Under the pieces are notes generated by a model. The model was not told where the DNA came from. It did not search any database and saw only the letters and a program-made list of their open reading frames with translations. Below, one piece after another: positions 1 to 64,000 of a stretch of DNA of 64,000 nucleotides (within the stretch, counting starts at the first letter, position 1; the number at the start of each line of letters is the position of its first letter). Source of the stretch: Alphaproteobacteria bacterium (GTDB taxonomy: Bacteria > Pseudomonadota > Alphaproteobacteria > UBA11073); NCBI GenBank assembly GCA_965246945.1, contig CBDFFW010000001.1, forward strand, positions 1,455,500-1,519,499. The letters are read 5' to 3'. A program made the position numbers and the translations under genes.

Positions 1-1
1 C

Positions 2-238
2 ACAATTGATGCAATAATCTTCATGGCTCGCTGGGGCGTTATTCACCGCCTGCACAGGCTGGTTCTGCTCATAGTTTTGCAACTGTTGTTGCTGGCGGGT
101 TAATTTCTTTTCCAATTCCAGATATGATTTCAACAAGGCATCGGTGCGGATGCTTTGGGTATTCGCATCCCAAAATTTGGTGGGTATGCCATTTTGTGTT
201 GGCGTGGTTGTTTGATCTTGGGTTAGCAAGTTATCCAT
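2..238 (-). CDS. Phage capsid assembly/scaffolding-like protein (partial, runs off the window start)
   Basis: Not in the ORF track. ATG at 238 preceded by GGAG. Translates MDNLLTQDQ...GIPTKFWDA...LLKSYLELEKKL, matching the P-x-KF...SY-x-ELEKKL motif of podovirus scaffold proteins. Lies directly downstream of the portal. Confidence 0.7.
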   Translation of the reverse strand, partial: MDNLLTQDQTTTPTQNGIPTKFWDANTQSIRTDALLKSYLELEKKLTRQQQQLQNYEQNQPVQAVNNAPASHEDYCINC

Positions 239-260
239 GATGGGCTCCATTATTGGGTGG

Positions 261-1745
261 TTAGTGGGAAATATTTTGGTGTAATAAATTTTCGGGCACG
301 CCGAAATGTTCGGCCAGATATTGTGCAGTGGCCGGAGCATCGATCATTGCTAAAGCTTCAGGGCCGAGGCCAGCGGCCATTTTCAGCCAATCCAGCACAT
401 TTTGCGCATCCCGCAATTTTTGGGCTTGGGCCAGCGGTGCCTGGTAACACAACGTGATATAACGGCCATCGATATGGATATCTGGAATTTCGCCGCGGCG
501 AGCGAGAATGGCCACCACCCGCAATATCAGCGGGGTTAATAACTCTGCCTGCAGACGGCCGTAAATAGCGCCAATCAGGCGGGACATTTCATCACTACGC
601 TGGGTGATTTCCGTTGCGGTCATATTCCGGTCAATCATTTGGCCGAGTTGGTCGACCAATAAAGCGCGGCGAATTTGCTGCCGCAAATCGGTTAACACCA
701 ATTGCGAAACATCGAATTTACCAGGCGCACCAAGCGGTGTAAGCCCAGCCGAGCCAACCGCTTTGGGGATAATCATGCCAGGTTTTAATTGAATAGTAGC
801 TGGGTTTAGTACGCCATCATCATCCGCCTGCCAAATACCGGTAACTGCAATGGAGGCATTTTTTAACACCAGCTCCACCACTTTATTGGCGGTTTTAATA
901 TCTGGCAGCGCTTTCATCACCGGTGAACGGCCATATACTTCGCCAGGGGATTTCAACCAGCGCGCATGGATAAAGGGCGAATGACTGAGCCGCTGCTGCG
1001 CCAAAAATTGTGTACCATTGGGATGATCCAGCAAAATCGCGCTATATTGAAAATAGCTGCGCTCTGGCACAATGACTTCCAGCCATTGGTATTCGTTATC
1101 CGCAGCCAAGCGGGCAAATAATTCTGCGGCTTGCGGGAAGCGCTGCTGCAAGACAATACCAGTGCTGCGCTGGGTGCGGTAAGTGGTATTTAAGCGGCCA
1201 AATGGATCTTCGGCCAAGGTAACATGCGCCAATGGCACGGCATTGAATTGCAGGGCCGATAATTGCCCAGGCTGCGCCTCATCCACCAAAATACTGCCCG
1301 TACCGGCGACCACCAAATCTAAAAAGCATTGATGAATTTCGGTGGCGAAATTGGATTGCATTAAATGCGCATGGATGCGGGCAGTGACATTGGCGAGTTT
1401 ATCGGCAATTTCACCACGTTCATTATCCGGCACATCCATCCCTGGTGCCAAGGCAAACCAGCGCGACCACGGCGGCGCAAGTTGGGCGAGCAAACTGGCA
1501 GCCAGTTGATCGACACCGTCGGCGGCTGTGGCATCATAAATATCTAAATTATTGTAGGCGGCATCAGATGCAAAAACATCGCGATGCGGCAAGGCATAAT
1601 CATAACAATCCTGCCACACCCCTTCCCAACTTTGCCGTGTGGTTTGCGCCGCAGCATAAGCTTGCAAAATTGTTTCTATTTGTGGATCAACCGTTTTACG
1701 GGCCGGCAAATTCACCACATTATTTTTGTGTTTTGTTTTAGCCAT
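261..1745 (-). CDS. Podovirus-type portal / head-to-tail connector protein
   Basis: Motifs W-x-x-CYDYALP, IYDATA, L-x-PP-x-x-RWF, SNF...DLVVAGTG, RW-x-K-x-x-GEVYGRSP and MTATEI-x-x-R typical of T7/BPP-1-like connectors. Start MAKT at 1745 (alternative 1772). Confidence 0.88.
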   Translation of the reverse strand: MAKTKHKNNVVNLPARKTVDPQIETILQAYAAAQTTRQSWEGVWQDCYDYALPHRDVFASDAAYNNLDIYDATAADGVDQLAASLLAQLAPPWSRWFALAPGMDVPDNERGEIADKLANVTARIHAHLMQSNFATEIHQCFLDLVVAGTGSILVDEAQPGQLSALQFNAVPLAHVTLAEDPFGRLNTTYRTQRSTGIVLQQRFPQAAELFARLAADNEYQWLEVIVPERSYFQYSAILLDHPNGTQFLAQQRLSHSPFIHARWLKSPGEVYGRSPVMKALPDIKTANKVVELVLKNASIAVTGIWQADDDGVLNPATIQLKPGMIIPKAVGSAGLTPLGAPGKFDVSQLVLTDLRQQIRRALLVDQLGQMIDRNMTATEITQRSDEMSRLIGAIYGRLQAELLTPLILRVVAILARRGEIPDIHIDGRYITLCYQAPLAQAQKLRDAQNVLDWLKMAAGLGPEALAMIDAPATAQYLAEHFGVPENLLHQNISH

Positions 1746-1775
1746 GATTTTTCTTCGCAGGTTATGGTGCAATGC

Positions 1776-2027
1776 TTATTCGCCGAGCAGCGATTTACGC
1801 GCAGGCACAAAATTGTTAAGATCCAATAAGCCGCGCAGTGAGGTTAAAACTGTGCTACCTAACCCCAAATTGGGATTCACTTTTTTACTTTCTTCAGGCT
1901 GGCTTTTTTCATCTGCGACCGGCGTGGGTGCTGGCGCAACAACTGGTGCGGGCGTTGGCGGTGGTTTCGGCGGCTCATTACCTGTCACCGCGTCCAAAAT
2001 CTGACCGATTGGTAAAACTTTTCCCAT
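1776..2027 (-). CDS. Small Pro-rich phage protein preceding the portal
   Basis: 83 aa, PPKPPPTPAP then STVLTS-x-x-GLL...KSLLGE. This architecture is typical of the small virion gene just upstream of podovirus portals. Confidence 0.6.
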   Translation of the reverse strand: MGKVLPIGQILDAVTGNEPPKPPPTPAPVVAPAPTPVADEKSQPEESKKVNPNLGLGSTVLTSLRGLLDLNNFVPARKSLLGE

Positions 2028-2037
2028 ATCATTTCCT

Positions 2038-2493
2038 TTAAATGTTAAACAGGCGAGTGTCTGAAGTGCTGGCCGGTTGTTGCAACCAGCGATAAAGCTG
2101 CCAAGGTGTCCAAATACGCCAGCGATGGCAGCCGATTAATCGTTTGACCGTTTCAACACAAGTCATCAGCGCCAGGGGTGCTAAATGCTGCCGTGGTATC
2201 GTTTCAGCACATTTAACTGTTAACCCTTGCAGCGCTAACCAAGCCGGCATATTGAAATCCGGCGCTGGTGGCAGAACTCGGCAATCGAGATAACCGGCTA
2301 ATGATTCCAATAACAGCCAATGCGCGCCATCATGCATGAGTGCAAAGCAATGCCGAAAACCACGGCGTAAATTTTTTAGCCACCAAATCTCAGTATGGTC
2401 GCTAAAAATAATCCAGATTTTTGGCTTCTCAGCAGTGCCATAGTCGTTGGAGGCAAGATAAAGCGGTATATTTTCAGTAGCTTTATCGCTCAT
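2038..2493 (-). CDS. Hypothetical protein, possible permuted papain-like enzyme
   Basis: Clean 151 aa ORF overlapping the upstream gene by 4 nt. His-first GFRHCF motif, then TCVETVKR...TPWQLY. Confidence 0.6.
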   Translation of the reverse strand: MSDKATENIPLYLASNDYGTAEKPKIWIIFSDHTEIWWLKNLRRGFRHCFALMHDGAHWLLLESLAGYLDCRVLPPAPDFNMPAWLALQGLTVKCAETIPRQHLAPLALMTCVETVKRLIGCHRWRIWTPWQLYRWLQQPASTSDTRLFNI

Positions 2494-2855
2494 TCCACAA
2501 TTCCTTTGCGGCGGAAATTAAATTCCAGCACATGCATGGCTTGCTGCCACAACATTTCTGCTTTTGTTTCGCGCGGGCGGCGGCCATCTGGCACATAACG
2601 CTTGCGGCCGTAATGCAATAGCACGCGCATATGTTCAATCAGCAATAAGCGTTGACGATACAGACGATCGACTAGGCGAATAATATCCAATGGTTCGCAG
2701 GGCCGCGGCACATCGGCCATACCGGCACGAATTTGTGCACCATCAAGCCGCGCTTGATACGCAGCAATAAACCAAAACCAAGCTTCTTCAGCGTTTTCAA
2801 ACGCTTTGGTATTTTCGGTTGGTGTGGGGCGTTTAAATGGAATAACACGGCTCAT
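2490..2855 (-). CDS. Hypothetical protein, first gene of the phage-like operon
   Basis: 121 aa with AAAGGA RBS upstream. Motifs AEEAWFWF, RPCEP, DRLYR and RRKGIV. Confidence 0.65.
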   Translation of the reverse strand: MSRVIPFKRPTPTENTKAFENAEEAWFWFIAAYQARLDGAQIRAGMADVPRPCEPLDIIRLVDRLYRQRLLLIEHMRVLLHYGRKRYVPDGRRPRETKAEMLWQQAMHVLEFNFRRKGIVE

Positions 2856-3035
2856 ACGCGCAATCCTTTCATGGTTTGCATGTTGAAATTACAGGGTTGT
2901 GTATAGAAAAGATGTGTTCTGAGCGAAGTTTCTCGCCGTGGTTGTGTTATGCCATAAATAATCTTAGCGGTCAACTATTATTGTACATATTTTCCTATGG
3001 ACATAAGATTACTTTCATTACAACGTATTTTGACA

Positions 3036-3683
3036 ATGTTAAGCAATTTGAATATATGGCGTGCACTTGACCGTTTGGCGGAAGCCCAAGGCCTATCGGC
3101 TTCTGGCTTGGCAAAACGCGCGGGGTTGGACCCCACCAGTTTTAATCCCAGCAAGCGGCAAACGGCTGATGGCAAACTGCGCTGGCCGACCACGGAATCT
3201 ATTTCCAAAGTATTGGATGCCACCGGTATCACTTTTGCCGATTTTGTTAGATTGGTAGATGGTACCCAGGGTAATTTGCCTGCCCAGCAACGCGCGCAAA
3301 TTGAATTGCCATTGTTGAAACTAAGTGATGCGCAAGATGCAGAATATTTCACCGCTGAAGGTGTACCGCAAGGTAACCGCTGGGATGTTTATGCTTTAAG
3401 CTGGCTGGGTGAACCGGATGTATATGCCTTGGAAATTACCGGCGAACAATATGCGCCGGTATATCATGATGGTGATATGTTGCTGGTTTCACCCCATGAA
3501 CCAGTGCGTAAAGGCGACCGTGTCGTCGTTGCACTGCCAACTGGCGGTGTTGAATTGCGCCAAGTGCACCGGCAAACCGCCGCGCGTCTGGAATTACGGC
3601 CATTGGCGAGTGACAATGTTGATCTCAATCTCGCCCGCAACGAAATCACCTGGCTGGGTCGCATTATCGGCGTAAATTACTAG
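3036..3683 (+). CDS. XRE-type HTH / S24 LexA-CI-like repressor with degenerate peptidase site
   Basis: N-terminus IWRALDRLA...GLSASGLAKRAGLDPTSFNPSKR...RWPTTESISKVL, followed by an S24-like beta domain (YALEITG...GDRVVV...WLGRII). Confidence 0.85.
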   Translation: MLSNLNIWRALDRLAEAQGLSASGLAKRAGLDPTSFNPSKRQTADGKLRWPTTESISKVLDATGITFADFVRLVDGTQGNLPAQQRAQIELPLLKLSDAQDAEYFTAEGVPQGNRWDVYALSWLGEPDVYALEITGEQYAPVYHDGDMLLVSPHEPVRKGDRVVVALPTGGVELRQVHRQTAARLELRPLASDNVDLNLARNEITWLGRIIGVNY

Positions 3684-3746
3684 TATCTTTTCAACACTAC
3701 TTGCCGTGATTTGATTCCCATGTCATGTAACCTGTAAGAGGTTTAC

Positions 3747-4619
3747 ATGGTTCAGAAAATTGGCGTGATTGGTGCAGGGCAAATGGGCAGCGGGATTGCG
3801 CATGTGGCCGCGTTGAGTGGTTATAGTGTTTTGCTATGTGATGCAAATGCCGAGCAATTGCAAAAAGCCAAGGAAGGTATTGCTAAAAATCTCGACCGGC
3901 AAGTGGCTAAACAAGTGATTGACGCCGCTGGTAAAGATGCCGCGCTCGCCAAAATCGAAACCGTTGGTGATGCCGTGCAATTGAAAGATTGCGATTTAAT
4001 CATTGAGGCGGTGAGCGAAAACGAAGAACTTAAGCGCAAAATTTACAGCGCATTAAAAGGCCAGTTAAAGCCCGAGGCGATTATTTGCTCCAACACCTCT
4101 TCTATTTCGATTACGCGCTTGGCTGCGGCCACAGATCGCCCAGAAAAATTTATGGGCATGCATTTTATGAACCCAGTGCCGGTAATGAAATTGGTTGAAC
4201 TGATTAGCGGGATTGCCACTTCACCGCAAACCCTGCGCACGGTGCAGGAAGTTGCCGAGAAGATGGGCAAAACCACAGCGATGGCGGAAGACTTTCCAGG
4301 TTTTATCGTCAACCGAATTTTGATCCCAATGATTAATGAAGCGGCTTATGTGCTGCAAGAAGGTGTTGGGAATATCACTTCGATTGATCAGGCTATGAAG
4401 CTGGGTACCAATCAACCGATGGGCCCATTAGAGTTAGCTGATTTCATTGGTTTGGATACTTGTTTGGCAATCATGCGTGTGTTGTATGATGGGTTGTCCG
4501 ACACCAAATACCGCCCCTGCCCGCTGCTAATCAAATATGTGGAAGCCGGCTGGCTGGGCCGCAAATCCGGCAAAGGGTTTTACGATTATAGCGGCGAACA
4601 ACCAAAACCAACGCGTTAA
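3747..4619 (+). CDS. hbd: 3-hydroxybutyryl-CoA dehydrogenase
   Basis: [44 protein letters not shown]. Confidence 0.9.
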
Positions 4620-4683
4620 TAAAAATTCTCCAACAAACTTGATTTTCAAGCGGCACTGCGGCACGTTGCCGTAAAGGTTATCG

Positions 4684-5859
4684 ATGGCACAAATTACCGT
4701 TCCCGCACTTGGCGAATCCGTTTCGGAAGCCACAGTTTTAAAATGGCTGAAAAAGGCCGGCGATGCGGTCAAGCGTGATGAAGCACTGGTGGAACTGGAA
4801 ACTGATAAAGTAACAGTGGAAGTGAATGCGTCAGCCGATGGTATGTTGCAAGATATTGTGGCTGCTGAAGGCGCCAATGTCGCGGTCGGCGCTTTGCTAG
4901 GTAATTTAACCGAAGGTGCGGCGGGTGCCGGTGCAGCTAAACCAATGGCAGCGCCAGCTAGCAAAGCAGCAGAACCAGTTAAAGTCGCCGCACCGGCACC
5001 AACTTCTGCACCACAGCCGGGCCCAGCTGGGCGTAAAGCTTTAGATGAAGCTGGCTTGAAAGTGGAAGATGTGGCTGGCAGTGGCAAAGATGGCCGCGTC
5101 ACCAAAGCAGATGTGACTAGTTACCAAGCGCCTACCACTTCAGCTGCTGCACCAAGCGGACCGCGTGAAGAGCGCGTGAAAATGTCGCGCCTGCGTCAAA
5201 GCATCGCCAAGCGTTTGAAAGAAGCGCAAAACACTGCGGCGATGTTGACCACCTTTAACGAGATCGACATGACCACCGCGATGGCGTTGCGCAAGCAATA
5301 TGCGGAGCGTTTTGCCGATCAGCATGGGGTGAAGCTGGGTTTTATGTCTTTTTTCGCAAAAGCAGCAGTTGCAGCTTTGAAAGAATTTCCGGCAGTAAAT
5401 GCTGAAATTCAAGGCGATGAATTGGTTTACAAAAACCATTATGATATTTCGGTGGCGGTTTCTACGCCAGCTGGTTTGGTTGTGCCAGTGGTACGCGATG
5501 CTGATTTGCTGAGTTTTGCAGGGATTGAGCAAAAAATTGTTGAACTGGGCACCAAAGGCCGTGATGGCAAAATTACCATGGAAGAAATGCAAGGCGGCAC
5601 CTTTACCATCACCAATGGTGGTATTTTCGGCTCGCTGCTGTCCACGCCCATTATCAACCCACCGCAATCGGGTATTCTAGGTCTGCACAAAATTCAGGAA
5701 CGCCCAATTGCCCTGAATGGCCAAGTGGTTATTCGCCCAATGATGTATGTAGCATTGTCTTACGACCACCGGATAGTAGATGGCCGCGAAGCCGTGTCAT
5801 TCCTAGTACGCATTAAAGAAAATATGGAAGACCCGCAACGCATGTTGCTAGATATCTAG
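4684..5859 (+). CDS. sucB: 2-oxoglutarate dehydrogenase E2 (dihydrolipoamide succinyltransferase)
   Basis: Lipoyl domain ETDKV, subunit-binding [10 protein letters not shown], catalytic [10 protein letters not shown]. Confidence 0.96.
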
Positions 5860-5865
5860 CCAAGC

Positions 5866-5894
5866 AAAAGGCGGGCCTCAAACCCGCCTTTTTT
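5866..5894. terminator. Bidirectional rho-independent terminator
   Basis: AAAAGGCGGG-cctcaaa-CCCGCCTTTTTT between convergent genes. Confidence 0.85.
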
Positions 5895-5916
5895 AATAAT
5901 GATATGTAATTATTAT

Positions 5917-6453
5917 TTAACGGCGGCCGCCGCGCACCGCTTTGCGGGTATTCGTATGCTTGACGAAAACGGATTTAGCCATCACCGGCTCGTTATCTTC
6001 ACCGAATGGGTGCGGCACCCACACATCGCCAACATCACGGCGATGTGCTTCTTCGTAAGCTGCTTCACAGAAATCTTCAACCTTGGTCACGGCCATGGTC
6101 ATGCGGTTCATCAGCATTACCAATTGATTGCGGGCTGAACCTGTTTGCTGTTCCAATAATTTCTCATACATATTTTGGGCCATCACAAAACCAGCCCGCG
6201 CCTGGCGCACCAAACGATCCAACGCAGGTAAATCTGCCTGCGCATAAGAAAGCGCAGATTTTTTGGCCACACCAAACATCATTCCAGCCACTTTTTGAAA
6301 GCCAGTTAATGATAATTCAACTTTGGCGGCCTTGGTTGTCCGCGCCGCAGCCCCCGTCCGCGCCGGTGTTCGGCTGGCAGGAGTGGGTGAACGCCGGCGG
6401 GCTGTTGTAGCCTGGGCCGCGGCGTAAACATTGTCGTTGGATACGATACTCAT
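5917..6453 (-). CDS. Hypothetical protein with Arg/Ala/Thr-rich N-terminus
   Basis: 178 aa ORF ending at the shared terminator. No recognisable family. Confidence 0.55.
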   Translation of the reverse strand: MSIVSNDNVYAAAQATTARRRSPTPASRTPARTGAAARTTKAAKVELSLTGFQKVAGMMFGVAKKSALSYAQADLPALDRLVRQARAGFVMAQNMYEKLLEQQTGSARNQLVMLMNRMTMAVTKVEDFCEAAYEEAHRRDVGDVWVPHPFGEDNEPVMAKSVFVKHTNTRKAVRGGRR

Positions 6454-6608
6454 GATCTCTTGGGTTTTCCGTTATACTCAAAGATGGGTGTAATGGCAAT
6501 TACTTGCAAGGTGACCTTAGCAAATTTTCTTGACAAAGTTGTGACACAGATAGTAGTGGGCACCAAATTAACTTTTATTTATAAGAATTATACAATTATA
6601 ACAATTGT

Positions 6609-6899
6609 TTATAATGGTATTATTAGTTCAATCTCTTTGGCAGGAATAGTAACCGAAGGAGTTATATCAATATTGAGTTGGTTAAAAAGCGAAATCACAA
6701 ATTCTGCATCTCTTTTCACCATATAATTAACAAGTTCAATTCTTTTTGGCCTGCTCAAGCCGCCCGTGCCGGTTTTGAAGCCAATTAAAGTCGAATAAGC
6801 GATCCCCATGGTGGTCGCAATTTCTTTTTGGAGCGGCGTTGGATACACTACCAAAAAAACATTATAAACACTCCGCAAATCGTCACTTTCAATAATCAT
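6609..6899 (-). CDS. Small putative HTH DNA-binding protein
   Basis: LQKEIATTMGIAYSTLIGFKTG resembles an XRE/Cro helix-turn-helix. AT-rich. Confidence 0.45.
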   Translation of the reverse strand: MIIESDDLRSVYNVFLVVYPTPLQKEIATTMGIAYSTLIGFKTGTGGLSRPKRIELVNYMVKRDAEFVISLFNQLNIDITPSVTIPAKEIELIIPL

Positions 6900-6995
6900 C
6901 GCTATTTCTATTTTGATATTTATAAAACAAGCTGACCGTTAAAAACAATGCTTGCATCACTTGCCAACCGCTCAACGCTGCGGCAGTTTGGGGGC

Positions 6996-8378
6996 ATGAC
7001 TGCTTTCCGCACTGAATCCGACACCATGGGACCGGTTGAAGTACCGGCCGATAAATTATGGGGCGCACAAACCCAACGTTCGACGCAAAATTTCAAAATT
7101 GGCGGCCAGCGCATGCCGGAACCGTTGATCCGCGCACTGGGTATCCAAAAACAGGCAGCCGCAAAAGCCAATAAGGATTTAGGCGAGCTAGATGCGAAAT
7201 TGGCTGACCCCATTATTGCCGCTGCGCAGGAAATTATCGATGGCAAACTGAACGACCATTTCCCGTTGGTGGTCTGGCAAACCGGCTCCGGCACGCAAAC
7301 CAATATGAATGCCAATGAAGTGATTGCCAACCGCGCGGCGCAATTATTGGGCGGGCAGATTGGCGATAAATCGGTGCACCCGAACGATCATGTCAATCGT
7401 GGGCAATCCTCAAATGACAGCTTCCCGACTGCCATGCATATTGCCGCAGCTGAACAAGTGAACCATGCGCTCATTCCAGCGCTGCAAAAAATGCACGCCG
7501 CTTTGGCCGCAAAAGCGCAAGAATTTGCCAGCATCGTCAAAATTGGCCGCACGCATTTGCAGGATGCCGTGCCGCTCACGCTTGGCCAGGAATTTGGCGG
7601 TTATGCCAAGCAAATTGAATATGGTATTGAACGCGTCAAAGCGCCCCTGCCCCGCATATACGAATTGGCGCAGGGCGGCACAGCGGTCGGCTCCGGCTTG
7701 AACGCGGCGAAAGGCTTTGCAGAAGCGTTTGCCAAGGAAGTCGCCCGTATCACCGGCCTCCCCTTTATCACGGCGCCCAATAAGTTTGAGGCGCTGGCTG
7801 CGCATGATGCGCTGGTGGAATTATCGGGCACGCTGAATACACTCGCCGTTTCCTGTATGAAAATTGCCAATGATTTACGGATGCTGGGCTCCGGCCCGCG
7901 CTGCGGGTTTGGCGAGATTATGCTGCCGGAAAATGAACCGGGTTCTTCCATCATGCCGGGCAAGGTTAACCCTACGCAAAGCGAGGCGATGACCATGGTC
8001 TGCGCCCAAGTGATGGGCAACCATGTGGCGGTTAGCATTGCCGGCAGCAATGGCCATTTTGAGCTGAACGTATTTAAGCCAGTGATCATTTACAATGTAT
8101 TGAATAGTATTCGTCTGCTGGCCGATGCCGCCAATAGCATCACCGAAAATTGCATCGTAGGGATTGTCCCCAATTTGCCGCGCATTACCGAACATTTGAA
8201 TAACAGCCTGATGCTGGTTACTGCACTGAATCCGCATATCGGTTATGATAACGCGGCAAAAGTAGCCAAGCTAGCGCATAAAAACGGCTTAACGCTGAAA
8301 GCGGCTGCTATCGAACTCGGCTTACTAACCGCCGCGCAATTCGATGAATGGGTGCGCCCGGAATCAATGGTTACATAG
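6996..8378 (+). CDS. fumC: Class II fumarate hydratase
   Basis: [33 protein letters not shown]. Confidence 0.97.
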
Positions 8379-8380
8379 TG

Positions 8381-8394
8381 AACAAAGATTGTTT
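8381..8394 (+). promoter_or_regulatory. Palindromic upstream motif AACAA-aga-TTGTT (copy 1)
   Basis: AACAAAGATTGTTT begins 45 nt before the 8426 start. An identical copy lies 45 nt before the paralog's start. Confidence 0.5.
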
Positions 8395-8425
8395 AGGCAC
8401 CAGTCGGCTACTATAGTTATCAATC

Positions 8426-9145
8426 ATGGCGAGTCTAATTATTACAATTATCAGTATCATACTGGTAGCAATCACGGTCCTGGTTGGGGTTTATTATGGC
8501 GGCCAGGTTTATAATGATTATATGATTAACAGTAAAGCCAACACGCTGATCAATGAATTATCTCAACTTTCTACGGCTGGAAATTTATATATGGCCGATA
8601 ACGGCCAAACATTATATGAACAAGGTAATCAAGGTGTTGACCTTTCCTCTTCTTTTGATACCAACTTAACTAACTACTTTACGCAATTAAATACCATACT
8701 TGGCTATCCAATTATTAGAACAATTAACCAAGGTTGGAATCCGGGTTACAAAAACAAAAATCAATGGGCTTGTCCCAGTCCAACCATCCAATATCACCGG
8801 GGTCTTTGCACAAGCTACAATACGGCAAGTAATTATGTGATTTTTACCGCCGGTAAAATGACGGCTTGTTCAACCATGAATTACATTCCTACAGTCACAT
8901 TTGATGCAAGTGATGAAATAATTAAAATGTGTCAAAAAATCAATAAAAATGTGGTTATTCCAAATACGTTAACCATTGATCCAACTACTCAATTACCGAT
9001 AGAACCAACTAATCTTTTTACTGGTAGCATGGTCGGAAGTTATGCAAATTTTTGTCAGGGTGCAGGTTTTGCAAACATACCTTTCGCCAATGGCTGTTTT
9101 ATTAGTTATGACTTAAAACAAATTGGCATATTTTATAGTAAATAG
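8426..9145 (+). CDS. Leaderless type IV pilin-like protein, paralog 1
   Basis: N-terminal hydrophobic helix SLIITIISIILVAIT..YYGG, amphipathic helix ANTLINELSQL..LYMADNG, globular domain with 6 Cys. Confidence 0.65.
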   Translation: MASLIITIISIILVAITVLVGVYYGGQVYNDYMINSKANTLINELSQLSTAGNLYMADNGQTLYEQGNQGVDLSSSFDTNLTNYFTQLNTILGYPIIRTINQGWNPGYKNKNQWACPSPTIQYHRGLCTSYNTASNYVIFTAGKMTACSTMNYIPTVTFDASDEIIKMCQKINKNVVIPNTLTIDPTTQLPIEPTNLFTGSMVGSYANFCQGAGFANIPFANGCFISYDLKQIGIFYSK

Positions 9146-9239
9146 TTTGATTTTGATTACCTGTTCAACATCATGATAAATAGCGAAATCTAGTAGTGAA
9201 AGGTGTAACACTATCGGCATTATATCGTGGCTGAGATCT

Positions 9240-9253
9240 AACAAAGATTGTTT
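9240..9253 (+). promoter_or_regulatory. Palindromic upstream motif AACAA-aga-TTGTT (copy 2)
   Basis: Identical 14-mer to 8381-8394 at the same spacing from the GTG at 9285. The surrounding intergenic DNA is not conserved. Confidence 0.5.
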
Positions 9254-9284
9254 GAATATTAATTAATTGTTATTCTCAATAGCC

Positions 9285-10007
9285 GTGGCGAATCTAATTA
9301 TCACAATCATTGGTATTGCGTTGGTGGCTATCACAATACTGGTTGGTGCCTATTATGGCGGTCAAGCTTACAATGATTATACAATCAACACCAAAGCCAA
9401 TACGTTGATGAATGAGTTAGCTCAACTTTCAGCTGCAGCGAATTTATATATGGCAGATCATGCACAAACATTATTTGAACAAGGGCAAATCGGCACAGAT
9501 CTTTCCTCCTCTTTTGATACGAACTTGGCCAGTTATTATTCACAATTAAACACTATTTTTAATTCACCTGTTATCAGAACGCTTACTTTAGGTTGGAGCA
9601 GTGATCATCGCAATCAAAATCAATTGGCTTGTGCCAGTCCCACTATCCAGTATCACCGGGGTTTATGTACGGGTTATAATACCACACATAATTATGTCAT
9701 TTTCACTGCTGGCAAAATGACAGCTTGTACAAGTGGAAATTTGGCCGCTTCGGTTACGTTTGATGCCAGTGACGAATTGGTTAAAATGTGCCAAAAGATT
9801 AATAAAAATGTGCTAATTCCCAGTACACTAACCATTGATCCCACCACACAATTGCCGATAGAGCCAACCAATAATTTCGGCGGCGCAACCATGGCCACCA
9901 ACTATCTTCCTTTCTGCCAAGGTGCAGGCTACACGGATATCGCTTTGGCAAATGGCTGTTTAATTAGTTTCGATTTCAAACAAATCGGCATATTTTATAA
10001 TAAATAA
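9285..10007 (+). CDS. Leaderless type IV pilin-like protein, paralog 2
   Basis: Colinear with paralog 1 (SPTIQYHRGLCT, NYVIFTAGKMTAC, KMCQKINKNV, KQIGIFY). GTG start inferred from alignment. Confidence 0.65.
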   Translation: MANLIITIIGIALVAITILVGAYYGGQAYNDYTINTKANTLMNELAQLSAAANLYMADHAQTLFEQGQIGTDLSSSFDTNLASYYSQLNTIFNSPVIRTLTLGWSSDHRNQNQLACASPTIQYHRGLCTGYNTTHNYVIFTAGKMTACTSGNLAASVTFDASDELVKMCQKINKNVLIPSTLTIDPTTQLPIEPTNNFGGATMATNYLPFCQGAGYTDIALANGCLISFDFKQIGIFYNK

Positions 10008-10042
10008 ACATACGAAATTTTAATTCATATGAATGATTTCAA

Positions 10043-10216
10043 TTAGCTTTGCTGGCTTAAATCAATGCGCGGGTCTATCCACATATAGGCAAGATCGCTG
10101 ATCAGATTAAGCATCAAGCAGATGAGCGTTGGCGGGAACCCGGCGATGACTAACATTATCGCATTGCGAATACATGGCCGTAAAGCGCAGAGGTCTGCCC
10201 GACCCCTTTGGCGCGC
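10043..10216 (-). pseudogene. Degenerate copy of the yejB 3' end
   Basis: Reads RAKG...LYGHV/RNAIMLVIAGFP-(deletion)[28 protein letters not shown]. A 23 nt stretch (10047-10069) is identical to 11051-11073. Confidence 0.9.
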
Positions 10217-10301
10217 AAACCGGCAGCTCACAGGAAATATTTAATCAGCTGATTATGTAGACAATTGATCGTTCATTATATATGTTTGAAAGCAATAGTT
10301 T

Positions 10302-11009
10302 TTATTTTGTAAAAGTCATATACAATGTTTGGTTTGCTCCTACATAACCTCCTGTAGAAATGTAACAATAGTTTTGGCCAGCTCCATCGAAATATTCAAC
10401 AGCATTATTGGCAGGGCAAGTTTGTGCCGAGCCTGTTCCATAAGGTATTCCGGTCGGTGAATAAGTTAAACCAGCTGGCAGGACTGTTCGCTTATTGATT
10501 TCCAAACACATTTGAACAAGCGGATGATTAATATTTGCCACTGAACTTAAATCCAAATGGCTTAGTCCGCATGAAGTATCTTTTGGAACAACCCAATATA
10601 ATATAGAATCTTTGCCATTAATTCGACAGTTTGTCCTTGCTATAGTGACTGGATAATTATCTAGAGAAGTAACAGTTGAACTATTTTGGCATGTCTCATG
10701 ACGTTGCATTCCTGCCCCTAAAGCGCTGCCCCCATTCCCTAAAGCAGGGAAAACTAATAATGGAACTCTTCCTGAAGTATATTGTGCAATGGCTGTCATA
10801 TCAGGACCAAAATCACTGAAACTGCTTTTGCCGTTATCAACCATATAACTTAAATTAGCTGCCATTAATTGACGTGATTGTTCAATTAAAATATTGGCAC
10901 GAATTTTATTTTGATTCGCTGTAAAATTATCACTGACGTAAGAAAGACCAAAAATTACTGTTATTGCTGCTAACGCGATACCTAAAATTGTTATAATTAG
11001 ATTACTCAC
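10302..11009 (-). CDS. Leaderless type IV pilin-like protein, divergent paralog 3
   Basis: SNLIITILGIALAAITV...ANILIEQSRQL...YMVDNG and VQMCLEINK. Six Cys in the same order as paralogs 1 and 2. Confidence 0.62.
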   Translation of the reverse strand: MSNLIITILGIALAAITVIFGLSYVSDNFTANQNKIRANILIEQSRQLMAANLSYMVDNGKSSFSDFGPDMTAIAQYTSGRVPLLVFPALGNGGSALGAGMQRHETCQNSSTVTSLDNYPVTIARTNCRINGKDSILYWVVPKDTSCGLSHLDLSSVANINHPLVQMCLEINKRTVLPAGLTYSPTGIPYGTGSAQTCPANNAVEYFDGAGQNYCYISTGGYVGANQTLYMTFTK

Positions 11010-11046
11010 AAGCAATTTTTAAACATTAAATTAAAAAATTCAATTG

Positions 11047-12141
11047 TTAACTTTGCTGGCTTAAATCAATGCGGGGGTCGACCCACATATAGGCGAGATC
11101 GCTGATTAAGTTGAGTAGCAGGCCAATCAAAGTAAACACATAAAGCGCACCAAAGACCACCGGGTAATCCCGGTTCATCGCGCTTTCAAAACCAAGTAAG
11201 CCAAGACCGTCAAGCGAGAAAATCACTTCGATCAGCAGTGCGCCGGTAAATAACATGCCGATCAAGGCTTGCGGGAAACCGGCAATCACCAGCAGCATCG
11301 CATTGCGAAACACATGGCCATATAACACCCGCTGTTCCCCCGCGCCTTTGGCACGTGCGGTCAGCACATATTGTTTGCCCAGCTCGTCCAGAAAACTGTT
11401 TTTGGTCAGCATGGTAAGCGAGGCGAAACCGCCCAGTACCATCGCCAGCACCGGCAACGCCATATGCCATAAATAATCGGCGATACGCGCGGGCCAGCTA
11501 AGCTCGTGCCAGTTGTCAGATACCAAACCGCGTAATGGAAACCAGCTGACAAATTCACCGCCTGCGAATAACACAATCAGTAACACGGCGAGCAAAAAAC
11601 TCGGGATGGCATGGAAAACGATGATTATAAAGCTACTCCAGATATCAAACGCCTCGCCATGGCCGATGGCTTTGCGGATACCTAAGGGAATGGAGACAAG
11701 ATAAACAATTAGCGTGGTCCATACGCCGAGTGAAATCGAGACCGGCAGTTTTTCGCCAATCAATCGCGCCACGCTAACCGAACGGAAATAACTTTTGCCC
11801 AAATCGAACCGCAAATATTGGCCGAGCATTTTAAGATACCGTTCCAGCGGTGGTTTATCGAAGCCAAAATCCTTTTCAATTTCTTTGATAATTTCGGGAT
11901 CAAGCCCTTGGGCGCCGCGATAACTGGCACTTTCGCCAATGCCAGGCTGAGCTTGTAAATCTTGCCCGCGTGAATTACCGCTGGCACGCTCAGTCGCATC
12001 GCCGCCATGATTTTGCAGTTTGGCGATCATTTGTTCGACTGGACCGCCAGGTGCCATTTGGATAATTACAAAATTTAATGTTAGGATACCCAGCAATGTG
12101 GGAATAATCAGCAATAACCGGCGGCAAATATAAGCGAACAT
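11047..12141 (-). CDS. yejB: Peptide ABC transporter permease, YejB type
   Basis: [48 protein letters not shown]. Confidence 0.92.
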
Positions 12142-12186
12142 CAAACCGGTTTATAAAATATTTTTACCAATCTGTCGCGCCCAAAT

Positions 12187-12864
12187 CTAGCGCAAGCGAA
12201 AGGCAAACAGCAGATTATTTAAGCTTGCTTTGGTGCAAGAATAAAGGCCCGCGCTATTGGCCACCATTTTATTCAACGGTACATACCCCGCGCCGGCAGT
12301 ATTAATATCGTTCGCCGCAAAAATAATTTTAGTATAGTCATTATTCACCTGCACCCGAATAATGCCATATTTGGTAACCAAAATATCGGTGCTGGCCATG
12401 GCGGTAATAAGATCTACGCAGCGGCTATAATCCAAATTGGTTACATAAAAGCCGTAATATGGCCCGCCAATCCCACGATCAAAAGTATTATTGGCAAAAG
12501 TTAGTGGGCGAATGGTGCTGTAAAGACCGGTGCTGACCAGGCCGTAAGGTGAAATAATGTCGGCAGTGCCATTTAGTTTTAATTCGGAGGGCACGACATC
12601 GCCCGCGGCAATTGCTTTATCTGTTCGATCATTCACATCACTGGTTTTGAAAATAGCGTTGCCTTCATTAAACTGGCTTAAATAATCTTTAAATTGCTGG
12701 CTGAATTTTTGAATAGCAAAAACCGTTTCCGTGGTACGCGCTTGGGCGGTCATTTTGCGTGCGCCGATTAAGACAGCGGCTATTAAACCAGCCACAACAA
12801 CCAATACTAGGCTTAACTCAATCAGCGTAAATCCGCGTTTTTGATGATTGCTGGCTGATAACAT
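12187..12864 (-). CDS. Type IV prepilin / pseudopilin
   Basis: Class III signal peptide QKRG^FTLIELSLVLVVVAG with E5. C-terminal Cys pair (RCVDL...YSCT), PilS-like. Confidence 0.85.
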   Translation of the reverse strand: MLSASNHQKRGFTLIELSLVLVVVAGLIAAVLIGARKMTAQARTTETVFAIQKFSQQFKDYLSQFNEGNAIFKTSDVNDRTDKAIAAGDVVPSELKLNGTADIISPYGLVSTGLYSTIRPLTFANNTFDRGIGGPYYGFYVTNLDYSRCVDLITAMASTDILVTKYGIIRVQVNNDYTKIIFAANDINTAGAGYVPLNKMVANSAGLYSCTKASLNNLLFAFRLR

Positions 12865-12882
12865 TAGGTATGATTAAACATT

Positions 12883-13605
12883 CTATTTAGGAGTTTGTAT
12901 ATGGGTCATGATGACAGTTGCGCCAACCATATTGGGATGGGTGCCATCTGGCGCGGTAATGGTGGCGGCAATGGCATTAATGACTTGGGGCTGAATAATG
13001 GTCGATTGTGATCTCGCCAAATCAATTTGAACATCCGTGTAGTCGATATAATATTTATTGCAGGTGGATCCGGTTACATCCGCGCATTTCAAACGCCCGA
13101 CACCGGTTTGATCCTGCAAGATAGCCCGCACATCAGCCGGTAAATTGATATCAACCTGGGAGATGGAACCAACGGCAGTGAAATTTCCAGCCTGCAAAGG
13201 TTTTTGTGGTGGCAAAAATGTAATTAAGTAAAAATCATTACTATCAGACGCTTTGGTAATCCATGACTGCCAGCCGCGCAAACTACCCGCCGTTTGCGGC
13301 AATAAAGATTGATAATCCGGCCAATAAGTGGCCATGGCGCCTTTTGCCGGGGATGGTTTGGTGGCATCATAAATTCGGTCATTAATCGGCTGCGTGCAAT
13401 AAGTGCTGCTATTCTGTGTGCAAGGCAGGTTGTTTGGCACTGTTGCATCATTGGCCACTTGCAGCATCGCAGCCTGATGCCAAATTACCATATTATTGGC
13501 ATAGGCTTCCGATTGAATATTCGCGCCATTGGCATTGGGTGCGTTAAATCCCCACACGCCAACCAAGGCGGCAAAAATCATCAAAACGGCAGCACCCAAA
13601 AACAT
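12883..13605 (-). CDS. Membrane-anchored protein, possible type IVb pilus PilM-like
   Basis: N-terminal TM segment then helix AYANNMVIWHQAAM. Two Cys pairs. Co-oriented 18 nt upstream of the prepilin. Confidence 0.45.
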   Translation of the reverse strand: MFLGAAVLMIFAALVGVWGFNAPNANGANIQSEAYANNMVIWHQAAMLQVANDATVPNNLPCTQNSSTYCTQPINDRIYDATKPSPAKGAMATYWPDYQSLLPQTAGSLRGWQSWITKASDSNDFYLITFLPPQKPLQAGNFTAVGSISQVDINLPADVRAILQDQTGVGRLKCADVTGSTCNKYYIDYTDVQIDLARSQSTIIQPQVINAIAATITAPDGTHPNMVGATVIMTHIQTPK

Positions 13606-13646
13606 TCATTTCAGTATGCCGCAGAAATAAGAATAAAATGTTAATA

Positions 13647-14552
13647 TTAAGGCAAATTTTTGATAATTATGGCGGCACGTATTGCAACTGCCTGCGCCGC
13701 TTGAAAAAAATAAATCGCTCGCGGATCGCTATCAAAAGCAGGATCGGTGGTATTAATCCGCGGCAATGGATCCAAAATAACGCAATTTTTAGGCAAATTT
13801 TCAGCAAATTTTAGGGTTACCAAAGGCACATCGAAATAATCAGCCGGTGGGTGATTAACACCCAAACGCTCTTTTTGGAGACGATTGATATATAATGCAT
13901 CAAGATCCAACAAATTCTGTTTTTGTGGCGGAAATGTGACGAAACTATCATAATGACTGCCATTTGTCGTGATTAAGGCATACTCTTCTTCAGGCAAAGC
14001 AAAGCCTGGGGGTGCATAGCCTTTAAATTTAACGCCAAAGCGGCTGCCTAGCCGGACCAATGAATGTATAGCACGACTGTGTTTCAAATCTCCTAACAAC
14101 CCTAAAGTTAATCCGTCTAACCGGCCGTAATGTTGCTGCAGGGTAAATAAGTCGATCAGCGCCTGGGTTGGATGTTCACCCGTCCCTTCACCAGCATTGA
14201 TAATTGGTTTATCGATTAATTTTTGTAAGCTCCGGCATAATCCCACATCTTTATGCCGGATAGCCATGCCATCCGCATAGCTGGCCATCATGCGCACTGT
14301 ATCTTCTAGGCTTTCGCCTTTTTCTAAGGAAGTGCCCTGGCCGCCGTTAAATCCTAAAATACTACCGCCCAGACGCTGCATCGCCGCCGCAAAGGAAAAA
14401 TAAGTGCGGGTCGATGGTTCAAAAAAAAGTAACGCCAAAATCTTACCCTGCATCCGATCGCGAAACGCGGTTGGATTCGCTTGGAAAGCCCTGGCAGTTG
14501 CAAAAATACGCTCCACCTGATCGGTGGAAAGGTCACTAACTGCAATTACCAT
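13647..14552 (-). CDS. pyrB: Aspartate carbamoyltransferase catalytic subunit
   Basis: FFEPSTRT, KGESLEDT, HPTQAL, GDLKHSR, RLQKER, PLPR. Confidence 0.9.
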   Translation of the reverse strand: MVIAVSDLSTDQVERIFATARAFQANPTAFRDRMQGKILALLFFEPSTRTYFSFAAAMQRLGGSILGFNGGQGTSLEKGESLEDTVRMMASYADGMAIRHKDVGLCRSLQKLIDKPIINAGEGTGEHPTQALIDLFTLQQHYGRLDGLTLGLLGDLKHSRAIHSLVRLGSRFGVKFKGYAPPGFALPEEEYALITTNGSHYDSFVTFPPQKQNLLDLDALYINRLQKERLGVNHPPADYFDVPLVTLKFAENLPKNCVILDPLPRINTTDPAFDSDPRAIYFFQAAQAVAIRAAIIIKNLP

Positions 14553-14657
14553 AAGCTTAGGAATTAGGCAGGTTTTATGTCATTTGCCAAGCGCTATTAA
14601 CCCGTCAGCGATTTTTGATTGCACGCGGGCGCGCAGCTGGTTAGGGATAAAACCAAG

Positions 14658-15206
14658 ATGCGGAGCACCAGCCAGATAGTTGACCGTTATGCCCAGGCGC
14701 TATTTGAATTAGCGAGTGAGCATAATGCCCTGTTCCACATTTATGGCCAAACCCAGGCATTGGCGGCCGCCCTGCAAGAAGATGCCACCCCATTACAAAT
14801 TCTGAATGATCCAACTTTGCCGCGCGATTTAAAATTGCGGGCAATTGCAACGCTGGGCCAGCAAAAACATTTTCATAGCTTACTAACGCAAACGCTGCAA
14901 ACCATGGTCCGCAAAAACCGGATCGGTATGGCAGAAGGCATGCTAACCCGTTTTAACGAATTATATGCCGCGCATGACGGCCAGCAAATCGCCGAAGTAA
15001 CCACGGCCCAACCGCTGACCGATGCACAGAAAAATCAAATTAAAGATACGCTGCGTCAAATTATCGGCAAACCTGCCCAATTGGTTGAAAAAGTGGATGA
15101 ACGCTTATTAGGTGGTGTTCGTATCCGTCTGGGTTCTTGGCTGATTGATGACAGCATCGCCGCCCGCCTCCGCCGCCTAGAACAACAATTGCTGAAAGCT
15201 GCATAA
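14658..15206 (+). CDS. atpH: ATP synthase F1 delta
   Basis: RYAQALFELA, AEVTTAQPL, VDERLLGGV...IDDSI. Confidence 0.92.
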   Translation: MRSTSQIVDRYAQALFELASEHNALFHIYGQTQALAAALQEDATPLQILNDPTLPRDLKLRAIATLGQQKHFHSLLTQTLQTMVRKNRIGMAEGMLTRFNELYAAHDGQQIAEVTTAQPLTDAQKNQIKDTLRQIIGKPAQLVEKVDERLLGGVRIRLGSWLIDDSIAARLRRLEQQLLKAA

Positions 15207-15257
15207 ATTTATTCCTTAGCCGTGGTAAAATTTTATCTGATCGCTTAAGCTCAGCAC

Positions 15258-15764
15258 ATGGATAATTTGCCGCCGGATGATCTGGTTGATGAACCAGAAA
15301 TTGATGATGAAGAAGCGGAAGAAATTGATGTTGCTTCGGTAATTGATGATTTACGGGCCATTCATACAGAATTGGATTATGAACTGCTGTTTGTAGAAAT
15401 AGCCGAAGATTATCTATTAGAAGCAACGGAAGAAGAATATCCCGAACGCATTGATCACCTGTTTGATCTGGCCGAGGATATTGAAGCAATCCATGCCATG
15501 GCGATTGAAGAATTTCACCGGCAATTTGCCGCTATTCACCCAGCGGTGACGTTGGCCCAAATTGCTGAAGCGGTTATCCCTATTGGCATGATTGTCCATT
15601 CCGATGGCGCCAGCGAGTTTTGGTTTGATTATTTCGCCCAATTGCAGCCAGAGCAAGCCATCGAAGAAGTGCTGGATTTCCCTAGCCACAAAATCTTACT
15701 GGAGCTGGATCCCGAAGGCGAATTTCTTTCACTTGATTTTGAGGAAGCCGAAACGCGGCATTAA
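15258..15764 (+). CDS. Highly acidic hypothetical protein
   Basis: 168 aa ORF filling the atpH-atpA gap. Very rich in D/E with very few Lys. Confidence 0.7.
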   Translation: MDNLPPDDLVDEPEIDDEEAEEIDVASVIDDLRAIHTELDYELLFVEIAEDYLLEATEEEYPERIDHLFDLAEDIEAIHAMAIEEFHRQFAAIHPAVTLAQIAEAVIPIGMIVHSDGASEFWFDYFAQLQPEQAIEEVLDFPSHKILLELDPEGEFLSLDFEEAETRH

Positions 15765-15803
15765 GCTTGACTTCAGCGCGGCGTTTTTGTTGTTAGAATA
15801 ACT

Positions 15804-17372
15804 ATGGAACTACGCGCTGCAGAAATCACCGCCATTTTAAAACAGGAAATCGCCAATTCAAATTTGGCACCTGAAGTCGCCGAAGTTGGCACTGTTGTCA
15901 AAGTGGGTGATGGTGTTGCCTCAGTACACGGCCTTGACCGCGCCATGGCGGGCGAGATGGTTGAGTTTGTGGGCGCTGACGGCCAAAGCGAACCCGTTAA
16001 AGGGATGATCCTGAATTTGGCGGCCGACACCGTCGGGATCGTGATTTTCGGCGATGAGCGGAATATTAAAGAAGGCGACATTGTGCGCCGCACGGGCGAG
16101 ATTGTCCGCGTGCCGACCGGCAAAGGTTTGTTGGGCCGTGTGGTCGATGGGTTAGGCAACCCAATTGATGAAAAAGGGCCGATTATGGCCAGCGAATATC
16201 GCAATGCCGAAGTAAAAGCACCTGGCATTATTCCGCGCCAATCAGTGCATGAGCCGATGAGTACCGGCATTAAAGCAATTGATGCCTTGGTGCCGATCGG
16301 CCGCGGTCAGCGGGAATTGATTATTGGCGACCGGCAAACCGGTAAAACCACGGTGGCGATTGATGCAATTATCAACCAAAAAGCCGTTAACCAAATGGGC
16401 GATGATAAAAAATCGATGTACTGTATTTATGTCGCCATTGGTCAAAAGCGCTCAACGGTCGCGCAAATTGTGAAAAAATTACAAGCAGCTGGCGCAATGG
16501 ATTATACGATTGTGGTGGCGGCCACCGCATCTGATTCTGCTCCAATGCAGTTTTTGGCACCCTATACTGCAGCCGCCATGGGTGAATATTTCCGTGATAA
16601 TGGTATGCACGCGCTGATTATTTACGATGATTTATCGAAGCATGCGGTGGCATACCGGCAGATGTCTCTCCTCCTGCGCCGTCCGCCAGGCCGTGAAGCT
16701 TATCCTGGAGATGTTTTCTACTTACATTCTCGCTTGCTGGAGCGCGCGGCCAAAATGAGCAAAGCCGAAGGTGGCGGTTCACTAACTGCGCTACCGATTA
16801 TTGAAACGCAAGCAGGTGATGTATCTGCCTATATTCCAACCAATGTTATTTCCATTACCGATGGTCAAATTTTCTTGGAAACCAATCTGTTTTACAAAGG
16901 CATCCGCCCAGCGATTAATGTGGGGATTTCCGTTTCACGGGTGGGTTCAGCAGCGCAAATTAAAGCAATGAAACAGGTGGCCGGCCGCATTAAATTAGAG
17001 TTGGCGCAATACCGCGAAATGGAAGCTTTCTCGCAATTCGCATCTGATCTTGATGCCTCAACCCAGCGTTTATTGGCGCGTGGTGCGCGGCTAACCGAAT
17101 TGCTAAAGCAAGCGCAATACAGCCCACTGAAAACCGAAGAACAGGTTTGTGTGTTGTTTGCCGGTGTGCGTGGTTATGTCGATGCCGTGCCGGTTAAAGA
17201 TGTGGTGCGTTATGAACAGGAATTTTTGCAATCTTTGCGCACGCGCGGTGCTTCCATTTTGGAAACCATTCGCACCGAAGGCGAGATGAGCAAAGCCATC
17301 GAAGGCAAACTGGTTTCTTATATTGAACAGTTTAACAAAGCCTTCCTCGGCGATGATCAACAAGCTGCATAA
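15804..17372 (+). CDS. atpA: ATP synthase F1 alpha
   Basis: [32 protein letters not shown]. Confidence 0.99.
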
Positions 17373-17388
17373 ACAAGAAGATTAAGAT

Positions 17389-18285
17389 ATGCCCAGTTTA
17401 AAGGATCTCCGTAACCGGATTGGTAGCGTGAAAAACACACGTAAAATCACGAGCGCCATGAAAATGGTCGCGGCGAGCAAATTGCGCCGGGCGCAGGAAC
17501 ATGCGCTGGCCGGTCAGCCTTATGCTGAAAATATGGCTAAAATGCTGGCACGTGCCAGCCAGGCAGCCATCGGCGAATTGGATTTTCCGCTTTTAAAAGG
17601 TACTGGTAATGATCAAACCTATTTATTAATTGTTATTACCAGCGACCGCGGTTTGGCAGGCGCATTTAATACTTATGCGGTGCGCGAAGCCCGTAAATTA
17701 ATTTTGAAACTGCAACGGACTGGCAAAACCGTTAAAATCATTACCGTGGGCCGCAAAGGCCAAGCCCTGCTGCGTCGTGAATTTCCGAATTTGCTAATCA
17801 ATCATTTTGAAGAATTGGCAAAACCGCGTTTGAATTTCGGCGCGGCTGAACGCGTAACCGAAACGGTATTGGATTTATTCAATACTGGCCAATTTGATGT
17901 GGCCATGGTGGTTTACAACCGTTTTCAATCGGTCATGACCCAAGTACCAACTTCCTGGCAAGTCATCCCCTTCACCGCGCCAGTTGGTAATGATAACAAA
18001 CAGGCCAAAACAGAAGAATTTAACGAGCGCAATTTGTATGATTTCGAGCCTAGCGCCAAAGAAATTTTAGCGGAATTATTACCGCGCAATCTTAGCATTC
18101 AAATTTACCGCGCCTTATTAGACAGCGCGGCAGGCGAACAAGCCGCGCGAATGACCGCAATGGATAACGCCACCCGCAATGCCAGCGAAATGATCAAGAA
18201 ACAAACTTTGGTTTATAACCGCGCCCGCCAGGCCTTTATTACCAAGGAATTGATTGAAATTATTTCCGGCGCTGAGGCGGTTTAA
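17389..18285 (+). CDS. atpG: ATP synthase F1 gamma
   Basis: [37 protein letters not shown]. Confidence 0.98.
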
Positions 18286-18288
18286 TTC

Positions 18289-18477
18289 ATGTGGGATGAA
18301 GAACGCCCGCGTCCGAAAGCGGATCATGCGTTTACGCCGCGTGATCTGACACCATTAAGCAAAGCAGAACTGCAGACTTATCAGCAATTTTGCCAAGATG
18401 AAATTATCCGTACTGCTGCCGAGCTTGAAAAACGGACAGATGCTGAAAATACAGCCGCTGGTTTATTTAAGAAATGA
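18289..18477 (+). CDS. DUF1192-like small protein
   Basis: DL-x-x-LS-x-x-EL...EI-x-R...A-x-x-LFK pattern. Confidence 0.7.
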   Translation: MWDEERPRPKADHAFTPRDLTPLSKAELQTYQQFCQDEIIRTAAELEKRTDAENTAAGLFKK

Positions 18478-18519
18478 TGGCTTTCCCAATCGGAGAAAAG
18501 CCGTTAAAAATTAGCTATT

Positions 18520-19478
18520 ATGCATAATAGCTTTTTGTCTGTGGTTCTAATCGCCGATGCCGAAAGTACACCAAGTAGTATTGCGCGCGATGTTCAAGGT
18601 GTCTTTAAACAAACCAGCCGTCAATTTAGCGAAAGCGAAATCATTGTTGTCCAAAATGGTATTTCCTATTCGTTGGCTGATGCCTTGGCGGCTTTACCAC
18701 ATGAAGTGCGCAATTTGGTGCAATTGGTGCAGTTAACCCGTCCGGTAAGCGAAAATATTGCAAGCCTGGCCGGTCTTGAACACAGCCGCGGCCAATGGAC
18801 CGTTTTTACTCACGCCTATTTATGCCAATCAACCTGGTTTAATTAATCAGCTTTACAATCAGGCCATTCAACAAAGTGCCGATATCGTTACGTTTAAGCC
18901 AGCACCTAATAATTTTTCTAATGCGGGCCATGCATTTGGTGAATAATGGTTTTGGCAAAGCGTTGCAGTGGTTAAGCGGGATTAATACTATCCCCTCTTT
19001 AACTGCAGATGGCATTTTTTCCAGCCGTGCAGTTAGCGGCTTGGCAAATTACCGTAATAAGGCGATGGACCTGCCCATGGTTTATGCGCAATTGGGTATG
19101 GCAGGTTCAATGCTACCAACTCAATCCTGGCCAGATTTAAATTGGCGCGCTGCGGTCGAAATATTCTTTACCAATTGGCGGCGGCTGCTGCGCGGCAATA
19201 TTCTGCGTTACCTCGTTTTGCTGCATAGTGCGCTGGTTTTTGCTTATGCTTGGTTAACCACCACTACTATGCCGTATATCGCGCCCTTATCTTACGGCGA
19301 GAATCCAAATGCCGAAGTGCTTAAAATGTTGCACACCCAAAATATTGTGCAAGCGTGGATTTGGTTTGCGCTGAGCCTGGGGCTGATTGGTTTATACCAA
19401 ATCTGGCGGCGCCTGCGGCAATTACCCGATGAAGCACCTTATACGGTGCAACGGCTCATGATCATGGCTCAAAAGTAA
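18520..19478 (+). pseudogene. Family 2 glycosyltransferase-like gene split by two frameshifts
   Basis: FLSVVL...EIIVVQNG...AGLEHSRGQW in one frame, PGLINQLY..SADIV in a second, and C-terminal TM helices in a third. The shifts fall near T runs at about 18805 and 18915. Could be an assembly error. Confidence 0.6.
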
Positions 19479-19618
19479 TTAGTTAACATCGGGGGTTATT
19501 TAACAATATTTTTACTAGCGAATTATGCTGATGGCATTTGAATAGGTCATTGGTTTCCCCACCGACTCGGCGCTACAAATACTTAAATGCGTAAACTAGC
19601 GAATAAGGCAGCATAAGA

Positions 19619-20713
19619 ATGCGGTGTGCAGTTATTGGTGCCGGAGTGATTGGCTTGGCGACTGCGCGGGTTATGGCACAAGCGGGCCATCAAGTTGATA
19701 TTTATGAACAGCATCACGATATTGGGTTGGAAGTAAGCAGCCATAATAGTGAAATTATCCATGCTGGTATTTATTATATATCAGGTAGCAAAAAAGCAAA
19801 GCTCGCCGTGCGTGGTGCTGAGATGCTATATGCCTATTGTGCAGAAAAGCAAATCGCGCATCGCCGTTGTGGCAAATTAATTATTGCAACCGATGAAAGC
19901 CAACACGCCAAATTGGATGCGCTGCAAGTTAAAGCAGAAGCCAACGGGGTGCATGGCATCATTCGGTTAAATGCAGCCGAATTTAAAGCGCGTGTGCAGA
20001 AAGTAACCGGCACTGCCGCTATTTTTTCTCCCAATACTGGAATTGTTTCGGTTAAACAATTAATGGCGGCCATGTTACAAGATGCGTGCAGTGCCAGTGC
20101 CAATTTGTATTTAGGCCATACGGTCATTGCCATGGGGCAAACGCACTCACATTTATGGCTGCGCACCCAATTGGATACAACGCATCAGGAATATGATTAC
20201 ATTGTCAATGCTGCTGGCTTGGGCGCTAGTAAAGTTCTACAAAGCTTTGAAGGTTTTCCAGTTGCCGCTTGGCAGCCCACCTATTTTGCCAAGGGTAATT
20301 ATTTCCGGCTAAACCGGCGGTTTGACTGCCCGCATTTGCTTTATCCCCTGCCCGAGCCTGGCGGTCTTGGTATCCATCTCACTTTTGATTTTGCTGGCCA
20401 ATGCCGTTTTGGTCCAGATGTCGAATGGGTTGCAGCGCCTGATTATCAAGTTAACCCGACACGCCGCGCCCATTTTCATAATGAAATTACCCGTTATTTG
20501 CCGTGGGTTAAAGAGGATGATTTATCGCCATTTTTTGCCGGTGTGCGCCCTAAAATCGTCCCGCAAGGTGCACCCGATGCCGACTTTGTTATTCAAAATA
20601 GTGCTGAACACGGCATTAGTGGCTTAATCAACTTACTCGGCTTTGAATCGCCTGGTTTAACTTCATGTTTAGCAATTGGCCAACAGGTGAAAGATTTGTA
20701 CTTCTCAAACTAA
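19619..20713 (+). CDS. FAD-dependent oxidoreductase, L-2-hydroxyglutarate oxidase family
   Basis: GAGVIGLA, SSHNSEIIHAGIYY, GLGIHLT, FGPDVEW, ESPGLTS. Confidence 0.88.
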   Translation: MRCAVIGAGVIGLATARVMAQAGHQVDIYEQHHDIGLEVSSHNSEIIHAGIYYISGSKKAKLAVRGAEMLYAYCAEKQIAHRRCGKLIIATDESQHAKLDALQVKAEANGVHGIIRLNAAEFKARVQKVTGTAAIFSPNTGIVSVKQLMAAMLQDACSASANLYLGHTVIAMGQTHSHLWLRTQLDTTHQEYDYIVNAAGLGASKVLQSFEGFPVAAWQPTYFAKGNYFRLNRRFDCPHLLYPLPEPGGLGIHLTFDFAGQCRFGPDVEWVAAPDYQVNPTRRAHFHNEITRYLPWVKEDDLSPFFAGVRPKIVPQGAPDADFVIQNSAEHGISGLINLLGFESPGLTSCLAIGQQVKDLYFSN

Positions 20714-20736
20714 TCGAATTAGGTATTATTTATTTT

Positions 20737-22023
20737 ATGGCTGAACAAAGTGCACTATTCATCTATCAGCATAGTGAAGAAATGGTTTTGGAAGATGGCA
20801 AACCATATTATTGCCAGTTTTCACATATTCGCAATGTAATGCTGGGTGCACATGAAGCGTTACGGGCAGGTTGGAAGGTTTATTTAAAAAGTCAGAAGAG
20901 TGGCGCTTATCGCGAATTCACGCAGATTTTTCCGATCGTTCATTGCGGTCCTGAATTGAATTTTTTTGATGAAAACTTTCAGCCTAAAAACATTTTTTCT
21001 GTGTATGATGCCCAAGATTTAATTGTCCACAAACCCCATAAACCAACGGCCAAAGGTATCGTGATTATTTCAGCTAATCACTGGCTGGAAGAAATGGATA
21101 AAATTAATTTTGGTGTTGCTGATTTATTTCGTTTGGCGTTTAGCCAATATGTGGATTATGTCGTTACCCAAAATCAGCGTATGAAAGAAGTGCTGCTGGC
21201 AATTGTTAGCTTTGTTACTAAATGGTATTTTCCGGAGCGGATTTTAGTTGCTACCAATGGCTATGCCCCTGAAGAAATCGCCGCAGAAAAAGTAAAATAC
21301 GACCGCGCAACTATTCGGCAACAAATGGGTTTAACCGATAATAACATTGCTTTAATCAATAGCGGCGGGGTATGCCCATGGAATGATTATTTTACTTTTT
21401 TAAAAGGCTTAGTTGCCGCCATTAAAATGGGTGCTACGCGTGTGCGGGTTTTTCAAATGGGCATTCGCAATCCAGTGATTATTGCGCATGAAGCTTTTGA
21501 AAATTCTATCCGCCAATTTTATATTGAAAATTTTGATGTATTATATCCTTATTTAGATATTTTAGATTGGGATGAGGCTTCCGCCGCTTTGCCAGCTTAT
21601 AATTATGGTGCCGATATGGGTATTAATGTCAATCCTGATAGTTTGGAAAATTATCAATCCCACCGGGTGCGGATTGTTGATTATGTCAAAACAGGGCTAC
21701 CAATTTTTACTACTGAAGGCGAATACCAAACCAATTATGGGGCAAAATATGCTTCTGTCCGCGTACAGGCTGGAAATGTAGATGAATATCGGGATGCACT
21801 TTTAGCGATTGATAATGGCAGTATTGATTTGCAGCAATTAGCTGCTGAGATGCAAAAATTCCGCTTAAGCTATGCCAGTGATATTCAATGGCAACCGGTT
21901 TTAGAAACCATTGCCAATGGCACACCGTTGCCAGCAGAAACACGCTACATAATGACCCATGAAATGCAAAATATTTATCAGCGGTTTGGTGAAACGTTTA
22001 ATCAGATTATTAATCAATTGTAG
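20737..22023 (+). CDS. Putative GT-B glycosyltransferase, paralog A
   Basis: INSGG-x-x-PW-x-D, ADMGINV, EN-x-x-SHRVRIVDYVKTGLPIFTT-x-G. Sits in a polysaccharide cluster. Confidence 0.62.
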   Translation: MAEQSALFIYQHSEEMVLEDGKPYYCQFSHIRNVMLGAHEALRAGWKVYLKSQKSGAYREFTQIFPIVHCGPELNFFDENFQPKNIFSVYDAQDLIVHKPHKPTAKGIVIISANHWLEEMDKINFGVADLFRLAFSQYVDYVVTQNQRMKEVLLAIVSFVTKWYFPERILVATNGYAPEEIAAEKVKYDRATIRQQMGLTDNNIALINSGGVCPWNDYFTFLKGLVAAIKMGATRVRVFQMGIRNPVIIAHEAFENSIRQFYIENFDVLYPYLDILDWDEASAALPAYNYGADMGINVNPDSLENYQSHRVRIVDYVKTGLPIFTTEGEYQTNYGAKYASVRVQAGNVDEYRDALLAIDNGSIDLQQLAAEMQKFRLSYASDIQWQPVLETIANGTPLPAETRYIMTHEMQNIYQRFGETFNQIINQL

Positions 22024-23299
22024 GTTCTTTCCAGCCAATTTGTGTCATTGTACTGTATATTTCTCTCATTTGAGAGTACATCTCTTTTCGTTTAGAAAAT
22101 TCTAATCTGCCTATTTTAACAATTTGTTTTAATACATCCGGCATAATTTTTTCTGAAGATATACTATTCCGGAATTTTTCCATCGCACTATGCATTGCAG
22201 GAAGATTAATTTCGCCGCGTTCAATTTTCCATAATGCCGCCTTATAACTTGCTACATCGCTTGGTTCGACGGTTAGAACCGCATTCTTTGCTTCATAAGT
22301 AGCATAATAATTGCCAGTGGTTGCCAAAACCGGCAGACCCGCTTTGGTATAATCAATAAATCTAACCCGATGCGATGTATAATTCTCTGAACTATCTTTT
22401 GAAACATTTAATCCAATGTCCGCTCCATAATTAAATTCTGGCAAATAATGTGAAGCCTCTGCCCAATTATCAAAAATATGTAATTGCTCGGTTTCTATTA
22501 AATTATAATTTTCAAGCATAAATCGCCGAATCATTACTTCCGCCTCAATTTGAGAATTATTATTCGGTTGCCGAATCCCCATTTGAAAAAATTTAAGCCG
22601 TTTGGCGCCCTCGTTTACAACTTCAGCAAAAGCAATTAAAAATGTTTCAATATCTGTCCATAGCCAAGGTCCGCCGCTATTAATAATTGCAATATCGTTA
22701 TCATCTAACCGCATTTTTTTACGAACATCTTGTCGATTATATAATGAATTCTCCCAATTAACATTTTCCAATGTAAACGTATTGGGCGCACAAATAATCC
22801 GATCACGATGCTGCCAGCCGCTAATCAAACTAAACAAACAAAATGCTAATTCCTGCATGCGTGGGTTTTGGGTTAAAATAAAATCGATGTGATGGGCAAA
22901 CCCAAAACGCCACGCATCAACTAACTCTGTTTGATTAATTTCAGGTGCTTCTAACCAAAAATGTGCATTTAAAATATAAACACCGATTGCAGCTGGTTTA
23001 ATTTCTTTATGCCAAGTAATATACATTGGCATGTTCACACATACTAAAATATCTGGTTGGAAGTTTGGATCACTAAAAGATACAGATGGACGTAGAGAAA
23101 TAGTTGGGTAAACTTTTTCTAAAGAGTAACATTCATCATCAATTATTTTTTTAAAGTAAACTTCCCAACCTAAATTCACTGCTTCATGAGCTAGCAAAAA
23201 CATATGTGTGTTATGTGAAAAACTGGCATATGGCCTTTCGCCTTCTCTAAGCATAACAGGGCTGCGCTCGCAGATAAAAACAATTTTTTTAGATTGCAT
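22010..23299 (-). CDS. Putative GT-B glycosyltransferase, paralog B
   Basis: Colinear with paralog A (FSH, HEA, AHFWLE, TQNPRM, INSGG, FFQMGIR, SHRVRFIDY). Confidence 0.62.
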   Translation of the reverse strand: MQSKKIVFICERSPVMLREGERPYASFSHNTHMFLLAHEAVNLGWEVYFKKIIDDECYSLEKVYPTISLRPSVSFSDPNFQPDILVCVNMPMYITWHKEIKPAAIGVYILNAHFWLEAPEINQTELVDAWRFGFAHHIDFILTQNPRMQELAFCLFSLISGWQHRDRIICAPNTFTLENVNWENSLYNRQDVRKKMRLDDNDIAIINSGGPWLWTDIETFLIAFAEVVNEGAKRLKFFQMGIRQPNNNSQIEAEVMIRRFMLENYNLIETEQLHIFDNWAEASHYLPEFNYGADIGLNVSKDSSENYTSHRVRFIDYTKAGLPVLATTGNYYATYEAKNAVLTVEPSDVASYKAALWKIERGEINLPAMHSAMEKFRNSISSEKIMPDVLKQIVKIGRLEFSKRKEMYSQMREIYSTMTQIGWKEPTID

Positions 23300-23427
23300 C
23301 GCTGCAGCCTAAATGAATTTAGCACAATTGTAAATTTGCGTGAAAACATAAATTGTTAATCAATAAGCAATTGTCGATTGGTTAGATCGATAAAATCGAT
23401 ATGATATGATTCTAAGAGGATATTGTT

Positions 23428-24204
23428 ATGAAAGCAGTGATTTTTGCCGGTGGTTTGGGGACGCGGCTTAGTGAAGAAACCGTTAATCGGCCAAAGCCGA
23501 TGGTCGAAATTGGCGGCAAGCCAATTATTTGGCATATTATGAAAATCTATGCCGCCCATGGCATCAATGATTTCGTGATTTTATGCGGTTATAAAAGCGA
23601 AGTGCTTAAAGACTTTTTTATGAATTATTATTCTTATATGGCCGATATTACGGTTGATTTGAATACGCGTGATGTGACTTACCACACTGGTCGGGCCGAA
23701 CCCTGGCGGGTGACGCTGGCTGAGACCGGTTTAATGACTCAAACGGGCGGCCGTTTACTGCGCGCTAAAAAGTATTTAGAAAATGAAGAGGCGTTTTGCC
23801 TGACATACGGGGATGGTTTGTCTGATATTAATATTACTGAGCTAATTCAGTTTCATAAAAGCCATGGCAAACTTGCTACCGTTTCGGCGGTATTTCCGGA
23901 CTCACGTTTTGGCGCACTGGAATTAGCCGGCGATAAGGTCGAATCATTTAAGGAAAAACCAGCGATGGGTGAAGGTCGAATTAATGGCGGATTCTTTGTT
24001 TTATCGCCCAAAGTGATCGATTATGTGCTGCAGGATGAAACCGCGTTTGAACATCGGCCGCTATCTGATCTTTCGCGCAATGGTGAATTAATGGCCAAAA
24101 CGCATGATGGTTTTTGGAAACCCATGGATACGCTGCGGGATAAAGTTCAATTAGAAAAAATGTGGGACGAAGGCCAAGCGCCTTGGAAAATTTGGAAAGA
24201 TTAA
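23428..24204 (+). CDS. rfbF: Glucose-1-phosphate cytidylyltransferase
   Basis: AGGLGTRLSEET..PKPMVEIGG, TGGRL, LTYGDG, INGGFFV, MDTLRDK. Confidence 0.95.
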   Translation: MKAVIFAGGLGTRLSEETVNRPKPMVEIGGKPIIWHIMKIYAAHGINDFVILCGYKSEVLKDFFMNYYSYMADITVDLNTRDVTYHTGRAEPWRVTLAETGLMTQTGGRLLRAKKYLENEEAFCLTYGDGLSDINITELIQFHKSHGKLATVSAVFPDSRFGALELAGDKVESFKEKPAMGEGRINGGFFVLSPKVIDYVLQDETAFEHRPLSDLSRNGELMAKTHDGFWKPMDTLRDKVQLEKMWDEGQAPWKIWKD

Positions 24205-24206
24205 TC

Positions 24207-25244
24207 ATGAAAATTTTAATTACCGGCTCGCAAGGCTATATCGCACCTGTGGTTGCCAAGCATTTAAAAGAAATCATGCCTGGCGTTGAATTAACCGGCT
24301 GGGATATTGGTTATTTTGATAATTGTGCGGCCTCGCTTACTGTGCCTTTGAATCAGCTTTACACCACGCAAAAACGCATTGATTTACGCGATGTGAAACC
24401 AGCGGATTTAATTGGGTTTGATGCCGTTATTCAATTGGCGGCCATTTCGAACGATCCGATTGGCAATCAATTTGAAACGGTAACGAATGATGTCAACGTC
24501 AACACGACCGCAACACTCGCACAATTGGCGGCTAAATCAGGCGTGAAGCGTTTTGTTTTTGCCTCAAGCTGTAGCATGTACGGCGCTGGCAGCAATGCGC
24601 CGCGTAAAGAAACCGATGCACTTAATCCGCTCACCGCCTATGCCCGTTCAAAAGTGGCGGCTGAGCAAGCATTGTCAGGCTTAGCGCGGGATGATTTTAA
24701 AATCACCGCCCTGCGCTTTTCCACCGCTTATGGCATGGCACCATTTTTGCGGCTCGATCTCGTGATCAATGATTTCGTGGCCAGCGCCGTAACCACGGGC
24801 AAGATTGAAGTGTTATCGGATGGTTCACCCTGGCGCCCATTGATTCATGTGACCGATATGGCCCGTGCCATTGAATGGGCGCTGATCCGCGATGGCGCTG
24901 CGTATTTAGCGGTAAATGCCGGCAGCCCGCAATCTACCTGGCAAATGGGTAAATTGGCCAAGGATATCGCCAATGTGCTCGGCGATACTGAAGTTTTCAT
25001 CAACACCAATGCCCAACCAGATTTACGTTCTTATCAGGTAGATTTCTCGCTGTTTCAAAAATTGGCCCCCGATCACCAACCGGTTGCCGATTTTGCCACT
25101 GCGGTGCTTGAGTTAAAAGCCCATATTCAAAGGCTGGATTTTGAGAATAAGCCATTTCGTGACAGCCGTTTTATTCGTTTGGCTTGGTTACGTAATTTAT
25201 TAAATACCCAACAGTTGAATCAGGATCTTCGTTGGCAGCAATGA
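24207..25244 (+). CDS. NAD-dependent sugar epimerase/dehydratase
   Basis: TGSQGYI, LAAISNDP, ASSCSMYG, YARSK. Confidence 0.88.
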   Translation: MKILITGSQGYIAPVVAKHLKEIMPGVELTGWDIGYFDNCAASLTVPLNQLYTTQKRIDLRDVKPADLIGFDAVIQLAAISNDPIGNQFETVTNDVNVNTTATLAQLAAKSGVKRFVFASSCSMYGAGSNAPRKETDALNPLTAYARSKVAAEQALSGLARDDFKITALRFSTAYGMAPFLRLDLVINDFVASAVTTGKIEVLSDGSPWRPLIHVTDMARAIEWALIRDGAAYLAVNAGSPQSTWQMGKLAKDIANVLGDTEVFINTNAQPDLRSYQVDFSLFQKLAPDHQPVADFATAVLELKAHIQRLDFENKPFRDSRFIRLAWLRNLLNTQQLNQDLRWQQ

Positions 25245-25329
25245 AAATAATATTCAGTGCCGTTAATGCCATGTATATCCCTTTCATTCTTCTAATGCCA
25301 ATTACTGCCAAACGGTTTAAAATTGCTGT

Positions 25330-25866
25330 ATGAAACTGATTCCAACTGTTTTTGCCGGGCTGCATATTATCGAGGCGCTGCAATTAAAAGATGATCGCGG
25401 TTACTTTGTGAAAACCTTCAACCAGAGCGCTTTTGCAGATTCCGGTGTTATTGATCCGGTGGCAGAAATTTATTATTCTTACTCCCATCAAGGAGCGATC
25501 CGCGGCTTGCATTTTCAGCGTCCGCCGCATCAACATAGCAAAATTGTTTTTTGTTTAGCTGGTAAGATTTTTGATGCCTGTGTGGATTTGCGCAAAAATT
25601 CCAAAACTTACGGCCAGTATTTCACTATGGAATTAAGCGGCGATGTGCCAAAGGGATTGTATATCCCTGCTGGCTTTGCGCATGGTTTTTTAGCGTTAAG
25701 CGGTGATGTTTTATTTATGAATGCCACCTCCACCGTTTATGCGGGAGAAAGTGATGGTGGCATTGCCTGGGATTCATGCGGCATTCAATGGCCTGCTACT
25801 CCCACCTTGGTCAGCCCAAAAGATCAAATCCTGCCCAAACTGGCTGAGTACGAAAGCCCATTTTAA
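25330..25866 (+). CDS. rfbC: NDP-4-keto-6-deoxyhexose 3,5-epimerase (RmlC/RfbC family)
   Basis: DDRGYF, IRGLHFQ, VDLRKNS, IPAGFAHGF. Confidence 0.88.
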   Translation: MKLIPTVFAGLHIIEALQLKDDRGYFVKTFNQSAFADSGVIDPVAEIYYSYSHQGAIRGLHFQRPPHQHSKIVFCLAGKIFDACVDLRKNSKTYGQYFTMELSGDVPKGLYIPAGFAHGFLALSGDVLFMNATSTVYAGESDGGIAWDSCGIQWPATPTLVSPKDQILPKLAEYESPF

Positions 25867-26765
25867 TGACCCGTATTCTAGTCACCGGTGCCAATGGCTT
25901 TTTAGGCAGCGCGGTTTGTGCAGCGTTAATGGCAGAAAAATATGATGTGGTTGCCATGGTGCGGGATGGCGCAGATTGTGTCCGTCTTAACCAGCTTTGT
26001 CCTGATATTGTTTACGCCAAAATCGATCCGGATTGGGCACAGATTGAAACCGTTTTAGCCAATACCAAACCAGATTTAGTAATCCACACCGCCGCAGCTA
26101 TGGATGGCGGCGATGATATTGCCAGTGCCGAGCGGTTAGTTAATGCTAACATACTTAATCCAATCCGCTTATTGGCGGCAGCTTATGCACAAAAAATAAA
26201 AGGTTTTATTACCGTTGGCACGGCCTGGCAGCATTATGGGCAAGCTGATTATGATCCGGTCAATTTATATGCGGCCAGCAAACAGGCCTTTGATGATATG
26301 GCACGCTATTATGCCGCGGCAGGTTTACCGGTGGTTAGCCTACATATGTTCGATACTTACGGCCCGCAGGATCCGCGGCCAAAACTGGTCAACCTACTTT
26401 GCCGCTTAGCCAAAACCGGCGATACCATGTCGATGTCGCCAGGTGAGCAAGAAATTGATCTAATCCATGCGGATGATGCGGCGGCAGCGTTTGTGGCAAG
26501 TGCTAAAGGAATTTTGGATGGCAGTTTAAAGGGCTTTCATACTTTTGCAGTTTCTGGTGGACAGCCGATGCCATTACGTCAATTGGTTACATTGTTTGAA
26601 AACATCACCGGCAAAACCTGCGCCATTGATTGGGGTGCCCGCCCCTACCGACCGCGGGAAGTGATGCAAACCTGGCGTGGTAATCAACTAGCACCAGGCT
26701 GGGCAGCCAAACGTGATTTAGCGGCTTCCCTGCATGAAATTTGGCAGGCATATAGCAAATCATGA
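25866..26765 (+). CDS. NAD-dependent reductase/epimerase, CDP-abequose synthase-like
   Basis: TGANGFLG, NLYAASKQAF, DTYGP-x-D-x-R-x-KL, PYRPREVM. Confidence 0.78.
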   Translation: MTRILVTGANGFLGSAVCAALMAEKYDVVAMVRDGADCVRLNQLCPDIVYAKIDPDWAQIETVLANTKPDLVIHTAAAMDGGDDIASAERLVNANILNPIRLLAAAYAQKIKGFITVGTAWQHYGQADYDPVNLYAASKQAFDDMARYYAAAGLPVVSLHMFDTYGPQDPRPKLVNLLCRLAKTGDTMSMSPGEQEIDLIHADDAAAAFVASAKGILDGSLKGFHTFAVSGGQPMPLRQLVTLFENITGKTCAIDWGARPYRPREVMQTWRGNQLAPGWAAKRDLAASLHEIWQAYSKS

Positions 26766-27517
26766 AAGCGCTGATTTACGGCACGGTATATATTCAATCG
26801 CCAGAACGGGCCGAGTTGGTGCAAATGTGGATTGAAAACATGCTATTTATCAATCCTGATTTTCCAATTGTTTTGATTGATTCCGCAACTGATCCCTTAT
26901 GGCGCGAACTCATTCCGCAAACACGGCATATCTCTATTCACACCGTGGCTGAAGGTGATCCACTACCAGAGCTGCAACTTGGCTTAAACTGGATCGATTT
27001 CCCTGAAAATCTTGGCCATTTAATGGTACATAATATCGATGGTTGGGGACGTGCTTTTTGCCGCGGTATTGAGCTCGCGATCACGCAAAATTATGATTAT
27101 GTGGTCAATATTGAATCAGATTTGCTGTTTCGGCCTAATGTGACCGATATTTTAAAACAAATGGATGAAAAAAATATTAAAGCACTTTGCGGTTTTGAAA
27201 GAAACTATGGTTTTATCGAAAATTGTCTCTGCTTTATGAACACGCAATATCTGAAAGATATTGATTTCATTGGTCAGTATGATTGGAAAGCACAAACCCA
27301 AGAAAATCTAGCGCCAGAGCTGCGCACTGAACTACTTTTAGGGAAAGAAATGTTTGTACGCCCCTGGTTAGGTTGCCGCGATGATTTTGGCCGTGTGACG
27401 GTCGAACAAGTTCGACAGTTTGAGTATATTACTCACGCACATGATCAAAATTTATATTATGAATTTATGAAAACTTTTATGCCTACTAATTGGGCACCAC
27501 CATGTGAACGCGGTTAG
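26762..27517 (+). CDS. Putative glycosyltransferase (GT-A-like)
   Basis: VLIDSA, ENLGH, YDYVVNIESD. Translationally coupled within the sugar cluster. Confidence 0.5.
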   Translation: MKALIYGTVYIQSPERAELVQMWIENMLFINPDFPIVLIDSATDPLWRELIPQTRHISIHTVAEGDPLPELQLGLNWIDFPENLGHLMVHNIDGWGRAFCRGIELAITQNYDYVVNIESDLLFRPNVTDILKQMDEKNIKALCGFERNYGFIENCLCFMNTQYLKDIDFIGQYDWKAQTQENLAPELRTELLLGKEMFVRPWLGCRDDFGRVTVEQVRQFEYITHAHDQNLYYEFMKTFMPTNWAPPCERG

Positions 27518-27523
27518 CCGATC

Positions 27524-28702
27524 ATGAATTTTCTTACTCTCCCTGAATTAAAATGGCAGGTGCAGCCTGGTATTAAATGGCCGCCAAATCATAGTGATAT
27601 AAAATCAATACTTGTTATACATTTATTGCCACTGGGTGATTTTGTTATCTTCACCTCTTTCTTACGCAATTTACGCATACTTTATCCAGCAGCTAAAATT
27701 ACTTTAGCCGTGCAACCCATGACAGCTCAATTGGCTCAGGCTTGTCCGTATATTGATGCGCTGGAAGTCGCCGATGATATTCGCCGCTATACAGATCCCA
27801 ACGATGTACGGGAAGCTATGGGGTTTGGCCTGCAATTACAGAACAGCCAGTTTGGGCCGTTCGATTTATGCATTGTTCCCCGCTATGACCATGATCATTT
27901 GCAAGCCAATGTAGTAGCAAACCAAGCGGGCGCTCAATACACCATCGGCTATGCGCGGGAAACTTCTGTTTTTAAAACCAAAATAACTGCGCCTGATTAT
28001 AATGATACTTATAATGTTACTGCCACGGCACCCAATGGTTATCATGATGTGCAATATCAATCGGCACTTTTAAAAGGGCTAGGCGCAGAAATTGCAGATA
28101 CCCAGCCTTTAGAATTATGGGCCAATCCTGAAGATGCCACACAAGCGGAAGCAGTTTTAAACATTTTAAAATTTACGCCTAATCAATATGTAGTATTTGG
28201 TATTGGTGCTAGCCAAGTGAGCAAGATTTGGAGCATTGAAAAATTCTGCGAATTGGGTGCCCGCATTTTCGATACTTATGGTTTAAAAATTTTAGTGCTT
28301 GGCGCCACTGATTATGAAATCGAAGCTTCCTCCCAACTGGTTGCTTATCTAGGCACAGATAAAGCGCAAAGCGCTACATCCCGTATTACCCCGCGGGCCA
28401 GCTATCTCTTGGTTGCTGCCAGCCGCATGGTGGTTACGCTGGATACGTTCATGGCTCATGCTGCTGCTGCTGCCAAAAAGCCGGTTACTGTCATTTATTC
28501 CGCGCCAGCCGATTGCCCGCCCAATGACATGTTTCACCCCAGCCGCATCCATCCATGGCAAACTCCCTATAATTTTACCCAACCAGATAGCTGCGGTCCC
28601 ATTGAACAAATCTTGGCTAATCACATTCGCAGTCCGCATTGCATTAATAAAACCACTGTTGATGAAGTATGGACAAAGGTAGAGGCAATAATGCCAAGAT
28701 GA
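27524..28702 (+). CDS. Family 9 glycosyltransferase
   Basis: ILVI...LGDFV, GAS..KIW, DT-x-x-AHAAAA. Confidence 0.85.
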   Translation: MNFLTLPELKWQVQPGIKWPPNHSDIKSILVIHLLPLGDFVIFTSFLRNLRILYPAAKITLAVQPMTAQLAQACPYIDALEVADDIRRYTDPNDVREAMGFGLQLQNSQFGPFDLCIVPRYDHDHLQANVVANQAGAQYTIGYARETSVFKTKITAPDYNDTYNVTATAPNGYHDVQYQSALLKGLGAEIADTQPLELWANPEDATQAEAVLNILKFTPNQYVVFGIGASQVSKIWSIEKFCELGARIFDTYGLKILVLGATDYEIEASSQLVAYLGTDKAQSATSRITPRASYLLVAASRMVVTLDTFMAHAAAAAKKPVTVIYSAPADCPPNDMFHPSRIHPWQTPYNFTQPDSCGPIEQILANHIRSPHCINKTTVDEVWTKVEAIMPR

Positions 28703-28813
28703 TATAAGGTTTCATTAATATCTGATTATTATAATAAACAAATATTAATGAAAAATTTATAATGATGTGGTCTTGACATAGGCAGTCTGCAAATGTGGAA
28801 ATATAAGTAAGTC

Positions 28814-29404
28814 ATGCTTAATTTTAATTATCCGGAAGCGAAACATTTTGCTCGGCATACAGCATTATGGGCGTTTATTGTCACCAGCGTTTTTTGTTTA
28901 TGGTTTGGTTTTGCGATGCAGCCACTATTGCCAGGCTCTGTTCATGTTTTAAGTGAGTCGCCTTATAAAACCAGTGGTCAAGTCCATGTGCTATCAGATC
29001 CAGAACAATTGAAGATTTTAAGCGAAGGCGTGGCGCATCCGGATATTGGTTTGCTTTTCGCCGTTTTCACTATGCCGGTTTTGGGTTTATTGGCCATCCC
29101 TTATGGCTGTTTATGTTATATGATCACTCGATTTTTGGAGCAGGCCGGTAATGGCTGGAAGCTAATTGTGGTCAGCGCTTTCATTGCCATTGTGGTTTGT
29201 ACCTACGCCATTTTAATTATCGGCATTTTCAGCGGGTATGTGCAGGTTGAGGCGTTTTTGGTCTGGGCAGCCATTGGTTTGAGTTATAGCCTGCTGACCA
29301 GTTTGTTAGCAGTCCCCAGTTATTTATTATGGATTCGGCCGCAGCGCTTGCATAGATGGCAAAAGCTTGCTGAGATTCATGACGCAAGCCATGGCATCAT
29401 CTAA
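28814..29404 (+). CDS. Hypothetical membrane protein (about 4 TM)
   Basis: Four hydrophobic segments and a duplicated VHVLS motif in a loop. Confidence 0.65.
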   Translation: MLNFNYPEAKHFARHTALWAFIVTSVFCLWFGFAMQPLLPGSVHVLSESPYKTSGQVHVLSDPEQLKILSEGVAHPDIGLLFAVFTMPVLGLLAIPYGCLCYMITRFLEQAGNGWKLIVVSAFIAIVVCTYAILIIGIFSGYVQVEAFLVWAAIGLSYSLLTSLLAVPSYLLWIRPQRLHRWQKLAEIHDASHGII

Positions 29405-30785
29405 TAGTTCACACACGCAAAAAAACGATTTATGGGGTGGCCGTTTCAGCGGTGGGATTGCGGCCGTGATGCAGGCCATTAATAACTCGCCAGCCTGGGT
29501 GCAATTGCGGCTTGCGCCTTATGATGTACAAGGGTCAATTGCGCATGCGAATATGCTGATTGAACAGCAAATCATTGATGATATCGATGGCTTGGCGATT
29601 TTACAGGGATTACAACAAATTGCTGGCGAGGTTTTAAACGGTACATTTCCATACCGCGCCGAATATGAGGACATTCATATGAATGTCGAAATGCGCCTGC
29701 GCGAAATTATTGGGGATGCTGCGGGCCGTCTGCATACTGCGCGTTCACGCAACGATCAGGTGATCACCAGTTTTAGACTTTGGCTACGAGCGGCTTGCAA
29801 TGATGTCGCCGAAAGCATTACCGAATTACAACAAACCCTGCGTTCGTTGGCGGCAGAACATGTGGAAACCATCATGCCTGGCTGCACGCATTTGCAACCC
29901 GCACAACCGGTAAGCTTCGCGCATCATTTGCTCGCCTATGTGGAAATGCTAACGCGTGATGCGAGCCGGATACAAGATTGCCAAATGCGTTTGAATGAAA
30001 GCCCGCTCGGTGCGGCCGCGCTTGCCGGTACGCCTTTTCCGATTGACCGCGAGCATACCGCCAAAGCTTTGCAATTTACCAAGCCGATGGCCAATAGCTT
30101 GGATGCCGTTGCCAGCCGCGATATGGTGATTGAATTTCTTAGCACACTCGCTATCTGCGGCACGCATCTTTCGCGCCTTGCTGAAGAACTGATTTTGTGG
30201 AGTACGCCAGCTTATGGCTTCATCTGCCTGTCGGACAGTTTTTCCACTGGCTCCTCCATTATGCCGCAAAAACGTAACCCAGATGCGGCGGAGCTGATCC
30301 GTGGTTATACCGGCCGTCTAAATGGGGCCCTGGTGAATATTTTGACCGTGATGAAAGCTTTGCCACTGGCTTATAACAAAGACCTGCAAGATGATAAGGA
30401 AATTACTTTCCAGGCTTTTGATGCCCTGCAAATCATGCTGGCCGCGATGACTGGCATGTTCAGCGATATCACGATTAACAAAACCGCCATGGCTGCCGCC
30501 TGCGATAAAGGTTATTTAACAGCGACTGATCTGGCCGACTGGCTAGTCATGAAGCTCAATATGCCCTTCCGCGATGCCCACCATATCACCGGCCAAATCG
30601 TCGCGCTTGCTGAACAGCAAAATAAACAGCTGCATGAATTAACCCTTATGCAAATGCAAACTGTGCATACTGCCATTACCTTTGACATTTTCCGAGTGCT
30701 TAATCCCCTCGCTTCACTCAACAGCCGCACTTCATACGGCGGCACTGCACCAAGCCAGGTACAAACGCAGTTAAAAAATGTTTGA
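29391..30785 (+). CDS. argH: Argininosuccinate lyase
   Basis: LWGGRF, HTARSRNDQV, GSSIMPQKRNPD. Confidence 0.97.
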   Translation: MASSNSSHTQKNDLWGGRFSGGIAAVMQAINNSPAWVQLRLAPYDVQGSIAHANMLIEQQIIDDIDGLAILQGLQQIAGEVLNGTFPYRAEYEDIHMNVEMRLREIIGDAAGRLHTARSRNDQVITSFRLWLRAACNDVAESITELQQTLRSLAAEHVETIMPGCTHLQPAQPVSFAHHLLAYVEMLTRDASRIQDCQMRLNESPLGAAALAGTPFPIDREHTAKALQFTKPMANSLDAVASRDMVIEFLSTLAICGTHLSRLAEELILWSTPAYGFICLSDSFSTGSSIMPQKRNPDAAELIRGYTGRLNGALVNILTVMKALPLAYNKDLQDDKEITFQAFDALQIMLAAMTGMFSDITINKTAMAAACDKGYLTATDLADWLVMKLNMPFRDAHHITGQIVALAEQQNKQLHELTLMQMQTVHTAITFDIFRVLNPLASLNSRTSYGGTAPSQVQTQLKNV

Positions 30786-31965
30786 AGATATTTTAAAAAT
30801 TGATAATCCAAAGCTGCGGCAGTTTTCACAGCCGTTTGATTTTAACGACCAATCAGCATTTAAGCATGCTCTTCAAGCGCTAAAAAATGCGCTGCATAAA
30901 GTTAAACAAGATTACGATTTTCAAAATACGGCTGGTTTATCATTGGTGCAACTTGGCATTTTACAGCGTGGCTGCATTGTGCAATTTGCTAGTGAAACGC
31001 CAACCATTATGCTTAACCCACAAATCATTCAGCATTCACTTGCAATCGATTACAAATATGAAGGTTGCCTTTCGTTCTTTGATCAACGTGGTTTGGTGCC
31101 GCGTTATAGTGCCATCGAAGTGCAATATTATGATGAAGATTTACAATTGCATAAAAAAAGATTTGCGGGGTGGCCAGCCCGTTTAATTCAACACGAAATC
31201 GACCATATGGATGGCATTCTTTACATAGACCATATGGATAAAGCACATTCCTTGTTAGCTTTATCGGAATTCAAAAAAGTGAAACCATATTCACAAATAC
31301 AAAATTTAGCCAAAGATACTATTTTTGAATTGCTGGATTTCATTCGCCCAGGCGTCACCGAAAGCCAGATTGCCACTAAAGCCAAAAATATCTTAGAAAG
31401 CAAGGGTATCACAGAATTTTGGTATTATAATGTGGCTGCGCTGGTATTGGTGGGCAAGCGCAGCATCCTTTCGCTTTCCGGCCGTAATTACCAACCTACT
31501 GATAGCATTGTCCAAGCCAATGATTTGGTAACGGTTGATTTAAGCCCGTTGCAGAATGGCATTTGGGGCGATTATGCGCGCACGATTTATATGGAAGATG
31601 GCCACGCCAAACTTGAACCTACGCAACAACCAGAATTTAAAGCAGGTTATTATCTAACAAATAAACTTCATGCAGAATTATTGAAGATTGCCAGCCCTGA
31701 TTTAACTGCACATCAGCTGTGGCAAACCATGAATGCCATGATTGCTGATGCTGGTTTTATCAATTTGGATTTCAAAAATAATTTAGGCCATTCAATTGAA
31801 ACAAAAATTTCGGCACGCCGCTATATTGAAGAAGGTAATCACACACCGCTAAAGGATTTTGGCTTATTTACCTTTGAACCCCATATCAGTCGGCCAAATG
31901 ACAAATCTGGTTTTAAACATGAAAATATTTATTACTTTGCTGCAGAAAAATTGCAGCTACTTTAA
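30778..31965 (+). CDS. Peptide deformylase-M24 aminopeptidase fusion
   Basis: N-terminal half has GLSLVQLG, EGCLS and QHEIDHMDG. C-terminal half has TVDLSP, WGDYART, GHSI, TFEPH and KHEN. Confidence 0.85.
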   Translation: MFEDILKIDNPKLRQFSQPFDFNDQSAFKHALQALKNALHKVKQDYDFQNTAGLSLVQLGILQRGCIVQFASETPTIMLNPQIIQHSLAIDYKYEGCLSFFDQRGLVPRYSAIEVQYYDEDLQLHKKRFAGWPARLIQHEIDHMDGILYIDHMDKAHSLLALSEFKKVKPYSQIQNLAKDTIFELLDFIRPGVTESQIATKAKNILESKGITEFWYYNVAALVLVGKRSILSLSGRNYQPTDSIVQANDLVTVDLSPLQNGIWGDYARTIYMEDGHAKLEPTQQPEFKAGYYLTNKLHAELLKIASPDLTAHQLWQTMNAMIADAGFINLDFKNNLGHSIETKISARRYIEEGNHTPLKDFGLFTFEPHISRPNDKSGFKHENIYYFAAEKLQLL

Positions 31966-32030
31966 TACCTATGAATATTGTGAATTGCAAAATTTAATTA
32001 TGCATGGCATTCGTATTTTGGAGAAAATTA

Positions 32031-32519
32031 ATGCCATCATACATTTCCAAAATCATCGCCACTGCAACCAGTTTAGGTTTGGCCGCCATTTTATTAACCA
32101 GCTGCGCGCAGGGGCCGAGTCAGAATAATTATAACGCTGCGGAAGTTGGGCATGCTGCGCAAATTATTTTTGGTAAAGTTATTAGCATGCGCAATGTGAA
32201 TGTGACTGGCGAAAAATCTGGTGTTGGTACGGTTGGCGGCGGCGTTGGAGGCGCGGTACTAGGTTCAACCATCGGTCAAGGTAGTGGCTCAGTAGCTTCC
32301 GCCATTGTCGGCGGGTTAATTGGCGCAGTGGCGGGCAGTGCCGGCGAACAGGCTTTATCGGATACCACTGGCATTGAATATATCGTGGCCGAAGATAATG
32401 GGCCTACTATCACTGTGGTACAGAGTATTGCCAAGGACTACCAGCCGATTGTGCTGGGCCAGCACGTTATGGTGCAAACTTCAGGTAAATACCAGCGGCT
32501 CCTCCCCATACAAAATTAA
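32031..32519 (+). CDS. Outer-membrane lipoprotein, SlyB / glycine-zipper family
   Basis: Lipobox LTSC and glycine zipper [17 protein letters not shown]. Confidence 0.85.
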
Positions 32520-33277
32520 TTTATTTGACGCACTGTAACATCATGTGCGGCAAGATATGCGCGTGCTTCAGCTAAGCGATACGTGCCGAAATGGAAGATT
32601 GAGGCGGCAAGCACAGCTTGGGCACCGCCTTGTTTAACTGCCGCAACCAAATGATCCAATGTGCCGGCACCACCGCTGGCAATCACTGGCACCGGCACTG
32701 TTGACGTAATCGACTGCAACAACTGAATATCATATCCGCTCTGCTGCCCGTCGCGATCGATGGAGGTGAGTAGAATTTCCCCTGCGCCGCGCGCCGCAAT
32801 TTCCTGTGCCCAAACTATTGCATCCATCTCAGTCGGTTGCCGCCCGCCATGGGTACAGACCCGCCATCTGCCATCCACTGCTTTAGCATCCACTGCGACC
32901 ACTAAAGCCTGTGCACCATAATACTTAGAAATTTGATCAATCAATTCTGGCGTTTTTACCGCAGCCGAGTTAATCGCTACTTTATCCGCTCCGGCACCAA
33001 GCAAGCGCGCCGCATCTTCCAAACTACGCACCCCACCGCCGACAGTGAGCGGCATGAAGATCCGGCTGGCGACTGCTTTAACAGTTTTCAAAAATGTGCC
33101 CCGCGCTTCGACCGTCGCGCTGATATCCAGCAAACACAACTCATCCGCATATTCGCTATCATAAAACGCGGCTTGGTCAGCGGGGTCACCAGCATCTCGC
33201 AAATCAACAAAGGAAACGCCTTTGACTACCCGCCCACTATGCACGTCTAAACATGGAATAATGCGAATGGCGGCCAT
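32516..33277 (-). CDS. hisF: Imidazole glycerol phosphate synthase cyclase subunit
   Basis: [35 protein letters not shown]. Confidence 0.97.
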
Positions 33278-33432
33278 CGCATAATCTTAAAGGGCTGCAA
33301 ACAATATAAACAACTGCAATTTTGTTTTAACGTGCTAGCACGTTAAACATTGTTTATCTAATCTGCTAGTTAGCGCTGACCCTTGGAAATTTCTGGCATC
33401 TGGCAATTTAATTCTGTTATGGTGCCCCTGCT

Positions 33433-33516
33433 GCGGCTGTGGCGAAATGGTAGACGCACTGGTTTTAGGTACCAGCGGGGTAACCCATGGAAGTTCAAGT
33501 CTTCTCAGCCGCACCA
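33433..33516 (+). tRNA. tRNA-Leu, anticodon TAG
   Basis: Acceptor stem GCGGCTG/CAGCCGC, D-loop TGGTAGAC, anticodon arm CTGGT-tttaggt-ACCAG, long variable arm, GTTCAAGT, encoded CCA. Confidence 0.97.
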
Positions 33517-33517
33517 C

Positions 33518-34423
33518 TCAATTCAGGTGAATCAATTTTGCCGTTCGTACACTTCTAGGTACTGATGGTTGTAAACTTCCTCTACGAACAGACTCACTCC
33601 AATTTTGGTATCTACGCTTTTTTGGAATAACTGGCAGTAATTCATAAGGATTAAGCTTTTTATAAACTTTTAGCTTTTCAAGCATTGCAGGATTTATATG
33701 TGAAATAATTTGGCAAAGCGTTTTAAAACGAATAGGTAATTCTTCGCCTTTTATTTGGGTAATCGACCGATTATGTCCATTGGTTGGCGCAAACCCGCAT
33801 TCAGCAATCTTATCATAATATGCGGATTTAGTTTGTGTTTCAGAAATCATCAGAACTTTTGGCCGCAGAAAGCCCGTTGAAAATTTTGCATAAACCAATA
33901 AAGGAATATACGATATTTCTTCAAGTGGCTTACCCAATCTTTCTTCTATCGCCATATTTTCTACTGCTTTATCGGGCGGTGTTAATAAACCACTAAAATA
34001 ATTAACCCAAGCAGAATTGATATACTCAATCAGTTTTTCGTTTGCCCCGACATCAGACAAATGCTCAAATACACTTGGCTGTGCGGCCGTGCATTTCTTC
34101 ATGGCTTTATATATGCAGCTAAGTGCTGTTTTAGATAAATTTACATCTTGAAATATTTTTGTTAAATCCACACTGCCCAAAGACTCTGTTTTTTGAATAT
34201 ATTGATTTCCTTGTAAATTATAACTGGTAACAAGCACATCTGCGATATTTTGATCTGCTTTTTCTTGTTTAACGGATTTACGATGCGATAACTTATTATG
34301 ATACTGAATTACGATTAACAAAATAAATGCTTGTAAAGGTGCTGCCACCAAATTGCTTAAGATACTAGTTAGGAAAGGAATTGAAAAAACTTCCCTTTGA
34401 ATTTCATTAAGTGGATTACTCAT
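33518..34423 (-). CDS. AT-rich hypothetical protein with N-terminal TM segment
   Basis: 301 aa ORF whose stop lies right at the tRNA 3' end. Confidence 0.6.
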   Translation of the reverse strand: MSNPLNEIQREVFSIPFLTSILSNLVAAPLQAFILLIVIQYHNKLSHRKSVKQEKADQNIADVLVTSYNLQGNQYIQKTESLGSVDLTKIFQDVNLSKTALSCIYKAMKKCTAAQPSVFEHLSDVGANEKLIEYINSAWVNYFSGLLTPPDKAVENMAIEERLGKPLEEISYIPLLVYAKFSTGFLRPKVLMISETQTKSAYYDKIAECGFAPTNGHNRSITQIKGEELPIRFKTLCQIISHINPAMLEKLKVYKKLNPYELLPVIPKKRRYQNWSESVRRGSLQPSVPRSVRTAKLIHLN

Positions 34424-34563
34424 TTTTCTCTCTACTTGGTTTAAACTATATTATTTATAATAATTTATAATACATAGCATACAAATATAAACAGCTCAAC
34501 ATCAGCTTGTCTATATCTACAAAATCCTAGACATTTGCCACTAATTTAGCCTGATTAGTGTTA

Positions 34564-35247
34564 ATGCCCCACGCTGCCGTCATCGTTTTCCCTGGCACCA
34601 ATCGTGAACACGATATGGCAGTCGCCTTGCAGCAAGCGGGGTTTACAACCGAGCTGGTTTGGCACCGAGCTGGTACGTTGCCAAAATGCGATTTGGTGGG
34701 CCTGCCAGGCGGATTTTCGTATGGCGATTATTTGCGCACGGGCGCAATGGCCGCGCATTCGCCGATTATGCAGGAAATCAAAGCCCATGCGAGGCAAGGC
34801 CGGTTGGTGCTTGGTATCTGCAATGGCTTTCAAATTTTATGCGAAAGCGGTTTGCTGCCAGGCGTGTTGCTACGTAATAATCATTTGAAATTTACTTGCA
34901 AATGGATCCATGCGGAAATTGCCCGCACCGATACGGCGTTTACCAAAGCGTATCAAACCAAGCAGGTAATCCGCATCCCGATTGCACATGGTGATGGCAA
35001 CTACACGGCTGATGCTGAAACGATCAAAAAATTAGAAGCCGAAAATCGCATTGCCATGCGTTATGTGGCGGCCAATGACGAAGTCAATTTTAACCCTAAT
35101 GGTTCACAAGCGAACATTGTCGGCGTTTACAGCGAAAAATTGAATGTGCTGGGTATGATGCCACATCCGGAAGATGCCATTGCAGCGCTGCATAGCAGCA
35201 CCGATGGTGCGGGTTTGTTTCAAAGTTTATACCAAGCTGTTGCTTAA
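34564..35247 (+). CDS. purQ: Phosphoribosylformylglycinamidine synthase subunit
   Basis: FPGTN, PGGFSYGDYLR, GICNGFQ, GMMPHPE. Confidence 0.96.
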   Translation: MPHAAVIVFPGTNREHDMAVALQQAGFTTELVWHRAGTLPKCDLVGLPGGFSYGDYLRTGAMAAHSPIMQEIKAHARQGRLVLGICNGFQILCESGLLPGVLLRNNHLKFTCKWIHAEIARTDTAFTKAYQTKQVIRIPIAHGDGNYTADAETIKKLEAENRIAMRYVAANDEVNFNPNGSQANIVGVYSEKLNVLGMMPHPEDAIAALHSSTDGAGLFQSLYQAVA

Positions 35248-35292
35248 TTTTGCAGTTGCCGAGACGGCAACACCCGTTTCACAATCGAATCG

Positions 35293-35643
35293 GTGAATCC
35301 TCTTTTTACCCAACAAGGTTTTGTGCGCTGGCGGCGGTGGCGGCAGCTCGTGCTCGGACCATTGATTGGGACATTTTTGGTGAGTTATTTTGCGTTTTTT
35401 GCGCTGTTTGGTCAGCGCAGTGTAGGCCGGTTGATTAAAGTACAGCAGGAAATCGCCACCACCCAAAAAGATTTAGATAGCATTAAAGCCGAGCATAACG
35501 AGCTCAGCCAGCGCGTGGAACATTTGCGCCCGCAATCATTAGATTTGGATTTATTGGATGAACAAGCGCGCAAAGATTTGAATCTGGCACATGCAGATGA
35601 AGAAGTGGTATTGATCAAACCTACAGATGACGATAAGCGCTGA
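35293..35643 (+). CDS. ftsB: Septum formation initiator (FtsB/DivIC family)
   Basis: TM segment, coiled coil, LDLDLLDEQAR. Confidence 0.8.
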   Translation: MNPLFTQQGFVRWRRWRQLVLGPLIGTFLVSYFAFFALFGQRSVGRLIKVQQEIATTQKDLDSIKAEHNELSQRVEHLRPQSLDLDLLDEQARKDLNLAHADEEVVLIKPTDDDKR

Positions 35644-36316
35644 CGATTTGAATTACTGCCGCGAACTTGCCCAGCGCGAACAATATCCATTTTATTTAAT
35701 CAGCCTGTTTACACCGGAAGCGACGCGCCAGGCCTGGTGGGCACTGCTGACCTTGCAAGCCGAGCTGGCAAAAATCCGCAGCACGGTAACCAACCCGCTG
35801 GCTGGCCAAATTCGCCTGCAATGGTGGCGCGATACGCTGGTGCAATGTGCTGGCAATAACCCCCCGGCCCATCCCGTTGCGCGTGCGCTGAATGCTGTTA
35901 TTCAACAATTCAAATTGCCACTGGCACCATTTGAAATTTTAGTTGAGGCACGGGAAGATGATTTTGGCGCTGCACCGGCTGATGCGCATTGCTTTGCCAA
36001 TTACGGTCGCGCCACCACGGTGCCATTACTGCAATTATTATTGGCCTGTGAAGGCTGGGATGCGCCGACCCAAGGTAAGTGGTTTCCCTGGCTGGATGCG
36101 ATCGGTACCGAATGGGGGCAGTTACAGGCGCTGAAAATCTGGCCGCAGCTGGCAAGCAATGTAGGGATATCGACTCCAACTATGCCTGTGTTAAATAAAA
36201 AGCCTTATCTAACTTTGTTGAACATATTGTTGAAAGCACAGCCGCAAAACTACGGTATCGGCACCTTAATTAAATTGTGGTGGCAAGCTAGGCGCTGCGC
36301 AGCGCCGATAATATAG
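35627..36316 (+). CDS. Squalene/phytoene synthase-family protein
   Basis: ELAKI..GQIRLQWWRD, HPVARAL. Confidence 0.8.
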   Translation: MTISADDLNYCRELAQREQYPFYLISLFTPEATRQAWWALLTLQAELAKIRSTVTNPLAGQIRLQWWRDTLVQCAGNNPPAHPVARALNAVIQQFKLPLAPFEILVEAREDDFGAAPADAHCFANYGRATTVPLLQLLLACEGWDAPTQGKWFPWLDAIGTEWGQLQALKIWPQLASNVGISTPTMPVLNKKPYLTLLNILLKAQPQNYGIGTLIKLWWQARRCAAPII

Positions 36317-36929
36317 CCTTTAATTTAGTGCCATCTTTTTTACCTGGCGCACTTTCGACACCGCTGGCAATATCCAAAAAGTTAGCGCCAGTTTGCGCTG
36401 CATGGGTGGCATTTTCAGATTTAATACCACCGGCCAAAAACCATGGTTTATTAAAATTTTGGCCGTTTAAAAGCGACCAATCGAAAGCAATACCACTGCC
36501 GCCAGCCAGTGCATGAATGGCAGGCGGCATTTTGGTATCGAATAAATAGTAATCGACCAAGGAATTATATTGGCTGACGATTGCCAGATCTTCAGGCGCA
36601 GCGATTGGGAAAGCTTTAATAATTGGCATTTGCCAGCGTGCTTTTATTTCTGCCACCCGCGCCGGCGTTTCACTGCCATGCAATTGAATAATTTCGAGCG
36701 GCACATGGCTTAACACGTTTTCCAGAATTTCATCGCTCGGGTTCACAAACACGCCAACGACTTTAATACCGGTTGGTACCAGGCGCGTTAATTCGGCGGC
36801 AAGGGCCGGTTTTAAGGCCCGCGGTGAGGGCGGCGCAAAATTTAAGCCTAACCAGCGCACATTATTTTCCACGCAGAGCTGGATATCTTCCGGCCGCGTA
36901 ATGCCGCAAATTTTAAGGCCGATAGTCAC
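36288..36929 (-). CDS. trpF: Phosphoribosylanthranilate isomerase
   Basis: KICGIT, QLHGSE, LAGGI, SGVESAPGKKD. Confidence 0.95.
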   Translation of the reverse strand: MTIGLKICGITRPEDIQLCVENNVRWLGLNFAPPSPRALKPALAAELTRLVPTGIKVVGVFVNPSDEILENVLSHVPLEIIQLHGSETPARVAEIKARWQMPIIKAFPIAAPEDLAIVSQYNSLVDYYLFDTKMPPAIHALAGGSGIAFDWSLLNGQNFNKPWFLAGGIKSENATHAAQTGANFLDIASGVESAPGKKDGTKLKAILSALRSA

Positions 36930-36932
36930 CGA

Positions 36933-37328
36933 TTAATGGAAACGCGCTTTCAGATAAGGGCTATCCAATGAAAACGCAGGAATATCGACATTGAATAATT
37001 CGCCGTCTTTGTTTTCCATTTGATAGGTGCCCATCATCATCCCGCTGGGCGTGTGCAATGGCACACCGCTGACATATTCATGGCTTTTGCCTGGCTGAAT
37101 AACCGGCTGTTCGCCAACCACACCTGGACCGCTCACTTTTTCCTGATGGCCCAGACTATCAATAATTTGCCACTCGCGGCTGCGCAGCTGCACAGCCTCA
37201 GCGCCTTCATTTTCAATGCGGACATGGTAAGCCCACACATATTCGTGATTGCCTGGATCAGAATGATCGTCCAGAAACATCGGCTCGACCTTGACCACGA
37301 TGTCTTTGGTTTTGGCGTGATAATGCAT
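36933..37328 (-). CDS. apaG: ApaG protein
   Basis: WAYHVRIEN, QLRSREWQI, GVVGEQP, LHTPSG-x-M-x-G. Confidence 0.94.
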   Translation of the reverse strand: MHYHAKTKDIVVKVEPMFLDDHSDPGNHEYVWAYHVRIENEGAEAVQLRSREWQIIDSLGHQEKVSGPGVVGEQPVIQPGKSHEYVSGVPLHTPSGMMMGTYQMENKDGELFNVDIPAFSLDSPYLKARFH

Positions 37329-37420
37329 AACCCTAACATAGGGGCATTTGCCGATTCCCACAAGTTACAGTTTGGCGAAATAGTTGCCATTTAGGCGCAA
37401 ATTTAGGCAGATTGCTGATT

Positions 37421-38464
37421 ATGATGAATGCGGCCGCTGCCCAGCAATTACAGCAAGCACTTGCTGCTGCCCAAGATTTAATCGCTTTGGATGCTGTGCG
37501 CGTGCAAGGGCTGGGTAAAAATGGGGTGATTACGGCTGCCCTGAAAGCATTGGGCGGCATGGATGCCGACACCCGTAAAACCGCAGGTGCGGCTATTAAT
37601 GATTGGAAAAATGCTTTCCAAGCTGCGCTAACCACCAAGCAAACGGCGCTGCAAGCGGAAGCCATGCAAGCGCAATTGGCGCGGGAACAAATTGATATTA
37701 CGTTACCGCCCTATCCCGCTGTCACTGGTCAGCGCCACCCGATCACTCAAACGATTAATGACATTGTCGAAATCTTTGCCCAAATGGGTTTTGGCTTGCG
37801 CACTGGCCCCGATATCGAAGATGATTTTCATAATTTCGAGGCGCTTAATTTCCCGCCTGATCATCCAGCCCGCACGATGCATGATACATTTTACCTACCG
37901 AACAGTGATGATGGTAAAACTATGCTACTGCGCACGCATACCTCCACCGTGCAGGTGCGCACGATGCTGGCAGAAAAACCGCCGATTAAAATGATTTGCG
38001 TCGGCCGTACCTACCGCGCGGATTATGACCAAACCCACACGCCGATGTTCCACCAATGCGAAGGTTTGGTGATTGATGAAAAGACGCATATGGGCGATAT
38101 GAAGGGCGCATTGCAGGCATTTTTGCAGGCATTTTTCGGCGTAGCTGATTTAAAAATCCGTTTGCGCCCGTCTTATTTCCCATTTGTTGAACCTGGCGCT
38201 GAATTGGATATTGGCTGCGACCGTTCGGGCGGACAGCTGAAAATCGGTAGTGGTGATGATTGGTTGGAAGTATTGGGCTGCGGCATGGTGCATGAAAATG
38301 TGCTTACTGCCTGTGATCTCGACCCCGCGACATACCAAGGCTACGCCTTCGGTATGGGCATCGAACGCCTCGCAATGCTCAAATATGGCATCCCCGACCT
38401 GCGCACCTTCTTTGAAAGCGATATCCGCTGGCTACAACATTATGGGTTCAGCTGGATTCGGTGA
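37421..38464 (+). CDS. pheS: Phenylalanine-tRNA ligase alpha
   Basis: HPARTMHDTF, LRTHTS, THTPMFHQ, GYAFGMGIERL. Confidence 0.97.
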   Translation: MMNAAAAQQLQQALAAAQDLIALDAVRVQGLGKNGVITAALKALGGMDADTRKTAGAAINDWKNAFQAALTTKQTALQAEAMQAQLAREQIDITLPPYPAVTGQRHPITQTINDIVEIFAQMGFGLRTGPDIEDDFHNFEALNFPPDHPARTMHDTFYLPNSDDGKTMLLRTHTSTVQVRTMLAEKPPIKMICVGRTYRADYDQTHTPMFHQCEGLVIDEKTHMGDMKGALQAFLQAFFGVADLKIRLRPSYFPFVEPGAELDIGCDRSGGQLKIGSGDDWLEVLGCGMVHENVLTACDLDPATYQGYAFGMGIERLAMLKYGIPDLRTFFESDIRWLQHYGFSWIR

Positions 38465-38509
38465 TGCAACTATTTGACATAAACTACTAGTTCTCACCAT
38501 TAATATGAT

Positions 38510-39274
38510 ATGAGTTATCTTTATGGTCCGATTGTAAGAAAATATGTTTCACCAGATCCCAACAATCCTTTTGCCTCGGGTGGTGAAGTTGTATTGGCAA
38601 TTATCGCACCCGCCATTCCCTTTAGCCAATTGGACAATACTGGGAGTTTTGACGTTTATTCGTTAGGTGATTTGATGCGGGCTATTCAATGGATTGATAG
38701 CCTAAATGCAGAATCAAATCCAAATTTGACGTCTTCAGCTGATGGGCGCAATTCTTTGGACGAATTAAAAGATATTTTTAATATGGCAGACATTTATTTG
38801 TCTGATGTAGTTTTCGAATTTTTACAATTTAGAATTCGCTCTCAAGAAGAGTTCGCACCTTGTTCAATTATTGATGCTTATTTATTAAACCAGAATGGTC
38901 TATTTTCTGCAGCAGATCAAAATGCCGCAAACACTATTTACGGCAACGACTGGCGAATGCAGGCAAAAGCTGAAATCAACGACCGCCGTCCGTTGGTTGA
39001 GGCATCACAACAAAATAATAAAGCAATAGAAGCGGATTGGAATAAAATTTCAACTGGTGGCATGGAGGCAATACTTGACGTTTTTTTGAGCGGAATGGAG
39101 CCGTCACCCCTCAATGAGTTATTTTCGACTGGCAGTGATAGCGCAACAAAAGCGCTGCAAGCACGGGACGAGGCTTTGATAGCAAAAGGTTGGCATGTTA
39201 CGCCTTTTGCTATCAATGAAAGTTGGCCGGCGCAAAGCCGTGCATCTGCCGTTGCATTAAAACAAGATATTTAA
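38510..39274 (+). CDS. Hypothetical protein
   Basis: Clean 254 aa acidic ORF. No family recognised. Confidence 0.6.
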   Translation: MSYLYGPIVRKYVSPDPNNPFASGGEVVLAIIAPAIPFSQLDNTGSFDVYSLGDLMRAIQWIDSLNAESNPNLTSSADGRNSLDELKDIFNMADIYLSDVVFEFLQFRIRSQEEFAPCSIIDAYLLNQNGLFSAADQNAANTIYGNDWRMQAKAEINDRRPLVEASQQNNKAIEADWNKISTGGMEAILDVFLSGMEPSPLNELFSTGSDSATKALQARDEALIAKGWHVTPFAINESWPAQSRASAVALKQDI

Positions 39275-39349
39275 CGTTTTCACTTTATAATTATCTGTTA
39301 TGTTTCAATTGGACTTGGCGATTTTTTTTAATTGATTAAAATATTAAAT

Positions 39350-40444
39350 ATGCATCGCTTTGCATATTTTCTGACTATTTTGACCATACTTGCTGCCTGC
39401 ACTGATTCAATAACGCAATATAATCAAGCCGATCCGCTGGCGATAGCGACTGAGCAATGGCGGCAGGATGCGGCGTTGAATGAAGGCAGTTTGGGCAAAA
39501 CCTTTAAAGGTGCAAATTTTACGGATCCCAAAAATACAGCAGCCGAACGGGCGATTTATGTGGCTGGCCGCATTCTTACTGCGGCAGCACCTTTATGCGG
39601 TGAAAATATCCGAAAAGATTATTTATTTGGGTTGCGCGCCATTCCGCAGCAGCAACCAAAAATCAGTGTACCGCTAGCCATCAAAGCGTTGGGCGAACAA
39701 AACGATATATTATTTGATGACCGACTGGTAAGCATTGATCGCATACCATTGACGACCGGTCCATTGGCATTGAAACAAACGGAAGCAGTATTAAATTCAG
39801 CCTTACGTGAAAACCGGCCGATTACTTTGAATTTGGAACGCGGGCACAGCAATGAACCTTTGGCTGTGCGAATTATTCCGGCTACACGCTGTGCTTATGG
39901 CGTGCGCGTGGTGCCAAGCAAAGTGGTAAATGCCTTTGCCGATGGCGATCGCATTACCTTTAATTCGGCGCTCATCAACATTTTGGAAAACGATCATGAA
40001 TTGGCAGCGGTGGCCGGCCACGAACTCGCCCATAATATTTTGCAGCACCCGCAACACAGCACAGCCAACCGTTCGTTAGGTGCTTTGGGCGGTTTAATGC
40101 TGGATGTGTTATTGCAAAGCCAAGGCATTCCCACCGATAATAGTTTCAGCAAAGTCAGCGGGGAAGTAACCGCGCAAACCTTTACACCTGATCAAGAACG
40201 CGAGGCCGATTATGTTGGTTTATATTTAATGTATTACGGCGGATTTGATCCCAATGCGGCCATTAGCACCCTGGAAAAACTGGCCGTAACATTTCCGGAA
40301 GCCATTCATTTAAACACCGATCATCCCAATATGGGCGAACGTGTTGCTAATTTAAGAATTGATATCACCGAAATTTACCGCAAAGCTGCCAACGGTCAGC
40401 CTATTTTCCCCGACCCTTACGGCACGCGCAAAGCGGCAAATTAA
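39350..40444 (+). CDS. M48 zinc metalloprotease lipoprotein with PDZ-like insert
   Basis: Lipobox LAAC, VNAFADG, GHELAH, EREADYVG, HP...R. Confidence 0.85.
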   Translation: MHRFAYFLTILTILAACTDSITQYNQADPLAIATEQWRQDAALNEGSLGKTFKGANFTDPKNTAAERAIYVAGRILTAAAPLCGENIRKDYLFGLRAIPQQQPKISVPLAIKALGEQNDILFDDRLVSIDRIPLTTGPLALKQTEAVLNSALRENRPITLNLERGHSNEPLAVRIIPATRCAYGVRVVPSKVVNAFADGDRITFNSALINILENDHELAAVAGHELAHNILQHPQHSTANRSLGALGGLMLDVLLQSQGIPTDNSFSKVSGEVTAQTFTPDQEREADYVGLYLMYYGGFDPNAAISTLEKLAVTFPEAIHLNTDHPNMGERVANLRIDITEIYRKAANGQPIFPDPYGTRKAAN

Positions 40445-40600
40445 CAAAAGTTTATCAAATCCGTGGCTTATCAGTCACAGCTAGGCGGTTTTAGCCATAT
40501 TTTATAAACAAGTTACGCAAACACCCTTGTGTTATGCCGATAATAAATTATTGTTTTAGCTTAGTGGTAATCCACAATTTCTAACTCAAAGGGCTTTACA

Positions 40601-40870
40601 ATGACCAAATTCGCTCGTCTTGTTGCACTTGCTGCTGTTGTTGCTGTAGCTGGTCCAACTCTTTCTGCTTGCTCAACTCAAAGTGATGCTGCGCAAGCTA
40701 AACAAGCATCTGCTGAAGCTGCTGCTGCTGCACAACGTGCTGCTGACGCTGCTGCTGATGCTGCCAAAGCGGCCAACCGTGCTGCTGGCCGTGCCACACA
40801 CAAAACCACCCCAGTTGCTAAACCTGCAGCACCTGTCGCAACTACTACGACCACTACAACTGTTAAATAG
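40601..40870 (+). CDS. Small Ala-rich lipoprotein
   Basis: Lipobox LSAC, alanine-zipper-like helix, strongly biased GCT codons, own terminator. Confidence 0.8.
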   Translation: MTKFARLVALAAVVAVAGPTLSACSTQSDAAQAKQASAEAAAAAQRAADAAADAAKAANRAAGRATHKTTPVAKPAAPVATTTTTTTVK

Positions 40871-40885
40871 TTTTAGTTTAATTTG

Positions 40886-40914
40886 AAAAGGCGGGGCTTG
40901 TCCCCGCTTTTTTT
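40886..40914 (+). terminator. Rho-independent terminator
   Basis: GCGGGG-cttgt-CCCCGC followed by T7. Confidence 0.85.
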
Positions 40915-41493
40915 ATGCCTGTATATAGCCATATGAAGCAATCATGGCAGCGGCATTTGGTAATGGCCATAACGATCAGCCGTTTGATCTTATTACCTTT
41001 TATTGCTTATTTCCTGGCAACGACCGATGCCAATACCCCCGCCTGGCCCGCTTTGTTTTTGTATCTGGTTGCTGTTGCTAGTGACTGGCTGGATGGTGTG
41101 CTGGCCCGCCATTGGCAGGTCACCACCAGCTTTGGCGGCATGCTGGATGAAACCGCTGATAAAATATTTACCACTTTGATTTTACTGATTTATGCGGATC
41201 AAAACCGGCTTGGCACATTAGGTATCATTGCCGCTGCTCTGCTAATTGGGCGGGATTTGCTGATGGGCGGGCTGCGTTATCACTGGGCCCAAACGCCCAC
41301 GGCGCCAATAAAAGTGGGTTATTTAGGAAAAGTTAAAACTTTCTGCCTTATGTTAGTATTGGGAGCATATCTGATGAACTGGCCAAGCTTTTATCTGGAT
41401 TTGGGTTTGTGTATCACTGCCCTATTATCCCTCTATAGCATGCAAAGCTATACCCGCGCGGCAACCATTGCCATTTCTGCCACAAAAATTTAA
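40915..41493 (+). CDS. pgsA: CDP-alcohol phosphatidyltransferase (PgsA-like)
   Basis: DWLDGVLAR...G-x-x-LD-x-x-ADK, GKVKT. Confidence 0.8.
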   Translation: MPVYSHMKQSWQRHLVMAITISRLILLPFIAYFLATTDANTPAWPALFLYLVAVASDWLDGVLARHWQVTTSFGGMLDETADKIFTTLILLIYADQNRLGTLGIIAAALLIGRDLLMGGLRYHWAQTPTAPIKVGYLGKVKTFCLMLVLGAYLMNWPSFYLDLGLCITALLSLYSMQSYTRAATIAISATKI

Positions 41494-41543
41494 AACATAA
41501 TTTAAACAAATTTTTGCTAAAATGTTGTAGATTGAGTGCTCTT

Positions 41544-44500
41544 ATGAATACACCGAACCCCCGCCAAATTGCTAACCGGTTAAACCGGCTACGTGCCAAT
41601 ATTGCTGCAAACCAGATGGCGGTCGCTGTGCCACCGGTTAAGGCCGGTTTTTGGGCCAAATTTATGTTTTATGCGCGTGGCGGGTATGATACGCCGGATG
41701 GGCCGGTGCTGCCAACCAAGGCAGCGCAAACAACCAATATCAATTCTGCCACCGTTTCCGCCCCTTACACCATGGCCGATATGCCGATTAAACCCGCAGG
41801 CCTGGCGATGTCGCCCAAATCGGTGGCGAGCTTTTTGTTAATGCCGCAAATCGGGCAATCGTTCAAATCACTGAGTTTTGCTTGGGTTATGCTGATCCAG
41901 ATTATTGCCGGTATTTTGGTCAGTAACCGTTTATTGCCCAGCGATCATCCGGCGGCCACTTATCGCGGTGCGCAGCAAACACGCATGCGAGATCTATTCA
42001 CCATCGCCCGCCAGAATTTCCATTTCAATCTTAAAGATTCCCCCCGCGCTGTGGTATGGGTATCGCTGGTCGCATTCATTTTTGTAGTGGGTGGTTTGTT
42101 AACCACCGCAGCGGCAAAATTATTCTTTTCAACGGCGCATGCCCAAACTGTTCCAGCAAGCCCGACCAGTGGTGTGATGACATCGAGCCAATTCACAGGT
42201 GATGTGGCGAGTAAACTAATTGATAGTTTCTTTGGCTTTGGCGCTTACGCCAATGGCGGTGTGCCAGCTATTAATACGCTAATTAGTACCTTCAACTATA
42301 TGATCCTGATTTTCGGTGGAATTATTTTAATCATGACTGTGATTAGCGTAGTTGCTGAAACCGCGCGGACCGGCGTGCCATTCGGTAAAAACTTTAATCC
42401 GGTCTGGGCACCTATTCGTTTGATTATCGCCATTGCTTTTATGGTGCCATTGGCCAACGGTTTAAGTTCCGGCCAGAATATTCTACTGAATTTAGTTAAA
42501 TGGAGTTCGGATTACGCCGCTAATAAAGTTTGGAAAGAATTTAGTAAGACTGTTTATAGTGGTGAAAATTCAATATCGGGCGTTTTGCGTGATACTTCAG
42601 ACGAAGACAGTATTGTTTATGGCAGCTTTATGCGCCAAAGTATGCTTGCTTATAACAACTTATTATTCTGTAAAAATACTGCTACTGCTACTGTTGATGG
42701 CGATTGCGATGCAAACAGTACTGCTTCACATACAGTAGGCAATAGCCAAAACGTTTCAACGCAGGCAGGAGAATTATATTTACAACCAAAATTATATGTT
42801 ATGCCACCTATCGGCGAAGATTACAAAACTATAACTGACACAGGCGCACAATCAAGTTCTTTCCGTGCCCGTACTGTTCGCTTAGTTAATCCAGCGACCC
42901 ATACGAAAGGTGGGGCCATTGATGCACAATCACTTGCTGATGGCGCAAAATTAGCTGGTTATATTGAAGTGCATGCCTATGATGTTGCTACTTATGGTGC
43001 TCTTTATCCACCAAGTATGCAAATGCATCCTACAACCACTATTATACCTGCCCTTAGTTCTATTAACGTTAGTTCAACAGATCCAGTCCCTAATGCGTTG
43101 CAAGCAAATTATAACGCTTATATGGAACAGGAGCGTGCACTTAATAGTCAGCAATTAGGTAAAAGACTAGCGCAACTTGCTATAAGAAATGTTATTCCAG
43201 AATTGAACGAAGAAAATGATGATGCAGAATTAAATAGTATTGCATATTCGTTTGCCGATATTAGCAATGCTTTTGAAGCCAAACGCGATTTAGATGTGAA
43301 AAATGCATTAACTAAATTTAAAACTGATACAAATAATCAAGTTCAAGCTGGACAAAAATTGGATAAAGAATTGAATGCGTATGGCTGGGTAGGTGCTCCA
43401 AACTTTATTGGTGAATTAGGTCAATTAAATGCTGATTTTCAAGATGCAATACGCGCAGTGCCAAGGCCAGTTGTCACTAGTAAAGATGTTACAGGTAGTT
43501 TGGCTTCTTACATAAAACCTTGGGCTAAAGAAATTGATGGTACGGTTCCTTTACTGCAAAAATTGGGACCAGATTGGTGGGATAAAGATCTTGCTTCTGC
43601 TTCCACCAATCAAACATTTACGAATAGTGGAAAAACGCAAGATAAATTGCATTTGATATTGGCCAGCGCCGTTTTTGATGTTACTAATGCCAACTGCGAT
43701 TATGGCACATTAAGCGGTTGTGAGATGCACGATAATCCTTTAGTCCATATGGCATCCGTCGGAAAGTTTCTTACCCAAGCAATGGTAGATGCTTTCTTTA
43801 AACCAAGTTTGGATAAAGCAGGTTTAAGCGATCAAAAAGCAGCGGCAGCTGCTACTGAGATGCGCGAAAACACCAAATTAGAATGTCAAAACGCGATCCA
43901 AAAGCCTGTTTATTGTAAGGGAATTTACGATGATTTAGATGATTTTAAAAACAGGCAAGCTGGAGCACAAGCTGCAGGAATGAGTTTAGTTCCGTTTGGG
44001 ATACCATTTTTGACCTTCGGATTTATGCTGGGTTTCTTTTTGCCGCTGTTGCCGATGTTCCGTTACCTGCTTGGTTTTTTAGGTTGGTTACTGCTATTAT
44101 TTGAAGCGGTATTGGCCATTCCATTGTTAGGGATTGGCCATTTGAAAACCGATGGCGAAGGTTTAATGGGGCCAATGAACCAGGGTGGTTATTTAATGAT
44201 CCTTGGCTTGTTAATTAAACCGGTATTGATGGTGCTGGGCCTAATTAGTGGCTTGATTATTTTCAACGGCATTATTCAGGTAACCGCCTATACTTTATAC
44301 CCGCTGATATTTAAGGAGCAGAATATCACTTTCTTCGCTTTGGATATGCTGTTATTCGCCAGCTTTATCACTGTATTGGGTAATTCTGCCTTTAAAACCA
44401 TCGATATCATTCCCAACAGCGTGATCAGCTGGATTGGCGGGCGGATGGATACCAAAACGGATGATGCTGCTGGGGTTCAAAGCCAAGCTTTGGGCACCGT

Positions 44501-44831
44501 GCAAAGCCTGGGTCAATCTGTCAGCTTTACCCAAGGCCGTGCTCCCGATGGCAACGGTGGCGGCGGTAATGGAAATCTCACCAATCAAGGTAGTTCAAAT
44601 GCTGGGCCAGCCCCGGCCTCGGGCGGCAACCTTCTAGGCACCACCGGTGGCACTAACAGCTCTAGCCATTTGCAAACCACTAATGGTGGGGGTCAGGCGA
44701 GTGTGCCAACCGTGAATAAATCCACGCCTTCCATTTCGGCTTATAACCCAGGCAACTTGAAACCGCCTACTGGTCAGGGACGGTTAGCAGGCGGCATTAA
44801 TGGCTCTGGTGGCAGTGGCGGCAATGGCTAA
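41544..44831 (+). CDS. dotA: DotA/TraY-family type IVB secretion membrane protein
   Basis: AETARTG..G...WAPIR...VP..NGLS..Q in the N-terminal part. LPLLP...GWL...EAVLAIPL...HL..DGEG..G..GY..L...PVLMVLGL...IP..VISWIGG in the C-terminal part. Confidence 0.85.
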   Translation: MNTPNPRQIANRLNRLRANIAANQMAVAVPPVKAGFWAKFMFYARGGYDTPDGPVLPTKAAQTTNINSATVSAPYTMADMPIKPAGLAMSPKSVASFLLMPQIGQSFKSLSFAWVMLIQIIAGILVSNRLLPSDHPAATYRGAQQTRMRDLFTIARQNFHFNLKDSPRAVVWVSLVAFIFVVGGLLTTAAAKLFFSTAHAQTVPASPTSGVMTSSQFTGDVASKLIDSFFGFGAYANGGVPAINTLISTFNYMILIFGGIILIMTVISVVAETARTGVPFGKNFNPVWAPIRLIIAIAFMVPLANGLSSGQNILLNLVKWSSDYAANKVWKEFSKTVYSGENSISGVLRDTSDEDSIVYGSFMRQSMLAYNNLLFCKNTATATVDGDCDANSTASHTVGNSQNVSTQAGELYLQPKLYVMPPIGEDYKTITDTGAQSSSFRARTVRLVNPATHTKGGAIDAQSLADGAKLAGYIEVHAYDVATYGALYPPSMQMHPTTTIIPALSSINVSSTDPVPNALQANYNAYMEQERALNSQQLGKRLAQLAIRNVIPELNEENDDAELNSIAYSFADISNAFEAKRDLDVKNALTKFKTDTNNQVQAGQKLDKELNAYGWVGAPNFIGELGQLNADFQDAIRAVPRPVVTSKDVTGSLASYIKPWAKEIDGTVPLLQKLGPDWWDKDLASASTNQTFTNSGKTQDKLHLILASAVFDVTNANCDYGTLSGCEMHDNPLVHMASVGKFLTQAMVDAFFKPSLDKAGLSDQKAAAAATEMRENTKLECQNAIQKPVYCKGIYDDLDDFKNRQAGAQAAGMSLVPFGIPFLTFGFMLGFFLPLLPMFRYLLGFLGWLLLLFEAVLAIPLLGIGHLKTDGEGLMGPMNQGGYLMILGLLIKPVLMVLGLISGLIIFNGIIQVTAYTLYPLIFKEQNITFFALDMLLFASFITVLGNSAFKTIDIIPNSVISWIGGRMDTKTDDAAGVQSQALGTVQSLGQSVSFTQGRAPDGNGGGGNGNLTNQGSSNAGPAPASGGNLLGTTGGTNSSSHLQTTNGGGQASVPTVNKSTPSISAYNPGNLKPPTGQGRLAGGINGSGGSGGNG

Positions 44832-45268
44832 CCGCGTTGATATTTAGCGAGTTCGACCTGTGCCCGCAGGTCGATATCGTCCAGTATTTCACTTAAAGCA
44901 GGATCTGTGATCCGCGCACGCTGTGCCTGCACTTGTTTGGCCAAGCGCTCTAATTGATCTAAGGGAATTTTGCCGTCAATCAGCGCCAACCTTAAATTAT
45001 CCATTTGCGCTAATATTTGTTCGCCCCGCTGGCGGCCGCGGCTGTTGCTGTCCAACGCATCGCCGGTTTCTTGCGCGGCCAGCAAACTGCTGATCGCATG
45101 CACACTTTGCGCCGGTGCGGCCGCTTCCACATCATCCACGCCATTGGCTGCGAGTAACGACCGAAAGCTGCCAGCTTCCCCTGTTTTCTTCGGGCCACCG
45201 CTGACGCGGCCAACATTACCCGCACTGCTTGACCCACCAACTTTGCCTACACTCATACCAGTCACCAT
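44828..45268 (-). CDS. fliX: Flagellar assembly regulator FliX
   Basis: LLAAQE, RG-x-x-IL-x-x-MD-x-LRLAL, DP-x-L-x-x-ILDDIDLRAQVELAK. Confidence 0.88.
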   Translation of the reverse strand: MVTGMSVGKVGGSSSAGNVGRVSGGPKKTGEAGSFRSLLAANGVDDVEAAAPAQSVHAISSLLAAQETGDALDSNSRGRQRGEQILAQMDNLRLALIDGKIPLDQLERLAKQVQAQRARITDPALSEILDDIDLRAQVELAKYQRG

Positions 45269-45333
45269 AAACCACTACGCTTGGCCTGCCAATATATCTT
45301 GGCAGTTACCGCATGCTTGATTAAACCAGAAGC

Positions 45334-46905
45334 ATGATTGGTATCCCCCGCTGGAAATGGCTAACCGTATTATTGGTCAGCTTAATTGGTTTAGCCTATG
45401 CCGCCCCGAATTTGTTAAGCAAAGAACAATTGGTTGCCTGGCATGAAAAAATGCCCAGTTGGCTGCCCGGGCAAACCGTTAATCTTGGCCTGGATCTGCA
45501 AGGGGGTGCGCAATTGCTGCTACAGGTGGATTTGGACACCGCCCAAAAAGATTACTGGGCGAATATGGTTGATAGCCTGCGCCGCCAATTCCGCAGCGAT
45601 AAGATCGGCTATCAAGAATTAAAAGCGGGCCCTGATGGCATTATGCTCAGCCTGCGGGATCCTGCCCAATTAGCCGATGCGCGCAAAATCATCCGCACCC
45701 AAGATGCTGATCTGCAAGTGAAAGAACAAGATGGCAAAGTGACGATTAATTTAAGTGAGCAAGGTTTGAAACAGCGCCATTTGCGGATTATGGAGCAATC
45801 AATTGAAATTGTTCGTCGCCGAATTGATGAAAGCGGCACCAAGGAACCGGTGATCGCGCGCCAAGGGGATAACCGCGTTATTGTGCAATTGCCTGGCGTG
45901 GAAGATCCCACCCAAATCAAGCAATTGCTGGGCACCACCGCCAAGCTAAGTTTCCATATGGTCGATGTGCAGGCGGATCCGCATGAATTGGTTGTGCCGT
46001 CTGGCCGGCTACGTCTGCCGCTGCAGGAAGACCCCAAAGTGAATGTGGTGATCTACGCACTAGCGGATGTTTCGGGCGACGATCTCACCGATGCCCGTGC
46101 CAGTTTTGATCAAAACAGTAATGGTGCGGTGGTGGGTTTTACGTTTAATGCCCGCGGTGCGCGCCGCTTTGCCGAAATTACCAAAGCCAATGTTGGCAAG
46201 CCATTTGCGATTGTTTTAGATAATGTGATTATTTCCGCCCCTAATATCCGCGAGCCGATTACCGGCGGGCGCGGCCAGATTAGCGGTAACTTTAATGTGC
46301 AAGATGCGCAAAATCTGGCGCTGCTGCTCCGTGCTGGTGCCCTGCCCGCGCCATTGAAAGTGGTTGAGGAGCGCACGGTGGGTCCAACCTTGGGCGCTGA
46401 TTCTATTGTGCAAGGCCGCACTGCATCACTTATCGGGATGGCGGCAGTTAGCTTATTGGTGCTATTTACCTACAGCACTTTTGGTATCATTGCCGTGATC
46501 AGTTTACTGGTGAATATGGTGCTGATTTTCGCGTGCATGTCTTTATTGCAAGCTACATTAACGCTGCCCGGAATTGCCGGTATTGTGCTGACCATCGGCA
46601 TGGCAGTCGATGCCAATGTGTTAATTTACGAGCGTATCCGCGAAGAATTCCGCGCCCGCAACAATATGTTGGCCGCGATTGATAACGGCTTTAACCGCGC
46701 GCTCGCCACCGTGATTGATACCAACTTAACCGCGCTTATTTCGGCCATCGCTCTATTTACTTTTGGCACCGGTCCAATCCGCGGTTTCGCAGTCACTTTA
46801 ATTGTTGGCGTAACCACTTCCCTATTCTGCGCCGTGTTACTGACCCGCGTGGTGATTGCATTGTGGTATCATTTCACCCGTGCCAAAGCGCTGCCATTTG
46901 CTTGA
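45334..46905 (+). CDS. secD: Protein translocase subunit SecD
   Basis: LGLDLQGG, LRAGALP, GMAVDANVLIYERIREE. Confidence 0.97.
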   Translation: MIGIPRWKWLTVLLVSLIGLAYAAPNLLSKEQLVAWHEKMPSWLPGQTVNLGLDLQGGAQLLLQVDLDTAQKDYWANMVDSLRRQFRSDKIGYQELKAGPDGIMLSLRDPAQLADARKIIRTQDADLQVKEQDGKVTINLSEQGLKQRHLRIMEQSIEIVRRRIDESGTKEPVIARQGDNRVIVQLPGVEDPTQIKQLLGTTAKLSFHMVDVQADPHELVVPSGRLRLPLQEDPKVNVVIYALADVSGDDLTDARASFDQNSNGAVVGFTFNARGARRFAEITKANVGKPFAIVLDNVIISAPNIREPITGGRGQISGNFNVQDAQNLALLLRAGALPAPLKVVEERTVGPTLGADSIVQGRTASLIGMAAVSLLVLFTYSTFGIIAVISLLVNMVLIFACMSLLQATLTLPGIAGIVLTIGMAVDANVLIYERIREEFRARNNMLAAIDNGFNRALATVIDTNLTALISAIALFTFGTGPIRGFAVTLIVGVTTSLFCAVLLTRVVIALWYHFTRAKALPFA

Positions 46906-46906
46906 T

Positions 46907-47161
46907 ATGCCCGTTCACATTACAGCGCATGCCCGCCAACGCATGACCGAACGCGGTGCCAGCGAAGCGGAAGTAATTACCACAATAACTGATGGTATTC
47001 AACAGCCGGCCAAACAACAACGTAGTTGTTTTATATATGAATTTTATGAGTCTGTTAGCTGGCAGGGTAAAGTTTACAAAGGTAAACGTTTGGAAGTTTT
47101 GGCCATCCAGGAAAATGAAACTTGGTTTATCATTAGCGTTATTGTAAAATATATTCCATGA
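46907..47161 (+). CDS. DUF4258-like putative RNase toxin
   Basis: ITAHARQRM-x-ERG-x-S-x-x-EV...IISV. Confidence 0.7.
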   Translation: MPVHITAHARQRMTERGASEAEVITTITDGIQQPAKQQRSCFIYEFYESVSWQGKVYKGKRLEVLAIQENETWFIISVIVKYIP

Positions 47162-47373
47162 AGCTGACTTTTGACCCAGATTTAAATGTGGCTTATTTGC
47201 AGGTGCGTGAAAATCCCACCGTTGAGGTGCAAACGATACAGGTTTCAAATGAACTCAATGTCGATCTTGATAAAGACGGGCAAGTTTATGGCTTAGAATT
47301 TATGAATGCCCGAATTTTATTTGGTGCGGCTTCACAACTGGTTTTGCCAACCAATATTAATTCGATTAATTAA
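47158..47373 (+). CDS. DUF2283-like putative antitoxin
   Basis: MKLTFDP..NVAYLQ...VDLDKDGQVYGLEF. ATGA overlap with the upstream gene. Confidence 0.8.
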   Translation: MKLTFDPDLNVAYLQVRENPTVEVQTIQVSNELNVDLDKDGQVYGLEFMNARILFGAASQLVLPTNINSIN

Positions 47374-47378
47374 TTTTA

Positions 47379-47822
47379 ATGACCGAGATCCGCGTTTACC
47401 ATCTTTCCATCACGCCTTTGGAAAAAGCGTTGCCTGGTATTTTGCAAAAAATATTGGAGCGCGATATGCGCGCGGTGGTGTTGACTGAAAGTGGTGACCG
47501 CGTTTCTGATCTCAACGCCAAATTATGGACCTATGCGCAGCAAAGCTTCCTGCCCCATGGCGCAGCTGCCGATGGTTTTGCCGCCGACCAACCCATCTGG
47601 CTGACCGAAAAAGATGGCGATAATCCTAACGGTGCCAAAGTGCTGGTCCTGGTCGATGAAATTCATAGTCAGCATATCAGCAACTATGAATTGGCTTGTA
47701 TATTTCTTACCCCGACCCAATCCGATAGTCCCAGCTGGCACAAACAGGAAAAAGCTTGGGAAGCGGAGCACCAATTAATGCATTTTAAGCAAGATCCCAC
47801 CGGCAAATGGCAAAAAGGTTGA
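47379..47822 (+). CDS. holC: DNA polymerase III chi subunit
   Basis: YHL, LWTY..SFLPHG, QPIWLT, NPNGA. Confidence 0.9.
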   Translation: MTEIRVYHLSITPLEKALPGILQKILERDMRAVVLTESGDRVSDLNAKLWTYAQQSFLPHGAAADGFAADQPIWLTEKDGDNPNGAKVLVLVDEIHSQHISNYELACIFLTPTQSDSPSWHKQEKAWEAEHQLMHFKQDPTGKWQKG

Positions 47823-47855
47823 TACCTGTTCAAGCCTTTGTTTATAAGCAAAGAC

Positions 47856-48278
47856 ATGACCACTGAACGTACCCTATCCATCGTTAAGCCCGATGCCACC
47901 CGCCGCAATCTGACCGGCGCGATTAATAAAGTGATTGAGGATGCCGGTTTGCGCATCATCGCACAAAAGCGCATTCGCATGACGCGTGCACAGGCGGAAG
48001 AATTTTACGGCGTGCATAAAGAACGCCCGTTTTTTGGCGAACTGGTTGCGTTTATGACCACCGGCCCCGTGGTGGTGCAAGTGCTGGAAGGCGAAAATGC
48101 AATTGCGAAATACCGCGATGTGATGGGCGCGACCAATCCGGCCAATGCCGCCGATGGCACCATCCGCAAACTTTATGCCGAAAACATCGAAGCCAATTCT
48201 GTGCATGGTTCCGACAGTGCGGATAATGCCTCGATTGAGATTCCTTTTTTCTTTAAACCAGAAGAGATTGTTGGTTAG
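47856..48278 (+). CDS. ndk: Nucleoside diphosphate kinase
   Basis: [19 protein letters not shown]. Confidence 0.98.
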
Positions 48279-48301
48279 TTAAATTACGCTAACACGCATT
48301 T

Positions 48302-48324
48302 AAAGGCGCTTTAAGTGCCTTTTT
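48302..48324 (+). terminator. Rho-independent terminator
   Basis: AAAGGCGC-tttaa-GTGCCTTTTT. Confidence 0.7.
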
Positions 48325-48390
48325 GCTTATCAGAGTTATAAGCCAAGAACGCTATAGGGTTTTTAAGGGATAAATGCCATCATGCTCGGC

Positions 48391-48943
48391 ATGAGCAAAG
48401 CGTTTACCAAAGAAAAAGAAAGCGAGCCAGAAGACGAGCCGGATGAGGTTGATAAACTATCAGCCGATCAAAAAAATTATATGACCCCCAATGGACTGGC
48501 TGTGCTAACCGCCGAATTCCGCACACTGTTTCATGAAGAGCGACCCAAAATTGTCGAAATTGTTTCCTGGGCCGCCGGCAATGGCGACCGGTCGGAAAAT
48601 GGTGATTATATTTATGGCAAAAAGCGTTTGCGTGAAATCGACCGGCGCGTGCGTTATTTGCTGAAGCGAATTGAAAATGCGGAAGTGGTAGATCCCACTT
48701 TGCAAAAAAAACCGCGCACAGGTTTTCTTTGGCGCTACGGTGGTATATGCGCGGGATGATGGCACGATGCAAAAGGTGACCATTGTCGGTGTGGATGAAG
48801 CCGATTTTGAGCATAGTAAAATCAGCTGGTTATCACCGGTCGCGCGTGCATTGATGAAAGCGCGGGTTGGCGATGTGGTGGAGTTGCGATTGCCAACCGG
48901 CACCGATAGTTTGGAAATAATTTCAATTTCTTATGCGCCTTAA
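48391..48943 (+). pseudogene. greB: Transcription elongation factor GreB, frameshifted at an A8 run
   Basis: WAAGNGDRSENGDYIYGKKRLREIDRR in one frame. VFFGATV...IVGVDE...ISWLSPVARAL in the +1 frame. One surplus A in 48704-48711. Confidence 0.85.
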
Positions 48944-48993
48944 ATAAACACCTGATATGCTTGCCGTAAAATCGCGCTATCTTGCAGTTAATA

Positions 48994-49866
48994 ATGGCTA
49001 AGGAAATTGATCCTGAGATCTTAGCACGGCGGGCCAAACGCGAAGCGCGGCGGGCTAAGCAGCGGGAAGATAATGTCAAACGGGCCGAAAAAATGCATGT
49101 TGCAAGGTTGGCTTATGCGCTAGAATTGCCATTAAAGGACAAGCCATTGCCAGAAATCAATATCGGCTGTTCGGGCTGGTATTATTGGCATTGGCATGGC
49201 AGTTTTTATCCAAGCAATTTACCCCGCAATCAATGGTTCGATCGTTATACCAAAGCATTCAAAACGGTTGAACTTAATGCGCCGTTTTATTCCTGGCCAA
49301 CCATTAACACCGTTAAAACCTGGCTGCGGCAAGCTGGCCGCAAAAACTTTGTTTACACGATTAAAGCCAATGAACTGATTACGCATACGCAAAAATTTGC
49401 AGGCACGGCTGAATTGGTGAAAGATTTTGGCTTGATTGCTGATATTCTGGGGCCGCGCATGGGTTGCTTTCTATTTCAACTGCCGCCCAGCTTTCATTAT
49501 GCGCCCGAACACTTAAAAAATATTTTAAGCCAGCTCGATCACACCCGCCGCAACGTGGTTGAATTCCGGCATAAATCTTGGTGGAATGAAGATGTTTATC
49601 AGGCATTTCGCCAAACCGGCACGATTTTCTGTTCGTGCAGCGGCCCGCGGCTGCCCGATGAATTAATTAAAACTGCAGATGATATTTATGTGCGTTTTCA
49701 TGGGATTACCCAATGGTACCGGCATAATTATTCCAAAGCGGAACTGGCGGTTTGGGCACAGCGAATTAAAGATAGCGGTGCCGAACGCGTTTGGGCTTAT
49801 TTCAATAACGACCGCGATGGTTATGCCATTAAAAATGCGCATGAGTTATTGCGGCAATTAAAATAG
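48994..49866 (+). CDS. DUF72 family protein
   Basis: IGCSGW, TVELNAPFY, FQLPPSF, VEFRH, YVRFHG, YFNND. Confidence 0.92.
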   Translation: MAKEIDPEILARRAKREARRAKQREDNVKRAEKMHVARLAYALELPLKDKPLPEINIGCSGWYYWHWHGSFYPSNLPRNQWFDRYTKAFKTVELNAPFYSWPTINTVKTWLRQAGRKNFVYTIKANELITHTQKFAGTAELVKDFGLIADILGPRMGCFLFQLPPSFHYAPEHLKNILSQLDHTRRNVVEFRHKSWWNEDVYQAFRQTGTIFCSCSGPRLPDELIKTADDIYVRFHGITQWYRHNYSKAELAVWAQRIKDSGAERVWAYFNNDRDGYAIKNAHELLRQLK

Positions 49867-49916
49867 CTGACAAAAACTTGTAAAAGCGTTTTATCATCCC
49901 TATACCATCTACATGG

Positions 49917-50327
49917 ATGGTTATGCAGTTAAAAGTGAAACAAATAGATAGCGAAAAAATTACGATCAATCTCGGCTATGTTGATTTAGGCCATATCGAT
50001 TTAATGGTGCAGGACGGTTTTTATGCCAATCGTACTGATTTCATTCGCACTGCCATTCGCAATCAATTGGACCGCTACGCTGAAATCCACAAACAAGCGG
50101 TCAGCCGTAAAAGTCTAGATTTAGGGCTGCGTTATTATAGCCGCCAAGATTTGGAAGCCGCACAAGCAGCCGGGCAAAAACTGCATATCAACGTTTTGGG
50201 TTTAGCCACCATTGCCCTGGATGTTTCGCCGGAATTAGCGGCCAGCACCATTGCCTCCATCACCGTGTTGGGCGCTTTACATGCTAGCCCTGCTGTGAAA
50301 GCGGCACTGACCGACCGGATTCAATAA
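49917..50327 (+). CDS. CopG/RHH-family transcriptional regulator
   Basis: EKITINLGYVDLGHIDL..GFYANRTDFIRTAIRNQL. Confidence 0.85.
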   Translation: MVMQLKVKQIDSEKITINLGYVDLGHIDLMVQDGFYANRTDFIRTAIRNQLDRYAEIHKQAVSRKSLDLGLRYYSRQDLEAAQAAGQKLHINVLGLATIALDVSPELAASTIASITVLGALHASPAVKAALTDRIQ

Positions 50328-50358
50328 CATCTTATAACCAATTTTTTGAAAGCAAATT

Positions 50359-51483
50359 ATGTTTCGTTCATCACTTCCCAATATGTCGCAGGCGTTTAAG
50401 CTAACCCGCAGCGGCCAGCTCTCAAAAGCAACGGCTGTTTTACTAGCGGCGCTGAGCACGCCGGCCATGGCGGGTGAGCCTGCCACTGCGTCAGCCAAAG
50501 ATAGTGGGCAAAGCGCCATTTATCAGGGCTGGTCCGATTTTATGAACAAGGCCCAAGCGCAAACAGAAGCGTTTAGCCAGGGTTTCCAGCCACAGAAAAA
50601 AACACCGGCGCGTGAAGATATTGTCCCCAATGGCGGTGCTTTTTTAGCTAAATCTTTCCGCAATGCCGCAGGCATGCGCCCCTATAAATTATATATTCCA
50701 AGTATAGCTACAAGTAAGTCGCGCCCGCTGATTATCATGCTGCATGGCTGCACGCAAAATGCGGATGATTTTGCCGCCGGCACACGTATGAACATACTGG
50801 CTGAGCAGCATAATTTTCTGGTGGCCTATCCAGAACAGATTGGCAGCGCCAATCCCAATAGTTGCTGGAATTGGTTTGCGCCTGAAAACCAGCAAGCTGG
50901 CCGCGGCGAGGCATCGTTGATTGCCGGTATCACCCAGCAAATTATGAAAGATTATGCGGTGGATACCAGCCGTGTTTATGTGGCCGGCTTATCAGCAGGC
51001 GGTGCGGCGGCAGCCATTATGGGCCAGACTTATCCCGATTTATATGCTGCCATCGGCGTGCATTCCGGTCTGCCCTGCGGAGCCGCGCGGGATTTGCCAT
51101 CTGCCATGGCGGCCATGAAGCAAGGCAATACAGCTACTAGCTGTCAAGCCAATACCCATATTGTGCCCACGATTGTTTTTCATGGCGTGGCCGATAAAAC
51201 CGTTAATCCCAATAACAGCGAAACCATTATCAAGCAGGCTGAAGCCAGTAACGGTGCGCAACTAAAAATGACGGAGCAGCCTGGCCAACGGCCTGGCGGC
51301 CGCGCCTACAACCGCAAAGTTTATACGGATGCCAATGGGCAAGTGCAGCTGGAACAATGGCTGATACAAGGTGCCGGCCATGCCTGGGCTGGTGGCAGCA
51401 AATCCGGCAGTTATACTGATCCGCAAGGGCCAGATGCCAGCCGCGAAATGGTGCGCTTTTTCTTGGCACACTCGCTTATTTAA
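50359..51483 (+). CDS. PHB depolymerase / LpqC-family esterase
   Basis: MLHGCTQ, CWNWF, GLSAGG nucleophile, GHAWAGG. Confidence 0.9.
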   Translation: MFRSSLPNMSQAFKLTRSGQLSKATAVLLAALSTPAMAGEPATASAKDSGQSAIYQGWSDFMNKAQAQTEAFSQGFQPQKKTPAREDIVPNGGAFLAKSFRNAAGMRPYKLYIPSIATSKSRPLIIMLHGCTQNADDFAAGTRMNILAEQHNFLVAYPEQIGSANPNSCWNWFAPENQQAGRGEASLIAGITQQIMKDYAVDTSRVYVAGLSAGGAAAAIMGQTYPDLYAAIGVHSGLPCGAARDLPSAMAAMKQGNTATSCQANTHIVPTIVFHGVADKTVNPNNSETIIKQAEASNGAQLKMTEQPGQRPGGRAYNRKVYTDANGQVQLEQWLIQGAGHAWAGGSKSGSYTDPQGPDASREMVRFFLAHSLI

Positions 51484-51985
51484 AGTCAGGTTTTTGCGGC
51501 GCGGTTCCATTCCAGGTTATGGGTGCGACCACCGAAATCGATGTCGCAGGCGAACCTTCGATCAAGCGCGTGGTGCGGGCGATATAAACCAAGCTGCCAT
51601 TTGCTTTATCATATAGCCGGTCAATTTGCAGGGTTTTAAAAATTAATGACCGGCTTTCGTCGAATACTTTTTCGCCGTCATCATCGCCATCAATTTTGGC
51701 CGAAAATGCGATGGGACCGGTTTGCACACAGGAAACCGCCGCCACCGATGGGTCTTCGGCGATGCCTAAACCACCTTTGATGCCACCAGTTTTCGGGCGC
51801 GCGACATAGCAGGTAACACCACTTATTTTCGGATCTTCAAACGCTACAACGGCAATTTTATGGTTGGGACCAATCAGCTTAAACGCTGTGCTGACAGCGC
51901 CAATATCGCGCGGCGATTCAGCATGAACTGGCAAGACCCATAAAAAACTCATCAAAGCCAAAAACGTAAAAGAAATAATTTTCAT
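51476..51985 (-). CDS. creA: CreA family protein
   Basis: Signal peptide, DPKISGVTCYV...GG..AEDPS..SC-x-QTGP, GSP. Confidence 0.9.
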   Translation of the reverse strand: MKIISFTFLALMSFLWVLPVHAESPRDIGAVSTAFKLIGPNHKIAVVAFEDPKISGVTCYVARPKTGGIKGGLGIAEDPSVAAVSCVQTGPIAFSAKIDGDDDGEKVFDESRSLIFKTLQIDRLYDKANGSLVYIARTTRLIEGSPATSISVVAPITWNGTAPQKPDFK

Positions 51986-52078
51986 GATTGTTATTTAAAA
52001 CACAAAACGGTTTACGAAGCTTAATAAATTTTTAGATATCCTAATAGATACTTTATATCTATAAAAGTACTAAACTTT

Positions 52079-52243
52079 ATGAGCATTATCGTTTTCGCAA
52101 TCATTGTTTTAATCGTGGCTGGCTTGCTGGCCAGTGCGGTACAGTATATGCCAGCCATACCAGGGCAATTTAAAAGCATGATTCTGGTGCTAATTTTAGT
52201 TTTAGCAGCCCTTGTGATTGCCCAGCACGCTGGTGTGTTCTAG
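52079..52243 (+). CDS. Small two-TM membrane protein (54 aa)
   Basis: Not in the ORF track. MSIIVFAIIVLIVAGLLASAVQYMPAIPGQFKSMILVLILVLAALVIAQHAGVF*. Stands out as more GC-rich than its AT-rich flanks. Confidence 0.7.
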   Translation: MSIIVFAIIVLIVAGLLASAVQYMPAIPGQFKSMILVLILVLAALVIAQHAGVF

Positions 52244-52396
52244 AATTTTATATAATATTCAAAAATCTAAATCGTTTTTATTCGGCTTTCAGTGTTGTAT
52301 TATTGTTGCCTGAAATTTTTGGAGAAATTGCAGTAAGCTAAAACAAAAATTACGGTCAATTAATGACAATAACCAAATTACTTGCTAAATAAATGT

Positions 52397-52867
52397 ATGT
52401 CTTCTTCTGTTCCCCAACGCCTAATTGAACTTGGCATTGAATTGCCGTTGCCAGCAGCGCCCGCTGCCGCCTATGTGCCATTTGCGCAGCATGGCGATTT
52501 GCTGTTTATGGCAGGGCAAATTCCGGTCGAAAATGGCGAGCGGAAATTTATTGGCAAGGTTGGCGCTGAATTTTCGATTGAACAAGGCCAGCAAGCGGCA
52601 CGCTTATGCAGTATCAATCTGCTGGCCCAATTGCAAATTGCCTTGAATGGTGATTGGGAGCGTTTTGCGCGTGTGGTGCGTTTGGGCGGATTTGTTAATT
52701 GCGCAGCAGATTTCGATCAGCAAGCACAGGTTATCAACGGCGCTTCGCAACTAATGATTGAAGTATTTGGCGAGACTGGTAAACACGCCCGCACAGCAGT
52801 CGGCACAAATGTGCTGCCTTTCAATGTCGCTGTCGAAGTCGAAGCGATTTTTGCGATTAAGGCTTAG
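52397..52867 (+). CDS. RidA/YjgF family protein
   Basis: AAYVP, GQIP, NGAS, GKHARTAVG...LP..VEVE. Confidence 0.9.
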   Translation: MSSSVPQRLIELGIELPLPAAPAAAYVPFAQHGDLLFMAGQIPVENGERKFIGKVGAEFSIEQGQQAARLCSINLLAQLQIALNGDWERFARVVRLGGFVNCAADFDQQAQVINGASQLMIEVFGETGKHARTAVGTNVLPFNVAVEVEAIFAIKA

Positions 52868-52910
52868 CTGTTATTCGACAATCAGGCGCTCAACATTTAT
52901 GTTAGCGTCT

Positions 52911-54278
52911 ATGCAATACACCTCTACCCGTGATCGTAATCACAAACAAAGTTTTGCGGAGATTGCGCTTGGTGGAATGGCGCCGGATGGGGGGTTGTAT
53001 GTTCCAACCAAATTACCGGAAAGCCTGGCCTTTAAACAGCGTACAGGTTGGCCAAAGGCTGATTATGCAATGCTGGCTACCCAAATCATTGCACCCTTTA
53101 TGGGCGATGCAGTGCCCTCGGCAACTTTAACGCAATTGATTAGCAATGCTTATGCAACTTTTAGTGATGCACGCATCACACCGTTGAAACAGTTGGATGA
53201 TCAGCTCACCATTTTGGAATTATTTCATGGCCCCAGCTTGGCTTTTAAAGATGTAGCAATGCAATTTCTCGGCCAGTTATTTGGCCATTCGCTAAGCACG
53301 CAAAATAAAGCAGTTACGATTGTCAGCGCCACATCTGGCGATACTGGCAGCGCAGCCGTGGCCGCTTTTGCCAATATTGCGAATGTAAAATTAATCGTGC
53401 TCTATCCGCACGAACGCATTAGTGATTTTCAACGCCGGCAAATGACCACCAGCGGTGCTGCTAATGTAGAAATCCTGGCTATTGAAGGCACGTTTGATGA
53501 CTGCCAACAAATTGTGAAAACGCTATTAAACGATGCAGAATTAAAAGCACAGCGTAACTTAGCCGCTATCAACTCCATTAACTGGTGCCGGATTATGGCA
53601 CAGATGGTTTATTATATTTATGTACTGCTGCAATATGAAACCCAGCAAACATTTGTGGTGCCAACGGGAAATTTCGGCAATGCCTATGCCGCCCATCTGG
53701 TGCGCCGGCTAAACTGGCCGATTGACCAAATTGTGATTGGCAATAATGCCAATGATGCGATTACGCAGCTGGTGCAAACTGGCAAATTGCAGCGCGGCAA
53801 GGTCACCCCCACCATTAGCAACGCCATCGATATTCAGATCCCCAGCAACTTGGAACGCTATTTATGGGAATTATTTGCGCAAGATAGTAGTCAATTAACA
53901 GAATGGCTTGATGGTTTTAATCAGACGGGCGAAGCCAATTTAAGCAGTGAGCAGCATATTCAATTGCGTGAACATTTTTTAGCCGCGGCCATTACTGATG
54001 CGGAAACCCGCGCGACAATGCGCGATATTCACGCACGCTTTGGTTATATTATCGATCCACACACCGCGGTGGGGATTGCCGCCGCCAACAAAACGCTGCC
54101 GCCCGAACAGCCACGCATTGCGCTGGCCTGCGCTGCACCGCAAAAATTTCAGGCAACGGTTGAAGCCAGCCTTGGCCAACCATTGGCTTTCCAAGATCCC
54201 CTGACTGGTAAAAAAGAGGCATTTACGGTATTGCCTGTGGATCTGGCAAAAATCCGAACCACAATTGCCGCCTTTTAA
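52911..54278 (+). CDS. thrC: Threonine synthase
   Basis: YTSTR, APDGGLYVP, FHGPSLAFKD, ATSGDTG, VPTGNFGN. Confidence 0.96.
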   Translation: MQYTSTRDRNHKQSFAEIALGGMAPDGGLYVPTKLPESLAFKQRTGWPKADYAMLATQIIAPFMGDAVPSATLTQLISNAYATFSDARITPLKQLDDQLTILELFHGPSLAFKDVAMQFLGQLFGHSLSTQNKAVTIVSATSGDTGSAAVAAFANIANVKLIVLYPHERISDFQRRQMTTSGAANVEILAIEGTFDDCQQIVKTLLNDAELKAQRNLAAINSINWCRIMAQMVYYIYVLLQYETQQTFVVPTGNFGNAYAAHLVRRLNWPIDQIVIGNNANDAITQLVQTGKLQRGKVTPTISNAIDIQIPSNLERYLWELFAQDSSQLTEWLDGFNQTGEANLSSEQHIQLREHFLAAAITDAETRATMRDIHARFGYIIDPHTAVGIAAANKTLPPEQPRIALACAAPQKFQATVEASLGQPLAFQDPLTGKKEAFTVLPVDLAKIRTTIAAF

Positions 54279-54326
54279 TTGGCAAACCGCGCAACCCATG
54301 CCAATATCGACGGCAGAGAATAGACG

Positions 54327-55592
54327 ATGCCGATTGATATTTTGATGCCCGCCCTATCGCCGACCATGACCGAAGGCAAATTAGCCAAATGGCATGTAGC
54401 AGTCGGCGATGCGGTTAAATCCGGTATGGTAGTGGCGGAAATCGAAACCGATAAAGCCACCATGGAAGTGGAAGCGATTGATGAAGGCACGGTCGGCGCG
54501 ATTTTAGTGGCCGAGGGCACTGAAGGCGTGGCTGTTAACAGTATCATCGCCCAATTGCTGGAAGCGGGCGAAGGCAAGGATGCACTAGGCGCAGCCCTTA
54601 AACCCACTACAGCATTGGCTGTTAACAGCGCACCGGTAGAAACCAAAACGCCGATTGCCACAGCACCAGTTGCAACAAATATCATAGCGCCAGCCACTAA
54701 CAGTAAAGGTCGTGTATTCGCGTCGCCGTTGGCCAAGCGCATTGCCAAGCAAAAAGGTGTGGATTTAGCCCAAATCAAAGGCACAGGTCCGCATGGCCGG
54801 ATTGTCCGCAAGGATGTAGAGAATGCACCTGTAGGCGGCAAAGCAATGGTATCTGCTGCCCTGCCCACCAGCAGCATCAATGCGCGTGCTTTGGCCGATG
54901 CGTATAAAATGCCATATACAGCGGAGGCGAACAGTCCGATTCGCAAGGTAATTGCCAAGCGTTTGACTGAATCTAAACAAACCATTCCGCATTTTTATTT
55001 AACGGTGGATTGCCAGATCGATGCCCTGCTTGCGTTGCGGGCACAGTTTAACGAAGCGCAACCGGTTAAAGTTTCGGTGAATGATTTGGTCATTAAAGCC
55101 TGTGCACTCGCGCTGCAGCAAATTCCGGCCGCCAATGCTGCGTGGACGGATGAGGCCATTTTGAAGTTCAAACACAGCGATATTTCGGTAGCCGTGGCCA
55201 CACCTAATGGTTTGATCACCCCGATAATCAAGCAAGCGGAATCAAAAAATTTGGCCGCAATCAGTACTGAGATGAAAGATCTCGCCGCCCGTGCGCGGGA
55301 TAATAAATTAAAACCCGAAGAATTTACCGGTGGTACCTTTACAATATCAAATCTCGGTATGTTCGGCATTAAAGATTTCGGGGCGATTATTAACCCGCCG
55401 CAAGCATGTATTTTAGCCGTGGGCGCGGGCGAAAAACGCCCAGTGGTAATTGATGATCAAATTAAAATTGCAACGGTGATGAGCTGCACCCTATCGGTTG
55501 ACCACCGCGTGGTCGATGGTGCTGTGGGTGCAGAATTTATTAGTGCGTTTAAGGCTTTAATTGAGAAGCCCCTTAAATTGATATTATCCTAG
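54327..55592 (+). CDS. pdhC: Pyruvate dehydrogenase E2 (dihydrolipoamide acetyltransferase)
   Basis: MPALSPTMTEG, ETDKAT, ASPLAKR, DHRVVDGA. Confidence 0.95.
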   Translation: MPIDILMPALSPTMTEGKLAKWHVAVGDAVKSGMVVAEIETDKATMEVEAIDEGTVGAILVAEGTEGVAVNSIIAQLLEAGEGKDALGAALKPTTALAVNSAPVETKTPIATAPVATNIIAPATNSKGRVFASPLAKRIAKQKGVDLAQIKGTGPHGRIVRKDVENAPVGGKAMVSAALPTSSINARALADAYKMPYTAEANSPIRKVIAKRLTESKQTIPHFYLTVDCQIDALLALRAQFNEAQPVKVSVNDLVIKACALALQQIPAANAAWTDEAILKFKHSDISVAVATPNGLITPIIKQAESKNLAAISTEMKDLAARARDNKLKPEEFTGGTFTISNLGMFGIKDFGAIINPPQACILAVGAGEKRPVVIDDQIKIATVMSCTLSVDHRVVDGAVGAEFISAFKALIEKPLKLILS

Positions 55593-55594
55593 AC

Positions 55595-55683
55595 CGTCAT
55601 GCCAGCGGAAGCTGGCAACGAGCCCGACAGTTAAATAGTTAGCTTTAATGCAAGCTTGGATCCCAGCTTACGCTGGGATGACG
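55595..55683. repeat. Palindromic REP/RPE-like element
   Basis: CGTCATGCCAGCGGAAGCTGGCA ... TGGATCCCAGCTTACGCTGGGATGACG. Inverted arms, each containing its own hairpin. Confidence 0.75.
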
Positions 55684-55704
55684 CTGGATTAATTTTTCAC
55701 TAAT

Positions 55705-56175
55705 CTAATTAAGATATTCCATAATTGAAGCAACAAGCTGATCATACTCAGCTTCACTTGCTAATTGTTGATAAGGCATTTCTCCAGTCGCTGGCGGGCA
55801 AAATGGATTAAACCGCCAGCGTGGATCTGTTTTATATCGGGGGAAAATATGGCAGTGCAGATGGGGAACTAAATTACCCAAGGACGCATAATTCATATGG
55901 TCTGGCTTAACCGCATGGGAAATTGCCTGCATCGCTTGCCGCAGATCTTCAGTAAAACTTTTATACTCCGCATCAGATAATTGATCCATACCGGTGACAT
56001 GGCGCTGGTTAAACACCAAAACACAATAACCGCGATAAACCTGATTACGGTCTAAAAACAATGTTGAAACAGTCAGATCTTTTACCTTAACCGAAAATTC
56101 GTTTTTAGCTGCGCGTGGCTGGCAAAGTTGGCAGCCTTTCCCAGCCACCAGGTCATCCCATGAATTTTCCAACAT
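55705..56175 (-). CDS. HIT family hydrolase
   Basis: C-x-x-C and GN-x-VPHLHCHIFPR. Confidence 0.9.
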   Translation of the reverse strand: MLENSWDDLVAGKGCQLCQPRAAKNEFSVKVKDLTVSTLFLDRNQVYRGYCVLVFNQRHVTGMDQLSDAEYKSFTEDLRQAMQAISHAVKPDHMNYASLGNLVPHLHCHIFPRYKTDPRWRFNPFCPPATGEMPYQQLASEAEYDQLVASIMEYLN

Positions 56176-56177
56176 GC

Positions 56178-56849
56178 CTATTTATTGGCTTGTAAATGCC
56201 CGTTATGCAAATATAGTATGCGGTCCATTTGCGCGGCAAGTTGCGGATTATGCGTGGCGATTAATGCTGCCAAACCTTCTTGTTTAGCCAGTTGCAACAG
56301 TAATTGAAAAATTCCCGCCGCCGTGCCTTCATCCAGATTGCCGGTGGGTTCATCCGCCAATAATAATTTGGGCCGATTGGCCAGCGCCCGCGCAATGGCC
56401 ACACGTTGTTGTTCGCCGCCGGATAACTGGCCAGGGCGATGACCGGCCCGTGCTGCTAAGCCAACTTGTTCAAGTAATGCCAGCGCGCGTGTTTTAGCAG
56501 CAGCTGCTGTAACGCCCAGCAAACGTTGCGGCAGTACAATATTTTCCAAGGCGCTAAAATCCGGCAAGAGATGATGAAATTGATACACAAACCCTACGGT
56601 TTGCCCGCGCAGTTGGGTGCGGGCCGCTTCACTTAACTTATCAATGTTTTGCCCATTAATGGTTACCTGTCCGCTGCTGGGCACGTCCAATAAACCGGCG
56701 ATTTGCAGCAAGGTCGATTTACCACTACCGGATGCGCCAACTAACGCCACCAGCTCGCCCGCCTGCAATTGCAGATCAATGCCTTGCAGTACCGGCAAAT
56801 CCGCTTCCGCCTGCCGATACATTTTATTAATTTGGGAAAGCGTAAGCAT
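56178..56849 (-). CDS. lolD: Lipoprotein-releasing ABC ATPase
   Basis: [36 protein letters not shown]. Confidence 0.93.
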
Positions 56850-56850
56850 T

Positions 56851-58092
56851 TTAATTCTGTCTCAAAATATCAATCGGTTGCAGTTTGGAGGCGCGCCAGG
56901 CGGGATAGAAAGTTGCCCCGAAAGTCAGCGTTAATGCGATGCTGACCACCACCCATACTTCGCGCCAATCCAGTTTGGCTGGCAGTTTGGATAGAAAATA
57001 AATTTCTGGTGAGAATAAATCCGTGCCCGTTAGATGCTGCAAGCCCTGGCGAATGCTTTCGATATTCAAAGCAAAGCCAACCCCCAGTAATAACCCGCTG
57101 AGCGTGCCAATAATTCCCAATGTCGCACCCATCATGAAAAACACGCGCAGGATATTGCCACTGCCCGCGCCCATAGTGCGTAAAATGGCGATATCACGGT
57201 TTTTATCACGCACCAGCATGATCAGGCCGGAGATAATGTTGAAGGCAGCCACTATGACAATCAACGTTAAGATAATAAACATCACATTGCGTTCCACCTG
57301 AATGGCGTTGAAGTAGCTGGCATTGCTATCTTGCCAATCTGAAACGCGGTTGCCGCCACCGGCAATTTGGGTAATCGCTTTTTTTTGCGCCTGTAGATGC
57401 TGCGGGTCGCGCGTGATAATTTCAATGGTATTAACAGTGCCATCAAAATTGAAAAAGGCCTGGGCGGCGCGCAACGGCATAAAAATAAAACTGCTATCAT
57501 ATTCGAACATGCCGACATCAAAAATTCCGGCAATGGTATACGCCTTGGCGCGCGGCATACTGCCGAATGGTGTGCTGTTCATGACTGGCGAAAGCAGCGT
57601 GATTTTATCACCTGGCCGGACATTCAACCCTTCGGCCATTCGGCGGCCAATTAACACATTATCGCTGAGCAATTCCGGCACCGTACCTTCGACGATTTTT
57701 TGGGAGATAATCGGTTTACGCGCTAAATCCAGCGGGGCAATCCCACGCACCATCGCCCCCCGCGCTTGCCCATTATAGGTGAGCAGCGCCTGCCCTTCGA
57801 CCTCCGGAAACGCTGCCACTACCCCATCCACCTGGCCGATTTTTTCGGTAAGTGCGCCATAACTTTTAATTGGGGCCAGCATGCCATAAACATTCATATG
57901 GCCGTTGAGGCCCAAAATCCGGCCCAGCAACTCTTCCCGAAAACCGTTCATGACCGATAACACAATAATGAGTGTGGCGACACCCAAAGCGATACCCAGC
58001 AGCGAAAACAAGCTTATTACCGAAATAAACCCTTCAGATTTGCGCGCCCGCAAATAACGTTGTGCAATGAACCATTCGGTCGCTAAATTCAT
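56851..58092 (-). CDS. lolE: Lipoprotein-releasing ABC permease (LolC/E)
   Basis: RYLRA..FISVI, SVMNGF, AFNIISGLIMLV-x-DK..IAILRTMG. Confidence 0.92.
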   Translation of the reverse strand: MNLATEWFIAQRYLRARKSEGFISVISLFSLLGIALGVATLIIVLSVMNGFREELLGRILGLNGHMNVYGMLAPIKSYGALTEKIGQVDGVVAAFPEVEGQALLTYNGQARGAMVRGIAPLDLARKPIISQKIVEGTVPELLSDNVLIGRRMAEGLNVRPGDKITLLSPVMNSTPFGSMPRAKAYTIAGIFDVGMFEYDSSFIFMPLRAAQAFFNFDGTVNTIEIITRDPQHLQAQKKAITQIAGGGNRVSDWQDSNASYFNAIQVERNVMFIILTLIVIVAAFNIISGLIMLVRDKNRDIAILRTMGAGSGNILRVFFMMGATLGIIGTLSGLLLGVGFALNIESIRQGLQHLTGTDLFSPEIYFLSKLPAKLDWREVWVVVSIALTLTFGATFYPAWRASKLQPIDILRQN

Positions 58093-58177
58093 GAAATATT
58101 TGTTACACGTTATTATTTTGCGGCCCAAGCATTAAATGAAACTATTAGTTAAGTAATGAAATGTATATTATGAGAGC

Positions 58178-59026
58178 ATGAAAAAAACTGCCACAACCCG
58201 TCGTCAATTTATTGGCCATGCTGCTAAATTTTTATTTGCAGCACCAGCTTTGGGTGCAGGTAGAGCACCCGTACAACAAAATAAAACTACAATTATTTCT
58301 ATTCCTCAAGAAGTGCAGCTGGGCAGAGAAGCCGCTGCCCAGATCAGGGCGCAAAGTAAAATTATTACTTCCGGTCCTGAATATGAACGTTTAGCACGGG
58401 TTAGAAAGCAGCTTTTGCCAACATTGAAAGCACAATACAAAACAGAAAATGATGTGGATATTGATTTCAATATTACGCTAATTGACTCAAAAGAGGTTAA
58501 TGCTTTTGCCCTGCCAAGTGGTGATCTTTTCGTTTATACTGGTTTAGTAAAATCGACGAAAAATGATGCCGAACTCGCTGGTGTTTTAGGTCATGAGGGA
58601 ACCCATACTGTCAGACGACATTTCGCAAAATTGATTGATAAGCAACAGAAGATGAATACTATTGCTAGCATTATTTTAGGTGTAACCAAAGCCAATAATA
58701 GCCAGGTATTGGCGACCCAAGTTGGTTTATTGCTGCAACAACTTAATTATTCACGTGATATGGAAAGCGAAGCGGATCGCCAAGGTCAAGCCAATATGTT
58801 AGCTGTTGGGTACAATCCAAAAGCCATGGCTGATTTTTTTGAAACCATGAAAAAAAATAGCAATGATAAAGGTCCTACTTGGTTATCTAACCACCCAGGG
58901 CTTGATCAGCGCATTAAAGAGGCCCGCCAATGGGCAGCAGCAAACACAATATCGGTCGAAGACCCATTTGGCCAATCCGCGCCAACATCCGCGCCAACCC
59001 CTAAACAAATTTTTGGTGTTCCTTAA
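58178..59026 (+). CDS. M48 zinc metalloprotease with twin-arginine signal
   Basis: TTRRQFIG, VNAFALPSG, GHEGTH, YSRDMESEAD, LSNHP. Confidence 0.88.
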   Translation: MKKTATTRRQFIGHAAKFLFAAPALGAGRAPVQQNKTTIISIPQEVQLGREAAAQIRAQSKIITSGPEYERLARVRKQLLPTLKAQYKTENDVDIDFNITLIDSKEVNAFALPSGDLFVYTGLVKSTKNDAELAGVLGHEGTHTVRRHFAKLIDKQQKMNTIASIILGVTKANNSQVLATQVGLLLQQLNYSRDMESEADRQGQANMLAVGYNPKAMADFFETMKKNSNDKGPTWLSNHPGLDQRIKEARQWAAANTISVEDPFGQSAPTSAPTPKQIFGVP

Positions 59027-59077
59027 TAAATTCGCAAGTTGCTTGCTCCGCCTGCCAAGTCATGCTGAATTAAGGGC

Positions 59078-61456
59078 ATGAAATTCACGCTTTCCTGGTT
59101 GAAAGAGCATTTAGAAACCACGGCCGATTTAGCCGCAATTGCCGATACCCTTAACCGCATCGGTTTGGAGGTTGAGGAAATTAGCGATAAGGCTGAGGAG
59201 TTGAACGGCTTTAAAGTGGTAGAAGTGCGCATTGCGGTGCAGCATCCGGATGCTGAACGTTTAAAAGTGACCACTGTTTTTGATGGCATTGCTGAATATC
59301 AGGTGGTATGCGGTGCACCCAATTGCCGCGCGGGCATGAAAACAATTTTAGCACCGGTGGGTGCCATTATGCCAGGCAATGGCATGGTTTTGAAACAAGC
59401 CAAAATGCGCGGCCAGGCCAGCAATGGCATGCTATGCGCTTACGGCGAATTGGGTATTACTGGCGAAGATAGCGGGATTATTGATCTGCCGGCCGCTACA
59501 CCCATTGGCCAGCCAGCCGCTGAAGCGCTGGGCATCACCGACCCCATTATTGAAATTGGCCTCACCCCTAATCGCGGCGATTGCGCCGGTATTCGCGGGA
59601 TTGCGCGGGATTTGGCGGCCGCTGGTTTAGGTAGTTTGAAACCCCTGTCTATGCCAATCATTACCGGTAAATTCAAATCACCACTGCAAATTCAAATGGA
59701 GGCGCCGGATTTATGCCCGTTTTTCGCGGGCCGTTATATTCGCGGTGTAAAAAATGGGCCATCTCCCGCTTGGCTGCATCAGCGTATGGAAGCGATTGGT
59801 CAGAGGTCTATTTCGGCTTTGGTAGATATCACCAATTATTTTACCTTCGCGCATAACCGCCCAATGCATGTTTTTGATGCGGATAAAATTCATGGCGATG
59901 CCATTATCGTGCGCCAGGCCAAGGCTGGTGAAACCGTTACGGCGCTGAATAACAAAGAATACACGCTGGATGATAGCATGCTGGTGCTGGCTGACCGCGA
60001 TGGCGCAGATGCTATTGCTGGTATTATGGGTGGTCTGCGGGTTTCTAGCGATGAAAACACCACCAATATGTTTTTGGAAGTGGCGCTGTGGGATCCCATT
60101 AATATCGCGCGCACTGGCCGCGCCTTGGGTATTAATAGCGATGCCCGTTACCGCTTTGAACGCGGCGTTGATCCCGCCTTTACCGTGCCGGCTGTTGAAC
60201 TTGCCACCCAAATGATTATGGAAATTTGTGGTGGTGAGGCGAGCGAATTGGTTTTAGCAGGCACCGAACCCAATGTTACCCGTAGTTATCATTTACAAAC
60301 AAATCGTGTTGAAACTTTGGGTGGTTTATCATTGCCAGCCGAACGGCAAATCAAAATTTTGACTGCGCTGGGTTTCGCCGTAAAAGCTGTTGCTGATGAT
60401 TTAGCAGTCAATGTGCCAAGCTGGCGTAGCGATATTCAAGGCGAAGCCGATTTGGTTGAGGAGATCCTGCGTATTCATGGTTTCGATCATGTGCCGGCCT
60501 TATTGCCGAGCAAAGCACCGGCTAGTCTCCAATCACTTAATCCGGTCCATGATTTTCAACAAAGTTTAAGCGCAGTGGCCATCAGCTGCGGTTATGCGGA
60601 TGTGGTCACTTGGTCATTTGTGCCGCAGGCGCAGGCTGAATTGTTTGGCGGCGGCGCTGCACCCATGCAACTAACCAATCCAATCAGCGTGGAAATGGGC
60701 ACCATGCGGCCATCCATTATTCCAAGCCTGCTGCAGGCCGCCCAGCGAAATGCCAATATGGGTTTTACGGATCTGGCTTTGTGCGAAATTGGCCCGATTT
60801 TCCAAAGCGTTTCCCCTGAAGCGCAGCCCGTTTGCCTAACCATGCTGCGGGCTGGCAATACACCGCGGCATTGGCAGCAACCGGCCAAGCCTGTTGATTT
60901 TCAGATTATCAAAGCGGATTTATGGGCGGTGTTAAGTGCCGCTGGCCTAAACCCCGATACGCTGCCAATCAGCCGTGATGTTCCTAGCTATTATCACCCA
61001 GGCCAAGCACTCGCGCTATCTTTAGGCAAAAAAGTCATCGCGTATGCCGGTGTGCTGCACCCGCAGATTAAACAAATTTTTGATTACCCGCATGCGGTGG
61101 TCGCCGCTGAAATATTTGTGCAAAACCTGCCATTACCGAAAAATCATACGGTTAAACCAGCGCCAATATTGTCCCCTTTTCAGCCGGTGCAGCGGGATTT
61201 GGCTTTGCTGGTGACCAATGATATGGAGGCTGGCGCGCTGCGTAAAACATTACTGAATGCCGAGCAAAAATTTGTCACGGCGGTCGATTTATTTGATGTT
61301 TATGCTGGCGACAAACTGCCAGCGGGGCAAAAATCATTGGCTTTTGCCATCACTTTGCAGCCACAGCAACAAACGTTAACCGATGTTGAGATTGCAACAA
61401 TTATTGATAAATTGATTGCGGCGGCGGCTAAGCATGGTGCCGCACTACGCCGTTAA
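59078..61456 (+). CDS. pheT: Phenylalanine-tRNA ligase beta
   Basis: MKFTLSWLKEH, VVCGAPN, TPNRGDC, RFERGVD, RDLA, KSLA. Confidence 0.97.
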   Translation: MKFTLSWLKEHLETTADLAAIADTLNRIGLEVEEISDKAEELNGFKVVEVRIAVQHPDAERLKVTTVFDGIAEYQVVCGAPNCRAGMKTILAPVGAIMPGNGMVLKQAKMRGQASNGMLCAYGELGITGEDSGIIDLPAATPIGQPAAEALGITDPIIEIGLTPNRGDCAGIRGIARDLAAAGLGSLKPLSMPIITGKFKSPLQIQMEAPDLCPFFAGRYIRGVKNGPSPAWLHQRMEAIGQRSISALVDITNYFTFAHNRPMHVFDADKIHGDAIIVRQAKAGETVTALNNKEYTLDDSMLVLADRDGADAIAGIMGGLRVSSDENTTNMFLEVALWDPINIARTGRALGINSDARYRFERGVDPAFTVPAVELATQMIMEICGGEASELVLAGTEPNVTRSYHLQTNRVETLGGLSLPAERQIKILTALGFAVKAVADDLAVNVPSWRSDIQGEADLVEEILRIHGFDHVPALLPSKAPASLQSLNPVHDFQQSLSAVAISCGYADVVTWSFVPQAQAELFGGGAAPMQLTNPISVEMGTMRPSIIPSLLQAAQRNANMGFTDLALCEIGPIFQSVSPEAQPVCLTMLRAGNTPRHWQQPAKPVDFQIIKADLWAVLSAAGLNPDTLPISRDVPSYYHPGQALALSLGKKVIAYAGVLHPQIKQIFDYPHAVVAAEIFVQNLPLPKNHTVKPAPILSPFQPVQRDLALLVTNDMEAGALRKTLLNAEQKFVTAVDLFDVYAGDKLPAGQKSLAFAITLQPQQQTLTDVEIATIIDKLIAAAAKHGAALRR

Positions 61457-61482
61457 GGATTGTTCATCATTCGTTAAGGATT
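61451..61482 (+). promoter_or_regulatory. Direct repeat CGTTAAGGATT x2 containing a near-consensus CtrA box
   Basis: Repeats at 61451 and 61472. TTCA-N7-TTAA at 61463-61477 is one mismatch from TTAA-N7-TTAA, upstream of fliL. Confidence 0.35.
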
Positions 61483-61528
61483 AGGGGTTATCCTGATAGA
61501 TGCGGTTGATAGGTCCGCGCCTTGCGTC

Positions 61529-61945
61529 ATGCTCACACGTCTTTTCCTGACATTTTTATTACTTGGTTTGCTTGGCACTGCCGCGCAAGCCAGTGAGGAA
61601 GCGCAAGCTTCTGACAAAGATAAAGGCCCGCAATATGTCAAAATCTCGCCAATCATTCTCCCATTGGTGGGCGAGCAAGGGGTTGAGCAAATTATCAGCC
61701 TAGTGGTAGCTATTGAAGTGCCGGACCGCCAAACTGCTGATAAAGTGATTGTGTTATCCCCGCGTTTAAACGATGCCTATTTAACTGATTTATACGGCTC
61801 GATTGACCGCCGTGATGCCTTTCATAATGGCCTGGTCGATGTTCGCCGGATCAAAGACCGCATCGAAAAAGCCAGTATTCGCATCCTTGGCCAGGAGCAT
61901 GTAAAAAGCGTGCTGGTGCAAGCGGTGATGCAGCGCCCGGCATAA
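61529..61945 (+). CDS. fliL: Flagellar basal-body associated FliL-like protein
   Basis: N-terminal hydrophobic segment, YVKI-x-PI, PRLNDAY, VKSVLV. Confidence 0.72.
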   Translation: MLTRLFLTFLLLGLLGTAAQASEEAQASDKDKGPQYVKISPIILPLVGEQGVEQIISLVVAIEVPDRQTADKVIVLSPRLNDAYLTDLYGSIDRRDAFHNGLVDVRRIKDRIEKASIRILGQEHVKSVLVQAVMQRPA

Positions 61946-61993
61946 CCAGCCTAAACTTGTGATTTTTGCTATATAACAGCATTAATCACATTT

Positions 61994-63055
61994 ATGGATG
62001 TGATCGAAAAATTCACGGCGCAACTGGCAAAACTGGTTTTGGCTGATGGCCAAATAATTGATGCGCGGCCAATGGTGCAAAGTGCCGAATTTAAAGACAA
62101 GCAGCTGATTATTATATTACAAGGCGTTGTCAAACCCAATGATACCATGCAGGTCAATCATTTAGAAAACATCCGCCAAGCTGTTGAAAAACAAGCCAAG
62201 AAAATGAGCGGTGTTAAAGCGGTACAGGTTATTTTAACAGCCGAACGCGAACAACCGACTAAAGGTCGTGGCCCTAATCCCTGGGCTGAAAAAATTACGC
62301 CACTTGATGTTAAACATATTATTGCCATTGCCAGCGGCAAAGGTGGTGTGGGTAAATCTACCGTTACGGCGCAATTAGCGTTTGCCCTACAGCGCGCTGG
62401 TTACCGCGTTGGCGTGTGCGATGCCGATATTTATGGCCCATCCCAAATCCGCATGCTGCAGGTCGGCGGGCAAAAACCCGAAGTGGTGGATGGCAAATTG
62501 CAACCGCTCGAAAATAATGGTATAAAAATTATATCGATGGGTGCGTTGGTTCCCGAAGGTGATGCCCTGATCTGGCGCGGACCAATGGTCCAAACCGCTA
62601 TTACGCAATTGCTGCGCGATGTGCATTGGGGACCGTTGGATTACCTGTTGATCGATTTGCCGCCTGGGACTGGCGATGCGCAATTAACTTTGGTACAAAA
62701 AGTGGCATTGACCGGCGCGGTAATTGTGTCGACCCCGCAAGACATCGCCTTGCTCGATGCGCGGCGCGCGATTGCGATGTTTCAAAAGGTCGATGTGCCG
62801 ATCTTAGGTATTATCGAAAATATGAGTTACTTTTGCTGCCCCAACTGTAATTACCGCAGTGAAATATTCGCCCATGGCGGCGCACGGGCGGAAGCTGAAA
62901 AACTGCAAGTGCCATTCCTTGGCGAAATTCCACTTACCTTAGCAATTCGTGCAGCGAGCGACCAAGGACAAGCATATATTGAGAATACCGTTTATGATGA
63001 CATCGCCAATCAGCTACAAATTACGGCTACCTCTCCCCTTGCGGGCCAATTCTGA
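61994..63055 (+). CDS. mrp: Mrp/ApbC Fe-S carrier ATPase
   Basis: ASGKGGVGKST, DADIYGPS, DLPPGTGD, ENMS..CPNC. Confidence 0.95.
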   Translation: MDVIEKFTAQLAKLVLADGQIIDARPMVQSAEFKDKQLIIILQGVVKPNDTMQVNHLENIRQAVEKQAKKMSGVKAVQVILTAEREQPTKGRGPNPWAEKITPLDVKHIIAIASGKGGVGKSTVTAQLAFALQRAGYRVGVCDADIYGPSQIRMLQVGGQKPEVVDGKLQPLENNGIKIISMGALVPEGDALIWRGPMVQTAITQLLRDVHWGPLDYLLIDLPPGTGDAQLTLVQKVALTGAVIVSTPQDIALLDARRAIAMFQKVDVPILGIIENMSYFCCPNCNYRSEIFAHGGARAEAEKLQVPFLGEIPLTLAIRAASDQGQAYIENTVYDDIANQLQITATSPLAGQF

Positions 63056-63205
63056 AAAGAAGGGTAATTTTTCTTAGTGAGCCAACGGCGAATTTTAGAA
63101 AATGGGTGAGGGGTTGTGACACCGTCGGTTCTTACCCCTCACCAAGTTTTTCTAAACTCACTGCGTTCATTAAGAAAAACTGTCCTCTCCCGCAAGGAGA
63201 GAGGG
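63030..63205. repeat. Long palindromic MITE/REP-like element
   Basis: CCTCTCCCCTTGCGGG...GGTGAGGGGT / ACCCCTCACC...CCCGCAAGGAGAGAGG. Imperfect inverted arms of roughly 70-85 nt. Confidence 0.8.
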
Positions 63206-63222
63206 AGCTACCGTGACATTTA

Positions 63223-64000
<778 letters not shown>

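Follow-up and report, generated by a model that had tools for sequence, protein, structure and literature searches.

The window, a stretch of 64,000 nucleotides of alphaproteobacterial DNA, opens on one part of what we interpret, with moderate confidence, as a domesticated podovirus-type particle system that is inherited by its host, forms a regulon of four loci and likely serves as a gene transfer agent (GTA). Hundreds of related species inherit this T7-like particle kit as their own genes. Since the kit is scattered and yet inherited as host genes, it probably represents an undescribed kind of GTA. What the sequences show directly is which genes are present, that they are dispersed yet conserved and under purifying selection, and that promoter and operator motifs are common to the loci.

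Head genes and repressor of locus A

The first-pass annotation had described a minus-strand operon facing an HTH-S24 repressor across about 180 bp, with hbd as the next gene, intact reading frames throughout and a flank free of integrase, att site, replication gene and composition break; open reading frames (ORFs) and domain matches bore out this layout. The operon of locus A begins with p121 (121 amino acids [aa]; minus strand, 2490 to 2855), whose gene overlaps by 4 nt that of p151 (151 aa; minus strand, 2038 to 2493), and continues with p83, a small Pro-rich protein of 83 aa (minus strand, 1776 to 2027), with the portal or head-to-tail connector of the T7 gp8 type (minus strand, 261 to 1772) and with a scaffold-like (capsid assembly) gene. 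The 5' part of the latter, about 83 codons, lies at 1 to 250 on the minus strand; traced past the window edge, the gene continues to the left and spans G000:C1:1455033-1455749, its end lying 95 bp from tyrS in the DNA preceding the window. Head to head with the operon, across a divergent control region (2856 to 3035), stands the gene for a repressor with a helix-turn-helix (HTH) and an S24 fold (plus strand, 3036 to 3683; long ORF from 2997), directly followed by hbd (3747 to 4619). The locus is thus flanked by tyrS/rnhB on one side and hbd/sucB on the other. All of its ORFs are open, and its GC content is 0.487, versus 0.478 for the genome. The locus and its flanks yielded no integrase, no replication gene, no att repeat and no break in GC, the 40 kb to the left no tRNA, and the two borders no direct repeat of at least 9 nt in common. 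The head module is real, but it does not stand alone as had been proposed: it is one of four dispersed loci and only part of the system, the remaining particle genes sitting at three further genomic sites.

In profile searches the portal matched PF12236 (E 1.1e-122) and phrog_332 (E 1.4e-93). It is present in a single copy, its true start is likely the ATG at 1745, and in an alignment of 16 sequences it retains every invariant column. It lies 5 to 8 points further from outgroups than the portal of G002, a genome of the same family, whereas fumC and tyrS are equidistant, and its terminal branch in the portal tree measures 1.09 where the median is 0.24; by these sequence distances, the portal evolves faster here than in G002. 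The scaffold-like protein is named from its position since it has no Pfam or PHROG match; its gene occupies the place of the "capsid assembly protein" of phage MEP301, and the protein is 46 to 49% identical to the product of the gene after the portal in G002 and 39 to 41% in G005.

The small genes of the operon were compared by sequence and by predicted structure. The p83 protein matched phrog_831, a family of unknown function (E 3.9e-5), and a protein of G001 (44% over 43 aa), and G388, G317 and G110 have ORFs of 47 to 81 aa immediately upstream of their portal genes. At 71 of 80 related loci we found p151, with the invariant motifs R-H-C and C..K-R and with H48, C49 and C112 invariant. It has no Pfam match, but the top three structural matches of its predicted model (pLDDT 84) were TseH (Z 6.5), YiiX (Z 6.1) and the cysteine peptidase 3kw0 (Z 5.6), the next reaching only Z 3.8; the atlas lead was Peptidase_C92 (0.78), while Foldseek gave E values above 1. 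The model thus suggests that p151 is probably a permuted NlpC/P60 cysteine hydrolase of the YiiX/TseH type, that is, a cell-wall hydrolase. The p121 protein, found at 66 of the 80 loci, likewise has no Pfam match; its invariant columns are W..W, RPC and H, and its model consists of four helices (pLDDT 88). The best structural match was Q21 (Z 6.2; 87 residues aligned, rmsd 3.4), followed by AlpA (Z 5.4) and many sigma region-4 domains (Z 4 to 5), all of these values being under the safe level for helical proteins; the atlas lead was DUF1133/Phage_antitermQ (0.79). We consider p121 a candidate RNA-polymerase-binding regulator, either a Q/AlpA-type antiterminator or a sigma region-4-like protein.

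The repressor matched PF00717 (E 3.4e-12; residues 133 to 224 of the long ORF) and phrog_4. Counted from the ATG at 3036, the start common to relatives, which leaves a divergent region of 180 bp, it has 215 aa (the family model has 209 positions), with an N-terminal HTH, a C-terminal S24-like domain and a RogA-like size. Its N-terminal half retains the invariant residues of the family, but the Ala-Gly cleavage site, the Ser and the Lys are replaced (AQDA, GEQYAP and LRQV, respectively), while 58 of 64 relatives' repressors keep the Ser-Lys dyad. As judged from these residues, the protein is non-cleavable, and with site and dyad absent a self-cleaving S24 repressor of the LexA or lambda CI type was rejected. 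It is also distinct from the host LexA, which is encoded at C1:112190-112756. From its architecture, its size and a candidate operator motif we regard the repressor as a probable member of the RogA family. The first-pass annotation was right in naming RogA (CCNA_00080) as an HTH-S24 repressor of the Caulobacter GTA: Gozzi 2022 (PMC9632790) describes it as an HTH plus S24-like protein without catalytic residues that silences this GTA and reports that 819 of 1,331 alphaproteobacteria, including Rhodospirillales, have homologues. The repressor family is widespread in the class; its profile matched 115 of 401 genomes (one being the unpublished G043, on which no claim depends), among them 26 of the 68 genomes carrying the marker of RcGTA, the GTA of Rhodobacter capsulatus. 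Where the genome had no strong portal match, 18 of the 20 loci examined had the repressor gene standing alone (41 to 66% identity).

Remote loci and candidate operators

Three remote loci encode the rest of the particle. Locus B (contig 2, C2:14624-24316) encodes the capsid (PF19821, E 5.7e-81), p89, tail tube A (PF17212/phrog_394) and tail tube B (phrog_376, E 3.5e-146); it adjoins Mur ligase and histidine kinase genes, contains cold-shock protein and DEAD helicase genes, and has host genes separating tube A from tube B. Locus C (C1:1540950-1543854), next to dnaX-ybaB, encodes p162, p108 and a fibre/spike (PF12708), and locus D (C1:1223233-1225559), adjoining genes for an MFS transporter and for a protein with a TsaD-family match (PF00814), encodes a wall hydrolase (PF07486), p95 and the large terminase, TerL (phrog_38, E 3.9e-85). 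All 16 genes of the four loci are open, and they are spread over two contigs and separated by as much as 231 kb. The host chromosome thus carries genes for head, tail, packaging and lysis, the gene content of the GTA class, and the flanks of the four loci contained no replication, integration or excision genes, one weak recombinase-like ORF aside. This ORF, at a distance of 1.65 kb from locus C, resembles a tyrosine recombinase but does not reach the Pfam cut-offs. A Bbp19-like gene, found at 64 of the 80 related loci, was not found in this genome. An HK97-like GTA of the RcGTA type was rejected, since the portal matches PF12236, the capsid matches PF19821, and the RcGTA tail gene DUF2460 (PF09343) has no match in this genome.

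The control region of locus A holds a -35-like box, TTGACC (minus strand, 2969 to 2974), adjoined by a RogA-like operator half-palindrome, TAGGAAAATATGTA (minus strand, 2984 to 2997). The consensus TAGGAA.atattC.TA...cTTGAC was common to 66 aligned control regions, and GGAA-N4-TTCC (at most one mismatch) occurred at a fixed place in 48 of them, compared to a mean of 5.5 and a maximum of 10 in shuffles. An SOS-type GAAC-N7-GAAC box, present in 35 of the 66 relatives, is degenerate in this genome. The arrangement TTGAC[AC]-N0-8-GGAA-N4-TTC occurs only twice in the 1.98-Mb genome, before the capsid gene and before p162; at the capsid gene it forms a sigma-70-type promoter matching at 11 of 12 positions, followed by a leader hairpin and a T-run. 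The same GGAAAATATTCT box was found at Azospirillum capsid genes that stand apart from the scaffold gene, and the genome motif search revealed no operator-bearing promoter for locus D. Among RNA runs, none was found to contain locus A. We infer that the GGAA-N4-TTC sites are putative operators at which the repressor would bind at loci A, B and C. With its fast portal, missing Bbp19-like gene, non-cleavable repressor and degenerate SOS box, the copy in this genome looks less constrained than those of relatives.

Inheritance, proposed function and alternatives

The claim of the first-pass annotation that a host-controlled particle system descends from a T7-type portal lineage was supported by the PF12236 portal, by a vertical tree and by purifying selection. 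The repressor-p121-p151-portal order, on to the scaffold gene, was kept at 69 of 80 public related loci (Azospirillum, Magnetospirillum, Micavibrio and others), and in Azospirillum the synteny extends to the site itself, the locus having the same flanks in 11 of 11 genomes; patchy presence among close relatives was not seen. The portal tree tracks genus labels with 10 changes for 11 genus groups, the minimum, and portal identity to other families (50 to 58%) is on par with that of tyrS (55 to 61%). In gene pairs from relatives, among which there is no close relative of this genome, dN/dS ranged from 0.01 to 0.73, below 1 in 94 of 94 values. Internal stops were present in 13 of about 650 ORFs, the one inspected being a match that overran the true stop near the gene end; broken genes include the portal of G317, with two TAG stops, and TerL of G187, in two pieces. 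At class level the distribution is patchy, a portal match with E of at most 1e-60 being found in 68 of 401 genomes. In G002 all kit genes form one cluster of about 18.5 kb, and the compact clusters of G388, G110 and G109, which abut lysK, pyrD, groEL and lnt, contained no integrase or replication gene. Of the 37 genomes having both the portal and TerL on one contig, 10 had them separated by over 15 kb. By these sequence comparisons, the kit is vertically inherited and under purifying selection.

We propose that locus A would act as the control and head initiation locus. The probable RogA-family repressor would sit on the GGAA-N4-TTC operators of loci A, B and C and keep their promoters off. 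In most relatives, DNA damage would lift repression through RecA-stimulated self-cleavage of the repressor, and LexA would also be released from the GAAC-N7-GAAC box over the -10 region. Because self-cleavage and the SOS box, and thus both DNA-damage inputs, appear lost in this genome, some other signal would have to induce the system, as for Caulobacter RogA. Upon induction, p121 may help RNA polymerase pass leader terminators, portal and scaffold would seed heads that the terminase fills with DNA, and the hydrolases would open the wall to release short-tailed particles. Since it lacks replication, integration and excision genes, the kit could not propagate itself, and being also scattered, it would form particles that can carry and transfer only host DNA, that is, a GTA. 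Self-transfer may be possible in one-piece genomes: should the head be T=7, as in T7, a single particle would have room for a compact cluster of 14 kb.

Part of the evidence would also suit a role outside gene transfer, for which the host would have domesticated the genes as a particle or lysis system, for instance damage-triggered altruistic lysis with DNA release or short-tailed particles killing competitors, with the terminase retained only for head maturation. The two wall hydrolases (the candidate p151 and the PF07486 protein), the SOS-type wiring of most relatives, a repressor/antiterminator layout resembling the AlpR-AlpA self-lysis switch of Pseudomonas, and the lack of the large internal virion proteins that MEP301-type relatives use for DNA ejection all point in this direction. 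However, portal, scaffold, capsid and TerL are under purifying selection and kept together even when scattered, although lysis alone needs none of them, and a headless variant with an intact tail was absent among the loci mapped; we thus regard such a role as unlikely. It seems more improbable still that an old prophage was split up by rearrangements in this genome and that the four loci are its decaying remains, which have ceased to cooperate. The accelerated portal evolution seen only in this genome, the loss of the Bbp19-like gene, of the repressor's catalytic residues and of the SOS box, and the host genes between tube A and tube B are what decay would produce, but all 16 genes are open, the portal retains every invariant column and the repressor its DNA-binding half, two remote loci keep a promoter-operator arrangement present nowhere else in the genome, and in 10 of 37 genomes the genes are likewise dispersed but intact.

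An active temperate podovirus relying on host replication and integration functions is impossible in this genome, because the genes are split over two contigs and lie up to 231 kb apart, and overall we give this reading very little credence. Hundreds of relatives are listed as viral contigs in IMG/VR, a 5-kb "Bacteriophage sp." record shows 50% portal identity, and a compact cluster of 13 to 18 kb could fit a T7-size head. Nevertheless, 79 of the 80 best IMG/VR relatives are contigs of at most 26 kb that begin at the repressor side, the Azospirillum site is fixed, the tree follows genus labels, copies are single and no att repeats were found.

If the GTA reading is extended to the whole class, a podovirus-derived GTA could already have existed in an early alphaproteobacterium and survived in Rhodospirillales-grade lineages and Micavibrio, with its repressor ancestral to RogA; the Caulobacterales/Rhizobiales/Rhodobacterales clade would have lost the kit, domesticated an unrelated HK97-type phage (RcGTA) and rewired the old repressor to new activators. 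We offer this scenario tentatively and hold it to be rather doubtful; if true, one switch would have governed two successive, unrelated GTAs.

Comparison with phages and known transfer agents

Literature searches yielded no description of this domesticated T7-like particle kit. The nearest cultured phages share 30 to 36% portal identity. Marine podoviruses of the HTVC010P/MEP301 type (Pelagibacter phage EXVC031P, Methylophilales phage MEP301) share with the kit the order of portal, small genes, scaffold, capsid, a protein of about 88 aa, tube A, tube B and fibres but, unlike the kit, carry recombination and SSB genes and encode the terminase ahead of the portal. In MEP301 four extra genes (160 to 586 aa, one annotated as internal virion protein) separate tube B from the fibres, whereas the kit has a single gene of about 160 to 180 aa there and the terminase after the fibre. 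An integrated temperate podovirus was rejected as well: compared with MEP301, the particle genes of this genome do not form a contiguous phage genome, and neither integrase nor att sites nor replication/recombination genes were found with them.

In the AlpR-AlpA system of Pseudomonas aeruginosa and in lambdoid Q systems, a self-cleaving S24 repressor stands beside a small antiterminator, and the lysis or late operon is opened through a promoter-proximal terminator. The kit resembles them in that p121 best matches Q21 and AlpA and that a leader terminator follows the capsid promoter, but the likeness of p121 is weak (Z 6.2 and 5.4) and without sequence match.

Like the kit, RcGTA, as presented by Shakya 2017 (PMC5721377), is alphaproteobacterial, vertically inherited, encoded by several structural loci and devoid of replication and integration genes. 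Its viral ancestor is, however, unrelated to that of the kit, whose range, unlike that of RcGTA, comprises Rhodospirillales-grade lineages and Micavibrio, and the RcGTA marker PF09343 and the kit portal occur together in only 2 of 401 genomes. FpGTA of Faecalibacterium prausnitzii is similar by its description as a GTA-like, inferred podovirus-like element in two loci, but its host is a Firmicute (Nat Commun 2026, PMC12946183).

The GTA of Caulobacter crescentus (CcGTA) under RogA/GafYZ control (Gozzi 2022, PMC9632790; compare Nat Commun 2024, PMC11150451) resembles the kit in its chromosomal, phage-derived particle genes with auxiliary loci elsewhere, and antitermination takes part in its activation. 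Its repressor RogA, with an HTH and an S24 fold in about 213 aa, binds GGAA-N4-TTCC and is described as non-cleavable (PMC9632790), as is the repressor here, while most kit relatives differ in retaining an active S24 dyad. No likeness of p121 or p151 to GafY or GafZ was detected. The CcGTA particle is siphovirus-like, of the HK97/RcGTA type, whereas the kit encodes a T7-type portal, tubes A and B and terminase, and RogA controls gafYZ at a distance, whereas the repressor here stands head to head with the particle operon.

Locus A and the remaining kit genes

At the left edge of the window, a minus-strand operon composed of p121, p151, p83, a portal gene and a scaffold-like gene faces a plus-strand gene coding for an HTH and a Peptidase_S24 domain (window 1-3683), the whole being referred to as locus A. 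The first operon gene, p121 (2490-2855), overlaps p151 (2038-2493) by 4 nt; next come the proline-rich p83 (1776-2027), the portal (261-1772; PF12236, E 1.1e-122; phrog_332) and the scaffold-like gene, of which only the start lies in the window (from about 250 down to the edge). The facing gene, hereafter the repressor (3036-3683), matched PF00717 (E 3.4e-12) and phrog_4, "transcriptional repressor". To its right lie hbd and then sucB. On the other side, in the 40 kb preceding the window, the end of the scaffold gene is separated by 95 bp from tyrS, beyond which we found only housekeeping genes (rnhB, the ATP synthase operon with its b and b' subunits, motB and others) and no tRNA. A search for repeats of at least 9 nt common to both borders of locus A was negative, and its GC content (0.487) is close to that of the genome (0.478). 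These data confirmed the module described in the first-pass annotation, namely, an operon facing a repressor next to hbd, with neither a border repeat nor a GC break. Further to the right, the sucB-fumC interval contains two minus-strand ORFs of 178 and 96 aa (window 5917-6899) without Pfam or PHROG match, and the GC content dips to 0.37 at 6500-7000; it drops again to 0.35-0.41 at 8250-11000, where ORF 8426-9145 has a pilin-like hydrophobic N-terminus.

The head module had also been taken to stand alone, which was not borne out, since the rest of the kit, i.e., of a set of T7-like (podovirus-type) particle genes, was found elsewhere in the genome. The assembly (1.98 Mb, two contigs, C1 and C2, the window corresponding to C1:1455500-1519499) was searched with Pfam, and every ORF of a relative's cluster was compared with it, revealing loci B, C and D. 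Locus B (C2:14624-24316) encodes the one capsid protein detected genome-wide by Pfam (PF19821), p89 (phrog_18004), tail tube A (PF17212, phrog_394) and tail tube B (phrog_376, E 3.5e-146). Tube A and tube B are separated by host genes, which include those for a cold-shock protein, a DEAD helicase, an HAD hydrolase and a GNAT acetyltransferase. Locus C (C1:1540950-1543854) comprises p162, p108 (phrog_29007) and a 674-aa fibre/spike protein (PF12708), and locus D (C1:1223233-1225559) comprises a wall hydrolase (PF07486), p95 and the large terminase, TerL (phrog_38, E 3.9e-85). Reading frames are open throughout loci B, C and D, the GC content across the loci is 0.46 to 0.49, and loci B to D adjoin housekeeping genes, among them dnaX-ybaB, genes for a Mur ligase, a histidine kinase and an MFS transporter, and a gene with a TsaD-family (PF00814) match. 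Neither Pfam nor PHROGs gave a match for p121, p151, the scaffold, p162 or p95; p83, p89 and p108 matched only PHROGs of unknown function and nothing in Pfam.

Several features were observed next to these loci, outside the window. A 416-aa ORF located 1.65 kb from locus C (C1:1545507-1546757; 11507-12757 of the extracted locus L026) is weakly tyrosine-recombinase-like (Phage_int_SAM_3, E 6.8e-5; Phage_integrase, E 9e-4, below the cut-off); it is followed by several small ORFs and may be part of another small mobile element. Directly upstream of locus D lies a gene for an EncFtn-like protein (encapsulated ferritin, PF22277; C1:1222562-1222876, i.e., 5562-5876 of the extracted locus L027), followed by a stretch (C1:1222877-1223232) in which an apparent partial tRNA gene was seen by eye on the opposite strand, and directly downstream of TerL is a 391-aa ORF without family match.

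Distribution and inheritance of the kit

In G002, a genome of the same family, the entire kit is gathered in a single cluster, about 18.5 kb long, flanked on one side by lysS-side genes and on the other by a cation antiporter. It reads repressor, then divergently p134, p167, portal, a Bbp19-like gene (PF25181), scaffold, five inserted genes, capsid, p90, tube A, tube B, p172, fibre, p101, TerL, p110, hydrolase and p177. In a balanced class-wide sample of 401 genomes, 68 harbor a portal match passing the E 1e-60 threshold, which is single in 66, and 56 a matching TerL. A scan of one genome per species gave at least 572 species-level genomes with relatives, of which the 80 best include Azospirillum (18), Micavibrio-labelled bins (8), Magnetospirillum (5), Tagaea, Defluviicoccus, Terasakiella, Caenispirillum and unnamed Rhodospirillales, among others. 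When these 80 were mapped by tblastn, 69 displayed the order repressor(-)-p121-p151-portal, and in 7 of the 11 deviating loci the contig breaks off about 1 kb or less from the portal. The compact clusters of three further genomes (G388, G110 and G109) adjoin lysK, pyrD, groEL and lnt, and no integrase or replication gene was found at them. In G388 (L054) and G110 (L069), which belong to two different families, pyrD (dihydroorotate dehydrogenase) adjoins the terminase end, hinting at an old shared insertion site. Reduced or broken loci were also encountered. In G071 (L193:2384-5500) the repressor faces p121, p151, p110 and a wall hydrolase, and a portal is missing from the nearest 5 kb, so that only regulators and lysis genes remain at the switch. 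Two TAG codons interrupt the G317 portal in frame (L058:5019-6548), and in G187 the large terminase (C20:27560-28949) is split in two, possibly reflecting decay or, for G317, recoding.

Synteny, phylogeny and dN/dS, named in the first-pass annotation as checks, came out in favor of vertical descent. The portal tree (81 rows, 11 genus labels) requires 10 label changes, the minimum possible; the 18 Azospirillum portals form a single clade (support 99), and this genome pairs with the probable G002 record (support 95). All 11 Azospirillum loci compared have corresponding genes on both flanks (91-100% identity upstream, 68-100% downstream), their kit genes being 52-100% identical. Between this genome and other families, the portal (50-58% identity) is on par with tyrS (55-61%). 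All 94 gene-pair values of dN/dS (Nei-Gojobori, 12 genome pairs) were below 1, ranging from 0.01 to 0.73, and in Azospirillum the repressor was the most constrained gene (0.01-0.05). Of about 650 extracted ORFs, 13 had internal stops, and the single case inspected was a match that overran the true stop near the gene end.

The kit is also dispersed to various extents in other genomes. The capsid gene follows the scaffold by 150 to 900 bp in many loci and by 1.3 to 6.4 kb in others, lies upstream of the portal in two and is absent from the surrounding 10 kb in many loci of Azospirillum. Portal and TerL share a contig in 37 genomes, in 10 of which they are more than 15 kb apart, with a maximum of 1.49 Mb. 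Packaging requires a phage genome to be contiguous, and kit genes that are scattered yet intact therefore argue for ownership by the host. Caution is warranted for the genome under study: its portal is 5 to 8 points more distant from three outgroups than that of G002, while fumC and tyrS are equidistant, its terminal branch in the portal tree measures 1.09 (median, 0.24), the Bbp19-like gene was not found when its ORFs were compared with the relative's cluster, locus D lacks a recognizable operator, and a weakly recombinase-like ORF lies near locus C.

The repressor and its promoter signature

We considered whether the repressor is LexA, which was ruled out: a canonical LexA is encoded elsewhere (C1:112190-112756), and the genome encodes a third S24 protein besides these two. 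The S24 serine and lysine are both kept in 58 of the 64 members of the repressor family. In this genome they are replaced by Gln and Arg, and the Ala-Gly site is lost too; the same catalytic residues are lost in five other lineages. The N-terminal half retains the invariant residues of the family. RogA, the repressor of the Caulobacter gene transfer agent (GTA), is described as a 213-aa protein with an HTH and an S24-like domain without catalytic residues, which binds GGAA-N4-TTCC and represses gafYZ, and homologues are given for 819 of 1,331 alphaproteobacteria, Rhodospirillales among them (Gozzi 2022, PMC9632790). Our family profile matched 115 of the 401 class genomes (including the unpublished G043, on which none of our conclusions depends), nearly always as a single full-length gene, and these include 26 of the 68 genomes with PF09343, the marker of the HK97-type RcGTA. 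At 20 repressor loci of genomes without a strong portal match, the gene was alone in 18 and faced p121-p151 in 2; the 18 stand-alone genes are 41 to 66% identical to element-linked members. The repressor probably belongs to the RogA family.

Alignment of 66 divergent regions gave the consensus TAGGAA.atattC.TA...cTTGAC, about 17 nt, aGaACATAA.g.gAACA. A RogA-type operator with at most one mismatch occurs in 48 of them (shuffles: mean, 5.5; maximum, 10), only 2 being exact, and GAAC-N7-GAAC, which we take to be the alphaproteobacterial SOS-box form, i.e., a LexA box, is found exactly in 35, over the likely -10. The divergent region of this genome retains TAGGAAAATATGTA beside TTGACC, and its SOS box is degenerate. 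Searching both strands of the 1.98-Mb genome for TTGAC[AC]-N0-8-GGAA-N4-TTC gave two occurrences, of which one precedes the capsid gene (C2:24466) and the other p162 (C1:1543945). About one match is expected by chance, and the number itself is unremarkable; the apparent signal is the placement of both copies, in the right orientation, in short upstream regions of two kit loci. The capsid-gene copy forms an 11-of-12 sigma-70-type promoter whose spacer contains the operator, and it is followed by a leader hairpin and T-run. Likewise, nine Azospirillum genomes whose capsid gene lies 3.5 kb from the scaffold carry GGAAAATATTCT beside TTGACA upstream of it, again followed by a strong hairpin and T-run. 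An operator with at most one mismatch precedes the capsid gene in 15 of 23 loci where it is separated or rearranged and in 11 of 15 with a 700- to 1,313-bp gap, compared to 1 of 16 tight junctions. The motif search in this genome recognized no shared promoter or operator at locus D or tube B. This genome could serve as a natural experiment, with a predicted four-locus regulon, the operator kept at remote promoters and a repressor apparently unable to cleave itself.

The two genes facing the repressor were modelled. The p151 model (pLDDT 84) matched TseH (Z 6.5), YiiX (Z 6.1) and a Bacillus cysteine peptidase (Z 5.6), all permuted NlpC/P60 hydrolases, the next match being at Z 3.8; with His48, Cys49 and Cys112 invariant, p151 is probably a wall hydrolase. 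The p121 model (pLDDT 88) consists of four helices and matched Q21 (Z 6.2), AlpA (Z 5.4) and, after these, numerous sigma region-4 domains. None of the scores reaches the level regarded as safe for helical proteins, but the matches share a consistent theme that would fit the leader terminators. Profile searches against solved structures gave nothing usable, and Foldseek against the PDB no match at E 0.001 or better, for either protein. We rejected p121 and p151 as counterparts of GafY and GafZ, as p121 had no DnaA domain IV match and p151 has a hydrolase-like fold.

Relation to phages and to known gene transfer agents

The best cultured portal matches in the phage collection were Pelagibacter phage EXVC031P (35.9%) and Methylophilales phage MEP301 (32.6%); a 50% match came from one unannotated 5-kb record. 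MEP301 has the same structural gene order as the kit but possesses recombination, SSB and RusA genes beyond the structural set, and between tube B and fibre it carries four extra genes of 160 to 586 aa (one annotated as internal virion protein), where the kit has one gene of about 160 to 180 aa. IMG/VR contains at least 539 relatives; 79 of the 80 best are contigs of 26 kb or less, with the portal typically 0.2 to 3.4 kb from one end, indicating that databases list these elements as cluster-size proviruses.

Overall, the genomic data identify a T7-type particle system that has been domesticated and is placed under a RogA-like switch, here apparently split into a four-locus regulon, and support the earlier proposal of a host-controlled particle with a T7-type portal. 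Its predicted function is most likely that of a GTA, of a kind not yet in print. Carriers include the genetically tractable Azospirillum brasilense and Magnetospirillum, which opens the GTA idea to bench testing at once. If confirmed, a vertically inherited kit present in at least 572 species-level genomes would represent an independent viral origin of GTAs for Rhodospirillales-grade lineages.

Only a handful of GTAs are well studied, the alphaproteobacterial ones being of the RcGTA or Bartonella type. The kit portal and the RcGTA marker tend to occur in different genomes: both are present in 2 of 401 genomes versus about 11.5 expected if independent. This is only a tendency, given that related genomes are not independent samples and that true phages can carry PF09343 too. 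Our search of the literature found no published description of this kit. For Rhodospirillales and Micavibrio, the relevant passages of Shakya 2017 (PMC5721377) report small RcGTA-like clusters only and no large ones. The portions consulted of the Azospirillum genome paper (PMC3899980) mention nothing beyond siphovirus-like particles, which contain about 10 kb of DNA, and an orphan core "phage-related lysozyme". The firmicute FpGTA is presented by its authors as the first podovirus-like GTA (PMC12946183). Kinship with RogA, if real, would tie the repressor of the kit to the only well-dissected GTA switch and raises the question of which particle came under RogA control first.
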